In this document: one piece after another, positions 1 to 64,000 of the stretch
Layout of the letters: each line of letters starts with the position of its first letter
Numbering within the stretch: position 1 is the first letter of the stretch
Assembly (NCBI GenBank): GCA_000004695.1
Contig: CM000153.2
Coordinates: 5,088,001 to 5,152,000 of the forward strand
Direction of reading: 5' to 3'
Source: Dictyostelium discoideum
Taxonomy: Eukaryota
DNA: 64,000 nucleotides
The notes under the pieces: model-generated
Seen by the model: the letters and a program-made list of their open reading frames with translations, nothing else
The model's database searches: none
Told to the model about the DNA's origin: nothing
Program-made: the position numbers and the translations under genes

Positions 1-131
1 AATTTTTCATTAGGTAAATAATTAAAATTTATTTTTATTTCATATAATATAAATGAAGGTTTTTTTTTTTTTAAAACTAATTAATTATAAACTATATAGA
101 AAGAGATGCTTTAAATTTGTGTGAAGGTGCT

Positions 132-1064
132 ATGAAGGGTAAACCAATTCAAGAACTTAAACCAGAAGAAGCTAGAAATAACTTTGTAAAGATTCAATCT
201 GGTGATGTTTACAAGTATCCATGTAATATTGAAGATATTAAAATGGATTTGGGTGGTGAATTAGGATCGGTTAATGTCAGAGTATTGACACCACCAAATG
301 CCAAAGAATCCAAAAACAAATTGCCAGCAATTCATTACTCTCATGGTGGTGGTTGGGTCATGGGTGATCATGTAACTCATGATAAACTAATCCGTGAAAT
401 TTGTTACCGTACCAATTCTTTGGTGATCTTCACTGAATATAGTAGACCACCAGAAGTCAAATATCCAATCCAAAACGAACAATGCTATGCAGTGATTTTG
501 AAATTCATAAAGGATGCTGCTAAATGGAATATCGATCTCAACAATTTCTCATTGGTTGGCGATAGTGCCGGTGGTAATATGGCTATTGTGTTGGGGTTGA
601 TGGCAAAAGTTAGAAATGGACCTTCGTTCAAGAGAATTTGTCTCTACTATCCAGCCATTGATAGCGGTATGAATTCAGGTTCCTATAAAGAATTCCATAA
701 TGATTTCTATCTTACTAAAGATGGTATGAAATGGTTCTGGGATGCATACACCAACAGTCCAAAAGACACCAATGAAATCTACTGCTCTCCTTCCAAATGC
801 AAAGAATCTGATGTCATGGGTTTCCCAGAAACAATGATCATCAATGGTGAAGCTGATGTCCTCCGTGATGAAGGTGAAAATTTCGCTAGACTATTACGTA
901 AAGCAAATGTTCCAGTAACTCACCTAAGAATTCAAGCAATGGTTCATGATTTCGTTGCTCTAAACTGTCTTGATCAATCAAAAGCATGTAGAGTTGCAAT
1001 GGATTCCTCAATTGATTTCTTAAATAAATCTCATGATCCAAATGCAACTAAACCAAAATGTTGA
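132..1064 (+). CDS. Alpha/beta-hydrolase fold-3 esterase/lipase (arylacetamide deacetylase / hormone-sensitive-lipase family), single exon
   Basis: Seen in sequence: the ORF-track frame 117..1064 has its first ATG at 132. It carries the oxyanion-hole motif HGGGW in 'HYSHGGGWVMGD', the nucleophile elbow GDSAGG, and a C-terminal Asp/His in 'DVLRDEG' and 'HDF'. This is the Abhydrolase_3 signature. Dictyostelium-like codon usage. Confidence 0.85.
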   Translation: MKGKPIQELKPEEARNNFVKIQSGDVYKYPCNIEDIKMDLGGELGSVNVRVLTPPNAKESKNKLPAIHYSHGGGWVMGDHVTHDKLIREICYRTNSLVIFTEYSRPPEVKYPIQNEQCYAVILKFIKDAAKWNIDLNNFSLVGDSAGGNMAIVLGLMAKVRNGPSFKRICLYYPAIDSGMNSGSYKEFHNDFYLTKDGMKWFWDAYTNSPKDTNEIYCSPSKCKESDVMGFPETMIINGEADVLRDEGENFARLLRKANVPVTHLRIQAMVHDFVALNCLDQSKACRVAMDSSIDFLNKSHDPNATKPKC

Positions 1065-1068
1065 AAAT

Positions 1069-1107
<39 letters not shown>
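1069..1107. repeat. (AATC)n / (TCAA)n tetranucleotide microsatellite, about 10 units, directly after the esterase stop codon
   Basis: Seen in sequence: 'aatcaatcaatcaatcaatcaatcaatcaatcaatcaat'. Confidence 0.9.
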
Positions 1108-1205
1108 TATAAAATAAAACACATTTACATTTTCAACAAAATTAATTAACAACAAAGTTTGTTTTTTTTTTTTTTTTTTTAAATTATTTGTACATATAAA
1201 ATAGT

Positions 1206-1448
1206 TTATTTTAAAAAGTTTGAAGATTTTTCAAATAAAACTGAAATTGTCGAACCATCTTTAATACCACAACTTTTTAATGTTGAAGTGTCCTTTAAAA
1301 CTTTGCCGTCGAAAATTAATTTTTGCTCTTGTGGGTTAATACCTTCCATAATTCTTATTGAATTTTTAATTAATTCTATTTTATCAGTTTCGTCAAAATT
1401 TAATTCTGTTCTTTTACCTGTTGAGTGAAATTGGAGATTGATATTCAT
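1206..1448 (-). CDS. Small ubiquitin-like (UBL) domain protein, 80 aa, single exon
   Basis: Seen in sequence: 'MNINLQFHSTGKRTELNFDETDKIELIKNSIRIMEGINPQEQKLIFDGKVLKDTSTLKSCGIKDGSTISVL'. This aligns with the ubiquitin beta-grasp pattern (MQIFVKT..G..I.L.V...TI...K..I....GIP...QRLIF.GK.L.D..TL..Y.I...ST..LV). It lacks the C-terminal GG, so it is a UBL rather than a conjugatable ubiquitin. Confidence 0.7.
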   Translation of the reverse strand: MNINLQFHSTGKRTELNFDETDKIELIKNSIRIMEGINPQEQKLIFDGKVLKDTSTLKSCGIKDGSTISVLFEKSSNFLK

Positions 1449-1622
1449 TGTTTTTTGTTTTTTGTTTATTGAAATGTTTTTTGTTTTTTGTTTGATGTAT
1501 AATGAAGTTTTTTTTTTTTTTTTTTTTTATTTATTTAATTTTTTTTTTTTTTTTTTTTTTTTTCATTTCAATGATCTTTTGGATATTTTCGAAAATTATC
1601 ATAACATTTTGAAAAAGTGAGA

Positions 1623-1653
<31 letters not shown>

Positions 1654-1983
1654 TTGCTACTTGTTTTTTTAACAATTCATTCTGCGCAGGGTGTAAAAAC
1701 AAATTGAAAAATAAAAATTCAAAATATCTAAAATAAAATGATATCTCAAATAATTAATGAATAAAAAAAAAAAAAAAAAAAAAAAATTAAATGGACTGGA
1801 ATTCTTGTAAAATTTAAAAATATTATATAATCAAGTAAAAATAAAGTTAGATATACACTTTTAATTGAAATTCTAAAAATAAAATTGTGAATGAATATTG
1901 TTATTTTTTTTTTCTTAATTATTTTTCATATTTTTATTTATTTTTAACTTTATTATGAGAAAAAACTAAGAAAATTTTCTTGT

Positions 1984-2022
<39 letters not shown>

Positions 2023-2122
2023 GTTTTTAATTTTTTTTTTTCTTTTTTTTTTTTTTTTTCAAATAGTGGTTTGTTAATAATTATAAAATAAAATAAAATA
2101 AAATAAAAACTAAAATATAAAA

Positions 2123-2773
2123 ATGTCATTTCAAAGTTTAAATCCAGTTAATAAATCAAAATCATTAGTTGCATTATCAAAATCATTATCATATGTTTTA
2201 CGTCATGGCGCAGAAAAAGAAGGTTTAAAAATTGATTCACAAGGATTTATAAAAGTCGATGATATATTAAAAAATAATTTATTTAAAAATACAAATTTTA
2301 AAGAGATACAAGAGGTGGTTGATACAAATGATAAGAAAAGGTATCATATGGAATTGAATGATTCGGATGGGTGTTATTATATTAGAGCAAATCAAGGTCA
2401 CACATTAGAAAATGTTGATAATGTTGAAATGACTAAAATCACATCTGCAGATCAAGTGGGTACTGTGTTTCATGGTACTTATAGAAAACATTTACAGTCT
2501 ATACTAAATGAGGGTTTGAAAAAGATGGATAGAAATCATATTCATTGTGTCAATAAAATCATGGGTCAAGAAATTACATCAGGTATGAGAGGTTCCTGTA
2601 ATATGATTGTCTATATCGATGTGCCTCTATTACTTCAAGACGGTATAGATTTATATTTATCTCAAAATAATGTTGCATTAACTGATGGTTTAAATAATAC
2701 TGGAATATTACCACCAAAATATTTTATAAAAATAACTGATGCAAAAAATGATGTTACCATTTGGCAACGTTAG
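2123..2773 (+). CDS. tRNA 2'-phosphotransferase (Tpt1/KptA family), 216 aa
   Basis: Seen in sequence: all the conserved Tpt1 motifs are present. They are 'LSKSLSYVLRHGAEKEGLKIDSQGFIKVDDIL', 'RANQGHT' (RAxQGHS), 'HGT' and 'RNHIHCV'. This is the Arg-His-Arg-His catalytic tetrad context. Confidence 0.9.
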   Translation: MSFQSLNPVNKSKSLVALSKSLSYVLRHGAEKEGLKIDSQGFIKVDDILKNNLFKNTNFKEIQEVVDTNDKKRYHMELNDSDGCYYIRANQGHTLENVDNVEMTKITSADQVGTVFHGTYRKHLQSILNEGLKKMDRNHIHCVNKIMGQEITSGMRGSCNMIVYIDVPLLLQDGIDLYLSQNNVALTDGLNNTGILPPKYFIKITDAKNDVTIWQR

Positions 2774-2890
2774 AATAATAAAAAATAATAATAAAAAATA
2801 ATGATAAAAAATTTTTATCTTTGGAATAAAATCTAAAATTTTAGATTTTTTTTTAGATATGCGTGTGAAAAAAAAAAAGATTTTTATTTT

Positions 2891-2930
<40 letters not shown>

Positions 2931-3215
2931 ATCTTTGTTTTGAGCAATTATTTTTTTTTTATTTTTTTTATTTTTTTTCATTTTTTTTTTGCACCGTTTT
3001 TTTAATTTTTCTTTTTTTTATTTTTTATTTTTTATTTTTTTTTCAAATAATTATAAGAAATCCAAATTTTTCGAATACCCATTTTGGTTTGGGTCCACAA
3101 AAAAAAAAATAGAAAAATAAAAAAAAAAAAAAAAAAAATAATGAAATACAAATAATTGAAACTTTATTTTTTTATTTATTTTTTTATTTATTTTTTTTTA
3201 TTTTTTATTTTTGTA

Positions 3216-3260
3216 CACATTTAAACACCCACACACACATTTTCACCCTCCCCCCCACAT
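3216..3260. promoter_or_regulatory. C/CA-rich element (G-rich on the opposite strand), a candidate late-gene G-box/CAE, about 250 bp upstream of the HECT gene ATG
   Basis: Seen in sequence: 'cacatttaaacacccacacacacattttcaccctcccccccacat' sits in an otherwise >90% AT intergenic region. Established knowledge: CA-rich/G-box elements bound by G-box-binding factor (GBF) control post-aggregative Dictyostelium promoters. Confidence 0.35.
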
Positions 3261-3336
3261 TACAAAATATTGAAGCATATTCAATATAATTATTAGAAAA
3301 AAAAAATACAATCATTCAATTAATTTAATAAAATTC

Positions 3337-3369
<33 letters not shown>

Positions 3370-3403
3370 TCGTTTCTAAATTATTATATCATATATTTTT
3401 AAT

Positions 3404-3404
3404 T

Positions 3405-3435
<31 letters not shown>

Positions 3436-3461
3436 TTATTTATTTATTTATTTATTTATTA
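3404..3461. repeat. (ATTT)n microsatellite
   Basis: Seen in sequence: 'atttatttatttatttatttatttatttatt...tatttatttatttatttatt'. Confidence 0.85.
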
Positions 3462-3514
3462 GTAAATAGTAATTATTGCTATTTTTGTATTATCATAAAA
3501 AAAAAAAAAAAAAA

Positions 3515-19567
<16,053 letters not shown>

Positions 19568-19748
19568 AGTTTGGGTAATAAAATAAAAAAATTAAAAAAA
19601 TTAAAAAAAAAATAAAAAAAAAAAAAAATCTTGCTTTTGAAAGATATTTCCGTTAAACCCAAAAAAAAAAAAAAAAAAAAAAAAAAAAACAAGTACTTTT
19701 TTTTTTGTTTTTTCACCAGTAAAAGCAATATAAAAAAAAAAAAAAAAG

Positions 19749-20879
19749 ATGAGATTATTTTATCTTATTTTTTTTTTAATTGTTTCTACAATTATTAATG
19801 GTTGTAATTCTCAAATTCAAAAAAATGATTGTATTTATTTTTAGTTAAACTATTTTTTTTTTTTTTTTAATGACTTTTATTTTTTGTTACTAACATTTTT
19901 TTTTTTTTTTTTTATTTAAAAAAAAGATAATTGTTTAAATAAATTGATTGTTAAAATTGCAAATCTTTCATTATATAAATTAAATAGTACATCTAAACAA
20001 TATGATTATTGTGGAACAAAAAATAATAACGTAATAAATTGTAATTCAAATGGAAGAATAACAGATATTCAACTAACTCATTTTGTAAACAAAGCAACTA
20101 ATTTAATTTCAGCAAATGATTATTATTGTTTTCCTTTTTTAAAATCAATGTAAGTAAATTTTAAAATTTATTTTTTAAAATTATTACTCTTTTAAATATT
20201 AGTATTTTTTTTTTACTGTTTATTTAGAGGTGTAGATAGTTTTAGAATTGAGAAAAATTTTATATATGGTCCTTTTCCTGATACTTTATATAAAAGAATT
20301 TTTTTATTAAATGGGGATTTATTATCAGTATTTGATGTTGACACTGAAATTGGATTTAATAATACTATTAAAAGAACAGAAATTGATACTTTTAGACTTG
20401 TTGGTGGTGTTGCTACATCATTAAACACTACAGTTTATATGTCAACAATTTCACATTTTAAAAATATTGAATTTATATATGGTACTGCAGTAATTACAAA
20501 TAAAACCAACTTTATATTTGAAAATGATTTAAATGAAAATAAAAAATCATCATTTAAAAAAATTACTTCCTATTGCTCAAATATACCACCATTAAGTTAT
20601 AATAATGGAACTATTAATTTCGTGTACGTATAAACTAATTTAACATATTTATTTAAATATATTTTTAGTTTTAATTAATATTTTTTTTTTTTATTTTTAT
20701 TTAAGTGAACTCACATTTTTACCAAGTTTCGATAAAGAATCAGTTTCAAATTTTTCAAGTTATTCAAATGTTTTGGATATTTATTTAAATTCATGGGACC
20801 CGAATCAAGTTTTCCCATTTCCACTAGGTCTTGGTAATATTCCACCAAATAATAAATTAATTTATATGTAGGTTTTTAG

Positions 20880-20916
<37 letters not shown>

Positions 20917-21049
20917 ATCTAAATCAATTAAATTTTTTTTTTTTAGATACATTAACTATTTAATTGATAGCCCACCTCATTTAATTGACCTATCAAACTT
21001 AGACTCAAACGATAAAACCGATTTATATTCTTATAATACATTGTATGTA

Positions 21050-21082
<33 letters not shown>

Positions 21083-22311
21083 TAACTATTTATAATTTTG
21101 GAAATTAGAACATTGAATAATCCAGGTAATCTTTTCAATTTTAATGGTAAATTCCCATTCTCTTCTCTTCATAAAAATTTAGTGATTTTGTAAATATTTA
21201 TAGATTAATTATTATTGTTTTTTTAAATTTTTTTTTTTTTTTTTTATTAACATTTATAAATTAATTATATTATTTTAGTGATTTTAATGATGGTAATTTT
21301 TCAGAATTACCAAAATTAGAAGATGTTTTTAAAGAGGAAATAGCTGTAATTAATTTGAATAATAATAGTATTGGAGGAAATATTCAAACCACATTGGATT
21401 TTAATAAACTTCCAAAGTTAGCAACACTTAATTTAAGAAATAATAGATTAACAGGATCAATTGACGAAAGTTGGTGTAGAATTAATTTTGATATTAGTTA
21501 TAATCTTATTGGTGGTGAAGCTCCTAGTTGTATGGTTTGTCATTTTCAACAAAATGATTTATCTATTCGTGGAATAAATTTTACTAATTGGAATCCAAAA
21601 CCACCATGCACTTCAATTATTCCAAATTTAATGTACGATAATTCAACAAAACTATTATTAATATATGGTCAAGATATTGGCGTTGCAAGAACAAATTTTA
21701 AAATAGAAAACTCATATAACTATTCACCATATTGCAGTATGCCTGGTTATCCAGATATTAGAAATAGACAATTTTGTTTTAAATACATTGACACTGATGA
21801 ACCAAATCCATTTTCATTTAATATTACATACCCAAAATTACCACCAGGTTCAAGAAAAACATTTGAATTGGCTGCTTATAATATGTTTTTACCATTGGTT
21901 AATAAGGTTACAATGAACTCCAAAGAATCATTAACAATTGCTGGTAGATATTTCGCATACAACAAAACAGTAATTAATGTTCAAGTTGATGGCAAAATCT
22001 GTAATATTGAATCATGTGATTTTAATGAAATTAAATGTAAATTTTCAAATGATAATAACAATAATATTAATGGTTTAAATGTATTTGTACAAATTATGAA
22101 TGTTTCATCCCAATTTTGTATTTCCAAATGTAATGCAGCTGATAATTATGAATGTGAATTTAAATTTGAAAGATGTAATTGTAGTGAAGGATGGGAAGGT
22201 GGTGACTGTAGTATTAAAATTGAGAACAAATTATCAAATTCAAATAGAAACAATATTTTAAATACTACTATAATATTTATAGTTTTAATTTTAATACTAT
22301 CATCATTTTAA
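19749..22311 (+). CDS. Secreted or membrane-anchored LRR + EGF-like receptor-like protein, paralog A (~690 aa). Seven exons: approx join(19749..19830,19927..20149,20228..20623,20706..20867,20947..21042,21109..21189,21279..22311)
   Basis: Seen in sequence: signal peptide 'MRLFYLILFFLIVSTIING'. Plant-type LRRs ('LNLRNNRLTGSIDESWC', 'ISYNLIGGEAP'). C-terminal EGF-like Cys modules ('CNCSEGWEGGDC'). A C-terminal hydrophobic tail ('ILNTTIIFIVLILILSSF'). Donors are GTATTT, GTAAGT, GTACGT, GTAGGT, GTATGT and GTAAAT, all followed by AG acceptors. The phase is continuous through ORF-track pieces 19944.., 20439.. and 21355... Boundaries are ±1-2 nt. Confidence 0.7.
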
Positions 22312-22467
22312 TTTAAAAAAAAAAATAAAAAATGTGGTTTTAAGACAAAATTCTTAAAATATATTTATTTATTATAAAAAAAACATTGTTTTTTTTATAA
22401 TAAAATTTTTTTTTTTCAAACGATAAAACTATGAAAAAAAAATAAAAAATAAAAATAGTTTTTTTTT

Positions 22468-22500
<33 letters not shown>

Positions 22501-22524
22501 CCAAACGAAAAATTAGTAAAGATA

Positions 22525-23688
22525 ATGGGAAGATATTTCGTTTTTTTATTAGTTTTTATTTTGTTTTTTAATGGTTTTAATTCGCAAATTCATAAAGATG
22601 ATTGTATTTATATTTTTATTTTTAACCTTCAATAACTTTTATACATATACACACAACTAACATTTTAATTTTTTTTTTTTTTTTGTTTTTTTTTATTTTT
22701 TTTAAAAAAAAAAAAGATAGTTGTTTGAATAAATTAGCAGTAAAAATTTTAAATCTATCATTATATAGTTTGAATAGTACAACTAAACAATATAATTTTT
22801 GTAGTAAAGTAAATAAAAATGAAATAAATTGTAATTCAGATGGGAGAATAACAGGAATTCAAGTAGTTCATTTCAAAAAAATAAATTTACTTTCGCCAAA
22901 TGATTTTATTTGTTTTCCTTTTTTAAAATCAATGTAAGGCAATTTTAAAAAAGATATATTTATTTAAAAATATTAATTTTTTTTTTATTAATTAATTTGT
23001 TTTATTATTAATTTATTTAGAGGTGTAGAAAGTTTTGTAATTTCAAAAAATTTTTTATATGGTCCTTTTCCTGATTCTCTCGATGAAAGAGTTTTTTTAT
23101 TAAATGGGGATTTATTATCAATATTTGATGTTGACACTGAAATTGGATTTAATAATACTATTAAAAGAACAGAAATTGATATTTTAAGAGTTAATGGTGG
23201 TGTAGCTACATCATTGAACACTACAGTTTATATGTCAACAATTTCACATTTTAAAAATATTGAATTTATATATGGCACTGCAGCAATTACAAATAAAACC
23301 AACTTTATAATTGAAAATGATTTAAATGAAAATAAAAAATCATCATTCAAAGATTTCACTTCCTATTGTTCAAATATACCACCATTAAGTTATAATAACG
23401 GTACAATTGATTTTGTGTATGTATAAAGCTATTATATAATTTAACATTATATTTATTAAAATATATTTTTAATTTTAATTAATATTTTTTTTTTTTTTTC
23501 CCCCAAGTGAACTCACATTTTTACCAAGTTTCGATAAAGAATCAGTTTCAAATTTTTCAAGTTATTCAAATGTTTTGGATATTTATTTATACTCATGGGA
23601 CCCGAATCAAGTTTTCCCATTTCCATTAGGTCTTAGTAATATTCCACCAGGAAATAAATTAATTTATTTGTAGGTTTTTTGTTTTATT

Positions 23689-23719
<31 letters not shown>

Positions 23720-23840
23720 CTAACCCAAAACAAAACTTTTTTAGATACACAAGCTATTTAATCGATAGCCCACCTCATTTAATTGACCTATCAAACTTGG
23801 ACTCAGATGCTAAGATTCCATATAATTTTAATACATTGTA

Positions 23841-23872
<32 letters not shown>

Positions 23873-25395
23873 AAAAAATAAAAAAGAGAAACATTAATTA
23901 ACTATTTATAATTTTAAAAATTAGAACCATAGATAGTCCAGGTAATCTTTTCAATTTTAATGGTAAATTCCCATTCTCCTCCTTTTATAAAAATTTAGAA
24001 CATTTGTAAATATTTAAAAATAATATTATTTATTATTATTACTAATAACATTATTATATTAATTTATTTTTATTAATATTCTTTTTTTTTAAAAATTATT
24101 CTTTTAGTGCTCTTAATGATGGTAATTTTTCAGAATTACCAAAATTAGAAGATGTTTTTAAAGAGAAAATAACTGTAATTAATTTGAATAATAATAGTAT
24201 TGGAGGAAACGTTCAAACCACATTGGATTTTGGTAAACTTCCAAATTTAAAGGTACTTAAATTAAAAAATAATAAATTAACAGGATCAATTGATGAAAGT
24301 TGGTGTAGAGTTAACTTTGATATTAGTAATAATCTTATTAGTGGTGAAGCTCCTGGTTGTGTTATTTGTCATGTTCCTGATCATCATCCACGTATTCGTG
24401 GAATTAATTTTACCAATTGGGATCCAAAACCACCATGCACTTCAATTATTCCAAATTTAATGTACGATAATTCTTCTGACCTACTCTTACTCTATGGTCA
24501 AGATATTGGCTTCTCGCCTATGGATATGTATATACTAGATATTTCATATAAATTCTCATTTTCCTGTGATATGCCTGGTTATCCTGAAATTTATAATACT
24601 CAATTCTGTTTAAAATACATTAGCACTGATGGACCAAATCCATATTCATTTAATATCACATACCAACACTTACCACCAGGATCAAAAACAACATTTGAAT
24701 TGGCAGCTTATAATATGTTTTTACCATTAGTTAATACCGCTATATTGGATTATTCCAATGAATCATTAACAATTGCTGGTAGATATTTCTCATACAATAA
24801 GACAGTAATTAATATTCAAGTTAATGGTAAAACCTGTAATATTGAATCATGTGATTTTAATGAAATTAAATGTAATTTTTCAAATGATAATAACAATAAT
24901 AGTAATTTTAATGGTTCAAATGTATTTGTACAAATTATGAATGTTTCATCGGAAATTTGCATTTCCAAATGTAATGATGATGTCCCTTATGAATGTGAAT
25001 TTAAATTTGAAAGATGTAATTGTAGTGAAGGATGGGAAGGTGACAATTGTGAAACTCTTAAAAGATGTCCAAATGATTGTAGTGGTGCAGGTATTTGTAA
25101 TCATATCACTGGAATATGTTTATGTAATTCTGGTAGAATACAAGATGATTGTAGTGTTTTAGGATTTGAATGTAAGTCAGATTGTTTAAATGGTTCAAAA
25201 TGTAATTATGCAATTGGTAAATGTGATTGTATACTTGGATGGGAAGGTGATGATTGCAGTTCAGAATTATCATCATCAGAACCATCATCATCATCAGAAC
25301 TATCATCATCAGAACCATCAAAATCAAACAAAATAATACTGCTCAGTGTTCTATTACCATCACTTGCATTGTTGGGTTTAATATTATCATTTTAA
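22525..25395 (+). CDS. LRR + EGF-like receptor-like protein, paralog B (771 aa, tandem duplicate of A with extra EGF modules). Seven exons: join(22525..22603,22717..22933,23021..23416,23508..23669,23745..23837,23925..24005,24108..25395)
   Basis: Seen in sequence: the exon count matches paralog A. The intron phases are identical, 1,2,2,2,2,2. The intron positions and the unusual GTAAAT donor are the same. Protein identity to A is about 65-75%. Exon 7 adds 'CPNDCSGAGICNHITGICLCNSG...CKSDCLNGSKCNYAIGKCDCILGWEGDDC' EGF repeats, a Ser-rich stalk and a hydrophobic tail 'ILLSVLLPSLALLGLILSF'. The summed exon length is 2316 = 772 codons. Confidence 0.75.
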
Positions 25396-25519
25396 TGCAA
25401 AAACAATAATAAAAATAAATATAGTGTAAAACTAAATAAATAAATAAAAAAAACAATTATTTTTTATTATTATTATTATTATTATTACTATTTATTTTTA
25501 TAATTTTATTTTTTATTAT

Positions 25520-25554
<35 letters not shown>

Positions 25555-26044
25555 TTTTTTTTCATTTTTTTTAATCTTAAAAATAAAAAATTAAAAATAA
25601 AAATAAAAAAAACAAAGATAAAAATTTAAAGAAAAAAAATAAAAAAAAAATATCGATGAAACCTAAAATAGAACCTTTTTTTTCAATTTTCATGGAATTA
25701 ATATATTTTGCACCAAAAAATTAAGAAAAATACATTATGTATCATATTAATAGTGATCACCACTTTGGTGATTTAAAAAAACTTAAAACTTTTTTACAAA
25801 AAAAAAAAATAAAAAAAAATTATTTTTTAATTAATTTTTTTTATTTTTTTATTTTTTTTTTATTTAATTTTATTTATATTAAAAATAAAAATAATAAAAA
25901 TAATAAAAAAAAAAAAAAAAAAAATAATTTCATCAAAAAAAAAAAAAAAATTTTATTTAATATATATATATAAAAAAAAAAAAAAAAAAAAGAAATATAA
26001 AGAAATATAAAGAAATATATAAAGAAAAAAAAGAAAAAAAAAAA

Positions 26045-26975
26045 ATGTCATTTTTAAATAAATCAAATAATATTCCAAACTATATACAAAAAGAAATAAT
26101 TAAATTGATTTGTTATCAATGTAATAGAGTGAATAAAAAATTATGTGAATTTGATTTATATGAAGAAGAAGAAATTAAATATAAATCAATAAATAAAACT
26201 ATATTATCAATTTGTTTAACATCATGGTTCTGGTTTAAAACTTGTTCAACCTATATGAATGTAATAATTAATTTTAATAAATCAATTGATATTATAAATA
26301 ATAATAATAATAATAATAATAATTATTTTAATAATATTATTTATAATAATATAATAAATAATAATAATAATAAATATTCAATGTTAAAAATTGAAAATTT
26401 AACAACACTGGTATTAGAATCATCAATTATAAAAAGTATGAATTTCATTGAAAGATTAAATAAATTTTTAAATTTACAAGTTATAAAAACAAATTTAAAA
26501 AAGATATTAATTCATATAAATTATAGTAATAACAATAGTCAAAATAATCAATTGATATCAATGATTGGTAAAATTGATTTTCCGTTTATTAGAATTAGTA
26601 ATTTCGAATTTGATGTGTCAATAACCTCAATGACGACATCATTCATTCTACCAATTAATATTAAAAAGATTAAAAGTATTGGCGTATTAAAGAACTATTC
26701 ACCATCAATGATCATTTCAAATCTTAGAAATCTATCATTTAAAGAGATTTACATTTGTAATTATAATAATAAATTCCCATTTAAAGAACTATCAATTATG
26801 AATAAACTTTCATCGGTTCAATATTATGATACTCATAAAACTTCTATTAAAATTGATGACCTTTATTATATACTAAAATCAAGTCCAAATTTACAATTAT
26901 TATCATTTTATATTTGTATTGATGATTTAATTTATCAATTATCTTGTCCAAAACATAAACCAAAATCATGTCAAT

Positions 26976-27022
<47 letters not shown>

Positions 27023-27649
27023 TCATTATCAACAACCACTACCACTTCCACCTCCACCTCCACCACTTCATCAACTACAACTACTACAACAATTTCAAAT
27101 ACAACAAATAATGAATTTTCATTTTATTATTATTGGAGAATGGTTTGTAAATTAATTAAAAATCATAAGAAATTAAAAAGTTTATTTATTTATTCCTTAT
27201 GTAAAAATGGTGAAAATTGTGGTTTAAATTATTTAAATAAATTAAAAATGTCAAATCATTTCGTTAATCAATTTGGTGGTATGATATCAAAGAATAAATC
27301 AATAAAGAAATTAAATTTAGACGGTTTTAATTCACCAGATTTATTAAAACGTATAATTACCAATAATAATACTATCAATTCAATTCAATTTCAATTCCCA
27401 AATAATGGTAATAATATTTTAACAAATAATCAAAAATTAGAATATATTAATATTTTTGATAAATTATTAAATAATAATAATTATGATAATGATGACAGTG
27501 GATCACAACAACCACAATTACAACAACCACAACAACAACCACAACAACTACAACATTCTATAAAGAAATTCAAATTAATTGAAAATATAAGTAATCAAGT
27601 TGATTCAAAGGTTAAAACCGAAAAGGTTTTATTTTCTTTTGAAAAGTAA
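26045..27649 (+). CDS. Hypothetical Asn/Thr-rich protein (534 aa), possibly LRR-like. No confident family assignment.
   Basis: Seen in sequence: the long ORF runs through (AAT)n and Ser/Thr tracts. Weak leucine-rich periodicity ('LSFKEIYICNYNNKFPFKELSIMNKLSSVQYYD'). No recognisable catalytic motif. Confidence 0.45.
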
Positions 27650-28183
27650 AAATAAAATTTCATGGTTCCAGAATGCTTTTTTTTTTAAAAAAAAAAAAAA
27701 TATCTTAATTTTAGTTTTTTATTTTAATGGAAAACAAGATATTTTTTTTTTTATTTTTTTAATTCACCTTTTAAATAAAATAATAAAATTAAAAGATATT
27801 TTTAAGTTATTTTTGATTCCAATTTTTTTTTTTTTTATATTCTTTAACTAAAACCATATGTTTTTTTTTTTTTTTTTTTTTTTCTATTTTTTTTTTTGGA
27901 TCAATAAGATATAATGAAGAAAAAAAAAAATATATTAATATGACCCGAGATGATTCTTTGGTTGATATACTTTTTTTTCCTACCCATTCCCCTTTGTTTT
28001 TTTTTTTAAAAAAAATATATTAATTAAAAGAATATTACCAATATTAAAATTCAAACTCCCTTAATATGTTTGTGTATATTCTCCATTTCTTTTTGTTGTT
28101 TCCTTAAAAAAAGTTTTTACAATCCAAAATATCATAATGTAAATGATTAAAAAAAGGAATTGAGTGTTGTTTAAATTTTTTTT

Positions 28184-28224
<41 letters not shown>

Positions 28225-28595
28225 TTTATAATAAAAATAAATTTAAAATAAATAAATAATAATAATTAACTATATTAAAATAAAAAGTAGGGATACAAAA
28301 AAAAATATCTATTTAAATTGAAAACAAAATAATATAAAAATAATTGGGGATTGTAAATTTACATATACCTCATTCTCTGATTATTTCAAAGAAAATATTT
28401 TATTTGATTTTTTTTTTTTGATTTGAATAAATCTTTTTAATTTTACAAATTTTTTTTTTTTTTTTTTTAAAATGTTATTTTTTTTTTTTTTTTTTTTTTT
28501 AAAAAAATCATTTCAAATTTTATAAAATAAATAAATAAATAAAAATAAAATGTCAAAAATAAATTCTTTATTTACAAAAAGTTAAAAAAGAAAAT

Positions 28596-29951
28596 TTGGA
28601 TTATATAATTGATGAAAAAAAAAGTTTATTATTTTTTAAAATTTGGAATAATATAATTTTAAAAAATAAAATTCTTTTAGAGAATAGATTATTTTTAATA
28701 AATTCAAGTCATAGAGTTTCATTTAATAATTTAAAAGAGTTGATACAATATCCACAACAATCTAAAGAGAATTTATATTTTATAAAATTTAATCACTCAC
28801 CGACTTCAAAGAATCTATACCACCATCAGTTGAAAATATCAATTAATAAATTGCATTAATGATGATAGTCAAATTAAATTTACATTTAATAAAAATAATA
28901 ATAATAATAATAATCATAATGGATTAATTATTAATGATGATAAAAAACTTCAATTATCTCATCATGAAAGAGCATTTATTGTTAATACGTTTATTCAATG
29001 TAGTTTTGAAACAATAAAATATGGATTAAATTTTAACCAAGATCTTATTGGTGGAATTTTACCACCTGGTGTAAATAAAATAAAATTTGTTGGTTCAAGA
29101 TCACCTTGTTCAATAAAACCATTCTCAATTCCTGTATCAGTTACATTTATTCAATTTTCAAGAAGTTCAAATTTTAATGAAATGATGGAAGAGAATTGTT
29201 TACCAAAAAAATTAAAAAGATTTGAAATGAGTGATTCTTATAGTAGATTAATTAAATTCCCACCATCACTAAGCAGACTTTCAATTGGTAAAGAATTTAC
29301 TCATTTTCCAATTAACAAGATATTATCAAATGATGGTAATTCATTGGAATTTTTAGATTTAACAAGGGCAAAACATTTCGATGGTAATTTTAAAGACTTA
29401 TCAAAATCAATTAAAACATTATCATTATCACTTGACAATATTTTCAGAGGTACAATTGATAATAAAAATTTCATACCTATTTAAATTTCAAATATAACTG
29501 AATTATATTTATGTAATATTAAACCAATGTCACCAACATATAAACTTAAAAACATGCCAAATAGTTATTTCCCATCATCAGTTACATCATTACATTTTAT
29601 TGATTGTTCAGTTTTAGAATTAAATCAAATTCATTCAAATATTACAATACTATCATTACCAAATGAATTTAATCATTAAAACAAATTTTTAATTCAAAAG
29701 TTAAATATTTATCATTGGGTTCTCAATTTAATCAAGATCTAACTTTACCAGAATCTTTACCAATTTCACTAATTACTTTAAATATTGGTTCTTCAAATTC
29801 ATTATCAAATGATAATTTAAAAATTGATCATTTAACTTTGAAAACAATTAAAACTTTTAATACAAATTTAAAATTTTTAAAATCAAATCTTTTAAATTCT
29901 TTAATCATTTCCCCAAATCATACAGTTAAAATTATAACAAAAAAATATTAA
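28596..29951 (+). pseudogene. FNIP-repeat family gene disrupted by frameshifts and in-frame stops (Dictyostelium-specific family)
   Basis: Seen in sequence: the N-terminal family motif '..SLLFFKIWNNIILKNKILLENRL' is in frame A, which stops at 28859. A +1 frame carries about 215 codons of FNIP repeats ('GLNFNQDLIGGILPPGVNKIKFVGS..IPVSVTFIQF', 'LIKFPPSLSRLSIGKEFTHFPI'). That frame ends in TAA at 29482-29484 and resumes immediately in frame ('ISNITELYLCNIKP..LPNEFNH*'). It then shifts again to 'KYLSLGSQFNQDLTLPESLPISLITLNIGSS', ORF 29715..29951. No GT..AG introns could rescue these breaks. Confidence 0.5.
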
Positions 29952-30373
29952 AACTTTAAATTTCTTTTTTTTATTTAACAATAATAAAAATAAATAAATA
30001 AAAGAATTATATTTTTAAAATATACAAAAAGTTGTTTAATTAATATATTTATTTTTTATTAATAATGATTATTGATGATATTAAACTATTAATGATTTTG
30101 AAAAAGATGATCTAGTATTAATTGGGAGAATTTCAATTATAGTGTATATATATATATTGGTGGTAGATGATTTGTTCCTACAAAAATAAAATCCAATTGG
30201 ATTACTTTTTCAGTTACAAATCCAATAGATCCAAAAAATTATCCACACTTTTTTTTTTTTTTGAAAAAAACAGTAAAACAAATAAATGAAAATAAGAAAT
30301 TTATAAAACTAAAAAAAAAAATAAAAATAAAAATAAAAATTAAAAAACTTGATCAAAAACGAAACCTTTTTTT

Positions 30374-30411
<38 letters not shown>

Positions 30412-30437
30412 CATTTCAAATAAATTAAATAAAAAAA

Positions 30438-31358
30438 ATGAGTGATATCAATGAAAGAAAACAAGCAATTTATGAAAAATTTCAAAAAGTTTTAAATGAA
30501 GAGAAATTAGGGAATGAAAGTGGTGAAAATAAAAAAGAAACAAATGTAAATAATAATAATAATATAGAAAAAGATATTCAAAAAAATAATGATGATAATC
30601 CAATACTTGAAAAACCAAATAGATTTGAAAGTGATATATTATTAGAAAAGAGAAGAAAAGAATTGGAAAAAGAGATTAACGAAATTAATGAAGCTTTAAA
30701 TAAAAAAGGAAGTTCAAGCCTTACTAAATCAAAACCAAAAGAATCATGGTATACATCCTATCCAAAATTAAATTCATTTTTTTCACATCCAGATTTTCGT
30801 GATTGGCAAAAATTCACTTCAATCATGTCAATTGCTGGTTTAGTAATGGGTGGTCTTCATGGTTATAGTGAAGGTAAAAAATATATTAGAGAATCTATTG
30901 CAAAATCCATACACAGTCCATTATCAATTTCATCTGTAAGTTTTAAAATTGAAAATAATTAAAATAATTAAAATAATAAAAATAATAATAACATTTTTTA
31001 AAAAATTTTAAATTTTAATTAGGTTCAATTAAATCAAAGAAAAACATTAGGTATAATGGTATTTAGATCATCATTAATATTTAGTTATAGATGTGGTTTA
31101 TATACAGCAACATTTTTAGGTACAGAATATTTATTAAAGAATAATGTTTTTGGTGAAAGTTTATTAAATAGAACATTGGCTGGTACTGCCATTGGTGTAT
31201 TAAGTGCTTTTCATATGAGAAAAAGAGGTAATTTAGTAGTTCCAATTTCAATTTGCATGGGAACTACCATTGGATTTTTTACTGGTTGTGCTGATTTATT
31301 AGTTGATAAATCTTTTAGAAAAATTGAACAATTAAAAAAAGAATCAGAAAATAAATAA
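30438..31358 (+). CDS. Tim17/Tim22/Tim23 (PRAT) family inner-membrane protein with a long hydrophilic N-terminal extension (277 aa). Two exons: join(30438..30935,31023..31358)
   Basis: Seen in sequence: a GTAAGT donor follows '...SPLSISS' at 30936. An 'ttaattag' acceptor before 31023 is in frame with ORF 31056... Membrane segments carry small-residue G/AxxxG motifs ('IAGLVMGGLHGY', 'LAGTAIGVLSAF', 'MGTTIGFFTGCADLL'). This is typical of Tim17-family proteins. The roughly 110-aa charged N-terminus resembles the Tim23 intermembrane-space domain. Confidence 0.55.
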
Positions 31359-31923
31359 AAAAATAATAGTAATAATAAAAAATAAAAAAAATAAAATTAA
31401 TATAACAAATATAATTTATTTATTTAATTATTTATTTTTTATTATTTTTTGAACCCCCAAATTTGGAAAATCTAATATTTTGTAAAAAAAAAATAAAAAT
31501 AAAAAATAATAATAAGAAGTTAATAAATCAATCTCGATTTTAATTTTTTATCTCCTAAACAATATATCTATTTCAATAATAAAAATAAAAAAAAAAATAA
31601 TAATAATAATAATAATTGAGATTAATATAATTCTTCTTTTTTTATTTGTATTTTAAGTATTTAAAAGATATCAAAATCCTTTATTTTTTTTTTTTTTTTT
31701 ATTTTTATTTTTTTTTCATCTTTTTCAAAAAATTTTATTTTTTTTTAATTTTTTTTTTTTTTTTTTTTTTTTTTTTGACGAAACCGAATCATTTTTTTTT
31801 TTTCGTTTTTTTATTTTTAATTTTTTTATTTTTTTTATTTTTTATTTTTTTTTTTTATCTGTCTATTGTTAATCTATTATTTTATTTTATTTTTTTGTAA
31901 ATTACAATTGACAAGTATAAAGA

Positions 31924-34501
31924 ATGACAGATTTTATTAGAGGTAAAACTCAACATAAAGTTATCTCAGAGAAATTAGAAGATCAAGAAATTGTTAGTAC
32001 AAAGAGAATTACACCAAAGAGAGTTAAAAATGATGATAAAGATAAAAAAGTTAACAAGAAACAAAAAACTTCAAATCAATTAGCACCAATTATCACTGAA
32101 GAAGGTAATGGTATAGCAGATTCTGATGAAGATGATGATAATAATGATAACAATGACGAAAAAAAAGTTTCAGCTGAAGAAGAAAAAGATAGAAACCTTT
32201 TTGCATCTGCTTATAATAGTTTAAAGGGTAAAAAGAAAGCTAAATTAGTTTCAAAAATTGATAAACTTACACCATCTCAATTAAAAGAATATATGAATGA
32301 ACCAACAACTCAATTAAATAAAAAAGAAGAAGCTGATGCTAAAAAGTTATTACCTTTCTTAAAAAAGAATATTCCAAAATCTGCATGTAGATTACTTAAA
32401 AAAGTAAGTATTATATGTAATTATATAATTATATTAATTTAATAATATTAATTTTTTTTTTTTTTTTTTTTTAAGGATTTACATACTGGTATGGTAGTAT
32501 TAGCAACATTTGAACAAGTTACAGAAATGGATATTACAATTAGTTTACCATTTGGATTGAAAGGATATGTTAAATTTAATGAAATTTCAGATTCATTTAC
32601 AGAATGGATGAAAGAAACTTTAAAGAGAGAAGATGAAAATGAGAAATCAACAAACTTTAGAAAGATGAAGATTATATCTGACCAAGTTAGAAAAATGTTT
32701 TACAAAGGTCAAATGTTAAAATGTGCAATCGTAGGTTTAACCGATCATCATACTATTGAAGGTCTTCATTGCACACTTAGACCAGAGTTGGTTAATGTTG
32801 GTTCATCAATTGATACATTCTCAGAGGATATGACAATTCATGGTTGTATTGAGTCAATTCAAGATAAAGGTTATATCGTTTCATTTGGTTCAAAAGATTA
32901 CAATGGTTTCTTGGAATTTTCAAACACTTGTTACTATTACCCCGATCAATCTTCTGATGACCAAAATCAACTTTACATTGGTCAACCAATTGAATCTTTA
33001 ATTCAATCAATTGATAAATCAACTAAAACTTTTAAATTAACAATTTCTCATCCATTAGTTTCACGTTCAACTGTAAAGTATTTAAATTTAAATTTAATTA
33101 CAATTATTTTATTAATTTATTAATTTATTTTATTTTATTTTATTTTTTTTAAAAAAAAAAAAGATTAAAAACTCTGAAACTATTACAATGGAATCAATTA
33201 AAGCAGGTATGTTAGTTGAAACCAAAGTTTTAAGAGTTTTAAGTAATGGTTTACATTTAGGATTTTTAGATTTCTTTGCAGGTGATATTTTCATTTTACA
33301 TTCACAAAATCCAATTGAAACCTATAAAGAGAATCAAGGTGTTAAAGCAAGAATATTATTTGTTGATCAAGTTCACAAGAGAATTGGTTTATCAACATTG
33401 GGTCATGTTTTAGGTTTTAAACCATATCCATTTGGTACAACCAAACCAGGTCAATATGTTGAAAGTGGTAAATTAACAATTGAAAGAATTGAACCATTAG
33501 AAATGATTGTCACAACTGAATCAACAGTGGTACAATCTAATCCAATGAAGGCACCATTACTATTAAGAGGTTATATTCATATTGAAGAGTTGGAGAGTGG
33601 TGTAAACGATTTAACCAAAGCATCAAATCAATTTAAAAAGACAGAACCACTCGAAAAGAGATGTAGAGTTAAACATTTAGATCATTTAGATGGTATGGTA
33701 ACTTATACAGCTCGTACTAGAGAATTGGAGAAGAAATTCTACTCTTACAATGATTTATCTTGTGGTATGGTCGTTCAAGGTGTAATTAGATATGTTCGTG
33801 CCGATTCATTAGAGGTTGAATTGGCCACCTCAATTCATGGTGTAGTCGCTAGACATCATATGGCCGATACTAATATCACCGATCCTTTGGAATTCTTTAA
33901 AGTTGGTGCAACTGTAAAAGTACGTATTATAAATGTTGAGCCAGATAAGAAACGTCTTCAATTAACTCTCAAGAAATCCTTAATCTACTCAGAGTATCCA
34001 ATCATTACCGATAAAAACACTACCCCAATTGGTACTATCTCTCATGGTATCATCACTAAAACCACTAGATTCCTCGTTTTCGTCTCTTTTTACAATAATA
34101 GTTTTGGTGTTGTTGAAGCTCAAAATCTTTCAAATAGTAAAATTGAATCCGTTCAAAAACAATTCCCTGTTGGTCGTACAGTTTTAGCTAAAACTTTATT
34201 CTCTGAAAGTAGTAAATCTCAACCTGGTTTACCTTTGACTTTAGTAATTGATGATGATGATTTTAATTCACAACCACAACCAAATTCAAATAAAAAATCA
34301 AATAATAGTAATAATAAGAAAGAAAATAAAAAAGTGGAAAATAAAAAAGTAGAAGAGGAAAAAGTTGAAGAAGAAGGAAAAGAAGAAGAAGAAAAAGAAA
34401 ATAAAGAAGAAAAAAAACAAGAACAACAAAAAGAAGAAAAAAAACAAAGTACAAAAAATAAGAAAATAGAAACAAAATCAAAAAAAGTAATTAAAAAATA
34501 A
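31924..34501 (+). CDS. Rrp5/PDCD11-like rRNA-processing protein with about six S1 RNA-binding repeats and a K/E-rich tail, but no HAT/TPR half (804 aa). Three exons: join(31924..32403,32476..33072,33164..34501)
   Basis: Seen in sequence: a GTAAGT donor at 32404 and a 'ttttaag' acceptor give '...CRLLKK|DLHTGMVVLATFEQVTEMDITISLPFGLKGYVKFNEIS', the Rrp5 first-S1 signature. A GTAAAG donor at 33073 and an 'aaaaag' acceptor at 33163 are in frame with ORF 33188... Further S1 cores are present: 'HGCIESIQDKGYIVSFG', 'GMLVETKVLRVLSNGLHLGF', 'RGYIHIEEL', 'GMVVQGVIRYVRADSLEVELATSIHGVVARHHM' and 'HGIITKTTRFLVFVSFYNNSFGVVEAQ'. The exon lengths sum to 805 codons. Confidence 0.7.
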
Positions 34502-34850
34502 TTAAATAAATAAAAATATATTAAAAAAAAAAAAAAAAGAATACAAAAAAAAATAAAAAAATAAAATTAAAAATTAAAAAAAAAAAAAAAAAATAGTACC
34601 CTAAAGGATAACGTATAATGGTTTTAAGTTTTTATAAATTCCAAAATCAAAAACAGATAAATTATTAATAATTTGATTTGGGAATTTTTTATTTATTTTT
34701 TTTTTATTTATTTTTCTCTTTTTATAGCGATGATGATGGTGATGATGATGGTGGAGGTGTTTTTTTTTTTATGTTATTTTTTTTTTTGACTTTAATTACA
34801 ATAATTGAATTGATAAACACCCTTTGGTGTTTGTATTTGTATTTGTGTTA

Positions 34851-34886
<36 letters not shown>

Positions 34887-35986
34887 AAAAAAAAAAAAAC
34901 ATAAAAAAGGAAAATAAGAGAGAAAATATACTATCAATTACAAATAATCACACTTAATCTCAACAATTAATTAAGATGTATAATTTAGATGTAAAAAAAA
35001 AAAAAAAAAAAAAATTTTTTCTTTTTTATATTTGTGCAGTGTGATTTGTAAATGTGGTTTTGTTTTTTTATCCAATAAAAAAATAGGTTTTGTTATACTA
35101 TATTCAAAAACTATTTATCAAACCATTTATAACGCCATTGATTAGAAAAAAAAAAAAAAAAAAAAAAAAAAAGAGTTAACTATAATAATCATTGGAAAAA
35201 AAAAAAAAAAAAAAAAAAAAAAATGAATTCATAAAAAAAAAAAAAAAACAAAAAAGAAAAAGAAAAAAAAGAATACTTTATTGGTATTGATTGTATTAGA
35301 TAAATTAAACTTTGAAATTGTTGATTTTGATTGATTGAACAGGGAGGGGGTTAACAAAATGGTTTCAATGAATTATAATTTAATACTTTTGTTTTTTTTA
35401 TTTTTTATTTTTTTAATTTTTTACATGTTAGATTTTTTTTTTTTTTTAATAAATAATACACATATGGCACATAGTGGTAGGATAAAAAAAAAAAAAAAAA
35501 TAAAAATCTTTTTTTTTTAATGTTACCCCAAATAGCAGTTACACTAAATCATACAAAAAGTAAGTTTATTAATTTTTTTTTTTTTTAAAAAAAACATTGT
35601 GGTAAATAACATATTTGTCATATAAAATTTTAAAAAATAATACAAAAAATAATAATTGGTGATTAAAAGATAATTTTTTTATTAAATTATATAAAAAATT
35701 AAAATTTTGCTACATTTTTTTAATGTTTTTTTTTTTTTAGTATAAATTAAATTCAAAATTTTTTTTTTTTTTTTTATTCAGTTATTAAAAATAAACAAAT
35801 TTTATATAATTTAATTAAATTTTATCTAAATACCAAAAAGTAAATATTATTTCTTTTATTATATTTTTAAAATTAATTTACTTATTTCTAATAATTTTTA
35901 TATTAATAAATTATTATTATTATAATTATTATTTTTTTTTTTTTTTTTTAAAATTAATTTTAGCTTTAAAGAAAAAATAAAATAAA

Positions 35987-36142
35987 ATGGGTAACGCTCC
36001 AAGCAGAACTGAACCAACTTGCGATAATTCAATTAATTTTATTATTCCAAAAGAAAACAAAAGTTATCAATGTTATCCAGAACAAGTAGAATCTAACCCA
36101 ATTGATTCTATAAATAGTGTATATTTTTATAAAACAACATAA
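35987..36142 (+). CDS. Small ORF (51 aa) starting with the N-myristoylation consensus MGNAPS. Possible micro-protein or first exon.
   Basis: Seen in sequence: 'aaaATGGGTAACGCTCCAAGCAGAACTGAACCAACTTGCGAT...' is locally GC-richer, with coding-like codon usage, inside a >90% AT region. MGxxxS fits the NMT substrate rule. It is below the ORF-track length cutoff. A possible GTATAT donor lies at 36117. Confidence 0.3.
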   Translation: MGNAPSRTEPTCDNSINFIIPKENKSYQCYPEQVESNPIDSINSVYFYKTT

Positions 36143-36285
36143 CCAAATAATTATTATTTTTTTTTAAAAAACTTTAATATTCCAATCAAATAAAATTTAT
36201 TTATTATTTATATATCACCAAAATTTACTTTTTTTAATTCTCCAAAAGAGAAAAATTATTGTTTTTTTAAAAAATTTCTTTAAAG

Positions 36286-36319
<34 letters not shown>

Positions 36320-37246
36320 TTACCCCACATTCTCTACCTTTTTTTTTTTTTTTTTTTTTTTATCAGTTTTGCTTTATAAACTATTTTCTATGAACTATAT
36401 TCTAACAATATTAAATACCAAATAAAAATCATTTTTTTAAAAAATTTTTGGGTTATTAAAACTTTATTTTGGCAAAGATTTTTATTTTTTATTTTTTATT
36501 TTTTTAAATTTGGGCTTGAAAATAATCTTACTAAAGAATATGTGCAAGATATATTTTTTGTTTTTTTTGTCTTCATACCTACATTAATTAAACACTATAA
36601 AAAAAAAAAATTAACATAAAAAAAATAATCGTACCCCACAAAATACAAAAAAGAAAATCAAACACTAAATGTGGGTATGAATGTTTTTTTTTTGTAGTTA
36701 ATAGATGAACAAAATTTTTTTTTAATTAAATTAAATGTAAAATAAAATTGACAAATTACAATTTGTTTTGAAAAAATATGATTTTAGTTGAATCCCATCA
36801 ATACCAAAAGAGATTCAAATGATATAATAAAGAATAAAATAATAAGTAATACAAAAATAATTTTAGTTTTTATTTTGTCTTTATTTTTTTTTTTTTTTTG
36901 TCCTAATTAATAAAATTAATATCCAAAAAATAAGAATATCTATTGTGTTATTTTAAATTTTATTTTTTTTATTTTTTTTTTTATTTTTTGTTTTTTTTTT
37001 TTATTTTTTTATTTTTTTGTTTTTTTTGTTTTTTTTTTTTTAATTTATTTTTATTTTCGTCAGGTGGTTAAATTACATTTAACAATATGTTTTAAAAATT
37101 TTTTTTTTTTTTCTTTTAATTATTATTTTTATCTGTTTTCTTATTTATTAATCAGTTTGTATTTTTATATGTAAAATTATAATTCTTTTTTTTTTTAAAA
37201 ATAAAAAAATAAATAAAAAAAATAAAAAAAAGAAAAAAGAAAAAAA

Positions 37247-38362
37247 ATGAAAAAAGATATTATTTTAGTACTTTTAATAGTATTACATTTATTCTTTTTT
37301 GTTTCAATATTCGCAATTTCACCAAATTCAGAGATAAAACCACAAACAATAGACACCCAATCTTCAACTTTAACAACTTCCTCTACAACAACAACAACAA
37401 CCTCTTCACCAACAACAACCCCATTGGACATAAAACAACAACAATTAAAACAAAATATTATAGATAGTAATAATAATAATAAGATTAAAGAAGAAGAAAA
37501 AGAAAAATCAAAGAATGTTTATGTTACATTTGCAGATAATGCAGAATATTTAAAAGGTATAGTAGCATTAAGAATGTCAATGATAAATACAAAGTGCAAT
37601 TATGGATTGATTGTATTTGTCACTAAACAAGTTGAACAACAAGATAGGGAACCATTACAATTGTTAGATTGTGATGTTAGAGAGATTGAAATGGTTGATA
37701 TACCAAAAGAAGTGAGTGTCCAAATCGACAGATGGAGACCTGCTTTCACAAAGTTCAGAGCATGGCAATTGGTGGAGTATGAGCGTGTCATTTGGCTAGA
37801 TTCCGATATGTTGTTGTTGAAATCGTTGGATCACTTATTCGATTTGGTTGATATCGGCAACCCGAAATTACTATATGCTGCAATTGACGCAGATGCGAAT
37901 AGTTGTGTGTTCAATAGCGACCGTTTGAAATTAATAAATTCAGGTATAATGCTATTGTCACCATCGATTGATGTTTATAATCTGTTGATTGATGGAATGG
38001 TGGTAGTTAGTAAACTACCAAACCAGAGCACTGTAAACGACCAAGATGTGATCAATACCACTTTGCCACACTGGAGATCCTTGTCATATCCAGAGTATGG
38101 CGTTCAAATAACACATTGTGAATGCACGAGTGAGCCAAGACTTTGGAATTTTACAAATACTTATTTCTTACATTTCACTGCCGGTCTAAAAGAATTACCA
38201 AAACCATGGTCACTACTAAAGAAATCTCAAAATGAAGCTAAAGATATCTTTAAACAAATGCCAACTTGTATTGAACAAATTTATTTAAATTGGATTAATA
38301 CATATAAAGAAGCTTTAGATTTTATTGAAAATAAATTAAATTTAGTTAATTTAGTAAAATAA
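37247..38362 (+). CDS. Family GT8 glycosyltransferase (glycogenin/galactinol-synthase-like), type II membrane topology, 371 aa
   Basis: Seen in sequence: N-terminal signal-anchor 'ILVLLIVLHLFFFVSIFAI'. A Ser/Thr-rich stem. GT8 motifs 'YVTFADNAEYLKGIVAL', the DxD motif 'IWLDSDMLLL', and 'GIMLLSPS', the GT8 'G(x)LVxxP' region. Confidence 0.85.
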   Translation: MKKDIILVLLIVLHLFFFVSIFAISPNSEIKPQTIDTQSSTLTTSSTTTTTTSSPTTTPLDIKQQQLKQNIIDSNNNNKIKEEEKEKSKNVYVTFADNAEYLKGIVALRMSMINTKCNYGLIVFVTKQVEQQDREPLQLLDCDVREIEMVDIPKEVSVQIDRWRPAFTKFRAWQLVEYERVIWLDSDMLLLKSLDHLFDLVDIGNPKLLYAAIDADANSCVFNSDRLKLINSGIMLLSPSIDVYNLLIDGMVVVSKLPNQSTVNDQDVINTTLPHWRSLSYPEYGVQITHCECTSEPRLWNFTNTYFLHFTAGLKELPKPWSLLKKSQNEAKDIFKQMPTCIEQIYLNWINTYKEALDFIENKLNLVNLVK

Positions 38363-38977
38363 AGAAATTTAAAATGAAAATAAAAATAAAAATAAAAATA
38401 ATATTTTAAACTAAAAATGTAAATATAAAAATAATAATTTTAAATTATTTTCTATTTTTTTTTTTTTAAAAATCTTTAAGCTTAAATCAAAAAAAAAAAA
38501 AAAAAAAATCAAAAAAAAAAAACTAAAAAATGTAAATTAATTCTATTTTTAGAATAATAAAATAATAATAAATAAATATAAAATAATAATAATTTTATAT
38601 TATTTTTTATTTTTTTTTTGGTTCAAATCACTTATTTTCGTTGATTGATTTTTTTTTTTTTCTATTTTTCAGTTTTATTTTTAAAAATCTGATTAATTTT
38701 TTTTTTTTTTTTTTTTAAATTTTTTTTAATTTTTTTTTTTTTTTTTTTTCTTAAAATCAAAACCAAAAACTTAAAATTAATATGGCAACTTAAAATAATT
38801 ATTTTTTTTATTTTTTTTTATTTTTTTATATTTTTTTACTCACTTTTTCTATTGCAATAATTTTTTTATTTTTTATTTTCCACCACATACATACACACAC
38901 ACTTCTTTTTTTTATTTTTATTTATTATTATTTATATATATATATAATATATATATAAATAATAATTAAAATTAAAT

Positions 38978-41900
38978 ATGGATAAAACTATAGAAATTGA
39001 AAAATTAATTAAAATATTAATTGAAAAACAAAAAGAAGAAGAGATTGATGTATCTGAATTATCAGAATCAATTAAAAAAGTTTCTAAATTTATTTTACAA
39101 AATAATTATCAAGATATTGAGAATCAAAAAGATGAAATTACCAATCAAGAAATTAGTAGATGGGTAACATCAGTTTGTACATTAAAACAAAGTATTGAAA
39201 TGATTGCTAAAAAAGTTGGAATAATGGGAGACTATTTACCAACCATTAGATTTGGTGTATCATGGATTGAAAAAGGTAGACCAATTCTAATTAGATTATT
39301 ATCAATTGAAAGTACACCAATGAAAACCATTAAAGAATTCATTCGTATGGCTAAAATATCAAGATTGGAATTGAATTCTAAAATACCCGATGATACTGAA
39401 GATGTTGAAAAATTACTCACATCTGATAGAGATCACTTTATCAATATTGAATCAATCATTCATAGAGTCATCAACTATGGTAAAAAAAATATGATTGAAC
39501 AAATTGATACATTACATTCAATGGGTGCAAGTTTGGAAGTTGTTCAATTCCAAGGATTTAATAAAAAAACACCATTGGATTGTTCGGTTGATATCGAGAA
39601 TTTAGAATTATTTAAATATTTAATAAACAAAGGTGCAGGTGAAAAAGCATTACATAATAATGTGAATTCATTCTATAAGAAACAACCTCAAGAGATTAAA
39701 GCAACTCTTAGACCATTCATAAAGAAACTTTTCTTAATCAATGCAAAAATTGCATGGAGATTAGCATTTGATGAAATTTTTACAACTAAACCAATGGCAA
39801 CTTCTGGTGGTAATAGATTATGTAAAACTGCAACAATGAATGATAGATATATTACACCAACAATTTATGAAATGATTTTTAATAATGATGGTACCCCAAG
39901 GAATAACAACGAGACCAATAGTACTGCCATTGGTGGTAGAGCCAGAGCCAGGCCAATAATGGAATCAAATGGTAATTTTTTAATTGCAAAATTTCAACCA
40001 CAATTCCCTGCAATGGAATTAATTACAATTAAACTCACTCAAAATTTATTTGGTGAAGCTGCACCATTTTCAGAGTTAATTAAAATTGATAACTATCCAA
40101 TTATTATCACTCAAAAAGTTGAGGGTGATATATTATCTGATTTAATTTCATCAACCAATCCAATGGATCATAATAAACTTTTAAACCTTGACACTTCATC
40201 AATGTCAAAATTGTTTGTATCGGAAATGATAATTAATTCTGCCAAAGGTTCATTCAATGATTTCATAGTATCACCAATTTTAAATCAAGATATCACTGAT
40301 GAAACACCTCAAAAATATAAATTGGTTAGAATTGAAAATGAACTATCATTTGTTCCATCATCACCAACACTATTGACTACATCAGCTTTACTATTTCTTG
40401 GTGGTAAAAATTCAGCATCAGTCAATTCATGTTTGTACCTTTTAAATGAAATGAATGATCAAGTTCATCAAGATGTAATTGACCGTTTCATTGGATTAGA
40501 TGTCACAACATTCCTAACCGATTGGTTATTTAGTGTATTAAATACTCATAATACATCATTAGATTTATTCGATCATAATCATGATTCAATTCAACATTTT
40601 AATATTGAAAATGATAAATCTTATGTTGGTGTATCATTACCATATGGCCAAATTCAATCACTTTATTCAAAATTGAATAGAATTAAAAATGTTCTCTCAA
40701 AGAAAAGATATTCTGGTAATTTAACTCATTGGCAATTATTAGAAATTATTGAACCATCAATTGCAAATATTTATAGACCATTTTTACCAAATTATCAACC
40801 ACCACCACCATCACAACTACCATCACAAACATTTAAAATGATTAAAGAGAAATTTATAGAATTTCAAAATAAATGTCATACTGAAACATTAACTTCTTCA
40901 TTCATTTATGAATCAAGAGGTATTGTAGTTAAAACTCAAAAACAACTCGAAATTGAAAGAAAAGAGTTATTAGTACTTGAAAAGAAAATTGAAGAAATAA
41001 AGAATTTAAAAAAAGAAAGAGATCCAATAACTGAAAGAAATTTTAAAAAATTAAATGAAAGAAAGAAAATTCTTGAAGATTCATTAACTGATGAAATTCA
41101 AGAGTTTGCTTCAATTAAAGAGGAAGTGAATCAACATGAACAATTACTTGAAAAGATTGAAAATGAATCACCAATTGAAACTATTTTAAGTGGTTTAAAG
41201 AAACAAGCAACATCACCATCACCATTATCAACCACAACTGGTGTTCAATGGGAAACTTTAATTGATAAAATCGATTTTTCAAAAGCAAATATCAATTCAT
41301 CATCATCATCAGATAATCATCAAATGATTTTAGATATTATTGGTTCAATTAAAGATTTACGTTTTTATCGTATTAAAAATAGTAATAAATTAACAATTGA
41401 CAGTTTTAGATCAAGTACATTACAATCAATAAATTCAATTAAGAAATTGTATATTACAAATTGTCAAACTTTATTAAACTTTCAAAATTCATCATTATTT
41501 GGTGGAAAATCATCATTGGTAATGACAGCATTAACTCATTTCAAAGTTGATCAATGTAAGAAATTAACAACCATTAAATTGGATGCACCAAATTTAGTAT
41601 CATTCTCTTCAACCAATTGTTCAGAATTGAGTGAATGGGATTTAAAAGCACCAAAATTAAGAAAATTAAAAATTCAAGCAAATAAAATCTCTACTCAAAC
41701 AATGTCAACTTTTGAAAAGAATTTCCCATTATTGAGTTATTTAGATATTAGTAGAATTGTTGCACCATCTTCAAAGAATGTTTTAACAATACTAGAACTA
41801 TCTCATTGGAAGAATTTAGAAACTTTAATTGCTGATGGAGTTGTTTCAATTGAAAAGATTTCAATCACAAATCAACTAAAAAAATTATCAACATTAAACT

Positions 41901-43388
41901 TTAAAGGTTGTTCATCATTGAAAGAGATTCAATCAAACAGTATTACAAATAAATCATCATCACCATCACCAGTTTGTCCAATCTTACAAAGATTAGATTT
42001 AACTGATACTTTAATACCAATCGAAAGACATTCACAATTACTTCATTCATTGAATAATATGAAAAAGGTTGTAATTTGTGGTTTAAATGATATTCTTTCA
42101 TTTAGTTCATCTATTAATTTATTTGATGAAATTGTAAATGGTGTTGTAGTTAAATGTGCAACTAGAAATAAGGTTGAAGAGGTTATCCATATGGATCAAT
42201 TATTCCAATATAATTATTCAATTGAACCAACAATTCCTCCAAGATTATTTCAACAAACAAACTCATTGGTATTGTTAATGGATTCAAGTAATATTCATGA
42301 TTCTGCTAGATTATTTGAAAAGTATTGTCATCATTTGAAAATCGGTGGTAATTCACAAAAAATTAATAAACCAAATAAAATTTGTTTAGTCTATCTTGCA
42401 AATGGTAATGGTGGTATAACAACTCAAATCGATAGAGATACAAATAAATCTTGTAAATTATTCATTAAAGATTTCATTAAAAGTGATGTTTGTGCAAATC
42501 TTGAAGTTCATTACATTAGAATCAAAGGTGTCAATAAGAAATATAAACGTGCTGCAATTAGAGAAACCATTACACTATTATTAAACACTGATTCTTTCTC
42601 TAGTGTTGTTGATAATAATAATAATGGAATTAATCATAAAGCTGCTCAAAAAGAAATTAATCAATCTTATCAAATCAAAATTCAAAAAGAGTTGGAATCA
42701 TTTTATGATAATTTAATTAGTAAAGATTTAACTGTAGTTGAAATTTTAAATCAATTAGAACATTCAAACTATGTTGAATTTGCCAACTCACTTAAGAATC
42801 ATGTTGCAACCATTCAATTATTCAATAGTTTAATGAGTGATTCATTATCATGTTTCTTTAGAAATTTAAAGAAATTTTATTTAATTGCAAAGATTGAACA
42901 TAATCCAATCAATGATTTTGATGATTCAACCACTAGCGATAACTATAGTTCCTATGGTAGTGTTTCATATAAAACTGGTATTAAAGGTACAATCAATTAC
43001 TCAACTGAAAATAATGATAATACTGAAATCTTAACTTGGTTAGATGATTATTTCTCAAAGGATGTTGATACTCTCTTTAGATGTAGTACCAAAGATGAAC
43101 CAATCAATTTAAATTTCAACTCTACAAAATTACTTTGTCGTTGTATTGAATCTGGTTGTATTCCTGCTTTCTATTGGTATCTCTCAAGAAATTCAAAACT
43201 TTTAGAACAACGTTTCAATGAAGATGAATCAAACTTTTATTTTGATTCAAGTCCAATTACAAGTTTAGTACAATATGATTCAATTGATACTATTAAATGG
43301 TTAAATTTTAATAATTATTTAAATAATAAAAATAATAATAATAATAATAATAATAATTTAAATAGTAATAATAATAATAATAATAATG

Positions 43389-43468
<80 letters not shown>

Positions 43469-43999
43469 TTTAAATCAAAAATATTAAATGCTGGATTACT
43501 TAAAGCATGTCAACTAGGTAAAATTGAAATCTTCAAACTTTTATTAACAGATGAATATGGTGCAAATTATTTACATCGTGATGATGATTCACTCTTATCA
43601 CCAATTCATATGGCTGCTCAAGGTGGTCATGTTGGAATCATGAGATTATTATTTGGACGTCATAGTAAAGATAATGCAAACTCATCAGAATTAATGAATT
43701 CAAAAGATCTACAAGGAAATTCTCCATTACATTATGCAGTTCAAAATTGTAGAACCTCTGTTGTTGAATATCTTTTAAATGAAAAAGGTGATGACATCAA
43801 TAAACAAAATATTTCTGGCGAAACTCCAATCTTCCAATTACTCACTGAAATTGAAAAAGATCCAACAAATAATAGTTTAGACGCACTCTTTCATGAATTA
43901 AAAGATTTCTATAATGCTAAACTTGAAATCACTGTTTATAAAAATCCTTTTGATATTCTAAAAAAATATGCTTCCATTAAAGAAGAAATTCAACATTAA
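38978..43999 (+). CDS. Large (1,673 aa) ankyrin-repeat and cysteine-containing LRR protein with a coiled-coil segment. Central domain of unknown, possibly atypical-kinase-like, fold.
   Basis: Seen in sequence: C-terminal ankyrin repeats ('SPIHMAAQGGHVGIMRLLF', 'GNSPLHYAVQNCRTSVVEYLLNE', 'GETPIFQLL'). An F-box/LRR-like CC-LRR run ('KKLYITNCQTLLNF', 'DQCKKLTTIKLDAPNLVSFSSTNCSELSEW', 'NFKGCSSLKEIQ'). A K/E-rich coiled coil lies around 40.9-41.2 kb. A poly-N tract lies at 43.3 kb. Confidence 0.65.
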
Positions 44000-44152
44000 A
44001 CAAAATGAAAATAAAAATAAAATTAAATTTCGCAAAATGTTAAAACCAAACCTCATTTTTTGAAAAAAAAAAAAAAATTTTTCGTTTTTTTGATTTTTTT
44101 GATTTTTTTATTTTTTTTATTTATTTTTTCTAGCACCAACCAAACCCCAAAA

Positions 44153-44443
44153 ATGAACAGAGGAATAAGAACTATAACGAGACATTTCAACAAATTAAAT
44201 AATTTAAATTTTAGTTCGAAATATACACCAACTTTTAAAACGACGCCTATAAATTCACTACCAACATTCACAAAACCAAATGATTCCAATAATAATGTCA
44301 ATAAATCGTCCAACGATGGTGTCAATAATAATATAATTACAAGTACCATAATGCGAACAATTGGATTTGATCAATTTTTATTATGTGTTATAAATGATGG
44401 TAATTTTCTTTTAATTATTTTTAAATTTTTGACCTTAAAATAA
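44153..44443 (+). CDS. Small hypothetical protein with a presequence-like basic/hydroxylated N-terminus ('MNRGIRTITRHFNKL...'). Possibly mitochondrial.
   Basis: Seen in sequence: the ORF-track frame 44060..44443 has an internal ATG at 44153 after a poly-K/F low-complexity lead. 'MRTIGFDQFLLCVINDG' is followed by a possible GTAATT donor at about 44399. No family was recognised. Confidence 0.3.
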   Translation: MNRGIRTITRHFNKLNNLNFSSKYTPTFKTTPINSLPTFTKPNDSNNNVNKSSNDGVNNNIITSTIMRTIGFDQFLLCVINDGNFLLIIFKFLTLK

Positions 44444-44553
44444 ATATAGATATTAACCTTTTATATCTTTTTTTTTTTTTTTTTTTTATTTCTCTTTTTT
44501 TAGATGATGATGGTACGTGATAAAATAAATTATTTTAAAAATATTAAAAAAAA

Positions 44554-44659
44554 GAACAAACATTAATTTATCAAAATTTTTAAAAGGGTCGTGATAGAAA
44601 AAAAAAGAACAAACATTAATTTATCAAAATTTTTAAAAGGGTTGTGATAGAAAAAAAAA
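44554..44659. repeat. Tandem direct duplication, two copies of 53 bp with one mismatch
   Basis: Seen in sequence: 'gaacaaacattaatttatcaaaatttttaaaagggtcgtgatagaaaaaaaaa' is followed immediately by the same string with c>t ('gggttgtgataga'). Confidence 0.85.
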
Positions 44660-44944
44660 AAAAAAAGAAATAGTTTGTAATAAATATTTACACATGAACC
44701 AAAAGAAAAAAAAAAAAAGAATTGTTTTTATTAAAAAATATAGTTTGTTTATTATTTATAAAATTAGTTAGATTATATAAAAAAAAGTTTTTTTTTTTTT
44801 TTTTTTTTTTCTTTTTCCTGGTTTTTTTTTTTTGGACAATATTACTATATCTATATATAATCATATTTTGGTTTTTTTTTTTTTTTTTTTTATTTTCCCA
44901 ATAAGAAAAAAAAAAAAAAAAATAATAATAATAATTTAAATTAT

Positions 44945-46730
44945 TTAATTAATTTGAGTATTAACTAAACCACCAGCAACACCATCAACAAAATTATCCA
45001 AAAACTTTTTAGTGATTCTAGTATAATTTGTAACTTGTTCTTTCCATTTTATAAATGCTTGATAATCTTCCAATTTATCTAAACTTTGTTCATATTGAGT
45101 TGATAAAAGATTGGTATGTTTTTCGAGATCTTCTTGAAGGTATTCGAAAAGATTACGTTCTTGAGATTTTTTATCCAAATAGTAACCATAGACATAGGAG
45201 TATTGTAATACACGACGATTCTTTAATAACTGTTCAGTTGCCTCCATAAGGAATTTGGTATCAGCCGATCTAACATCGAATTTACTTAAGATTTGTTGTT
45301 CCTTAAGATGTGCGTTCCTTCTTTGTTCATCGGCGATCTTCATAGCGTTTCTATGTGATTCATATCTGTGGTAGTAAAACATATATGCCTCTAATTCAGT
45401 TTTAGCATCATGTGCTTTATCATCATCTTCTTTGGCTTTTGATTTATCATATTTGTTACAATTGTAATAACCACCAGTGGTTGAACCATGTTCAGTCCAT
45501 GGACCACGACATAGCCAACAAAATTCAAATCCACAACCACCTGCATTCTTTCTACATGTCATATGCATACAACCACCTTAATTTTATAATAATAAAAATA
45601 AAAAAATAATGAAAATTAGTATAAATAAATTTTTTTAAAAAAAAAAAAAAAAAAAAAAGTTATAATTTACTTACCATTCTTTTCAATTGGACTACGACAT
45701 TCTGGACATTTTTTAGTATTTGCTAACATCCAAGTTACATTTTCAGATTCATCAGAAGCTTTTTGAAGCCATTTGTCAACTTGACTACATGGACATGGCA
45801 TATGATCACCAATTTCATAATCATTACAATTGAAACAATATTGGAAACCACATTTACAATTAACTGCTTCTTTACGTTCTTTACGATCGCATCTAATAGA
45901 ATATATACAACCAGGAGCTGGACACCATTTAACTTGTGGATTATCATCTACATATGATTTCAAAATAAAGTTATTGAAACGTTCAAACACTTCTGGTGAT
46001 ACAATTTGTTTGAATGCATCTTGATGTACGATTACTTTACATTTTGGTGCTGGACATGGTGTATAAATACATTCAGGTCCTTCACTAACTTTTATCTCTA
46101 AATAGTTTTTATAACATGGTAAACAATAACGATGATTACAAATTAATGCAAATGTTTGTGTTGGTGGGTAATCTTCTAAACAAATTAAACATGAAACATT
46201 TCCACTCTTTTCTACAATTGTTGCATTTAATTTCATAACATTTGGTACACCTGCATCTATACATAATTTCTCTGGATTTTCCATATATCTTTCAATTAAT
46301 TTTTCTTTATTCCATCTATAAAAATAAAACAATAATAATAAAAATAAAAAAAAAATAAAAAAAAAAAAAAAAAAAAAAGGTTAGAATTTATAAATTATTT
46401 AAAAAAAAAAAACTTTTAAAAATAAAAAATTAAAACTTACTTCATATGTCTTAATAAAGTTGAAACAGCAGCTTCAGATGGAATACTTAAAACATCTTTA
46501 ACTTCTTTTATAATTTTATGAGATTCTGAGAAAAGATCATCTTTATTTAAAACTTCAAAACTCTTTTGTCTTGTTAATTTACCTAGAGATCTTTGTGGTT
46601 GGTTTTCATCAAAATCAAACTCTTGGGTTGCTGCATCATCATATTCTGTATCATCTAATGATTCGTTTCCTGACTCTTCGGCTGAATCATCATCTACATC
46701 ATAATCTTCATACATTTCATCGTCTGTCAT
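44945..46730 (-). CDS. Ariadne-type RBR (RING1-IBR-RING2) E3 ubiquitin ligase, 517 aa. Three exons: complement(join(44945..45576,45675..46306,46441..46730))
   Basis: Seen in sequence: exon 1 is an acidic N-terminus 'MTDDEMYEDYDVDDD...STLLRHMK'. After a GTAAGT donor, exon 2 continues 'WNKEKLIERYMENPEKL' (cf. ARIH1 'HFKWDKEKLMERY'). It holds RING1 ('CLICLEDY..CNHRYCLPCYKNY') and the IBR ('CPAPGC..CKCGFQYCFNCN'), and ends 'CPECRSPIEKNG' before a GTAAGT donor. Exon 3 begins 'GCMHMTCRKNAGGCGFEFCWLCRGPWTEHG' (RING2/Rcat, cf. ARIH1 'DGGCNHMVC..CKAEFCWVCLGPWEPHG'). This is followed by the Ariadne C-terminal helical domain. The exon lengths sum to 518 codons. It is probably the Dictyostelium ariadne homolog (rbrA-like). 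I did not assign the symbol. Confidence 0.85.
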
Positions 46731-47284
46731 TGCGGTTGAATTATTTAGTTTTTGTTTTTTATTTTTACGTTCTTGTGATGAATTTGGTTGTTGTTGTTGT
46801 TCAGAATCACTAAAATTGCTTAGTTGTTTGTGTGAATCTGTGTTGTTATTACTAATATTTTCTGCTTTTACTGTTGCTGCAGTTTTGGTTGTTGTTGTTG
46901 TTGTTATTCTTTTTTAATTTTTTTTTACCAAACCAACAATTATTATGTGTGATTAGGTATATTATATATTTTGTTAAAATATATATATGGGTGTATAAGT
47001 GTGCGTTTGTGTTGTGTTGTGTGTGTATGTATGTATGTATGTGTGTGAGTAAATATATATAAATAATAATTATAAAAATAAAAAAAGAAAAAAAAAGTTG
47101 ATGTGTGATATAATATTAAATATATTTTATAAAATATGGTGTTTTTTTTTTTTTTTTATTATTATTATTTTATTTTTTATTTATTTTTTTTTTTTTTTTT
47201 TTATTTTTTTACTTTTTTTTATTTATTTTTATTTATTTATTTATTTTTTTATGTACAAAAAGAAATAATTGTGGTGTGTTTTAA

Positions 47285-47315
<31 letters not shown>

Positions 47316-47447
47316 TAAAAAAAAAAAAAATTAATTTTTTGTTTTTAATTAAAAAAAAAATGAAAATAAAAAAAAATAAAAAAAAATAAAATTAAAAAAA
47401 AAAATAAAATAAAAAATAAAATAAATATAAAAAAAAAAAAAAAAAAA

Positions 47448-47560
47448 AACATTTATAAAACATAGTTTTCTCACGAATATGAAGTTACTAAAAAAAAATT
47501 AGAATAACGCCAAATTTTTAGTAAATTTATATTCGTGAGAAAACTTTGTTTTATAAATTT
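47448..47560. repeat. Near-perfect ~30-bp inverted repeat (palindrome) with a ~30-bp loop, in the divergent promoter region between the ariadne gene and the 48274 gene
   Basis: Seen in sequence: left arm 'atttataaaacatagttttctcacgaatat' (about 47451-47480). Right arm 'atattcgtgagaaaactttgttttataaat' (about 47529-47558) is its reverse complement with one mismatch. The loop is 'gaagttactaaaaaaaaattagaataacgccaaatttttagtaaattt', which is itself partly self-complementary. The flanks are 100% A/T homopolymers. Confidence 0.75.
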
Positions 47561-48273
47561 TTTTTTTTTTTTTTTTTTTTTATTTTTTCAGTTATTTGTT
47601 TTTAATTAAGGAAAAAAAATAAAAAAAATTGGAATTGTCCTAATTTTTTTTTTTTTTTTTTTTTATTTTTTTTAATATTTCCATACGGATAAAATTTTAG
47701 AATAAATATCCTCTTTCTAGAATGTTTGATCTTTTACATTTTATTTATTAAATAATATTACAACCCATTTAATATAAAAAATAAATAAAAAAACAAAAAA
47801 AAAAAAATAATTTTAATTAAATATTTACAATTAAATAAATACCAATCATATTTTAATAAACAAATAATAATATTTTTTTTCCAAAAAAAAAAAAAAATAA
47901 AAAAATAAAAATTTATAATATCTAAATGGATAATATTGTATTATAAATAAAAAAAAAATTTATAATATCGAAAAATCGTTATCAGTAAAAAAAAAAAATA
48001 AATAAATAAAATACATAAAAAAATACTTGTTTACAAAAAAATGATTTTTTTTTATTTTTTTTTTATTTTATTTTTTAATTTCTTTTTTATTTTTTTTTTA
48101 TTTTATTTTTTAATTTTTTTTTTTAATTAATTTTTATAAAAAATTTTATATTTTTTTTTTCTTTTTCTTTTTTTTTTTTTTTTTTTGACACTTTGGATTC
48201 ACACCACTTTAAAAAAAAAAAAAACTAAAAAACTAAAAAAAAAACTAAAATAAAAAAAACAAAAAAATACACA

Positions 48274-49659
48274 ATGGATAATGGTAATAATAATAATAAT
48301 AATAATAACAATGAAAATAATAATGAAAATAAAGATTTTATAGTGGTTGGTGGGATGACATTTTCAACAAATTTTAGAAGAAATAAACCTGCACCAGTAA
48401 TTCAAGCAAATTTTAATAATAATAATAGTTTTATTGGTAGCCCAACAAATACAAATACAACAGTAGCATCGATAAATTCGCCTCAAAATAATAATACCAA
48501 TAATACCAATAATAATAATAATAATAATAATACCAATAATAATATTAATAATACAAATTCTAATAAAAATAATAATAAACAACAACCACAGCAATTTAAA
48601 AGAAGTAAAAAGAAAGATAAATCAAAAGATAAAAAAAACTATCAAGAAGCATTGGCTAGTGGCATGACTGTTGAACAATTACAAAAACTTGAACAAAAAA
48701 AGAATAAAAATCAATATAATGGAAAAAATAAAAAGAAATTACCCTCCTATAATAACAATTTAAATAATGGTCAAATAGATGGCCCAAATAGTAATAGATC
48801 ACCATATGCACCAGTTGATAATAATAATAATAATAACAATAAAAAAAATGGCAATGACAATAAAAAGAAAAAGAGAATTGATACTATAAATAATTTAGAT
48901 CCAATACTATATGATGAAAATCAATATTTGACAAAATTAGAGAAAGAAGTTGAACAATCAAGAGAAAACGAATTAGTTGGTTTCATAAATGATATGAGTT
49001 TTTCAGAAGAAGAAAATAATAATGACGATGATGATGATGACAGTGACGATAATCAAGATGAAAATAATAATAAAAATAATAATAGTATTAAAGATATTAA
49101 AAATAATAAAAATAAAAACAATAGTATTAGAAATAGCAATGATATTTTAAGAAATCTTTCATTTGATGATTCTGCTGATAAATATTTATTTGGTGGACAA
49201 CCAAAAAATAAAAGTAAAAAATATAAACAACAACAACAACAACAGCAACAGCAACAACAAAACAGAATTAAAAAAGTAGATTCAAATGGTAATACAGAAG
49301 ATGAAGAGGAGAATAATAATAATAATAATAATAATGAAAAATTAGATAGTGATGAAGAAATTGATTTAGATTTAGAGGCATTATCATATAAAAAAAGATG
49401 TAGACTTCAAAGAATTCATTCAAAAAATAACAAAACTAAAAAACAATATAAATCAAAACATACTGAAAAGGTTTCATTTATTGGTGGCTCTTATCTTAAT
49501 GATGTTTTTAATGAAGAGAATACTAATTTAGAAAAGAGTTTTTCACCACCACTTTTACCAAAAAGAGTATCATTTGTTCAACCACATCAAAATGAAGTTA
49601 TCATTTTGTCATCATCGAGTGAAGATACTCCTCAACAAAATTCAAATCAAGTCGTACCA

Positions 49660-49745
<86 letters not shown>

Positions 49746-50364
49746 TAATAAAAATGAAATATCAACACTTTCTCTTCAAAAATCTAAAATTGATCAAAAT
49801 AGTGATAGCTACGATAGTGAAGAACAATATGATGAAGATGAAGAAGATGAAACTGATCCTTACGATTATGATAGTGAAGAAGAAGAGGAGGAGGAGAATG
49901 ATAATGAAACTGATTCAGATAATTTCCAAGATGACAGTGGAGAATATGACGAAAATGAAGAAGAAGAATTTGATGAAGATGAAGAAACTGATACAGACTT
50001 TAAATTGGACTTGCAAATATCACATGTAAATGAAAATGATGAAGAGGATTCATACGACTCATTGGAATCCTCAGCGAGTGACAATGATAAAAATTGTAGT
50101 AGATTTCAATCGTGTTATATCAATTCAGAACCATCTGGTGATGAAGTATTCATTAATCCATTCAAACAAAGAGAAGTCGTTGAAATTTCAGATGATTGTT
50201 ATAGTGTTTCTGATGATAGTGATTTTACTGATCAAGAAGAGGTTAGAAAAAGTTCTTTCTCTGATTGGATTAAAAAAGTTCATGGTCCATCAATAGTTTT
50301 ACCAAAGAAATTAACTACTACTACTACTACTACTACTAATAATAATAATAATAATAATAATAAC

Positions 50365-50409
<45 letters not shown>

Positions 50410-50528
50410 CCTTTAATTTCTTCAAATTTAACATACAATACTCCAAATAATAACAATAGTATCTCTACCAATAATTTAAATAACAATAATAATTTAAATA
50501 ATGTAATAGTTGTACCAGATGACGATGA

Positions 50529-50576
<48 letters not shown>

Positions 50577-50958
50577 CAATAATAATAATAATGATAATAA
50601 TAATAATACAAATGAAAACAAATCAAAACCATTATCAAGCTCACCAGTACCAGAGATTATTGACTTAGATTCATTTGATTCATTTAGTAAAAGAGTTGAC
50701 CATATAAACTCTATTAATATGGCTAATTACTTGGCATCACCTTATAAAATTAGTTTATATCCATATGTTAGTGAAGCAATTGAATCAAGTGTAACATTGA
50801 AAAAGGATATCAATGAATTGTTTGACAAAGGTGCCTCGATTTCTCAACTCTCAATTAAACAATTAACTTCAATTGCAACTTTATTCGATAATTTAATTTT
50901 AAGACGTTTTGAAAAGTTTGTATTTTTTTATTTTTGTTTTATAAAAATATATTTATAA
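48274..50958 (+). CDS. Low-complexity Asn-rich, acidic nuclear-type protein (894 aa in the ORF). Possibly the upstream part of the G-patch gene below.
   Basis: Seen in sequence: long ORF with (AAT)n poly-N, a poly-Q, Asp/Glu-rich blocks and basic KKxK clusters. No globular domain was recognised. The ORF closes with 'LILRRFEKFVFFYFCFIKIYL*', which looks like read-through into an intron. A GTATTT donor follows 'EKF'. Confidence 0.5.
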
Positions 50959-50982
50959 ATAATATATTAACATATGTATTTG

Positions 50983-51016
<34 letters not shown>

Positions 51017-51035
51017 TGAATTTCCATTATGGCCA

Positions 51036-51702
51036 ATGTCAAAGTTAGCAACACACCAAGTGGAATTTTTATCACAACAATATGGAATTTATAGGGAAAC
51101 AAAAAAGATTAAAGATAGACATACAATTTGCTTATTGATCCCATCAAATATTAAAAAACCATCAATAAAGAAAAAAGATAATTTTATTTTGGCTGCACAA
51201 TCTGAATCTGGTGAATATACTGTTCATGACAGTTTATTTGGTAATTCCAATCTTACTCCTAAGATGACGACGACAACAACCACTACAACTACAACAACTA
51301 CTTCAACATCACCATCGCCATCCCCTTCAAGTAAAGATGGTGGTATGAGAAGAAAAGGAAAAAAGCCATTCACTGGAAGATTTGGTCCGGTTGGTGGTGG
51401 TCCAAAATATCGTAAAAATTCTTTCCCTCAAGCCCAATCTAAAAAACAAAAACTATCAACCAAAAAAGGTCAAAGACAAAATATTGTTGGTGGTGGTGGT
51501 AATGGTGGTAATAAATCTGGTACAACAGTAAAACATGGTGATATTGTTGCAGATGGCATTGCCGCTATCCCAAGTACAAATATTGGTAGTAGCTTACTTA
51601 AGAAAATGGGTTGGTCAGGTGGTGGTCTTGGTGTTAATGGTCAAGGTTTAGAGGAACCAATTAAAGCTGTAGTAAAAAAAGAAAGATCAGGTTTGGGTTT
51701 TG

Positions 51703-51707
<5 letters not shown>
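51036..51707 (+). CDS. G-patch domain protein (C-terminal G-patch), 223 aa if it starts at the ATG. May instead be the 3' exon of the 48274 gene.
   Basis: Seen in sequence: the C-terminal 'GIAAIPSTNIGSSLLKKMGWSGGGLGVNGQGLEEPIKAVVKKERSGLGF' is a canonical G-patch (GxxxLxKMGWxxGxGLGxxxQG). It is preceded by a Gly-rich RG/GG region. The ORF-track frame is open from 50934. The ATG is at 51036 ('MSKLATHQ'). Confidence 0.55.
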
Positions 51708-51747
<40 letters not shown>

Positions 51748-52536
51748 GTAACATTTATTATCACCTTATATGTATAACTACATTAAAATCATCATCTTTT
51801 TATTGTAAATAAAAAAAAAAAACTCATACTCATTCGTTTTTAGATTATCATAAATTACTTTTTTATTTTTTCTATTTATTTATTTTTTTTATTTAATTAT
51901 TTTATTTTATTTATTTATTTTTTTTAAAAAAAAACAAATGTAATGTTTCTTTGGACTCAACTCACAACAAACGACACTTATTATGATGTCACCATCTACG
52001 GGTTACGCACACATTTGCCTCTCAGTGATTTGAGGGTTTTTATTTTTTATTTATATATTTATTTTTTTTTTTTTTTTTTTTTTTTTTAACCCGCAATGGA
52101 TAAATATCCAAAAAAAAAAAACAGGTTTTGTCATCGTCAAAAAAAAAAATAAAAAAAAAAAAATAAAAAATAAAATAAAATAAAATAAAATAAAATAAAA
52201 GTTATTTATTGTAATATTACAAATTAATTTGGGTTTTCAAAAGCTTCTTTAGTTACCAAGCCAATCTACTATTTTTCCAAGCGTTGCTAAGAAAAAAAAA
52301 TAAAAAATAAAAAAAAATTATTTTAACGAAATTTTGATCAAAAAGTGATGTATTGCTTTTTAAAAAAAAGATATTTTTTTTTTTTCCACCTCAATTTTAT
52401 TTTTTTTTGAATTAAATTTATTTATTTTTTTTTTTTTAAAACCTTCCGTTTTTTTTTTTTTGGTTGTATAAATGATTTTTTTTTTTGTTAATTATTTTGT
52501 TAAAATTTAAAAACAATAAATATATATATAAAAAAA

Positions 52537-53493
52537 ATGAATAAATTAATTTCATTCTTATTAGTATCATTATTTTTAGTTGCTGTAGCTTCTGCTCAAA
52601 CCAGCTACCCAAATCTCCCAACTGAATTCACTGCCGATGTTGAAATTCAAGTTGAAACCTCTCAATCACCATTCCCAATGCCATCAATCAGTGGTACTAT
52701 GTATTATGCTTACCAAAAGAGAGTCCAAAGAATGGATTCAACCGATCCAATGTTTGGTCAAACCGTTACTACCCTCGACCGTTATGATCAAATGAACGAA
52801 TATAACTTTGCTTCTGGTGATTGCAAATGTTCACCAATCTCTGGTGATATGCCACTCTATACCGTCTTACCAGGTAGCACTTATCAAGGTCAATCAAATG
52901 TCAATGGTGTTGAAAGTGACCAATGGATGTTCTCTTTATCACCATCTGTCAACATTTCACTCTTTGTTGACCCAACTCGTGAAATTTTAACTCAAGCTGT
53001 TATGCTTGTCAGCCAACAAGGTACCACTATGACCACCACCATCACCTTCTCAAATGTTAACACCAACTCAATCTCTGATGATATCTTTGAAGTCCCAGCA
53101 TACTGTCAATGCCCAACCCCAGCCCCACCAGTTATCCCACCAGCTAATGCTTGTCCAGGTAACCCACCATCTGGTTGTAATTGTGCACCAGCCTTAAGCT
53201 TCTGTTCTGAAGTTAACTATCCAATCGATTCATCTGATGCTCCATCAGTCGATGCTATGATCGAACAAACTTTCAATAACTTTGTTTCATTCGCTCAACC
53301 AACTGCTGCTTGTGCTTCAAACATGAAAAGCTTTTTATGTGCAACTTTATTCCCCCTCTGTACTGGTTCAATTATCCCAGTTTTACCATGTGCTAACCTT
53401 TGCCCAAGCTGTAGCTGTGGTGCTGGTAACAATACCTGTGCTGCTGCTTTACCAAATACCGTCTGTACTCAATATGGTAATGGTTTCTGTTAA
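52537..53493 (+). CDS. Secreted protein with a C-terminal Frizzled-type cysteine-rich domain (CRD) and no 7TM region, 318 aa
   Basis: Seen in sequence: signal peptide 'MNKLISFLLVSLFLVAVASA'. The C-terminal 'AACASNMKSFLCATLFPLCTGSIIPVLPCANLCPSC' matches the Fz CRD core 'F[LF]C[AS]xxxPxC...PC..LC'. There are 10+ Cys. Codon usage is GC3-biased (acc, ggt, tct, ttc), typical of highly expressed Dictyostelium genes. Confidence 0.55.
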   Translation: MNKLISFLLVSLFLVAVASAQTSYPNLPTEFTADVEIQVETSQSPFPMPSISGTMYYAYQKRVQRMDSTDPMFGQTVTTLDRYDQMNEYNFASGDCKCSPISGDMPLYTVLPGSTYQGQSNVNGVESDQWMFSLSPSVNISLFVDPTREILTQAVMLVSQQGTTMTTTITFSNVNTNSISDDIFEVPAYCQCPTPAPPVIPPANACPGNPPSGCNCAPALSFCSEVNYPIDSSDAPSVDAMIEQTFNNFVSFAQPTAACASNMKSFLCATLFPLCTGSIIPVLPCANLCPSCSCGAGNNTCAAALPNTVCTQYGNGFC

Positions 53494-54081
53494 ATAAATA
53501 AATAAATAAAATATCTATAAACCTAAAACAAATTATTTATAAAAAAGTCATAAGGAGAACGTTTTATTTTTTTTTTTATTTTTAAAATTTTTTTTTTTTT
53601 TTATTTTTTTAAACAAATAGTGGAAATGAATTAAATAGTATCCAATAATAATAGCAGTAGCAATGACAATCAAATTAAATAATCATTTTCATCATAAGAT
53701 TTGTATTCCCATCATAGACGTTTTAGTGATTATAGTGTGACATGGTAATGAAATAATATCAGCAATAGAAAAAGGAATACAAATCAATATTGATTTGCTG
53801 TAGATCAAATTGTTTAAAAAAATAATAAAATTTTTATTTTTCACGCTAGTACCCAATATGGTAATGGTTTCTGTTAAATTTAATAAATATTTGAATTATA
53901 TCAATTATATTAAATATTACTTTTTTGGAAAATGTTTTCAATTAAAATAGTCCATAAATTCTTAATATTAAAAAAAAAATAAACAAATTTAATTATTTAT
54001 GTAAAAAAACAAATGTAATTATTATAGTTATTAATTTTTTAAATCTTTATTAATTTTTTAAATCTTTATATTATAATTTTT

Positions 54082-54278
54082 TTAATGTAAACCAATTGGT
54101 TTATATTGACTATCTCTTTTAATTTTTCTTGCAATTAAAACAACAACAACTGATATTATAATAACAGCACCAATAACACCAAGAGAGATTCCAATTTTTT
54201 CAGCTTTTGTTAAAACATGTGGAGAATTTCCTTTTGAGGTTGGTTGACTGGTTGAACTTGAACATTGAACATTTTCAA

Positions 54279-54309
<31 letters not shown>

Positions 54310-55794
54310 GTTGATATTAAATTTGATATTACATGAATTCTTATCAGAAAGGCAATTGATACCATAATTATTATAATCACTTGTTTTTTGAACATTTAAA
54401 AAAACAGTTGAATTTATAGTTATGTTTGAAGAACCACAAAATATATTTGAACCATTACCATTTATTAGTGGTGAACCATCAATTTTATTATCAATAAATT
54501 TAACATTATTAATAGAAATAGTGCAATTTAAATTATAAATTGAACCACCTAAACCATTTTTAGCAAAATTTTCATTAAAAATTGTATTGGAAATGGTTAA
54601 ATAATTACTACTTTGATTTGTACCACATTGATCTATATAAATTGCACCACCATTTTGAGCATGATTATTTGTAAAAGTACAATTGTTGATAGTTGCTTGG
54701 TTATTCAATAGTGTGATTGCACCACCAACATTATTAATGTAGTTATTAATATTGTTATTTTCAAATGAACATGAATCAATTACTGATTGACCTCCATTCT
54801 TTAGTAAAATAGGTAAAGTGTTTAAAGTATTAACAAAGTTACAAGATGAAAATGAACTCGTTGCACTTGAGTCACCAGATATTTGAATGACAATTCCACC
54901 ATATGTATCAGTGACATTAACATTACTAAATTTGAAAACTGGTATACTTGGAGTAGTTGTAGAAGTATTGTTGTTATTATTGGTTTTAATTAGATAAATT
55001 GAATTATTTGAACTACCACCAGTAATAATTGTATTGGAAATTGACAAGAAACCATTATTGATCATTAATATACTACCAATATCATTGGAAACAAAATTTA
55101 AAATATTTGAATCTTCAATTGTAAAAATAATTGGTATGCCATCACTATAAATAATACCACCAACTGCATTCACAAGTTTAGTGTTGTTAAATGTTGATTG
55201 AATGATTGAAACGGTACTATTTTTAGTTGATGAAGGTGAAGGTAATGGTAAATTATTTTTTAAAAATGCAAAAGTTCCACCTACATGATAAGCAGCGTTT
55301 CTGTAAAATGAGCATTTTGTAACTGATAAATTTATTAAACTTGAACCATTCACTAATACAACAGATCCATCAGATAAACCATTCTTAAATGTTATACCAT
55401 AAAAAGTAATATTATTTACATCTAGATTACTCTTTATTTGAATATTTATAAATGGGTCTATTAATTCTGTTAAATCTAAAAATACATTTGGTGCAATAAT
55501 ATCTGGTGAGGCTGAATTTATTATTGAAATGGTTTTATTTGTAATTTCACCAAATGTTGTTTTTTCAACATTATAATACCCTGGACTGATTGTCATTAAC
55601 ATTTCAGAGAATTGGCCACAATTTGAAATTGACTGTGAAATTGTTGAACAAGGATTATCTGATGTTCCACAATCATTTGAATCTGAATTTGAATCTGAAT
55701 TAACAAAAGTATTACAAACCTGACAATTTACAAAGCCAATTAAAAAATTTATAATAATAATTAAAAAAAACAATAAGTAATTGTTTTTCTTCAT
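54082..55794 (-). CDS. Type I membrane protein with a parallel beta-helix / Chlamydia PMP-like (GGAI..FxxN) repeat ectodomain, 570 aa
   Basis: Seen in sequence: signal peptide 'LLFFLIIIINFLIGFVNC'. Repeated 'GGAIYIDQ', 'GGSIYNLNCTISINNVKFIDN', 'GGIIYSDG', 'GGAITLLNNQATINNCTFTNNHA' and 'GGTFAFL' fit the PMP/pectate-lyase-like beta-helix repeat signature. A single C-terminal TM 'IGISLGVIGAVIIISVVVVLIA' is followed by the basic stop-transfer 'RKIKRD'. Confidence 0.65.
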
Positions 55795-56134
55795 TTTTTT
55801 TATATTATAATATGTAAATAAAATATTTTTTTTTTAAAAAAAAAAAACAAAAAAAAAAAAAAAATAAAAAAAATAAAAAGAAAAAGAAAAAGAAGATTTT
55901 TTTTTTTTTTTTTGATAATTTTTGATATTTATAGATTTTTTTTTTAAAAAAAAAATGACGTGGTAATCAAAATTGGTAAAAAACAATTATTTAATTAAAT
56001 TTGTTTTTAATATGGATTCAATATAGATAAATAGAGCACCCAAAAATACACAAAAGGATATAAAATATAAAAAAAAAAAAAAAAAAAAGTATAAAAATTA
56101 AATCATTTCGATTAAAATTAATTTCTCTTTTATT

Positions 56135-57250
56135 TTATGCATAGTTGACTGTAGAAGTAATTAATTCATTTGTTAAAAATGTTGCATAGGAAAAAGGAAA
56201 GCTCTTATATAATTTTCTATATCCTTGAGTTTTTACTAAATTAGTTGCTATTGAGATTGGATTAGTTGACAATAAATTAACAGAATTACCAAGATAACGT
56301 TGAACGAATAAAAAAGACAATTGACAAAGAACTGTTTCGCATGGAACGATAGCCAACGTTCTTAAAAAGGTTTTAGCGTATATTGATTTAATTATGAGTG
56401 TTGAATTTCTCCAAAATGTTGATTTTGGATTCTCTAATGATTTAGATTCGACATATTCAATTAATATATTATGTAATTTATTTACAATACCCTTTATAAG
56501 TCTACCTGTAGTATGCATCGCAACTGATGAAATAAAAGCGTAGGCTTCATTTTTAAAATTTAATTTTCCAGTTACCCCATCTTGACAAAGTACAACTTTT
56601 TTAATTAATTCCAAAAATGATAGTTTGTTGGCAGTTTGTATATAACATTCAAGTGAGAATGCAACAAATGATGTATAACACCATAGAATTTCATCCATTA
56701 ATTTACCCATTGTTGAGGATGGATAGATTAATTCATCCTTTAATTTAAAAAGTGGTCGTAGTAAGGAAGGAGCAAAGGTTTGTGCTAAAATGATTTTACC
56801 TAATGAAAATGCATTATTATTTCTATTGAATGATTGAAGAACTCCAAGTGAGTTAGAATAACTTGGAGTTGTATTTATAACAAATGAAGCTATTTTAAAT
56901 CTTGCTGCTAAAATTCCCATAATTGAGAGTAGGGTATGATTTTTTTGATTTAATGATTTAAAGTATTCAAGTTCAAAGGTGACCATCTCATCATGTATTT
57001 CTCTATCATAATAATCCCTTAACCTTTTATCTGAAATTACTGAATAGGCCGCATCGAAACTCTCTGTTTTTTGTTTATCATTTTCGAAATTACTTCAAAC
57101 TTTTTTATTTAAATGAGCAATTTTATCGATAGTATCTTCTTTTTTAACTCCTAAAAATCTATAAAGTTCACCACAATGACATTCATGTGTTGCATAAAAT
57201 ATTTTTACTTTATCTTCTTCAGTAATTGGAAAAATTTGTGTATCTTTCAT
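56135..57250 (-). pseudogene. J-like domain + divergent mitochondrial-carrier fusion gene, copy 1, interrupted by an in-frame TGA at about 57094-57096 (possible recent pseudogene)
   Basis: Seen in sequence: the reverse strand reads 'MKDTQIFPITEEDKVKIFYATHECHCGELYRFLGVKKEDTIDKIAHLNKKV*SNFENDKQKTESFDAAYSVISDKRLRDYYD...MVTFELEYFKS...'. It continues as ORF 56135..56986. The frame is otherwise uninterrupted and colinear with copies 2 and 3. TGA replaces the Lys/Arg codon, AAA or AGA, of the paralogs. Confidence 0.55.
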
Positions 57251-57532
57251 TTATTTATTTATTTTTTTTTTTTTTTTTTTTTTGTTTAAATTATAATGTA
57301 TAATAATAATGATTCTGTTTTTTTTTTAGATATTTTTTGGAAAATTGAGTTGATTTTTTTAAAAAAATAAAACCATCATCATAATTTGTTGTAATCATAA
57401 TTAGTTAATAGAAAAATAAAAAAAGAGGGTTACACTCTTATTAAAAAGTACTCAAAATCATTTTAATTTTAAAGTTTAAAGAAAATTAATTTTATTATTT
57501 ATTTTTAGGTTTATTATTATTATTTTAAAAAA

Positions 57533-58657
57533 TTAAAGGTCTGTTGATATATTAGAAATAAGGTATTCTTCTAATAAAAGGGAGATATAAGAAAATGGTA
57601 AAGATTTATATAATTTTCTATATCCTTGAGATTTTACTAAATCAACTGCTAATGAGATTGGATTGATTGATAATGATAGAGTTGGTTTACCAAGATAACG
57701 TTGAACATATAAATAAGAGTATTGAGAATGAATTGCTTCATATGGAACGAGGAACAATGACATAAAAATACTTTTAACGTATATTGATTTAATTATGAGT
57801 GAGTTTCTCCAAAATGTTGAATTTGGATTCTCTAATGATTTCGACTCAACATATGCTTCAACTTTATTATAACCAATTCTTAAGAGTCTACTTAATGCGT
57901 ACATTCCAAATGATGAAATAAAAGTGTAGGCTACATTTTTAAAATTTAATTTTCTAGTTACCCCATCTTGACAAAGTACCACTTTTTTAACTACTTCCAA
58001 AAACGATAAATTGTGTGCAGTTTGCATATAACAATCAAGTGGGAAGGTTATAATAAATGTAGAGAGATAGGAAACAATTTCATCTGTTAATTTACCAACC
58101 ATTGAGAATGAATAGGTGTATTTATCCTTCAATATAAAAAGTGGTTGAATTATCATTGCAAGAGTTGAAGGAAGCATTGCTTGTGTCAAAACGATTTTAC
58201 CTAATGAAAATGCACTATGTTTTTTAATGAAAGATCTGAGAATTTGAAGTGAACTAATTGATGGTGGACTTGGAGTTGTATTTATTACAAGTGAGATTAT
58301 TTCCAATGGTGCTAATAAAGCTCCAATTGTTGAGAGTAGGGTTTGATTTTTTTGATTTAATGATTGAAAATATTTAAGTTCTTCTCTAACCATATCATCA
58401 TACAATTTTTCATCATAGTAATCTCTTAATCTTTTATCTGAAATTATTTCATATGCTGCATCCAAGCTGGCCGTGACTATTTCATCATTTTTAAAATTAC
58501 TTTTAATTTCTTTATATGTATGAGCAATTTTATCAATAGTATCTTCTTTTTTAACTCCTAAAAATCTATAAAGTTCACCACATTTATGATACTGAATTGC
58601 ATAACAAATTTTTTTAACATCTTCGATAGTAATTGGGAAAATTTGTGAATCTTTCAT
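57533..58657 (-). CDS. J-like domain (no HPD) fused to a divergent three-repeat mitochondrial carrier family (MCF/SLC25-like) domain, copy 2, 374 aa
   Basis: Seen in sequence: the N-terminal 'GELYRFLGVKKEDTIDKIAHTYKEIKSNFKNDE..ASLDAAYEIISDKRLRDYYDEKLY' aligns with J-domain helices II-III (DYYEILGV...EIKKAYRKLA.KYHPD...EAYEVLSD..KR..YD). 'FKND' stands in place of HPD. There are three MCF-like repeats: 'ALLAPLEIISLVINT...FSLGKIVL', 'ITFPLDCYMQTAHN..VVLCQDGVTRKLNF' and 'FLVPYEAIHSQYSYL...DLVKSQGYRKLYKSLPFSYISLL' (cf. Px[DE]xx[KR] ... EGxxxLYKGxxPxxxR). Confidence 0.7.
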   Translation of the reverse strand: MKDSQIFPITIEDVKKICYAIQYHKCGELYRFLGVKKEDTIDKIAHTYKEIKSNFKNDEIVTASLDAAYEIISDKRLRDYYDEKLYDDMVREELKYFQSLNQKNQTLLSTIGALLAPLEIISLVINTTPSPPSISSLQILRSFIKKHSAFSLGKIVLTQAMLPSTLAMIIQPLFILKDKYTYSFSMVGKLTDEIVSYLSTFIITFPLDCYMQTAHNLSFLEVVKKVVLCQDGVTRKLNFKNVAYTFISSFGMYALSRLLRIGYNKVEAYVESKSLENPNSTFWRNSLIIKSIYVKSIFMSLFLVPYEAIHSQYSYLYVQRYLGKPTLSLSINPISLAVDLVKSQGYRKLYKSLPFSYISLLLEEYLISNISTDL

Positions 58658-59351
58658 TTGTTTTTATTTAATGTTAATAATAATTGATTTATTTTCTTTT
58701 TTTTTTGATTAAAAGTGAAAATAAAAAAAAAAAAAATTTTTTGTTTTTTATTAGATATTTCCCAAAAAAAAGATATTTATGTGGGGTAAGCCATAATTTA
58801 TTTTATTTTTTTTTTAAAAATTAAAAACAAAAAAAAAAAAAAAGAATTGTTGTGGAAATAGAGATAAATTAATTAAAAAAAAAAAAAAAAAAATTAAATG
58901 ATTTTGAAAGGGAAACAATAGTTTTACTTGATTGATAAAAGGAAAATGATAAATAAGGTAATGATAACTCGAGTGATGAAAAAATTACTTTAAAAGAGAA
59001 TGAAGATTATGTTATCAATCAAGAACAAGACAAGAAGAAATCATGGTTACTCGAGATATGGAAATTTAATGAAGATTTAGAATTCATATGACGGTAAAGA
59101 AGATGGTGTTTATTATGAAATGGACAAGATGGTGATGAAGAGGATGAAGAATTTAAATAATTATGTAAAAAATTATGTTTAATTCTAAAATGTGATTCAA
59201 AAAAATGCATTATTTCAATTCAATTTGAGTTTAACTTAATTTTTTTTATTTATTGCAATTTTTTTTTTTTTGTTTTTTATATTTTCTATTGTTTTTATAT
59301 ATTTTGAAATTTAATATTTCAGGAATTTTCCAAAGATGGATGGTAAAAATA

Positions 59352-59778
59352 TTAAACAGTATTGCAAGTCAAAACAGTTGAACCTTTGTTTGTTAAGGTT
59401 AATTCAAATCCTCCAAAACTACGGTCATATTCGCCAAAGTCATTAAATGTATCCTGTTCAGCTGGTGAGACTCCAGCTTGCATTTGAATTGTACCAACAC
59501 CACCCCCATCAACTTCACAATTAACAACTGTTGGTTTTGTTGCCCATGTTGGCTAAAAATATATAAAAAAATAAAAAAATAAAAAAAATAATAAATAAAA
59601 GGTTAGGATTTTAAAATGAAATAAATATATTATAAAATTTAATAAAATTTACAATTGATCCTTGAGATTGTCCTGGTTGTAAAGTCCATGGTCTAAATAA
59701 TAATAATTTTAGGTTATTTATTAGATACAATTTCAATTAAAAATGAAAATTTTTTTTATCTTTATATTACCCAGCCAT
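59352..59778 (-). CDS. Small three-exon gene (82 aa) with GC3-biased codons, missed by the ORF track: complement(join(59352..59552,59653..59692,59771..59778))
   Basis: Seen in sequence: 'aaaaaATGGCTGG|gtaata' gives exon 1, MAG. An 'ttatttag' acceptor leads to 'ACCATGGACTTTACAACCAGGACAATCTCAAGGATCAATT|gtaaat'. A 'ttttag' acceptor leads to 'CCAACATGGGCAACAAAACCAACAGTTGTTAATTGTGAAGTTGATGGGGGTGGTGTTGGTACAATTCAAATGCAAGCTGGAGTCTCACCAGCT...ACTTGCAATACTGTTTAA'. The protein is 'MAGPWTLQPGQSQGSIPTWATKPTVVNCEVDGGGVGTIQMQAGVSPAEQDTFNDFGEYDRSFGGFELTLTNKGSTVLTCNTV'. The lengths are 8+40+201 = 249 nt = 83 codons, with consistent phases. Confidence 0.5.
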
Positions 59779-60726
59779 TTTTTATTTAATTTTTTAATTT
59801 ATTTAGAAAATTTTAAGATGTTAGAAAATTTTATAATTATTTAATTTTTAATTATTTAATAAAAAAAAAAAAAAAAATTTAAATATTTTTTTTTTTTTTC
59901 TCAAAAAAAAAAATCAAATTTTAATTCTTAAAATAAATAATTAAAATTCAAACAATCTATTTTTTTTTGGGCATTATAAGAAAAGATTATTTTTTATTGT
60001 GATTTTGATAAGTAAGTTGGTTCTTCTCTAAACAAAAAATAGAAAAGAGGTTTTGTTTTTAAGTTTTCTCCACAAAATATTAAAAAAAAAAAAAAAAAAT
60101 TTATTTTTAACCAAAACTTTCCAAATTAGATTTTTTTTTTTGGGTGAATTTGGCAATTTTTTATTTTTTAAAAAAATTAAAATAAAAATAAAAAATGGTT
60201 GTAAACGTGTTGTTTAAATTGACTTTTAGTACTCTTTTTTTTTATTAATATTATTAAATAATTCCAATTTTTTATGGGCATTATTAGAATTTATTTTGTA
60301 AATATGGTAAAAATCATTTTTATGTTTTTTTTGTTTTTTTTTTTGTTTTTTTTTTTGACCAGTTAGGTGTCTCTTAATTATCCAAAAGTTTTTTTTTTTT
60401 TTTAAAAAAAGGCATTATTTGCAAATGATAATTCAAAAAATAAAATAAAAAATAAAAAAAAATAAATGCCACAATTTTAATTTGTTATGACTTTAAATTT
60501 ATTTTTTTCTTTTTTTTTATTTTTTATTTTTTATAATTTTTATGATTAATGCTTTTAACAAAATACCACAATTTAGAAACACTTTTAAATATTTATTTTA
60601 ATTTGATTTTGCTTGGAACTGGTTTTAATTTTTTGTGATAATAAATATTCACTTAAAAAAAAAGTTTCACAATCTTTATTATAATATACTAATAAATCCT
60701 TGTTTTTTTATTTATTAATTTTAAAT

Positions 60727-61869
60727 TTATTCTGAATATTCTAAATCTCCTTTTAAAAAAGAGTATACAAATCCTTCCAATAAATGTATTAAATAGGAAA
60801 ATGGTAAAGATTTATATAATTTTTTAAATCCTTGGGTTTTTACTAAATCAACTGCTAATGAGATTGGATTGTTTGTTAATATTTGAACTGGGTTACCAAG
60901 ATAACGTTGAACATATAAATAAGAGTATTGAGAATTAATTGCTTCAAGTGGGGCTAGAACCAATGACATTAAAATACTTTTAACGTATACTGATTTAATT
61001 AAGAGTGCGTTTCTCCAAATTGCTGAATTTGGATTCTCCACTGATTTCGATTCGATATATCCTTCCAATTTATCAACTCCAATTCTTAAAGTTTTACTTA
61101 ACACATAAATTCCAAATGACGAAATAAAAGTGTGGGCTAAATTTTTAAAATTGAATTTTCCAGTCACCCCATCTTGACAAAGTACAACTTTTTTAATCAC
61201 TTCAAAAAATGATAAATACTTTACAGTTTGTACATAACATTCAATTGGAAATATAACAATGAATGATGAAAAGTAGTTTATAATTTCATCTGTAATTTTA
61301 CCGGTTTTAGAGAATGGATATGCGAATTTATCTTTTAATCTGTAAAGTTGTTGTTGAACCAATATTCCAATAGTTGATGGAAGAACTGCTTGTGCTAAAA
61401 AGATTTTACCCACTGATAAAAACCCATTATTTTTAAAGAACGATTGAAGAATTTTCATTGAACTAACTGATGATGACGAATTTGGTGCAGTGTGTATAAT
61501 AACCGATACCATTTCCAATGGTGCCAAAGCAGTTCCAACCATACTGAGAAGAGCATTATTTCTTTTACTTATTGATTGATTATATTCAAGTTCTATTCTT
61601 ACCAACTCGTTATAAAAATTTTTATCATAGCAATCTCTTAATCTTTTATCTGAAATTATTGAATATGCCACATCTAAACGTTCAAGAGTCATTTTATCAT
61701 TTTCAAAATTACTTCTAATTTCTTTATATGTAAGAGCAATTTTATCAATAGTATATTCTTTTTTAACTCCTAAAAATCTATAAAGTTCACCACATTGACA
61801 ACCATCAAAGGCATAAATAATTTTATCAACATCCTCTTGAGTGATTTGAAAAATTTGTGTATCTTTCAT
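60727..61869 (-). CDS. J-like domain + divergent mitochondrial-carrier fusion, copy 3, 380 aa
   Basis: Seen in sequence: 'GELYRFLGVKKEYTIDKIALTYKEIRSNFENDK..LDVAYSIISDKRLRDCYD' (J-like). Three MCF-like repeats: 'ALAPLEMVSVIIHTAP..FLSVGKIFL', 'IVIFPIECYVQTVKY..VVLCQDGVTGKFNF' and 'VLAPLEAINSQYSYL..DLVKTQGFKKLYKSLPFSYLIHLL'. Colinear with copy 2 at about 60% identity. Confidence 0.7.
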   Translation of the reverse strand: MKDTQIFQITQEDVDKIIYAFDGCQCGELYRFLGVKKEYTIDKIALTYKEIRSNFENDKMTLERLDVAYSIISDKRLRDCYDKNFYNELVRIELEYNQSISKRNNALLSMVGTALAPLEMVSVIIHTAPNSSSSVSSMKILQSFFKNNGFLSVGKIFLAQAVLPSTIGILVQQQLYRLKDKFAYPFSKTGKITDEIINYFSSFIVIFPIECYVQTVKYLSFFEVIKKVVLCQDGVTGKFNFKNLAHTFISSFGIYVLSKTLRIGVDKLEGYIESKSVENPNSAIWRNALLIKSVYVKSILMSLVLAPLEAINSQYSYLYVQRYLGNPVQILTNNPISLAVDLVKTQGFKKLYKSLPFSYLIHLLEGFVYSFLKGDLEYSE

Positions 61870-62411
61870 TTGTTTCTTTAAATAACAATTTTCTTTTTCT
61901 TTTCTATTTTTTTTTTATTTATTTTCAAAAAAAAAATTTTGATATTCAATAAAGAAACAAAAAAAAAATTTTATATTGGTGAAAAAAAAAAAAAAAATAT
62001 CTTTCATAAAAAAAAAAATATCTTTTTAAATTGTCAAAAAAAAATATCTTTTAAAATTGTTTCATTATAAAAAATCATACTGAAAAACAAAACACAAGGC
62101 ATTTTTTTTTCTTTCTAAAACAAAACAGCACTATTTTTCTTTTTTTTCTTTTTTTTTGATTGTTTTTTTTTTGATTGTTTTTTTATTTATTTTTTTTTTT
62201 TTTTTTTAATGCAAATAAAAAAAATTAAATTCTATTTCTTTTTTTATTTTTTTTATTTTTGATTAAAAAAAAGAAAAAAAAGAAAATTTATATTTATAAA
62301 TTGTTTTATCTTTTATTTTAAAATAATAAATATTTTTTATTATTATTATTTATGTATTATTTAATTTACTATTTACCATTTACTATTTATTTATTATTTA
62401 TTGTTAAGTAA

Positions 62412-64000
62412 TTATTTTCCTCTTAATTGATTCCTTCTATGTTTAAAAATGATAAACATTCCAATAAAGATGCAAACCAAATTGAAAACAAAACTTAAAA
62501 TAAAACATGTTCTAAAACAATGAGTTCCATGACACTTTTCTCCATCTACTGATAAACTATCATAAATCTTACTGCTAAATGTGCTAAAGGCAAGTGATGC
62601 TGATGCTGATGAAATTGCCAACTAAAGAAAAAAAAGTAAAATATTAATATTTTAATTTTAAAAATAAAAAAAAATAAAAAAACAAATAAAAAAATAAAAA
62701 AAAAAAAAGAGAGAGAGAAAAAGGAAAACTTACAAAACCGAAATTAATACCAAATCTTCTTGGACCAAATCTTAAACTTGTTAATGATACCATAATTGAA
62801 ACCATTCCACCATAACCAATTCCAGTAATTATAGTTGCTGGATAAAACAAAGCATCTAATTCAAATGAAATGATTAAATGAGTTAAAGAGAGTATAAAAC
62901 TAGATAGAACAACGCACCAGAATCTAGAATATTTTTTAGATCTATTAAATAAATAAAAAAATTTAAAAAAAATTAATTAATTATAATGTTAAATAAATAA
63001 TAGTAGTAAATAATTCCAAAAAATAAAATAAAATAAAAATAATACAAACATAAAATCAGATAATAAACCATTTCCAGCTCTACCTGTCAAATTACTACAT
63101 GCGAAAATAATAACAAGATCACTATAATATGTATATTAATTAATTAATAACAGTTTAATTTTTATTTTTTTTTTTATTTATTTACATGTAATTAGTTTTT
63201 ATTAACAAACATACCTATGAATTGAAGATGGTCTATTAAATGCTTGAGCCATAACTGCAATATTATTTAAAAACATTAAACTAGTACCTGCTGCAAAGAA
63301 ATAAATAATCCACATTAACCAAAATTCCCATTGCTTTAATAATTTTAAACCTGAAATATCTCTTCTACCTATAAACATTTAATAATTTATTATTTGTTAA
63401 TAATGAAAAGAGAGAGGAAAATAAAATAATAATAATAATAATTTTTTATTTACCATCTAAATAATTTGGATTTCTTTCTACATCTAAATCTGCACCTATA
63501 GCTGCAACCTCATCAAAATCTTCGATTTTGTTTAGTAATTTATAACTAGAAGAATCTAAACTATTATTATTATTAGTAATATTATTAATTAAAGTTTTTA
63601 ATTTACCTCCTTTTTTTTGCATATTAACATCACTACTATTTAAGTCACCACTACCCTTGTTATTATCACTACTACTACCACTACCACTACTAGAGGTACC
63701 ATTCTCCTCATCAATTCCAATGTTGCCACCATTTGTAATAGAATTACCACTTATTGTTAGATCTTCAGTACTTTGGTTGAATTGATCACTTAATTTTTGT
63801 TCTTTTTTATCAATTGAATTATCAAGTTGATCAGCATCATCACTATCACTTTGAATTTCTGGTTCTTCGACACCCTCAACCTTTACAACTCTAACAATAA
63901 ATGCTGAAATAAATGCAACAGAACTAAGGAGAATGGCTAAAAATAATAAATATCCTTCGACATCATTATTCTTTTTAAATGTTGATTTATAAATAATACC
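62412..64000 (-). CDS. Multi-exon major-facilitator-like (MFS/nodulin-like) transporter, 3' portion only. The gene continues beyond the window end. At least five exons.
   Basis: Seen in sequence (reverse strand): a large Ser/Asn-rich cytoplasmic loop runs 63440-63990 ('...ILLSSVAFISAFIVRVVKVEG...DSDDADQLD...'). Exons carry 'GRRDISGLKLLKQWEFWLMWIIYFFAAGTSLMFLNNIAVMAQAF' (about 63220-63370) and 'DLVIIFACSNLTGRAGNGLLSDF' (about 63040-63120). Another carries 'YSRFWCVVLSSFILSLTHLIISFELDALFYPATIITGIGYGGMVSIMVSLTSLRFGPRRFGINFGF', with a GTAAGT donor at about 62732. The terminal exon is 'LAISSASASLAFSTFSS...IFKHRRNQLRGK*'. The exons are separated by AT-rich GT..AG introns. Confidence 0.45.

Follow-up and report, generated by a model that had tools for sequence, protein, structure and literature searches.

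Closest described systems

Part of what is known of ComC, the protein with which the two genes considered here (A and B) are best compared, reportedly comes from the study of Kibler et al. 2003. According to the excerpts of the published work considered here, comC mutants ("communication mutant C") show aberrant aggregation, and the ComC protein, which carries EGF domains, a signal and a transmembrane segment, occurs in group 4 only. A and B share with it an LRR_ComC domain, after which come predicted beta-sandwiches and then EGF modules, as well as the combination of signal peptide and membrane anchor, and they resemble it in being confined to group-4 dictyostelids (for A and B, among the matches looked up). 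The comparison was made via the Pfam families LRR_ComC (PF24141) and Beta-sand_ComC_1st/2nd (PF24142/PF24143), not by direct alignment, and the functional analogy with ComC is drawn from membership of this domain family only. With only one EGF module or three, A and B fall far short of ComC in length; they have no cytoplasmic tail in AX4, and their first beta-sandwich scores below the Pfam cut-off. DDB_G0286881 and DDB_G0286211, on the same chromosome, code for paralogous EGF-like domain-containing proteins. The former is 45–47% identical to B over 92–99% of the length, but it has eight EGF modules and has kept its cytoplasmic tail; in the assembly of D. cf. discoideum some 80 kb separate it from the A-B pair, with which it is not in tandem.

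The plant LRR-RLP/RLK proteins (BRL1/BRL3, PSKR, RLPs) are a more distant point of comparison. The last LRRs of A and B are of their LxxLxLxxNxLtGsI type, and matches to plant RLP sequences reach an E-value of 1e-10 while covering 9–18% of the A/B protein. A and B however have no kinase domain, LRRNT_2 cap or island domain, and the plant LRR proteins in turn have neither the beta-sandwich nor the EGF region. The Pfam search of A and B gave no match to LRRNT_2, and LRR_1, LRR_4 and LRR_8 all stayed below their cut-offs; given also that most of the solenoid is irregular, the resemblance is one of repeat type only, and membership of the plant family was rejected. The Tgr allorecognition proteins (TgrB1/TgrC1) are surface glycoproteins of developmental relevance that cross the membrane once, carry IPT/TIG-like beta-sandwiches and are encoded by clustered paralogous genes, features that A and B would share, but they have no LRR_ComC domain. 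Since LRR_ComC is present in A and B, TIG matches remain below the cut-off (17.8–18.4 vs 20.9) and the locus, unlike the Tgr genes, shows no excess divergence over the neighbouring gene, Tgr-family membership was rejected as well. Our preferred reading, which we consider very probable, is that A and B are tandem duplicates coding for ComC-like surface glycoproteins with a surface role, with loss of EGF2-3 and of the stalk in A, losses of the cytoplasmic tail, and purifying selection.

Gene models and locus

The window, i.e. the whole stretch of 64,000 nucleotides that was analysed, is part of D. discoideum AX4 chromosome 4. Genes A and B lie head-to-tail on the + strand, each with an open spliced frame in seven exons (Table 1), and their spans of 19749-22311 (A, 2563 bp, 690 aa) and 22525-25395 (B, 2871 bp, 771 aa) agree with the approximately 2.6 and 2.9 kb of the first-pass annotation, a preliminary description of this DNA. 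A is DDB_G0286933, its product being identical to XP_637471.1/Q54L32 (exact match), and B is DDB_G0286963 except for exon 5, which is skipped in the AX4 model. Both genes are already in the AX4 reference annotation, and public annotation covers their domain family as well; the locus is an ordinary one and no new discovery, of little importance beyond housekeeping. A full-text literature search with both gene identifiers returned no expression, localisation or mutant data on A or B. The pair nevertheless provides closely related variants, in EGF number and anchoring, for studies of ComC-like receptors in Dictyostelium development.

Table 1 Features of genes A and B (positions in the window)
Feature	Position	Strand	Remark
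Gene A exon 1: start codon, signal peptide	19749..19830	+	spliced model, 690 aa, no internal stop
Gene A intron 1, phase 1	19831-19926	+	
Gene A exon 2: Cys-containing N-cap, start of LRR domain	19927..20149	+	spliced model
Gene A exon 3 (LRR)	20228..20623	+	91% nucleotide identity with B exon 3
Gene A exon 4 (LRR)	20706..20867	+	95% nucleotide identity with B exon 4
Gene A exon 5 (LRR)	20947..21042	+	spliced model
Gene A exon 6 (LRR), followed by GTAAAT donor	21109..21189	+	spliced model
Gene A exon 7: last LRRs, two beta-sandwiches, single EGF, short linker, hydrophobic C-terminus, stop	21279..22311	+	
Gene A single EGF	22117-22209	+	in exon 7
Gene A hydrophobic C-terminus	22267-22308	+	in exon 7
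A/T-rich spacer, A stop to B start (A 3' end and B promoter/leader)	22312..22524	.	213 bp
Gene B exon 1: start codon, signal peptide	22525..22603	+	771-aa model
Gene B exon 2	22717..22933	+	771-aa model
Gene B exon 3 (LRR)	23021..23416	+	771-aa model
Gene B exon 4 (LRR)	23508..23669	+	771-aa model
Gene B exon 5 (LRR), 31 codons	23745..23837	+	absent from 740-aa AX4 reference model
Gene B exon 6 (LRR), followed by GTAAAT donor	23925..24005	+	771-aa model
Gene B exon 7: last LRRs, beta-sandwiches, EGF1-3, stalk, hydrophobic C-terminus, stop	24108..25395	+	
Gene B beta-sandwiches	about 24370-24954	+	in exon 7
Gene B EGF1	24958-25050	+	in exon 7
Gene B EGF2-3	25066-25257	+	in exon 7
Gene B Ser-rich stalk	25258-25329	+	in exon 7
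Gene B hydrophobic C-terminus	25330-25392	+	in exon 7
Putative remnant of lost B cytoplasmic tail, CKNNNKNKYSVKLNK*, in frame past premature stop	25396..25443	+	vs D. cf. discoideum orthologue
Antisense ORF within A exon 3	20213..20428	-	71 aa; by-product, no gene
Antisense ORF within B exon 3 and intron 2	22988..23221	-	77 aa; by-product, no gene

The six introns are found at homologous codon positions in A and B, with phases 1, 2, 2, 2, 2 and 2, and the donors singled out in the first-pass annotation are seen in both models (GTAAAT for intron 6 in either gene; GTACGT in A and GTATGT in B for intron 3). In an all-against-all intron matrix, homologous introns give the best mutual scores in five of six rows, and the two proteins are 75% identical. 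The adjacency of the genes on the same strand, the homology of their exons and introns, and the common intron positions and phases bear out the proposed tandem duplication, of whose third exon the antisense ORFs, which do exist, are by-products. The seven-exon architecture would be older than the duplication, the D. cf. discoideum orthologue of DDB_G0286881 (a 47%-identical paralogue) having the same six intron positions and phases. The promoter regions were also supposed to be duplicated, but the similarity of the two upstream spacers is not above that of unrelated AT-rich background: among 216 unrelated AT-rich segments taken from the window, 18% (A spacer) and 27% (B spacer) reach their local alignment score of 42. 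A likeness obtained with a mononucleotide-shuffle control (z 6.6) did not stand up against these real AT-rich spacers.

The 740-aa AX4 reference model of DDB_G0286963 is missing exactly YTSYLIDSPPHLIDLSNLDSDAKIPYNFNTL, which corresponds to exon 5, while the 771-aa model is identical to KAM9941807.1. The exon has canonical AG/GT borders that are conserved in three assemblies, and it is also found in paralogues. Its dN/dS is 0.08–0.33 in comparisons with more than one synonymous difference, and 0.75–0.78 in two AX4-vs-GCA_054859385.1 comparisons where just one synonymous difference is available. The corrected model, with a conserved 31-codon exon restored, is a useful by-product of this analysis.

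Domain architecture

In the predicted layout, a cleavable signal peptide and a Cys-containing N-cap precede an LRR solenoid, two IPT-like beta-sandwiches, EGF modules and a C-terminal hydrophobic anchor; signal peptide and anchor are predicted in both copies. The solenoid would be irregular, with about a dozen turns, and the six-Cys EGF modules would number one in A and three in B; 17–20 N-glycosylation sequons are found. LRR_ComC scores 80.0 and 80.1 bits in A and B (cut-off 27, E 3e-22), and either match takes in positions 1-287 of the 288 in the profile, so that profile searches do return an LRR match, the absence of which had been named as refuting. Together with EGF_2, which is above its cut-off in B (31.9 vs 22.1; Pfam EGF matches in A have E-values of only 0.3–0.4), this confirms the LRR and EGF ectodomain. 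Beta-sand_ComC_2nd is above the cut-off in B only (29.1 vs 27), and Beta-sand_ComC_1st is detected below it in A only (18.0 vs 27). The AF2 model is of moderate quality (mean pLDDT 66), with values of 70–89 in the LRR part, 53–76 in the beta-rich domains (aa 440-627) and below 50 in the EGF modules and stalk. The best Foldseek matches in the PDB are plant LRR-receptor ectodomains (BRL3, BRL1, PSKR), along with plexin/MET IPT domains.

Ten of the listed phmmer matches were looked up, and the nine full-length ones among them were all from group-4 Dictyostelium (D. discoideum, D. cf. discoideum, D. citrinum, D. firmibasis and D. purpureum). When the family alignment served as profile query, plant LRR proteins dominated the matches, and ComC did not appear among them by name. 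Judging from their domains, A and B are members of the ComC-like family of dictyostelids, surface glycoproteins that take the secretory pathway. On the analogy of ComC, their likeliest role is at the cell surface, in communication or adhesion, and we infer that they act there as ligand-binding or adhesion/communication molecules, probably during multicellular development.

EGF modules and selection on the two copies

B was first thought to have gained about three EGF modules. The mature protein has 12 more Cys than that of A, which is exactly two six-Cys modules (aa 663-726), and the Ser-rich stalk reported ahead of its hydrophobic C-terminus is present (SSELSSSEPSSSSELSSSEPSKSNK); a hydrophobic stretch ends both proteins. 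With the first EGF pair of DDB_G0286881, an older paralogue, the EGF2-3 pair of B shares 67% identity, and the stalk and membrane segment of B align to that protein too. Because of these alignments, the parts in question appear to be ancestral and lost in A: as read from the sequences, the shorter copy lost EGF modules and the longer one gained none, and this polarity is a further useful by-product. The ancestral protein would have had a type I membrane topology, its EGF pairs and Ser-rich stalk being followed by a membrane segment and by a short tail of the ...KY.IKLK type. After the duplication, A would have lost the 69 codons of EGF2-3, plausibly via recombination between two copies of GGATGGGAAGGTG, which is found at the ends of EGF1 and EGF3 of B, 207 nt apart, and once in A; it would also have lost the stalk. 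The number of EGF modules differs between paralogues only.

Two other assemblies, GCA_054859385.1 and that of D. cf. discoideum (GCA_054859205.1), have the A-B pair as well, following the same HECT gene and with all of its splice sites kept. For B of D. cf. discoideum, splice sites were placed by homology transfer, which led to exactly 907 aa; a brute-force splice enumeration gave no 907-aa model under its donor/acceptor filters and was set aside. Orthologue dN/dS is 0.25–0.44 for the two genes, with A (0.25–0.33) lower than B, and both copies are under purifying selection. Orthologue dS (0.08–0.17) is in the same range as that of the adjacent HECT gene (0.105–0.109) and there is therefore no excess polymorphism of the tgrB1/tgrC1 kind, so hyper-polymorphism of the locus was discarded. 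Neither dN/dS above 1 nor divergence well above the flanks, as expected for diversifying or balancing selection, was found in the whole-gene orthologue comparisons or relative to the HECT neighbour, and the diversifying evolution first suggested is not borne out.

The reading in which B gained its modules and stalk only after the duplication, and diversifying selection acts on a locus for recognition or adhesion, is in our view highly unlikely. B does exceed A in length by two EGF modules and a Ser-rich stalk, the Ser-stalk and poly-Asn tracts vary in length among B orthologues (771, 781 and 907 aa), and the per-domain comparison gives nominal dN/dS values of 1.15–1.54 in the EGF parts of B. 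These values are however based on only 1–2 synonymous differences, the whole-gene values and the dS of the HECT neighbour point the other way, and the additional parts of B predate the duplication. It is even harder to credit that either duplicate, the shortened A being the likelier candidate, is decaying or no longer functional: A has no second and third EGF module, stalk or tail, and paralogue dN/dS (0.5–0.7) exceeds that of orthologues, but its frame of 690–706 aa and six canonical splice sites are intact in three diverged lineages and its orthologue dN/dS is below that of B, and pseudogenisation was rejected.

C-terminal anchoring

B of D. cf. discoideum reads through to ...LVLKKFYNRKNNIKNKYNIKLK*, i.e. 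a membrane segment and a tail, and DDB_G0286881 has a membrane segment and a cytoplasmic tail as well (...KKRKNEDQYKYHIKLK). The cytoplasmic tail would thus have been lost via a premature stop, for A in every lineage and for B only in D. discoideum proper; evidence for a recent loss in B is another useful by-product. GPI signals consist of small residues at omega, omega+1 and omega+2, a polar spacer of 5-10 residues and a hydrophobic tail of 10-20, with no cytoplasmic residues. The premature stop leaves a tail-less end that resembles such a signal: by eye, with hydrophobic windows computed, the layout is SSS-EPSKSNK-IILLSVLLPSLALLGLILSF in B and SNS-NRNNILNTT-IIFIVLILILSSF in A, which suggests that both may be GPI-anchored. 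There is somewhat less than an even chance that the AX4 proteins are instead ordinary single-pass membrane proteins that undergo no GPI processing and are held by their terminal 13–20 hydrophobic residues. In B, this stretch is homologous to the membrane segments of the tailed orthologue and of DDB_G0286881, and 20 such residues suffice to span a membrane; against this, neither a positively charged stop-transfer flank nor any cytoplasmic residue follows the stretch, and small residues (SSS in B, SNS in A) are found 7–9 positions upstream, a likeness to GPI signals in layout only.

We regard it as rather unlikely, though worth stating, that premature stops at the same codon (…SF*) converted tailed type I receptors into tail-less or GPI-anchored, possibly signalling-dead, surface proteins in both paralogues. 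If true, A and B could have become "decoy" or adhesion-only forms of a ComC-like receptor that no longer signals, and they would be a small natural experiment on the retuning of cell-cell communication receptors in social amoebae. The common …SF* end point could be due to parallel evolution or to gene conversion of the 3' end from A to B. There is limited sequence evidence, from few sites, that occasional gene conversion may keep parts of A and B similar: sites at which A groups with B by strain cluster in columns 521-600 of the D. cf. discoideum pair (7, vs 2 orthology sites), compared to 16 by-strain vs 171 orthology sites over the whole gene.

Gene structure and identity of the two paralogues

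The spliced models of the two tandem paralogues, A (DDB_G0286933) and B (DDB_G0286963), were built by hand and then checked by translation, which revealed no internal stop in either model. Each contains six introns of 66–113 nt, all with GT..AG borders, inserted at homologous codons in phases 1,2,2,2,2,2 (exons are listed in the table below). The proteins are 75% identical and the exons 75–95% identical at the DNA level, and in an all-against-all comparison of the introns the homologous pair obtained the best score in five of the six rows. The first-pass annotation had described this gene structure accurately, including the donors of introns 6 (GTAAAT) and 3 (GTACGT/GTATGT) and an antisense ORF in each copy, the latter being a trivial by-product of the duplication of exon 3. 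Its proposal that the promoters were also duplicated did not hold: the local score between the two upstream spacers is 42, a value matched by 18% and 27% of controls (216 unrelated AT-rich segments, all from the same window), and against such an AT-rich background there is therefore no sign of promoter duplication beyond low-complexity resemblance.

Features of the A-B region and its surroundings (window positions)
Feature	Position	Strand	Remarks
HECT ORF	4913-19567	+	4884 codons
Spacer upstream of A	19569-19748
A, exons 1–7	19749-19830, 19927-20149, 20228-20623, 20706-20867, 20947-21042, 21109-21189, 21279-22311	+	690 aa
Antisense ORF in A	20213-20428
Spacer upstream of B	22312-22524
B, exons 1–7	22525-22603, 22717-22933, 23021-23416, 23508-23669, 23745-23837, 23925-24005, 24108-25395	+	771 aa
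Antisense ORF in B	22988-23221
Tail remnant of B	25396-25443		in frame, just past the stop
Asn-rich ORF	26045-27649	+	534 codons; next gene downstream of B
ORF with S1/RRP5 RNA-binding domains	33188-34501	+	farther downstream
ORF with glycosyltransferase family 8 domain	37247-38362	+	farther downstream
ORF with C-terminal ankyrin repeats	38978-43999	+	farther downstream

The A model is identical to XP_637471.1 / Q54L32. The AX4 reference for B (XP_637472.1 / Q54L31) has 740 aa and is missing exactly the 31 residues of exon 5, while our model matches the newer record KAM9941807.1 exactly. The borders of exon 5 are canonical and conserved in three assemblies; A and a more distant paralogue have a counterpart, and the exon is included in the newer annotations and in all paralogues. 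Its dN/dS (here and below, dN/dS and dS are Nei-Gojobori estimates) is 0.08–0.33 in every comparison with more than one synonymous difference, and 0.75–0.78 in two comparisons between AX4 and GCA_054859385.1 that have one synonymous difference each. Because of the conserved borders, the presence of the exon in the paralogues and the low dN/dS, the 740-aa reference is most likely a misprediction. Skipping of exon 5 leaves the reading frame intact, and the shorter form may still correspond to an in-frame alternative isoform instead of a misannotation.

Family, fold and possible function

The ComC-like family to which A and B belong is already defined. Both match Pfam LRR_ComC (PF24141) over nearly the full profile length (E 3e-22), and B is also above the cut-off for Beta-sand_ComC_2nd and EGF_2; matches to TIG, to Beta-sand_ComC_1st and to generic LRR models remain below threshold. 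A phmmer search of 1.84 billion representatives returned 187 matches at E ≤ 1e-3, 48 of them at E ≤ 1e-10. Among the ten listed matches whose source was looked up, nine span most of the query and are all from Dictyostelium (D. discoideum, D. cf. discoideum, D. citrinum, D. firmibasis and D. purpureum); the tenth, like other matches, is limited to the plant-type LRR repeat at residues ~366–434. The AlphaFold model of B (mean pLDDT 66; 70–89 in the solenoid, below 50 in the EGF and stalk regions) predicts ~12 LRR turns followed by beta-rich domains, and the PDB entries which this model resembles best are plant LRR-receptor ectodomains (BRL3, BRL1, BRL2, PSKR) and plexin/MET IPT domains. Each protein carries an N-terminal hydrophobic signal, a hydrophobic C-terminus and 17–20 N-glycosylation sequons. 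The Pfam and fold evidence, together with the terminal hydrophobic segments, thus bears out the initial reading of A and B as LRR + EGF surface proteins.

A full-text search found no literature on DDB_G0286933 or DDB_G0286963. ComC reportedly belongs to a pathway with lagC/tgrC1, in which its action is non-cell-autonomous. The accessible portion of the literature on ComC associates it with "aberrant aggregation", and lists it as a protein with EGF domains and a signal plus TM, in group 4 only. Judging from their architecture, A and B most likely act at the cell surface in ligand binding or in adhesion/communication, an assignment which we consider to have about an even chance of being right. 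Our confidence in the structural and evolutionary description of the locus is high: it is a genuine but ordinary tandem duplication of ComC-like genes that were already annotated.

Origin of the EGF modules and of the C-terminal ends

Mature B has 12 more cysteines than mature A, which amounts to exactly two six-Cys EGF modules (aa 663–726) and not about three, as had been counted from the sequence. The same annotation took these modules as a gain in B, which is not supported, as EGF2-3, the Ser-rich stalk and the membrane segment all have counterparts in DDB_G0286881, an older paralogue with eight EGF modules. The EGF2-3 pair and the first EGF pair of that protein share 67% identity, and the stalk and membrane segment also align with this paralogue. 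There is a single EGF module in each of the three A orthologues, against three in each of the three B orthologues. From this likeness and these constant counts, the extra modules are taken to be ancestral, with A having lost them before the lineages of AX4, GCA_054859385.1 and D. cf. discoideum (GCA_054859205.1) split. A plausible cause is an in-frame deletion between repeats: in B the 13-mer GGATGGGAAGGTG stands at the end of EGF1 and again, 207 nt (69 codons) away, at the end of EGF3, while A has a single copy, and the codons that follow this copy (…DCS) are like the EGF3 junction and not the EGF1 junction. Such a deletion between the two copies could have removed EGF2-3 from A.

The C-terminal ends also vary. 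D. cf. discoideum B reads through a complete membrane segment and a 19-residue tail to end in …LGLISFLVLKKFYNRKNNIKNKYNIKLK, which is similar to the end of DDB_G0286881 (…KKRKNEDQYKYHIKLK). In AX4 and GCA_054859385.1, B stops at …SF, apparently because a T-run has become shorter by one T and a G has changed to A, and a remnant of the tail, CKNNNKNKYSVKLNK, followed by a stop, can still be read just downstream. Every A copy stops at the homologous …SSF. AX4 A and B have no cytoplasmic residues, and small residues lie 7–9 positions upstream of the hydrophobic stretch in both, an arrangement that resembles a GPI signal; the two proteins could end in either a GPI anchor or a tail-less membrane anchor.

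Age of the pair, selection and possible gene conversion

The D. cf. discoideum orthologue of DDB_G0286881, a 47% identical paralogue located ~80 kb from the A-B pair on the same contig, has the same six intron positions in the same phases, and the seven-exon structure thus predates the tandem duplication. In both GCA_054859385.1, an assembly labelled D. discoideum, and D. cf. discoideum the pair again follows the HECT gene, with every splice site conserved and the reading frames intact. The A orthologues have 691 and 706 aa, and the B orthologues 781 and 907 aa, respectively. The extra length of the last (12836-16049 of the D. cf. discoideum locus) comes from simple-repeat expansion, with ~24 consecutive Asn preceding the final strand of beta-sandwich 2 and a Ser-rich stalk lengthened to ~110 residues, versus 25 in AX4, for the same EGF count.

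Diversifying evolution had been suggested for the locus, but the dN/dS between orthologues (0.25–0.33 for A, 0.38–0.44 for B) and a dS like that of the HECT gene do not support it. Constraint is strongest in the LRR parts (0.1–0.4 in most comparisons, with single B segments up to 0.63–0.79), beta-sandwich 1 is at ~0.5, and nominal values of at least 1 occur only in the EGF parts of B, on 1–2 synonymous changes. AX4 differs from the other assemblies by a dS of 0.08–0.17 in A and B and of 0.105–0.109 in the adjacent HECT gene, so that polymorphism at this locus is not unusual and the other assemblies represent diverged lineages. A dS of ~0.1 is far above the usual level within D. discoideum. As this value is seen for both assemblies even in the conserved HECT gene, it suggests that GCA_054859385.1 and D. 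cf. discoideum are lineages distinct from AX4, or cryptic species.

Between A and B, dS is 0.22–0.30 overall and ranges from ~0.05 to 0.56 along the gene. Quartet site patterns favour orthology at 171 sites and grouping by strain at 16, the latter clustering in columns 521–600 of the six-sequence alignment (beta-sandwich 2; ~11990-12230 in A and 14830-15070 in B of the D. cf. discoideum locus) and involving the D. cf. discoideum pair. In the stretch inspected within these columns its two proteins differ at 1 of 56 residues, and the p-distance in beta-sandwich 2 is 0.03–0.05 between the two copies versus 0.05–0.12 to their AX4 orthologues. These few sites suggest a lineage-specific gene-conversion tract in this domain.

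Genomic setting

The window, assigned to D. discoideum AX4 by its protein matches, has a G+C content of ~18–28%; long A/T runs separate its genes, and its introns are short and AT-rich. The A-B region is immediately preceded by a very large uninterrupted ORF with a HECT ubiquitin-ligase domain at its end (E 3e-64), which is part of a protein of ~5260–5280 aa in other assemblies and has a dN/dS of 0.14–0.16 against the two other lineages. The three ORFs farther downstream have no relation to the A-B pair. No Pfam family matches the Asn-rich ORF that follows B, and the gene models for it do not agree, its counterparts in the two other assemblies being predicted to have 411 and 560 aa.

What the first reader, a model, noticed from the sequence alone, without database searches (positions are those of the whole stretch)
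31924..34501. Rrp5-like gene encoding only the S1-repeat half, with no HAT/TPR half
The three-exon gene ends at 34501 after about six S1 domains and a Lys/Glu-rich tail. Canonical Rrp5/PDCD11 has 12 S1 domains followed by C-terminal HAT/TPR repeats. In yeast the two halves are functionally separable and can act in trans. This gene may be one half of a naturally split Rrp5, or a truncated paralog. The K/E-rich tail ('KKENKKVENKKVEEEKVEEEGKEEEEKENKEEKKQEQQKEEKK') resembles a nucleolar-localising acidic/basic block.
Basis: partly seen in the sequence, partly recalled or inferred. Interest (0 to 1): 0.5.

Follow-up and report, generated by a model that had tools for sequence, protein, structure and literature searches.

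The report
Dictyostelium Rrp5 split into two genes
This Dictyostelium gene encodes only the first six RNA-binding S1 domains of the ribosome-assembly factor Rrp5, while the remaining S1 domains and the HAT/TPR repeats sit in a separate, unlinked gene, a natural version of a split that yeast geneticists make artificially.

Summary
A three-exon gene (31924-32403, 32476-33072, 33164-34501, + strand) encodes 804 aa: a basic/acidic leader, exactly six S1/OB domains and a Lys/Glu tail, with no HAT/TPR. The window is Dictyostelium discoideum; by orthology table the gene is DDB_G0286941.

The protein is collinear with S1 domains 1-6 of full-length Rrp5. The short form (773-848 aa) is found in ten dictyostelid species. 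In four other species (D. purpureum, A. subglobosum, C. fasciculata, T. lacteum) a convergent gene starts 50-200 bp after the stop, so hidden HAT exons are excluded.

No dictyostelid full-length Rrp5 appeared among the best 150 database representatives.

The missing half exists as its own gene. A codon-biased DNA pattern found an environmental contig encoding an 875-aa protein with about five degenerate S1 domains plus an Rrp5-type HAT/TPR. Its relatives are Polysphondylium violaceum KAF2068284.1 (859 aa) and another dictyostelid protein (920 aa).

[quoted passage not shown] I could not read the DDB_G0290181 sequence.

Verdict: a naturally split Rrp5, a new variant of a known factor, of moderate interest.

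The parts
31924..32403 (+). Exon 1 (aa 1-160): start codon, Rrp5-type N-terminus MTDFIRGKTQ, and a Lys/Asp/Glu-rich leader predicted to be mostly disordered
   Evidence: Translation. Matches P0001. pLDDT below 50 over residues 1-163. N-terminal motif shared with the unsplit Rrp5 P0020.
32404..32475 (+). Intron 1, 72 nt, GTAAGT...AG, AT-rich with a T run
   Evidence: Sequence. Its removal restores the frame and reproduces the annotated protein across the junction LLKK|DLHTG.
32476..33072 (+). Exon 2 (aa 161-359): S1 domains 1 and 2
   Evidence: tblastn of full-length Rrp5 proteins hits 32473-33078.
33073..33163 (+). Intron 2, 91 nt, GTAAAG...AG
   Evidence: Sequence. The junction SRST|IKNSE matches P0001.
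33164..34501 (+). Exon 3 (aa 360-804 plus TAA): S1 domains 3-6 and the K/E tail
32398..32790 (+). S1 domain 1 (aa 159-265, spans intron 1), with a helical insertion at about aa 199-234
   Evidence: S1 HMM. AF2 strands 167-193 and 240-265 and helices 199-234. Aligns with C. thermophilum Rrp5 from residue 131.
32806..33057 (+). S1 domain 2 (aa 271-354)
   Evidence: Weak match to the human RRP5 S1 NMR structure 1wi5.
33185..33406 (+). S1 domain 3 (aa 367-440)
33431..33721 (+). S1 domain 4 (aa 449-545), the most degenerate of the six; of the RRP5 '4th OB' type
   Evidence: S1 HMM, 11.8 bits. Pfam OB_RRP5_4th is above its cut-off for the whole protein. AF2 beta units.
33743..33982 (+). S1 domain 5 (aa 553-632), the best conserved
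   Evidence: Pfam best stretch 560-628. S1 HMM, 79 bits. pLDDT 80-92.
34016..34240 (+). S1 domain 6 (aa 644-718), the last folded domain
   Evidence: The alignment with C. thermophilum Rrp5 reaches residue 659 and beyond.
34277..34498 (+). Lys/Glu-rich disordered tail (aa 731-804), encoded by AAG/GAA-type repeats
   Evidence: 25 K and 19 E of 74 residues. Tandem repeats. pLDDT about 25-33. Orthologues keep an acidic and/or basic tail but not its sequence.
34502..35986 (.). AT-rich non-coding DNA downstream of the stop, with no exon-like ORF
   Evidence: ORF list. No tblastn hit. In four other dictyostelids a convergent gene starts 50-200 bp after the stop.

Best explanation
The gene (D. discoideum DDB_G0286941 by orthology table) encodes the stand-alone N-terminal module of a naturally split Rrp5. 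The module consists of a charged leader, S1 domains 1-6 and a disordered K/E tail.

In the ancestor of Dictyostelia the Rrp5 gene was broken in the linker after S1 domain 6, and several middle S1 domains were lost. The C-terminal module (about five degenerate S1 domains, an acidic/basic linker and the HAT/TPR solenoid; 859-920 aa where I have the sequence) is now a separate, unlinked gene.

Inferred mechanism, by homology with yeast. The six-S1 protein is a nucleolar single-strand RNA binder. It holds the ITS1/5.8S-proximal part of the nascent pre-rRNA, which is the large-subunit arm of Rrp5 function. The HAT/TPR-bearing partner sits in the small-subunit processome, working with Rok1 and Utp22/Rrp7. 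The two act in trans, as engineered yeast fragments S1-6 + S7-12T do.

Shown here: the gene structure, the six S1 domains, orthology to Rrp5 S1 1-6, conservation of the short form across Dictyostelia, absence of a HAT half in 64 kb, and existence of a separate S1+HAT/TPR gene in dictyostelids.

Inferred: the RNA targets, nucleolar localisation, action in trans, and that DDB_G0290181 has the same C-half architecture as its P. violaceum counterpart.
For: Orthology and collinearity.
- Residues 156-674 align with C. thermophilum Rrp5 131-659 (E = 7e-48).
- In the profile search, five dictyostelid representatives (773-848 aa) score 803-1337 bits. The next hits are full-length Rrp5 proteins of 1500-2000 aa at 438 bits or less, and their residues ~140-700 match profile positions 134-700.

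Conservation of the short form.
- D. discoideum, D. citrinum, D. purpureum, P. violaceum, T. lacteum, A. subglobosum, Synstelium, C. fasciculata, the unnamed EukProt species of P0006 and P. pallidum.
- A convergent neighbouring gene follows immediately downstream in D. purpureum, A. subglobosum, C. fasciculata and T. lacteum.

The partner gene.
- Contig L006 carries an 875-aa ORF with in-frame stops upstream of its ATG.
- P. violaceum KAF2068284.1 (859 aa) lies on a different contig from the N-half gene KAF2077214.1.
- It aligns with yeast Rrp5 1256-1721 and C. thermophilum Rrp5 1015-1763.
- Pfam finds HAT/Suf plus weak S1. The helical repeat is modelled with confidence over residues ~680-858 (pLDDT 70-89), less so from 590.

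Tiling. P. violaceum N-half 121-667 matches residues 49-582 of the unsplit 1299-aa amoebozoan Rrp5 P0020, and the C-half 178-849 matches residues 574-1285.

D. discoideum itself. [quoted passage not shown] The same pairing is seen as PPL_01899/PPL_01900 in P. pallidum.

Functional plausibility. Yeast Rrp5 cut between S1 domains 6 and 7 complements almost fully (PMC6800521). The N- and C-terminal functions are separable (PMC6168700).
Against: - I never saw the DDB_G0290181 sequence or its length.
- The last protein search returned only P. violaceum and one EukProt dictyostelid. It did not return the D. discoideum, D. purpureum or P. pallidum proteins, although by analogy with the N-half they should share enough 5-mers. 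They may therefore be much longer or otherwise different.
- That tool appears to drop targets longer than about 1.75x the query.
- The S1 domains of the C-half are weak (HMM 11-45 bits; low pLDDT).
- There are no data on expression, localisation or RNA binding.
- In yeast the Noc1/Noc2-sensing S1 domain 7 is needed for 40S/60S coupling. The dictyostelid pair seems to lack the middle domains, so the yeast mechanism cannot simply be transferred.
Confidence: 0.8

Rival explanations
1. Truncated paralog. D. discoideum keeps a full-length Rrp5 elsewhere (for example DDB_G0290181, with S1 1-6 and more plus HAT). This gene would be an extra N-terminal copy with a redundant or new role.
For: The annotation 'HAT repeat ... 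S1 domain' does not say how many S1 domains DDB_G0290181 has. That protein was not returned, which would fit a length above ~1400 aa, given the apparent length limit of the tool.
Against: A dictyostelid protein carrying its own S1 1-6 should outscore fungal Rrp5 against the dictyostelid N-half profile. Yet after the five short representatives the next hit is a chytrid. None of the AT-rich or best-matching proteins in the top 150 is dictyostelid. The sequenced dictyostelid HAT/S1 proteins (859-920 aa) start with a Thr-rich leader and lack S1 1-6. No yeast-like RRP5 is listed for three dictyostelids.
Confidence: 0.07
2. Gene-model artefact. The real transcript continues or is spliced beyond 34501 into exons that carry the remaining S1 domains and the HAT repeats.
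For: None was found.
Against: A TAA stop is followed by 1.5 kb of AT-rich DNA with only low-complexity reading frames and no exon-like ORF. There is no Rrp5-like coding anywhere else in the 64 kb. The protein end is conserved in ten species. In four of them a convergent gene starts 50-200 bp after the stop.
Confidence: 0.02
3. Neofunctionalised multi-S1 RNA-binding protein. After the split, the six-S1 protein left ribosome biogenesis, for instance for mRNA or small-RNA binding in the manner of bacterial S1, and the HAT/S1 protein alone does the Rrp5 job.
For: Six S1 beads on a string is also the architecture of bacterial bS1, the best structural match. Reduced Rrp5 forms exist: 9 S1 + TPR, 6 S1 + TPR.
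Against: The sequence is far closer to Rrp5 (167 bits) than to bS1 (32-45 bits). Rrp5-specific Pfam models pass their cut-offs. The protein has been conserved over the whole dictyostelid radiation, with 47-70% identity. Every reduced Rrp5 seen here retains S1 1-6, which argues that these domains carry a core function.
Confidence: 0.1

Closest known systems
Yeast Rrp5 N-terminal fragments (Rrp5_S1-6, Rrp5_S1-9) used in trans-complementation (Torchet 1998, Eppens 1999, Young & Karbstein 2011 and Khoshnevis 2019, as cited in PMC6800521 and PMC6168700)
   Same: The same domains, S1 1-6, collinear with Rrp5. The break lies between S1 domains 6 and 7, a position where yeast tolerates physical separation with near-full complementation. 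The second polypeptide carries the C-terminal S1 domains and the TPR.
   Different: Here the split is natural, encoded by two unlinked genes and fixed in a whole lineage. The middle S1 domains appear to be lost. Each half has gained its own low-complexity leader or tail. Function has not been tested.
Full-length Rrp5 / PDCD11 (yeast 1729 aa, C. thermophilum 1796 aa, Rhizamoeba 1890 aa)
   Same: Orthologous S1 1-6, a canonical N-terminal F-x-R-G motif, and the Rrp5-specific Pfam models S1_RRP5 and OB_RRP5_4th.
   Different: Only 6 of 12-15 S1 domains, and no HAT/TPR on the same chain.
Bacterial ribosomal protein bS1
   Same: Six tandem S1/OB domains as flexible beads. It is the best fold match (Foldseek E = 7e-24).
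   Different: Sequence similarity is low, 32-45 bits against 167 bits for Rrp5. The gene is eukaryotic and nuclear, with introns. There is no evidence of ribosome association.
Reduced or split Rrp5 forms seen here in other lineages: Logan proteins P0020 (9 S1 + TPR) and P0063 (6 S1 + TPR); Mucorales S1-only (Sporodiniella, 7 S1 + acidic tail, 809 aa) and TPR-only genes (Rhizopus, 388 aa)
   Same: S1 1-6 is always retained as a block. An acidic tail or linker follows the last S1. In Mucorales the TPR is likewise a separate gene.
   Different: The break points and the domains retained differ. To my knowledge these forms are undescribed, and I examined them only superficially.

Membership tests
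Rrp5 / PDCD11 (rRNA biogenesis protein RRP5) | Tandem S1 domains of the Rrp5 subtype | tested here: met
   Pfam S1_RRP5 at 97 bits (cut-off 27) and OB_RRP5_4th at 33.2 bits (cut-off 31.5). Six S1 domains by HMM and by AF2.
Rrp5 / PDCD11 (rRNA biogenesis protein RRP5) | Collinear orthology with Rrp5 from other eukaryotes | tested here: met
   Residues 156-674 align with C. thermophilum Rrp5 131-659. All non-dictyostelid hits checked by name are Rrp5 or unnamed proteins of Rrp5 length, and the listed hits match through their N-terminal part, mostly residues ~140-700. This covers the N-terminal third only.
Rrp5 / PDCD11 (rRNA biogenesis protein RRP5) | Twelve or more S1 domains on one polypeptide | tested here: not met
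   Exactly six. Full-length relatives have 12-15.
Rrp5 / PDCD11 (rRNA biogenesis protein RRP5) | C-terminal HAT/TPR (Suf-like) solenoid on the same polypeptide | tested here: not met
   No HAT, TPR or Suf hit. The protein ends in a disordered tail. The HAT/TPR is found on a separate dictyostelid protein and is listed for DDB_G0290181.
Rrp5 / PDCD11 (rRNA biogenesis protein RRP5) | Nucleolar protein required for pre-rRNA cleavages (A0-A3 in yeast) | not testable with these tools
   No expression, localisation or genetic data were available. No paper in the held library mentions the gene.
Bacterial/organellar ribosomal protein bS1 | Closest sequence relatives are bS1 proteins, with six S1 domains that have the bS1-specific N-terminal ribosome-binding domains | tested here: not met
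   bS1 chains score 32-45 bits against 167 bits for Rrp5. The fold similarity is generic to S1 repeats.
Naturally split (two-gene) Rrp5 of Dictyostelia (proposed here) | A second, unlinked gene in the same genome encodes the C-terminal S1 domains plus an Rrp5-type HAT/TPR and lacks S1 1-6 | tested here: inconclusive
   Met by sequence for P. violaceum: KAF2077214.1 and KAF2068284.1 lie on different contigs. For D. discoideum the evidence is only the annotation of DDB_G0290181 and conserved adjacency to ube3a. Its sequence was not seen.

The most novel reading that the evidence does not exclude
In Dictyostelia the covalent link between the two Rrp5 modules is gone, together with the middle S1 domains. 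In yeast one of those (S1 domain 7) senses Noc1/Noc2 and delays A2 cleavage until 60S assembly has begun. If so, social amoebae either couple small- and large-subunit assembly through a new interaction in trans (perhaps via the charged tails) or do without this checkpoint. They would then be a natural system for asking what the Rrp5 tether is for. A rarer variant of this reading is that the group-4 partner DDB_G0290181 is not a simple C-half at all.
Probability: 0.35. Interest if true: 0.6.

Novelty: new variant of a known kind. Interest (0 to 1): 0.45.

Why it matters
Rrp5 is one of very few factors needed for both ribosomal subunits. Its single-chain architecture is thought to coordinate their assembly.

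A lineage in which evolution has cut the protein at a site that yeast tolerates experimentally, and kept it cut across all dictyostelid lineages sampled, shows that the tether is dispensable in vivo.

It also offers a genetically tractable organism in which each module can be tagged, deleted or cross-linked separately.

There is a practical warning too. A large ortholog survey lists RRP5 as undetected in three dictyostelids (PMC3919561). That is most likely a false negative caused by the fission. The Mucorales and Logan variants suggest that Rrp5 architecture is more plastic than '12 S1 + TPR' implies.

Tried and rejected
1. Looking for the HAT half in the window. Pfam on all large ORFs and tblastn with full-length Rrp5 and dictyostelid C-halves found nothing.

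2. Looking beside the gene in five other dictyostelids. No S1/HAT neighbour.

3. A protein search with a Rhizamoeba + Fabomonas TPR profile. There were 412 hits, of which 120 were shown. All were 461 aa or shorter, and even the query's own 1890-aa source was missing. The tool therefore seems to return only targets up to about 1.75x the query length. No dictyostelid was listed.

4. Trying to make dictyostelid sequences rank higher with mainstream-derived queries, tested locally on the N-half. I tried single queries, profiles masked to conserved columns and profiles tilted towards dictyostelid composition. Dictyostelids stayed in the lower part of the ranking every time, so a mainstream query could never show them within 120 rows. 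I abandoned this approach.

5. S1 paralogy as bait. N- and C-part S1 domains of one protein share only 0-3 five-residue words. Rejected.

6. What worked was a DNA pattern for ERGR..P.R.D.W written in Dictyostelium-preferred codons. It gave a single metagenome hit, which I then used as the protein query.

7. A codon-neutral pattern for the dictyostelid motif NIW[IV]ALYNLEN.YG against bacterial and archaeal genomes, looking for contaminating contigs. No hit.

8. Literature searches for Rrp5/PDCD11 in Dictyostelium, gene fission of Rrp5, and DDB_G0290181. Nothing relevant in main texts. Supplements of PMC3919561, PMC4931340 and PMC3188802 were informative. Two other papers had no supplements held, one had nothing relevant in them, and one was not in the library.

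9. The AF2 model of the C-half. Only the TPR is confident, because the alignment had just 3 sequences. It could not settle the S1 count.
Full report
**What is there**

The window is AT-rich (18-28% GC) and comes from Dictyostelium discoideum. The predicted protein is 99% identical to an annotated D. discoideum protein (P0001).

Joining 31924-32403, 32476-33072 and 33164-34501 removes two short GT..AG introns of 72 and 91 nt. The result is an 804-aa ORF ending in TAA. The eight differences from P0001 are all away from the exon junctions, and five of them fall in the C-terminal tail. The three-exon model is therefore right.

Through the InParanoid table of Sucgang et al. 2011, the D. purpureum orthologue DICPUDRAFT_29294 (P0003) pairs with DDB_G0286941. 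That gene had no description at the time.

**Anatomy**

- Pfam finds S1_RRP5, S1 and OB_RRP5_4th above their cut-offs, and no HAT, TPR or Suf.
- An S1 HMM iterated on the Rrp5 proteins collected here finds exactly six domains: 159-265, 271-354, 367-440, 449-545, 553-632 and 644-718.
- An AlphaFold2 model built on eight dictyostelid orthologues shows six beta-rich OB units at the same places.
- The model also shows a helical insertion in the first domain, a disordered leader (1-163) and a disordered tail (731-805).
- Foldseek's best match is six-domain bacterial S1. By sequence, however, Rrp5 is far closer: 167 bits against 32-45.
- The tail holds 25 K and 19 E in 74 residues and is encoded by AAG/GAA-type repeats.
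- Orthologues keep an acidic and/or basic tail but not its sequence.

**It is the N-terminal third of Rrp5**

Residues 156-674 align collinearly with residues 131-659 of C. thermophilum Rrp5.

I searched 1.84 billion cluster representatives with a profile of eight dictyostelid orthologues. Five dictyostelid representatives of 773-848 aa scored 803-1337 bits. After a wide gap came proteins of mostly 1500-2000 aa at 438 bits or less. Their residues ~140-700 match profile positions ~134-700.

Those I could name are Rrp5 of chytrids, Basidiobolus, Rhizamoeba (Amoebozoa), Fabomonas, Cyanophora and a liverwort.

The N-terminus MTDFIRGKTQ matches the canonical Rrp5 start, for example EEIHFPRGKTQ in P0020. 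By the same HMM, non-yeast Rrp5 proteins have 13-15 S1 domains.

**The short form is real and ancient**

Proteins of 773-848 aa with the same architecture occur in D. discoideum, D. citrinum, D. purpureum, P. violaceum, T. lacteum, A. subglobosum, Synstelium polycarpum, C. fasciculata and one more EukProt species.

In D. purpureum, A. subglobosum, C. fasciculata and T. lacteum a convergently transcribed gene begins 50-200 bp after the stop codon.

In the window itself, 1.5 kb of AT-rich DNA with only low-complexity reading frames and no exon-like ORF follows the stop. Nothing else in the 64 kb resembles Rrp5. Read-through or hidden HAT exons are therefore excluded.

**Is there a full-length Rrp5 elsewhere?**

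None of the best 150 representatives is a dictyostelid protein longer than 848 aa. I named the most AT-rich and the shortest candidates. No protein in the set resembles the dictyostelid C-half at more than 35% overall or 47% in the TPR.

A paralog carrying its own S1 1-6 would be expected to outrank the chytrid hits.

Independently, Supplementary Table 8D of Ebersberger et al. (PMC3919561) leaves the RRP5 row empty for D. discoideum, D. purpureum and P. pallidum, while filling it for Entamoeba. It does list dictyostelid ROK1, NOC2, MAK21, HAS1, RCL1, UTP22 and RRP7.

**Finding the other half**

Protein searches with mainstream Rrp5 queries could not work, for two reasons:

- The tool lists only 120 hits and seems limited to targets up to about 1.75x the query length.
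- In local tests dictyostelid sequences always rank low in the list, even with masked or composition-tilted profiles.

I therefore wrote the most conserved TPR motif (ERGR-10 residues-P-x-R-x-D-x-W) in Dictyostelium-preferred codons and scanned the JGI metagenome contigs. There was one hit.

Contig L006 is 2768 bp at 31% GC. It carries a complete 875-aa ORF, preceded by an AT-rich leader with in-frame stops. The ORF contains:

- a Thr-rich leader;
- about five weak S1 domains;
- an acidic/basic linker;
- an Rrp5-type HAT/TPR.

It is collinear with Rhizamoeba Rrp5 residues 1056-1886.

Used as a query, it retrieved P. violaceum KAF2068284.1 (859 aa, 87% identity) and a 920-aa EukProt protein with a dictyostelid-style identifier (48%).

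The P. violaceum protein aligns with yeast Rrp5 1256-1721 and C. thermophilum Rrp5 1015-1763. It has HAT/Suf Pfam hits plus weak S1 hits. Its C-terminal helical repeat is modelled with confidence over residues ~680-858, and less so from 590.

Its gene lies on a different contig from the P. violaceum N-half gene.

The two P. violaceum proteins tile an unsplit 1299-aa amoebozoan Rrp5 end to end. This protein, P0020, has S1 1-6, then three S1 domains, then the TPR. The junction falls right after S1 domain 6.

**D. discoideum itself**

I had no search left that could reach its genome, but two published tables help.

- Sucgang et al. [quoted passage not shown] It is orthologous to D. purpureum protein 152947 and is listed directly after ube3a (DDB_G0290179 / 152946).
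- Glöckner et al. 2016 give the same description to P. pallidum PPL_01899, which sits next to ube3a (PPL_01900).

So a separate HAT+S1 gene, in conserved synteny, exists in groups 4 and 2. It has a gene number far from DDB_G0286941 and is not in this window.

**What remains unexplained**

One search did not return these three proteins, although the N-half analogy predicts that they share enough 5-mers. The retrieval cut-off lay between 23 and 32 shared words.

Since PPL_01899 is real and was also missed, the search was incomplete, so its silence is not evidence of absence. It does leave the length and the exact S1 content of DDB_G0290181 unverified.

**How it probably works**

By homology, the six-S1 protein is a single-strand RNA binder acting on nascent pre-rRNA.

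In yeast, the N-terminal S1 domains serve A3 cleavage and the 5.8S/25S pathway, while S1 10-12 plus the TPR serve A0-A2 cleavages. The two parts work when expressed separately (PMC6168700). Cutting between S1 domains 6 and 7 gives nearly full complementation (PMC6800521).

The dictyostelid break is at that same boundary. The likeliest reading is therefore two proteins acting in trans. This gene would provide the large-subunit/ITS1 arm, and the HAT/TPR protein would provide the small-subunit processome arm.

None of this is tested. Localisation, RNA targets, any contact between the halves and the role of the charged tails are all inference.

Yeast S1 domain 7 mediates a Noc1/Noc2-dependent checkpoint. 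The dictyostelid pair appears to lack the middle domains: 6 + about 5 against 13-15. How, or whether, subunit assembly is coupled in these organisms is therefore open.

**Comparison and novelty**

The protein is an orthologue of part of Rrp5. It fails two defining features of the family as usually stated: 12 or more S1 domains, and a HAT/TPR on the same chain.

I found no paper describing a split Rrp5 or mentioning either Dictyostelium gene.

Similar plasticity showed up elsewhere:

- a stand-alone 388-aa TPR-only gene in Rhizopus;
- a protein of 7 S1 domains plus an acidic tail in Sporodiniella;
- Logan proteins with 9 S1 + TPR and with 6 S1 + TPR.

In all of them S1 1-6 stays together as a block.

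I rate this a new variant of a known kind, of moderate interest. It is not a new mechanism. It is a clean natural counterpart of a classic yeast experiment, and it corrects the impression that dictyostelids lack RRP5.

Noticed in passing
L005:10001-11281 (Rhizopus microsporus); proteins P0166, P0176, P0172, P0126: Mucorales seem to have their own split Rrp5. A 379-388-aa protein consisting of a basic leader plus the Rrp5 TPR is a stand-alone gene in Rhizopus; its upstream neighbour is a cation-efflux gene, not an S1 gene. Sporodiniella has an 809-aa protein with 7 S1 domains and an acidic tail, on a different contig from its TPR-only protein.
   Followed up: partly
P0020 (Logan, 1299 aa) and P0063 (Logan, 1087 aa, 14 cluster members): These are reduced but unsplit Rrp5 proteins from unidentified organisms. 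P0020 has S1 1-6 + three S1 + TPR and is most similar to Rhizamoeba. P0063 has only S1 1-6 + TPR. Together with 13-15 S1 domains in most non-yeast Rrp5 proteins, this shows that the domain number is variable while S1 1-6 is constant.
   Followed up: partly
PMC3919561, Supplementary Table 8D: The RRP5 row is empty for D. discoideum, D. purpureum and P. pallidum, although both halves exist in dictyostelids. This is probably a false negative of orthologue detection caused by the fission.
   Followed up: yes
window 34277-34498: The K/E tail is encoded by AAG/GAA-type repeats. Five of the eight differences from another D. discoideum assembly's protein (P0001), including a one-residue indel, fall between residues 730 and 767. 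The tail looks slippage-prone and polymorphic.
   Followed up: partly
window 4913-19567 (+): A single 4884-aa ORF encodes a giant HECT ubiquitin ligase with SPRY and PH domains. D. purpureum has a product of more than 3100 aa at the same position upstream of its Rrp5 N-half gene.
   Followed up: partly
window 37247-38362 (+): A family-8 glycosyltransferase gene. The same family is the immediate convergent neighbour of the Rrp5 N-half gene in T. lacteum and C. fasciculata. In D. discoideum it is 2.7 kb away and on the same strand, which suggests a local inversion.
   Followed up: no
window 21355-22311 and 24184-25395 (+): ORFs with ComC-like beta-sandwich, TIG and EGF domains, probably exons of one or two ComC-family adhesion or signalling genes.
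   Followed up: no
window 38978-43999 (+): A 1673-aa ORF whose only recognisable domains are C-terminal ankyrin repeats (residues 1507-1618).
   Followed up: no
(tool behaviour): the search for homologous proteins returned no target longer than about 1.75x the query, not even the query's own source protein. It also missed annotated dictyostelid HAT/S1 proteins. Negative results from it need care.
   Followed up: partly
L006:1-2768 (JGI contig Ga0256900_1008193): An environmental contig 87% identical at protein level to P. violaceum carries the complete C-half ORF without the small intron-sized gap (~70 bp) implied by the P. violaceum gene span (2649 bp for 859 codons). It may be a transcript or come from a related species without the intron. 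Dictyostelid sequences are thus present in JGI metagenome data.
   Followed up: partly

Follow-up and report, generated by a model that had tools for sequence, protein, structure and literature searches.

A near-perfect palindrome in promoter DNA of Dictyostelium discoideum: a possible inverted duplication of a core-promoter segment

Introduction

Between the 5' ends of two divergently oriented genes on chromosome 4 of Dictyostelium discoideum lies a long, near-perfect palindrome, and the question raised by this locus is what kind of element it is and how it might have arisen. The palindrome is contained in the 64-kb stretch of DNA analyzed here (the window, chr4:5,088,001-5,152,000), whose G+C content is 18-28% and whose open reading frames bear long poly-Asn runs. 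An initial annotation had proposed that the inverted repeat could be a regulatory element shared by the two promoters, the terminal inverted repeats (TIRs) of a MITE-like insertion, or an unannotated structured RNA. Among these three readings the shared regulatory element has proven the best supported, on account of its geometry and of its location upstream of the likely transcription start site (TSS) of the ariadne gene, but it has to be recast in terms of mirrored TATA/poly-T core promoters. Recast in this way, the sequence suggests, tentatively and with somewhat less than even confidence, that a core-promoter segment was duplicated locally in inverted orientation, which would have given rise to back-to-back, outward-facing promoters. 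As a kind of feature the element is ordinary, namely an unannotated palindrome in promoter DNA that is single copy in the sequence searched.

Anatomy and Non-Randomness of the Palindrome

The palindrome extends from 47451 to 47558 and is made up of two complex arms (47451-47494 and 47515-47558) that are complementary at 41 of 44 positions (Table 1). Together with the homopolymer runs on either side, A21 and T24, it occupies about chr4:5,135,429-5,135,581 (window position plus 5,088,000). The two 30-nt arms that had been described initially are indeed present, at 47451-47480 and 47529-47558, with one mismatch between them, but the loop of approximately 48 bp ascribed to them was wrong, as pairing extends 14 nt further inward and leaves a loop of 20 nt. 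The arms mismatch at 47463/47546, 47481/47528, and 47484/47525, the second of which forms a G-U wobble in the plus-strand RNA. The 44-nt arms thus harbor two mismatches and one wobble, and no indel separates them despite their many short runs. If the flanking A21 (47429-47449) and T24 (47558-47581) are included, the arms reach 66 nt, of which 62 are matched. Outside of these runs, the in-register palindromic similarity of the flanks was not significant in alignments (z between -1.1 and 1.6), which speaks against a larger, degenerate palindrome.

Folding calculations underline the strength of this symmetry. A 131-nt segment was predicted to fold as RNA with an energy of -51.1 kcal/mol for the plus strand (z -14.5) and -47.6 kcal/mol for the minus strand (z -12.8), and the 110-nt core reaches -45.4 kcal/mol, or -0.41 kcal/mol/nt (z -14.2). 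Folded as single-stranded DNA, a segment of 154 nt yields -51.9 kcal/mol (z -12.4). The palindrome is confirmed as real and lies far beyond chance: the runner-up among the GC-containing inverted repeats of the 64 kb has 20 matched pairs, and in 60 shuffles that preserved local composition, inverted repeats never exceeded that same number. Both the description of the element as isolated and the claim that its core word occurs nowhere else in the window were borne out, as no comparable inverted repeat was found elsewhere in the 64 kb, where GTTTTCTCACGAATAT is confined to the two arms. The core also stands out as an island of higher G+C content, with 20% versus 7.6% in the rest of the region from 47278 to 48190, while non-expressed intergenic DNA of D. 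discoideum averages 13% (Rosengarten 2017, PMC5295588).

Table 1. Coordinates of the palindrome and of promoter-like features around it (window numbering).
Feature	Position	Strand	Remarks
TATAAAAT + T16 module	47128..47157	+	Points to the palindrome from ~300 nt on the left
A-rich on the plus strand (poly-T on the minus strand)	47283..47330	-	Just upstream of the likely ariadne TSS
A21 on the plus strand, T21 on the minus strand	47429..47449	-	Leftward oligo(dT) tract; predicted TSS ~47427
TATAAATg, 7/8 of TATAAA(A/T)(A/T)	47450..47457	-	Relaxed module list; midpoint 24.5 nt before the end of T21
Left complex arm ATTTATAAAACATAGTTTTCTCACGAATATGAAGTTACTAAAAA	47451..47494		41/44 complementary to 47515-47558
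Asymmetric spacer/loop, 20 nt, AAAATTAGAATAACGCCAAA	47495..47514		Densest G+C word of the element is ACGCC
Right complex arm TTTTTAGTAAATTTATATTCGTGAGAAAACTTTGTTTTATAAAT	47515..47558		Complementary to the left arm
TATAAATT, exact match to TATAAA(A/T)(A/T)	47552..47559	+	Strict module list; midpoint 25.5 nt before the end of T24
T24, A, T6	47558..47588	+	Rightward oligo(dT) tract; predicted TSS ~47583-47591
TATAAATT + T15 module	47883..47917	-	Points to the palindrome from ~320 nt on the right

A second D. discoideum assembly, GCA_054883475.1 (CM142510.1), is 99.76% identical to the window over 25 kb, with 8 SNPs. The hairpin is the same in both, and the adjoining T run counts 24 residues in one and 22 in the other. 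All seven differences between the two assemblies in the intergenic region are differences of homopolymer length (at 47283-47305, 47558-47581, and 48168).

Several shorter repeats are found in the vicinity. Two exact direct copies of a 15-nt word, TTTGTTTTTAATTAA, lie on either side of the palindrome, at 47338-47352 and 47595-47609, its only two sites in the window; they do not adjoin the ends of the arms, and the rough probability of such a repeat arising by chance in this low-complexity DNA is ~0.3. Another exact 15-nt direct repeat, AAAATTTATAATATC, occurs only at 47908-47922 and 47955-47969 in the window, with its copies 47 nt apart. Situated approximately 300 nt upstream of the ATG at 48274, it is a candidate promoter element for the right-hand gene. 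The inner arm and loop sequence AAAAAAAATTAGAATAACGCCAA (47490-47512) resembles the reverse complement of TTGGAATTGTCCTAATTTTTTTT (47629-47651), 125 bp to the right, at 19 of 23 positions, a likeness comparable to that of 21-mers matching by chance elsewhere in the window.

Gene Context

The divergent setting described initially was retrieved, with an ariadne/IBR gene on the minus strand whose ATG lies at 46730 and an open reading frame on the plus strand that starts at 48274. The coding region of the former, 44945-46730, spans 1786 nt, and this gene can be equated with DDB_G0286961, because the entry for the latter (chr4:5132945..5134730, minus strand) has an identical span (supplementary table of Rosengarten 2017, PMC5295588). 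IBR, UBA_ARI1, and Ariadne domains are present in its product, whose relatives in other organisms go by the name ariadne-1; the protein-database matches included no Dictyostelium ariadne protein. The gene name of DDB_G0286961 is presumably rbrA. The start codons at 46730 and 48274 have their midpoint at 47502, and the palindrome is centered within 3 nt of it (47504.5), which may be a coincidence.

The position of the ariadne TSS is suggested by an antisense transcript model, CUFF_3890_1, which covers 46270-47277 of the window on the plus strand with its right end at chr4:5135277, and for which 164 antisense reads were counted against 20732 sense reads, or ~0.8% (Rosengarten 2017, PMC5295588). 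Such a share is about what strand errors in the library would produce. The model may therefore represent bleed-through of the sense mRNA, in which case its right end would mark the ariadne TSS at ~47277. As the model stops just past the minus-strand T tract that runs from 47330 to 47283, the main TSS of the gene appears to be located near 47277-47281. With a TSS at ~47280, the palindrome would lie about 170-280 bp upstream of it. Both flanking genes seem to possess proximal T-tract/TSS regions of their own, near 47280 and near 48190, respectively.

A gene call on the second assembly (L001 15966-18864, minus strand, corresponding to ~44945-47846 of the window) lengthens the ariadne protein to 601 residues by starting approximately 1.1 kb upstream and running across the palindrome. 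This extension looks like an artefact of gene prediction, because the sole ATG available there (47849-47847) opens a frame of 10 codons. The small open reading frames over the palindrome itself are poly-Phe and poly-Lys artefacts of the A/T runs. In the upstream or leader region of the ariadne gene, a GT-rich block at 46984-47048 has the appearance of a (TG)n/(TGTA)n microsatellite and is CA-rich on the sense strand. On the other side of the palindrome, an island of complex sequence of ~100 nt (47676-47778) has, on the minus strand, a T-rich tract ahead of it (47822-47778) and poly-A after it (47675-47646), a layout that matches that of a short Dictyostelium transcription unit; this island yielded neither a folding signal (z 0.06) nor an Rfam match.

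Core-Promoter Layout of the Palindrome Ends

Transcription units of Dictyostelium follow a simple grammar, in which, on the sense strand, TATAAA(A/T)(A/T) precedes the TSS by ~29 bp, a poly-T tract stops ~2 bp before the TSS, and poly-A begins just past the end of the transcript (Chang 2012, PMC3371697). The TATA/poly-T layout of core promoters is traced, as cited in Chang 2012 (PMC3371697), to Kimmel and Firtel (1983), and the same point about T runs before transcript starts has been made in another study (Liao 2018). Read outward, both ends of the palindrome conform to the TATA and poly-T rules in their geometry, the sole property compared. The two outward start sites predicted in this manner, ~47427 on the minus strand and ~47583-47591 on the plus strand, are about 160 bp apart. 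Each end being a copy of the other, their fit to a promoter counts as one observation rather than two. Among the lncRNA and antisense models searched from Rosengarten 2017 (PMC5295588), none ends at 47427 or at 47583-47591.

Modules composed of a TATA element and a T run are enriched, with nine in the 64-kb window against 0.46 in shuffles of matched local composition, and four of the nine fall in this one intergenic region of 1.5 kb. At least two of the other seven, on the other hand, sit in an intron and in the 3' flank of the ariadne gene. The word TTTATAAA is self-palindromic and occurs 30 times in the window. On both strands poly-A lies ahead of the core and poly-T behind it, which, by the grammar of Chang 2012 (PMC3371697), places it outside transcripts.

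The motifs known for Dictyostelium transcription factors found no match in the palindrome. A STAT-like reading of TTCTCACGAA (TTCN4GAA) was set aside, because the STAT sites of Dictyostelium are TTGA-based. An E2F-like reading of the loop (TTTGGCGT on the minus strand) was dropped, for lack of supporting motif information in Strasser 2012, and a scan for bacterial promoters and terminators is uninformative for a eukaryotic sequence.

Searches for Known RNAs and Further Copies

A known RNA family was excluded, as nothing in the whole 64-kb window reaches an Rfam gathering threshold. When the search was relaxed over 46900-48300, the best match over the hairpin was mir-276, with 16.1 bits against a threshold of 62 and an E-value of 1.1. 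The DUSE of Dictyostelium class I RNAs and snRNAs, [AT]CCCA[CT]AA, is located ~60 nt before the RNA start. This motif has two matches in the window (1329 and 56915), fewer than expected by chance, and neither is near the palindrome, so that a DUSE-driven small ncRNA gene was rejected. Arm k-mers were found neither in the locus table of Liao 2018 nor in the candidate lists of Edelbroek 2024 and the supplements of Meier 2016. Among the lncRNA and antisense models searched from Rosengarten 2017, none ends within chr4:5,135,000-5,136,199 except the one stopping at 5,135,277.

Further copies of the element were sought in the 64 kb with a 16-mer search (up to 3 mismatches), blastn-short with the 110-nt unit, and a 21-mer scan (up to 4 mismatches), all of which returned the arms only. 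In the JGI metagenomes, the two-arm pattern and a 24-mer arm pattern each gave 0 matches. The 13 matches of a 17-mer to viral contigs are attributed to chance, as none extends and none has an inverted partner. A target-site duplication, for which a check had been recommended, was not found either; the only candidate for one is the self-complementary dinucleotide AT. An exact-string search of the literature with the palindrome returned merely an unrelated yeast paper, and nothing bearing on this locus was found in the literature on MITEs, thug-S, and bidirectional promoters.

Origin and Possible Function

The sequence shows the anatomy of this element, its non-randomness, a single copy in the DNA searched, and a fit to the published promoter layout; a duplication origin and any promoter or regulatory activity are inferred. 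In the common upstream region of DDB_G0286961 and its neighbor, ~45-66 bp of promoter DNA would have been copied in inverted form. The duplicated segment would comprise a TATA box, the oligo(dT) tract downstream of it, and ~35 bp of G+C-containing upstream sequence, and the outcome would be two mirror-image core promoters, TATAAAT with T21 directed leftward and TATAAATT with T24 directed rightward. The core of ~90 bp between the putative TATA boxes would then contain two inverted copies of a 17-nt G+C-containing box and the unique 20-bp center. Acting as DNA, the element might be kept free of nucleosomes over ~160 bp by its poly(dA:dT) tracts, each TATA box might seat one outward-facing initiation complex, and the duplicated box could represent two sites for one and the same factor. 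The capacity to form a hairpin or a cruciform would in this scheme be a by-product of the origin of the element.

Several observations are consistent with such mirrored promoters, including the location 170-280 bp upstream of the likely ariadne TSS, the G+C island formed by the core, and the excess of TATA/T-run modules over shuffled sequence. The way in which complementarity continues through A21 and T24 as an inverted relation and then stops also fits a duplication of ~66 bp better than an insertion. On the other hand, transcripts starting inside the palindrome would have unusually long 5' UTRs of ~690 nt, nearly equal on the two sides, unless they were unstable non-coding transcripts. The module of TATA and T run is, moreover, non-specific, as its occurrence in an intron and a 3' flank illustrates, and the whole 44-nt arm has been kept, including its parts made of A and T only, which is silent on selection for binding sites.

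The initial proposal of an unannotated structured RNA would correspond to a hairpin-RNA gene, a Pol II transcript of which would fold into a stem of 44-66 bp and be cut into 21-nt small RNAs by the Dicer-like DrnB; inverted duplication would then have created a young proto-miRNA or hairpin-siRNA locus here. The energy of the 110-nt core passes the criterion applied to D. discoideum miRNA hairpins, a folding energy below -0.2 kcal/mol/nt (Liao 2018), and at -0.41 it is just outside the range of accepted D. discoideum hairpins (-0.43 to -0.70 for 101-151 nt). Most miRNA loci of this organism are intergenic, and its pri-miRNAs start at a G after a T-rich run, 116-281 nt upstream of mir-5p; a T-rich block ending at G47253 is found 197 nt upstream of the hairpin, but such blocks are common in this DNA. 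The modules at 47128 (plus strand) and 47917 (minus strand) aim toward the hairpin as well. Nevertheless, no miRNA locus is reported at chr4 5,135,3xx-5,135,6xx by Liao 2018, who lists coordinates and DNA sequences, and the hairpin is missing from the supplements of Meier 2016 and from the candidate lists of Edelbroek 2024, in which miR-1177, used as a positive control, was found. None of the intergenic lncRNA models searched, from stranded, rRNA-depleted RNA-seq across development, covers the locus, and the grammar of Chang 2012 (PMC3371697) puts the core between transcription units. The arm 21-mers have no other match in the window at up to 3 mismatches, and the Rfam matches over the hairpin are at chance level (E about 1). 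Altogether, a hairpin-RNA gene is unlikely. Still less probable, and by some distance, is a mobile element, be it a MITE or a foldback element, in which two 44-bp TIRs would surround a 20-bp remnant of an internally deleted DNA transposon. The architecture of long inverted termini around a short unique center, at ~110 bp in total, is MITE-like, and D. discoideum does possess DNA transposons, some of which yield hairpin small RNAs (thug-S). The idea of MITE termini finds no support, however, in the sequence searched, with no second or even partial copy in the 64 kb, no match in the JGI metagenomes, and no viral-contig match that extends or has an inverted partner. In place of a direct target-site duplication there is an inverted pair, A21/T24, through which the complementarity of the arms continues into the flanks. 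The transposons known from D. discoideum are concentrated around tRNA genes or in repeat-rich regions, and the window contains no tRNA gene.

More serious than either of these, though doubtful in its own right, is the view that the palindrome is a neutral relic, an inverted duplication produced by fold-back or template switching in an A/T-rich spacer, functionless as DNA or RNA, whose promoter-like ends are incidental. It accords with a single copy in the 64 kb that has no match in Rfam or the literature and, among the models searched, no transcript model covering it, with TATA-like words and T runs that are common in the genome and combine into modules in non-promoter contexts as well, and with arms in which none of the three differences over 44 positions looks compensatory. 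The two assemblies, which differ by merely 8 SNPs over 25 kb, are uninformative on constraint. What speaks against a relic is that the core is a clear G+C island, with 20% compared with 7.6% around it and 13% in the non-expressed intergenic DNA of the genome, that the arms have remained without an indel although they are rich in short runs, and that the element occupies the regulatory zone upstream of a gene, at the center of the intergenic region. It has also been considered that the palindrome as a whole is the functional unit, as either a young, DrnB-processed proto-miRNA locus or a bidirectional promoter dependent on its symmetry, which we regard as improbable. The proto-miRNA locus could in that case have been born by inverted duplication of promoter DNA, and the promoter could depend on symmetry via cruciform extrusion or via symmetric binding of a factor.

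No outcome would much alter current views, but each would have its own bearing. If the mirrored modules are used, they would offer a clean natural case of one inverted duplication giving rise to a bidirectional promoter, in a genome where the rules of promoter layout are unusually simple and easy to read. A symmetry-dependent promoter would illustrate a one-step route from inverted duplication to a pair of divergent promoters. If the element is transcribed instead, the few miRNA-like loci of Amoebozoa would gain a very young hairpin. Should neither be the case, the locus would show that palindromes this close to perfect can survive in the spacer DNA of Dictyostelium, where hairpin-based gene finders will flag them.

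Comparison with Known Systems

The palindrome shares features with several types of inverted repeats. Similar to cruciform-extruding AT-rich palindromes, it is A/T-rich, near-perfect, and stable when folded as single-stranded DNA, at -51.9 kcal/mol, but its arms are much shorter than those of the cruciform-extruding repeats, its spacer measures 20 bp, and between the two assemblies no instability was seen at the palindrome except in the length of the T run. With MITEs and foldback transposons, including thug-S, it has in common small size and long terminal inverted repeats around a short center. It differs from them in being single copy in the sequence searched, in having no target-site duplication, and in a symmetry that runs into the flanking homopolymers.

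Among RNA loci, the miRNA hairpins of D. discoideum such as mir-1176, mir-1177, and mir-7097 (Liao 2018; Edelbroek 2024) are likewise intergenic stem-loops of ~110 nt. The energy per nucleotide of the palindrome is near their known range, and T-rich runs followed by G are found 200-300 nt upstream. In contrast to them, it is missing from the published locus tables, is directly flanked by A21 and T24, and has a longer, almost perfect stem, with two mismatches and one wobble in 44 pairs. Young plant MIRNA and hairpin-RNA loci also have long, near-perfect stems, implying a fairly recent inverted duplication. Unlike for the plant loci, no donor or target gene was identified for the palindrome, and its duplicated DNA is promoter-like rather than coding-like.

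The remaining comparison is with the core promoter of Dictyostelium. The palindrome departs from it in that two mirror copies of one sequence are joined via a 20-bp spacer, and in that both neighboring genes seem to have separate proximal promoters. Yet each of its ends consists of TATAAAT followed outward by a T tract of 21-24 nt, with 24.5-25.5 nt from the TATA element to the end of the tract, and the polarity of A runs before T runs on the plus strand is the one expected of two divergent promoters.

Follow-up and report, generated by a model that had tools for sequence, protein, structure and literature searches.

A single in-frame stop codon in the Dictyostelium discoideum gene DDB_G0286975 and its probable status as a young pseudogene

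On chromosome 4 of D. discoideum AX4, the gene DDB_G0286975 (positions 56135..57250, minus strand, of the window, by which we mean the whole 64,000-nucleotide stretch of DNA that was analyzed) reads as a J-like plus mitochondrial-carrier-like frame interrupted by one premature TGA, and this raises the question of whether the locus still encodes a protein and, if it does not, how and when it was lost. DDB_G0286975, which we call copy 1, lies beside two related genes, copy 2 and copy 3, and a preliminary description of this DNA had claimed a frame that is continuous and colinear with these two copies except for the TGA. We recovered the same coordinates: from the ATG at 57250 to the TAA at 56135 the minus-strand frame contains 372 codons and only one internal stop, i.e., the TGA of codon 52 (57097..57095, minus strand; ...IAHLNKKV*SNFENDK...). 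This codon falls at the end of J-domain helix II, with the position of the HPD motif four residues further on. Copy 1 is colinear both with copy 2 (DDB_G0286955; 57533..58657, minus strand; 61% identity), which is intact, encodes 374 aa and has a translation exactly equal to XP_637487, and with copy 3 (DDB_G0286977; 60727..61869, minus strand; 55% identity), which is also intact, encodes 380 aa and has a translation exactly equal to the DDB_G0286977 protein. Beyond the TGA, 320 codons remain open in DNA of ~25% GC, within a window that is very AT-rich throughout (GC 18-28%), and their translation is 55-82% identical to intact relatives; a downstream frame of this length and similarity is beyond chance. 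The last part of it, starting at Met89 (MVTFELEY...), forms a residual ORF of 283 codons (56135..56986, minus strand) that covers the carrier-like part only, exactly as the preliminary description gave it.

The codons that relatives carry at the site of the TGA indicate what was there before. Copy 2 has AAA and copy 3 has AGA, as had been reported (Lys or Arg in the paralogs); in addition, one sister lineage has AGA in its syntenic ortholog, a different sister isolate has AGA in its unlinked paralog, and the unlinked AX4 paralog DDB_G0287215 has AGG. Because of these codons at the aligned site, AGA (Arg) is taken as the ancestral codon of the copy-1 clade, and the TGA would have arisen from it by a single A>T transversion, the change that had been proposed before and that fits the codons of the relatives.

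The family to which these genes belong is recognizable by descent and by fold, and only marginally by standard domain models. Against Pfam PF00226 (DnaJ), copies 1-3 score 11.2-14.8 bits, below the gathering cut-off of 27.8, and PF00153 (Mito_carr) is hit in copy 3 only, by one repeat at 20.9 bits against a cut-off of 22.3. When the family profile was compared with solved structures, it matched J domains (E=1e-4, residues 29-83), and no carrier was found by sequence in this search. The HPD tripeptide between helices II and III is required to stimulate Hsp70; in the subfamily present in the window its position is occupied by E-N-D or K-N-D, i.e., HPD is lost, and members from D. purpureum and Acytostelium keep KYHPDK. 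The carrier-like part is identified by its structure: an AlphaFold model of copy 2 (pLDDT 78, pTM 0.64) has a six-helix carrier fold, and the top 12 matches of this model in a Foldseek search of the PDB are all carriers (probability 1.00, target TM-score 0.49-0.60, ~300 aligned columns), including the yeast and bovine ADP/ATP carriers, UCP1 and carrier subunits of Tetrahymena complex IV. Intact members contain P-x-[DE] three times (P117, P206 and P305 of copy 2 are invariant), with the basic residue of P-x-[DE]-x-x-[KR] mostly absent. A profile search of 1.8 billion representatives returned full-length relatives (E 1e-29 to 1e-5) from dictyostelids only, and several distant members exceed the Pfam thresholds for both domains (DnaJ 59-71 bits, Mito_carr 24-49 bits). 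The label "J-like/MCF" of the preliminary description is therefore sound as a statement of descent and fold, resting on the profile, on Foldseek and on the distant members, and does not hold as a formal domain assignment, since the copies in the window fall below the Pfam thresholds and have lost HPD. The family occurs across dictyostelids, joins a J domain to a mitochondrial-carrier-like domain and is uncharacterised. In architecture and full-length homology, the genes of the window resemble DICPUDRAFT_77012 of D. purpureum, SAMD00019534_056960 of Acytostelium subglobosum, and DDB_G0289991 and DDB_G0285611 of AX4; unlike these distant fusion proteins, the subfamily in the window is without HPD, has both domains below threshold and retains few carrier signature residues. 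A full-text search found no papers naming the four gene identifiers.

The nearest relative of copy 1 lies outside copies 2 and 3, a fact absent from the preliminary description. It is DDB_G0287215, an unlinked and intact AX4 gene of 370 aa with 82% amino acid identity to copy 1, located 21-32 kb from a chromosome end in the AX2-like assembly. An intact counterpart at the original position was found in assembly GCA_054859235.1, in a region (L005) that is colinear with the window at 85% over 4.8 kb; there the MFS gene is followed by copies 3 and 2, then by an intact copy 1 of 369 aa and the gene after it. Copy 1 of AX4 is 77% identical to this syntenic ortholog at the amino acid level, and is colinear with both the ortholog and DDB_G0287215 over ~365 residues. 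In a neighbour-joining tree, copy 1 of AX4 groups with the DDB_G0287215 clade, and the syntenic copy 1 of GCA_054859235.1 joins outside this pair.

In three other genomes, copy 1 is deleted or decayed, which had likewise not been described before. Two assemblies labelled D. discoideum, GCA_054859355.1 and GCA_054859385.1 (loci L001 and L006), are without copy 1: homology to the window ends 68 nt past copy 2 and restarts 47 nt past the copy-1 stop, and the intervening filler, ~1.7 kb of unrelated DNA shared by the two, contains no copy-1 remnant by sensitive blastn or tblastn. The two fillers (L001 7206..8974 and L006 8209..9918) are 82% alike and have an internal inverted match of ~240 nt (96%). 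In the third assembly, GCA_054859205.1 (L007), a remnant of ~210 nt from copy 1 or its paralog clade persists, with stops and deletions; it is most similar to DDB_G0287215 (85% identity), followed by the intact syntenic copy (81%). Every genome examined contains at least one intact member of the pair formed by copy 1 and DDB_G0287215: the assembly with the intact syntenic copy 1, GCA_054859235.1, is without an annotated DDB_G0287215 ortholog, and DDB_G0287215 is intact in all other discoideum-clade genomes examined.

Two further observations concern the surroundings of these genes. On the contig of GCA_054859205.1 that bears copies 2 and 3, a separate gene elsewhere (P0019, ACTFIY_007901) encodes an incomplete protein of 275 aa, of the DDB_G0287215 type but without the J-like domain, and this is more evidence for turnover in the family. 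The spacer between copy 3 and copy 2 (58934..60698) is ~1.77 kb long in AX4 and in the AX2-like assembly, and ~230-390 nt long in four other genomes; it contains a GC-richer, coding-like fragment (59352..59555, minus strand; PTWATKPTVVNCEVDGGGVG...TCNTV*) for which there is no Pfam match and no called gene.

Copy 1 has accumulated damage other than the TGA, and the description of its ORF as "otherwise intact" is accordingly right for the reading frame, in which there is no frameshift, and wrong for its content, which shows three in-frame indels, the loss of the ancestral stop and five replacements at invariant sites. Where the unlinked paralog and the syntenic ortholog still end with the ancestral stop TAG, copy 1 reads TAT (56141..56143, minus strand), so that its frame is two codons longer. 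The copy-1-specific indels, all on the minus strand, are a 12-nt insertion (LHNI; 56465..56476), a 12-nt deletion (within 56753..56770) and a 3-nt deletion (within 56657..56671). The five replacements are unique to copy 1 at positions that are invariant in the family and include the prolines of two P-x-[DE] motifs. In repeat 1 the carrier-signature-like motif APFE/APLE has become ARFK only in copy 1 (56885..56908, minus strand), in repeat 2 an invariant Pro is Ser (56642..56659, minus strand), and in repeat 3 an Arg is Leu (56321..56347, minus strand).

Rates were estimated by the Nei-Gojobori method and by a relative-rate test on three sequences, in which the syntenic ortholog served as outgroup. 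This analysis demonstrated 59 lineage-specific changes in copy 1 of AX4 vs 20 in DDB_G0287215 (p=1.3e-5), made up of 18.7 synonymous and 40.3 nonsynonymous changes in copy 1 and of 7 and 13, respectively, in DDB_G0287215; 37 of the 40 nonsynonymous changes of the copy-1 lineage are located in the carrier part. The copy-1 branch has a dN/dS of 0.61-0.77, and its sister branch one of 0.36-0.49. The family is fast-evolving, with pairwise dN/dS mostly 0.4-0.6, and the value for copy 1 is modestly over the family norm and short of 1. For the whole copy-1 branch the synonymous fraction is slightly over the neutral expectation (p=0.034), and for the carrier part alone p=0.12; this weak rejection of full neutrality is as expected for a recent lesion.

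Some features of the rates stand apart from the question of the stop. Synonymous changes in copy 1 are ~2.7 times those in its sister (18.7 vs 7, p=0.03; copy 1 compared with L004 5001..6113), an excess for which relaxed selection alone is insufficient. Gene conversion from copies 2 and 3 was considered as a cause of the long branch and rejected, since only 8 and 7 of the 74 copy-1-specific sites match these copies, at scattered positions, and a control lineage gave a higher fraction (5/26). In addition, the intact copy 3 (60727..61869) has a dN/dS of ~0.95 (dS 0.05, dN 0.048) between AX4 and a wild D. discoideum (L001 4575..5711), which suggests very weak constraint or diversifying selection on this member.

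The number of stops places the inactivation late relative to the age of copy 1. About 6.4% of random point changes in the copy-1 ORF give a stop, so that a branch that had been neutral over its whole length (dS about 0.09-0.11) is expected to carry 6-8 stops, and only 1 is observed; the probability of at most one stop is 0.0006-0.017 across the modelled stop fractions, and 0.002-0.017 for fractions of 0.06-0.07, which bracket the measured value. The neutral time since inactivation has a point estimate of ~0.015 substitutions per site and a 95% upper bound of ~0.05-0.07. The earlier claim that the inactivation was "very recent" is thus borne out in relative terms; it does not extend to the other peculiarities of copy 1, much of whose oddity is older than the stop.

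From these observations we consider it likely that copy 1 is a recently inactivated, redundant duplicate, i.e., a young pseudogene, and that the introns annotated in it are not real. Translation from the normal ATG would end after 51 residues, within the J-like domain and before the whole of the six-helix carrier-like domain, and we infer that the TGA allele would be a null allele. Three points speak against a pseudogene: the open 283-codon ORF and the in-frame indels fit a recent inactivation and also continued selection on the carrier part, the dN/dS of copy 1 exceeds the family norm only modestly and is not 1, and the excess of synonymous changes is not accounted for by relaxed selection.

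The first of these points bears on the first alternative, raised for translation in the preliminary description, namely that translation or transcription starts downstream and that use of Met89 (56986) yields a 283-aa membrane protein without the J-like domain. The open ORF of 283 codons, the fact that all three lineage-specific indels are in frame, and the synonymous fraction slightly above neutral for the whole branch (p=0.034) all agree with such a carrier-only product, and the annotation of a sister isolate includes a partial copy without the J-like domain (P0019, 275 aa). However, a ribosome passing from the TGA to Met89 would meet five out-of-frame ATGs, some of which open ORFs that overlap Met89, and reinitiation or leaky scanning is therefore disfavoured. 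The DNA before Met89 is coding-like, with no AT-rich, promoter-like stretch, and Met89 itself is an ordinary internal residue that is Leu in copy 3. Nor does the pattern of change point to a protected carrier domain: it is the carrier part that holds 37 of the 40 nonsynonymous changes, that has lost the invariant prolines of two motifs, and for which neutrality is not rejected (p=0.12). With the out-of-frame ATGs in front of Met89 and most of the lineage-specific damage in the very part that would be translated, we regard a carrier-only protein as unlikely.

A second alternative is contained in the public annotation itself, in which the TGA is buried within annotated introns, a circumstance that had gone unmentioned in the preliminary description. 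The AX4 GenBank model (XP_637486 / Q54L17; 322 aa) places a 147-nt intron at 57062..57208 (minus strand; GTAAAA...ACAGAG), and a second annotation (KAM9941772; 358 aa) places a 39-nt intron at 57062..57100 (minus strand; GTTTGA...ACAGAG). Splicing out 147 nt or 39 nt from the window sequence reproduces each deposited protein exactly; both introns are in frame, have GT..AG ends and span the TGA. If the 147-nt intron is genuine, what had been exon sequence became an intron after or with the nonsense mutation (intronization), giving a 322-aa protein. The GT..AG ends and the preserved frame are compatible with this, as are a length near the 133 nt of the average D. discoideum intron and a 5' GTAAAA that in part resembles GTAAGT.

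Comparison with introns of the same region argues otherwise. We reconstructed three introns of the neighbouring MFS gene by ORF continuity (63214..63122, 63049..62942 and 62733..62622), and these have a GC content of 7.4-11.6%, a 5' GT[AT][AT]GT with G at +5, and a 3' TAG. The 147-nt and 39-nt candidates are without G at +5 and without 3' TAG, and the 147-nt one has no T-rich tract at its 3' end. Their GC contents (23.8% and 25.6%, respectively) are close to that of the CDS (27.8%), with intergenic DNA at 11.5-12.4%, and the 23.8% of the 147-nt segment is exon-like and two to three times that of the local introns (7-12%). The 39-nt intron chosen by the second pipeline is implausibly short, far under the median of 104 nt for D. 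discoideum introns, and because the introns of the two pipelines differ, neither model is based on common transcript evidence. There are also 33 frame-preserving GT..AG pairs of 30-400 nt that are able to skip the TGA. Finally, the 147-nt segment codes for the conserved core of the J-like domain (CGELYRFLGVKKEDTIDKIA...) and is conserved, translated sequence in all of the 20-odd relatives, with no intron there.

Because of the exon-like GC, the weak splice sites, the 33 options and the conserved coding content, both annotated introns would appear to be gene-prediction artefacts that keep the frame open, and the deposited copy-1 proteins of 322 and 358 aa are probably fictitious. Look-ups of the exact products (the 283-aa ORF, the 51-aa N-terminal ORF and the 322-aa GenBank model) in the assembly collection gave no match, a result of no weight since the GenBank protein itself is missing from that index. 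We therefore hold a genuine 147-nt intron to be very unlikely, and it is just as improbable that an intronized DDB_G0286975 survives as a 322-aa carrier-like protein that has shed a degenerate J-like domain; if true, this would be a dated and polarised exon-to-intron conversion, with the ancestral exon state kept in the paralogs and in sister species. False-intron prediction errors have been recognized from genome-wide skews, with none for D. discoideum, where the 3n fraction is 0.335 (Roy and Penny 2007; PMC1950532). The copy-1 introns resemble that class in being 3n in length, exon-like and placed exactly over a stop, and in that two pipelines disagree on them; they differ from it in concerning a single gene and a real mutation, with no assembly error.

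Under a third alternative, a full-length protein of 371 aa is made because the TGA is decoded, through selenocysteine insertion or programmed readthrough. The frame does run on perfectly beyond the TGA, and a few selenoproteins are known in Dictyostelium. Searches for a SECIS element or any other Rfam family found none at E<=10 in 55000..58000 and none at gathering score across the whole window, shuffled versions of the copy-1 3' UTR fold about as well as the real one (z=-0.07), and at this position the relatives carry Arg or Lys, not Cys; selenocysteine was rejected. The base following the TGA is A, which is not among the known leaky contexts. Decoding of the TGA in either form is extremely unlikely.

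The last alternative, that the reference was missequenced or misassembled at the TGA and the gene is intact, found no evidence in its favour and is hardly credible, since the same sequence is present in an independent de novo assembly made from long and short reads. This assembly, GCA_054883475.1, was reached through its model KAM9941772, which is found in the 90%-identity cluster of the AX4 protein. Aligned with the window over 13.1 kb, it shows 1 mismatch and 5 gaps, and because of these differences elsewhere it is independent and not a copy of the reference; the 1116 nt of the copy-1 gene are identical in both, the TGA included, which disposes of the sequencing error that the preliminary description had allowed for. 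Its likely source is the study of Holland et al. 2025 (PMC12745789), in which Nanopore and Illumina reads were combined to assemble de novo the genomes of nine wild isolates, "genetically diverged from AX4", and of a single laboratory strain, AX2-214. Given its near-identity to AX4, and with AX2-214 as the sole laboratory strain of that paper, GCA_054883475.1 is probably AX2-214. The assignment of the strain names AX2-214, CR116C, OT3A, M4B and S6B to locus-tag prefixes is likewise putative. AX2 and AX3/AX4 are separate derivations from NC4. On this strain history, the TGA would be older than the laboratory split of AX2 and AX4.

Returning to the pseudogene reading, we propose the following course of events. 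After the split from the lineage of GCA_054859235.1, copy 1 would have given rise to the unlinked copy near a chromosome end, DDB_G0287215, and the original copy would then have been lost independently several times, as redundancy with DDB_G0287215 would permit. In two wild D. discoideum genomes, unrelated DNA may have taken the place of the original; in a sister lineage, it would have decayed to the ~210-nt remnant; and in the AX4/AX2 (NC4) lineage, the nonsense mutation from AGA to TGA would represent a third loss, at its earliest stage. The closest known pattern is non-functionalisation of a redundant copy after duplication, or relocation of a gene by duplication and differential loss. Copy 1 resembles duplicated (unprocessed) pseudogenes in having an intact close paralog, a nonsense lesion, a faster rate and independent losses in related genomes. 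Unlike a typical duplicated pseudogene, it is very young, with one stop, no frameshift and intact flanks, and its dN/dS is not 1.

The biology of this locus is ordinary and has no bearing on long-standing open questions, and the value of the finding lies in the correction of annotation: DDB_G0286975, listed as an intron-containing coding gene (XP_637486 / Q54L17; KAM9941772), should be flagged as a probable pseudogene. For the family, the locus would provide a small and well-polarised case of duplicate turnover, in which a tandem gene seeded an unlinked copy and was then itself lost in three ways in close lineages, and it may be usable as a teaching and calibration case for the dating of pseudogenes in a very AT-rich genome.

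Follow-up and report, generated by a model that had tools for sequence, protein, structure and literature searches.

The small minus-strand gene described here is a genuine spliced, translated and developmentally regulated gene of Dictyostelium discoideum, and it encodes a free-standing DUF8244 domain with a predicted jelly-roll fold. It is almost certainly DDB_G0286957, an already annotated gene of D. discoideum chromosome 4 whose 8.6-kDa acidic protein (82 residues, pI 4.1) has one DUF8244 domain and no signal peptide. An exact-sequence lookup found the 82-aa product identical over its full length to EAL63976.1, XP_637488.1 and UniProt Q54L15, deposited under the name [quoted passage not shown]. 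A preliminary description of the window (the whole 64-kb stretch of DNA that was analysed) had listed the gene as unannotated. The NCBI and UniProt entries contradict this; the model has been part of the AX4 annotation since the publication of the genome, and the present work is not a gene discovery. The explanation proposed below joins the annotated DUF8244 gene, its fold, its expression and a mechanism as a binding module. Taken as a whole it is tentative, and its chance of being right in every part falls somewhat short of even.

The gene has a twin on chromosome 4, DDB_G0287047 (Q54KX8), which lies outside the window. The two proteins are 99% identical, with G56A as the sole difference; codon 56 is GGC in DDB_G0286957 and an Ala codon in the twin. 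In a tblastn search, no second copy of DDB_G0286957 was found elsewhere in the 64-kb window, which together with the single substitution points to a very recent duplication at another site of the chromosome, or to gene conversion there.

The coding sequence comprises 249 nt in three exons. Splicing of the letters joins the exons across GT..AG introns with consistent phases and gives the 82-aa product (Table 1). The introns are short and far more AT-rich than the exons. The exons, the GTAATA and GTAAAT...TAG introns, the phases and the protein string of the preliminary description were all reproduced exactly, and the start context is of the Dictyostelium type that it had reported (AAAAAATGG at the ATG). 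It had also placed all exons under the size cutoff of the ORF track. Indeed, the longest ATG-ORF of the region has 43 aa, and a track with a 60-aa cutoff would therefore skip the gene. The splice junctions restore the family motifs MAG/PW and I/PTW (the slash marks the junction). MAGPW, in which the MAG of exon 1 is joined to exon 2, is the N-terminus conserved throughout the family. Because the bacterial homologs, which are intronless, have both motifs uninterrupted, both junctions, including that of the 8-nt exon 1, are independently validated. A search of Rfam gave no match across 58-61 kb.

Table 1 Features of the DDB_G0286957 gene, of its surroundings and of bacterial DUF8244 loci. Positions are those of the window unless a locus is named
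Feature	Position	Strand	Length	Remarks
Exon 1	59771..59778	-	8 nt	ATGGCTGG; start codon, Ala and two leading bases of Gly3
Intron 1	59693..59770	-	78 nt	GTAATA...TTTAG; GC 0.12
Exon 2	59653..59692	-	40 nt	Rest of Gly3 through Ile16; tblastn segment PWTLQPGQSQGSI, 100%
Intron 2	59553..59652	-	100 nt	GTAAAT...TTTAG; GC 0.07
Exon 3	59352..59552	-	201 nt including TAA	Residues 17-82; stop at 59354-59352; bulk of the predicted DUF8244 jelly-roll, with motifs QAGxSPxE, RxFGG and NxG
Candidate polyadenylation signal AATAAA	59249..59254	-		First after the stop, 98 nt past TAA; putative
Motif TGGGCATTAT[AT]AGAA, copy 1	59968..59982	+	15 nt	190 nt upstream of ATG; tentative cis element
Motif TGGGCATTAT[AT]AGAA, copy 2	60275..60289	+	15 nt	497 nt upstream of ATG; tentative
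Flanking "MCF-like" paralog	56135-56986	-		No Pfam match at E<=0.01
Flanking "MCF-like" paralog	57533-58657	-		No Pfam match at E<=0.01
Flanking "MCF-like" paralog	60727-61869	-		Mito_carr, 20.9 bits (gathering score 22.3)
GC-richer, purine-skewed patch	58900-59165	+		Just downstream of DDB_G0286957, opposite strand
ORF with expression-type codon bias	52537-53493	+	318 aa	GC3 0.29, ACC/Thr 0.54, GGT/Gly 1.00
Partner gene, Streptomyces loci L006-L015	about 6257-6533		91 aa	10-12 nt past the DUF8244 stop
Partner copy, Limnoraphis locus L017	6454-6795			58% identical; ~200 nt downstream
ORF directly upstream of DUF8244, locus L002	2371-2625		84 aa	DUF8244 gene cyanobacteria-like
ORF directly upstream of DUF8244, locus L003	37-291		84 aa	DUF8244 gene cyanobacteria-like

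The gene is flanked by three "MCF-like" paralogs. Their assignment as mitochondrial carriers is poorly supported, as one of them matches Mito_carr under the gathering score and the other two have no Pfam match (Table 1). The patch just downstream of DDB_G0286957 reads like a frame-broken acidic coding sequence (...SWLLEIWKFNEDLEFI / YDGKEDGVYYEMD / GQDGDEEDEEFK, ending in a stop). It could represent a small gene of several exons or a fragment that has decayed, and no homolog of it occurs elsewhere in the 64-kb window.

The preliminary description had further attributed a strong codon bias of the expression type to the gene. GC by codon position is 0.52, 0.51 and 0.17, and the GC3 of 0.17 lies within the range of 0.11-0.29 given by 20 other ORFs of the window (at least 200 aa each). 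All four Phe codons are TTT and none is TTC, ACC accounts for 1 of 11 Thr codons (0.09), GGT for 4 of 12 Gly codons (0.33), and C/(C+T) is 0.24. The enrichment of TTC, AAC, ACC and GGT that marks translational codon bias was not found; the values are ordinary for the window, and the claimed bias has to be abandoned. The accompanying observation that GC-rich codons stand out from the AT-rich DNA was right as to the exons, with a GC of 0.40, but not as to the third codon position, and TTC never occurs in frame. The excess at positions 1 and 2 is explained by the amino-acid composition (12 Gly, 11 Thr; Gly/Thr/Pro/Ala-rich) and not by synonymous choice. Expression-type bias is seen elsewhere in the window, in the 318-aa ORF listed in Table 1, the product of which is secreted-looking and Cys-rich and has a sub-threshold match to the Fz domain.

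DDB_G0286957 and all its relatives bear the precomputed Pfam label PF26736 (PF26736.1), named DUF8244 in gene tables. The product had been said to belong to no recognisable family; it belongs to one, albeit uncharacterised. No papers on the gene IDs, the UniProt IDs, PF26736 or DUF8244 were found in the full-text literature. An hmmscan against a copy of Pfam without the PF26736 model gave no match, cupins included, and PADLOC and NCBIfam gave no significant match for the DUF8244 protein. To collect the family, HMMER was run exhaustively with a profile built from three sequences, which returned 42 cluster representatives at E<=1e-3. About 39 were left after the removal of three repeat artefacts, the long matches P0007, P0031 and P0044, which are translations of repetitive DNA. 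For our own family profile, an untrimmed alignment was swamped by N-terminal extensions (6 matches), and a trimmed alignment was used instead. Our profiles recover DDB_G0286957 together with other PF26736-labelled proteins. Members mostly have 80-90 aa and share the motifs M-A-G-P-[W/F/Y], IPTW, QAGxSPxE, RxFGG and NxG as well as an invariant Thr24. According to the alignments and the per-column conservation, DDB_G0286957 is a typical member, with a single domain, the A-G-P-aromatic N-terminus and all of the other motifs.

The family ranges over four dictyostelid species, one glaucophyte, Streptomyces, Pseudonocardia and filamentous cyanobacteria. D. discoideum has three members (DDB_G0286957, DDB_G0287047 and DDB_G0269702), D. 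purpureum has four (DICPUDRAFT_93131, _92003, _71595 and _73554), and Heterostelium album has PPL_11560. The members of Acytostelium subglobosum, of the glaucophyte Gloeochaete and of Pseudonocardia xinjiangensis have a signal peptide. Ten Streptomyces species and the cyanobacteria Microseira (twice), Hydrococcus and Limnoraphis came to light in a scan of genomes. The scans of genomes and of viral contigs used an alignment of the bacterial subgroup, the full DUF8244 alignment being too divergent, and no DUF8244 was found in viral contigs with this subgroup alignment. The contig of one member looks eukaryotic and has genes for Tic22, a desaturase-cytochrome b5 fusion and SAM-domain proteins. 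The orthologs in D. purpureum and other dictyostelids that the preliminary description had proposed to look for are thus at hand.

A neighbour-joining tree of these short sequences, drawn without bootstrap, places DDB_G0286957 beside three D. purpureum paralogs that are divergent, at 35-42% identity. DDB_G0269702 is grouped with an 82%-identical D. purpureum ortholog and with the Acytostelium and Heterostelium proteins. The paralogs DDB_G0269702 and DDB_G0286957 are 52% identical and have the same length class and motifs. Judged from the tree, DDB_G0286957 sits in what appears to be a fast-evolving dictyostelid subclade, and DDB_G0269702 does not. Bacterial members fall into a group of their own, where the Streptomyces sequences are nested among those of cyanobacteria as the sister of Limnoraphis (66-70% identity). 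This nesting suggests horizontal transfer between the phyla, which in the Streptomyces and Limnoraphis lineages would have included the partner gene described below.

The transcript evidence that had likewise been proposed as a check exists in published RNA-seq abundance tables. Supplementary file 5 of PMC6198379 lists the values of Parikh et al. 2010 anew, supplemented with RNA-seq of cell types. From hr00 to hr24, DDB_G0286957 is listed there with 43, 17, 19, 929, 363, 69 and 46, and in the remaining columns, in order, with 0, 9, 3.7, 53 (spore), 7.3 and 2.0 TPM (vegetative) (PMC6198379). The values for DDB_G0269702 from hr00 to hr24 are 0.8, 1.5, 1515, 932, 1098, 690 and 588, followed in the remaining columns, in order, by 365, 1282, 74.8, 5.9, 1938 TPM (stalk) and 0.07 (PMC6198379). 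DDB_G0286957 mRNA is therefore near-silent in growth, shows a burst at 11-12 h (tight mound / tip) and then declines, with some message in spores. This 12-h burst with some spore message differs from the sustained prestalk/stalk expression of DDB_G0269702. In a second time course, independent of the first, sheet filter_UP of additional file 7 has DDB_G0287047, the twin, in its UP_Hr11_rapid column (PMC4403905). As the twins are near-identical, RNA-seq reads may be mis-assigned between them.

Protein has been detected as well. In a life-cycle proteome of 2026, DDB_G0287047 is up in fruiting bodies (logFC +3.2, adjusted P 0.015), and DDB_G0269702 is up in culminants (logFC +8.6), with its peak at culmination (PMC12821622). 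According to an in-silico digest, the only tryptic peptides of a size suited to mass spectrometry are SFGGFELTLTNK and GSTVLTCNTV. Both are common to the twins, so that the protein evidence applies to the pair and not specifically to the DDB_G0286957 copy. The absence of transcripts and of a conserved reading frame had been named as grounds for discarding the gene. Both are present: the RNA-seq tables record the message, and the frame is kept in D. purpureum, Heterostelium, Acytostelium and beyond. As for the control of the burst, the pattern TGGGCATTAT[AT]AGAA could be a cis-regulatory element. It has 2 matches in 64 kb against 0.03 expected, both in the intergenic region upstream of the gene, for a motif that was chosen post hoc.

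The DUF8244 domain is very probably an eight-stranded jelly-roll beta-sandwich. AlphaFold2, run with a 17-sequence alignment, predicts for DDB_G0286957 eight beta-strands and no helix (pLDDT 94.4, pTM 0.80); with a three-sequence alignment, pLDDT is 74. Structural neighbours of the model include MG domains of bacterial alpha-2-macroglobulin, pirin and other cupins, the collagen-binding domain of ColG, the jelly-roll of Tk-SP, YomS / XepA, and PirA. In Foldseek searches against PDB and BFVD, nothing was found at E<=1e-3, which argues for a small jelly-roll of generic type for which no homolog has been solved, and a sequence search of DDB_G0286957 against PDB gave no significant match. GOLD (p24/TMED) and bacterial collagen-binding / PPC domains are 3-14% identical to DDB_G0286957 and have no profile match with it. 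Such domains occur within larger proteins that are secreted or membrane-bound; DDB_G0286957, in contrast, is free-standing and leaderless.

Conservation is distributed unevenly over the model. The mean column information of the N-terminus and loops b2-b3, b4-b5 and b6-b7 is 2.45 bits, against 1.61 for the opposite loops (Mann-Whitney p=0.015). The strand topology of an antiparallel sandwich, as opposed to measured distances, would bring the N-terminus and these three loops together at one pole. In relatives with a signal peptide, a lipobox or a TM anchor, the point of cleavage or anchoring lies directly before the A-G-P motif. A free N-terminus thus appears to matter, and the domain appears to be extracellular in some lineages. 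Taken together, these features suggest a single functional surface to which the free N-terminus belongs. The D. discoideum protein itself begins directly with the DUF8244 domain and has no hydrophobic N-terminal segment. Taken over 12 residues, its Kyte-Doolittle hydropathy reaches at most 0.60 within the first 36 residues, in agreement with the signal peptide having been reported as lacking.

Other readings of the gene and its product are conceivable. An exon of just 8 nt and the abundance of GT and AG dinucleotides in AT-rich DNA might raise the suspicion of a spurious model, in which short ORFs and GT..AG were aligned by chance. This has next to no probability: the spliced product can be aligned over its whole length with a family of 39 members (E to 1e-17 for the paralog on another chromosome), the junctions restore conserved motifs, the AlphaFold model reaches pLDDT 94, the mRNA has been measured and is under developmental regulation, and peptides have been seen by mass spectrometry, so that chance alignment is refuted. 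The earlier reading of an unannotated gene, the codon usage of which would mark constitutive high expression, is hardly more credible, even though the exon GC of 0.40 compares with 0.07-0.12 for the introns and the mRNA peak at 12 h is high (929). It is refuted by the annotation of the identical product as DDB_G0286957, by the codon counts (GC3, TTC, ACC and GGT all ordinary for the window, and the GC excess at codon positions 1 and 2), and by an expression that is a transient developmental burst, with only 2 TPM in vegetative cells. A further reading makes the protein a small metalloenzyme of the cupin type, or else one subunit of an oligomer, either a cupin or a nucleoplasmin-like chaperone. 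We regard this as very unlikely. There is no histidine anywhere in the DDB_G0286957 protein, which excludes a cupin-type metal centre, and the family is without a conserved His or acidic set of metal ligands. The domain is also shorter than a typical cupin domain. Sequence similarity to solved structures is absent, identities in the structural alignments are 3-21%, and GOLD and collagen-binding domains align over 80-81 of the 82 residues, compared with 69-72 for cupins.

What the protein does can be proposed at a lower level of confidence. From the model and by analogy, DDB_G0286957 may be a lectin-like or matrix-binding, non-enzymatic binding module, a possibility that we consider open to considerable doubt. 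With 82 residues and few catalytic ones, the protein is too small and poor for an enzyme, and the conserved pole together with the extracytoplasmic versions in other lineages suggests a ligand-binding module. A ligand would be bound at the pole where, in the predicted sandwich, the invariant A-G-P-aromatic N-terminus would meet the conserved loops IPTW, QAGxSPxE and RxFGG. The likeliest ligand would be a glycan or a wall or matrix polymer. Support for carbohydrate binding is indirect and consists of the predicted jelly-roll, the conservation of aromatic and polar residues at one of the poles, and the developmental expression. As the D. discoideum proteins have no signal peptide, an extracellular role would need a hypothetical export route. 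The protein would be made in the cytosol and might act after unconventional release or cell lysis, with a possible role in adhesion or matrix organisation, or in the protection of the fruiting body.

Leaderless lectins that are induced in development are known, namely the discoidins of Dictyostelium and the fruiting-body lectins of fungi. DDB_G0286957 would resemble them in being small, leaderless, predicted to be all-beta and induced at multicellularity. It is unlike them in that no sequence relationship and no specific fold relationship was found. The discoidin-type F5/8-C, beta-trefoil and galectin folds are absent from the top structural matches.

Two observations, a TIR fusion and the partner gene of bacteria, point away from the binding-module reading and toward a role in conflict systems. 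The fusion is P0010 (249 aa), with TIR_2 at the N-terminus (40.1 bits against a cutoff of 28) and, at the C-terminus, a DUF8244 that is 43% identical to DDB_G0286957; it comes from a JGI metagenome. The partner is a 91-aa gene (MPWTFDKSRMEV...FQIRLSQSSRATFLV...LQLAGHT) with 92-100% identity among the Streptomyces loci, in 10 of 10 of which it follows DUF8244 (Table 1). A copy accompanies the Limnoraphis gene and has a hydrophobic, signal-like N-terminal extension. Beyond the partner, the Streptomyces flanks differ between species and are not syntenic, and the cyanobacterial gene is solitary among unrelated housekeeping genes. A conserved neighbourhood was thus rejected for the cyanobacteria and for the Streptomyces flanks beyond the 91-aa gene. 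No match for the partner was found in Pfam, PADLOC or NCBIfam. In PDB, its C-terminus (FQIRLSQSSRATFLV...LQLAGHT) has a weak match, at an E of 1 and hence not significant, to the C-terminal region of 7xbj, an insecticidal toxin of 40 kDa. A separate observation concerns the 84-aa ORF directly upstream of a cyanobacteria-like DUF8244 gene (Table 1). Its N-terminal region is hydrophobic and its C-terminus (...HFCYFYWNWCY) is rich in aromatic residues and Cys, and it may be the precursor of a secreted peptide; genes of the Sipho_Gp157, LysM and CAP-like types share its contig with the DUF8244 gene.

Type II toxin-antitoxin cassettes consist of two small, tightly coupled, mobile genes. The layout of DUF8244 and the 91-aa gene looks like such a mobile two-gene cassette. 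By this analogy, DUF8244 would be a sensor or adaptor module of conflict or immune-type systems and would not bind matrix glycans, a reading that we judge improbable but worth keeping in sight. In the multicellular development of Dictyostelium, the proteins would then sense a ligand that signals non-self or danger, or counteract a partner resembling a toxin, which is an equally unlikely proposition. The TIR_2 fusion speaks for this reading, as do the presence of the partner in all ten Streptomyces despite flanks that are not syntenic, the 58%-identical Limnoraphis copy and, weakly, the 7xbj match. However, the TIR fusion is known from a single 918-bp contig, the toxin match is not significant, and the databases named above are without a match for either DUF8244 or its partner. 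The partner is also missing from three of the four cyanobacterial loci and from loci L001, L002 and L018. No homolog of it was found in the 64-kb window, where DDB_G0286957 therefore has no adjacent partner of the toxin-antitoxin kind. Moreover, secreted or lipoprotein forms of DUF8244 and a signal-like Limnoraphis partner are a misfit for a cytoplasmic toxin-antitoxin pair. The binding module remains the preferred reading.

A broader and more speculative view, to which we give only a slim chance, is that DUF8244 represents a new class of small, free-standing recognition modules that spread horizontally among multicellular microbes (dictyostelids, Streptomyces and filamentous cyanobacteria). 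Bacteria would use the module with the toxin-like 91-aa partner, and some eukaryotes would carry it in TIR fusions. In Dictyostelium, the stage- and cell-type-specific paralogs would be effectors of innate defence or of self-recognition in the fruiting body.

No member of DUF8244 has been characterised, and the copies in Dictyostelium offer convenient access to the family. They are small, strongly and specifically induced at the transition from unicellular to multicellular life, and they have a confidently predicted structure with a clear conserved surface. Furthermore, the patchy spread across kingdoms, the bacterial two-gene cassette and the one TIR fusion provide testable hypotheses for a family that has so far been blank.
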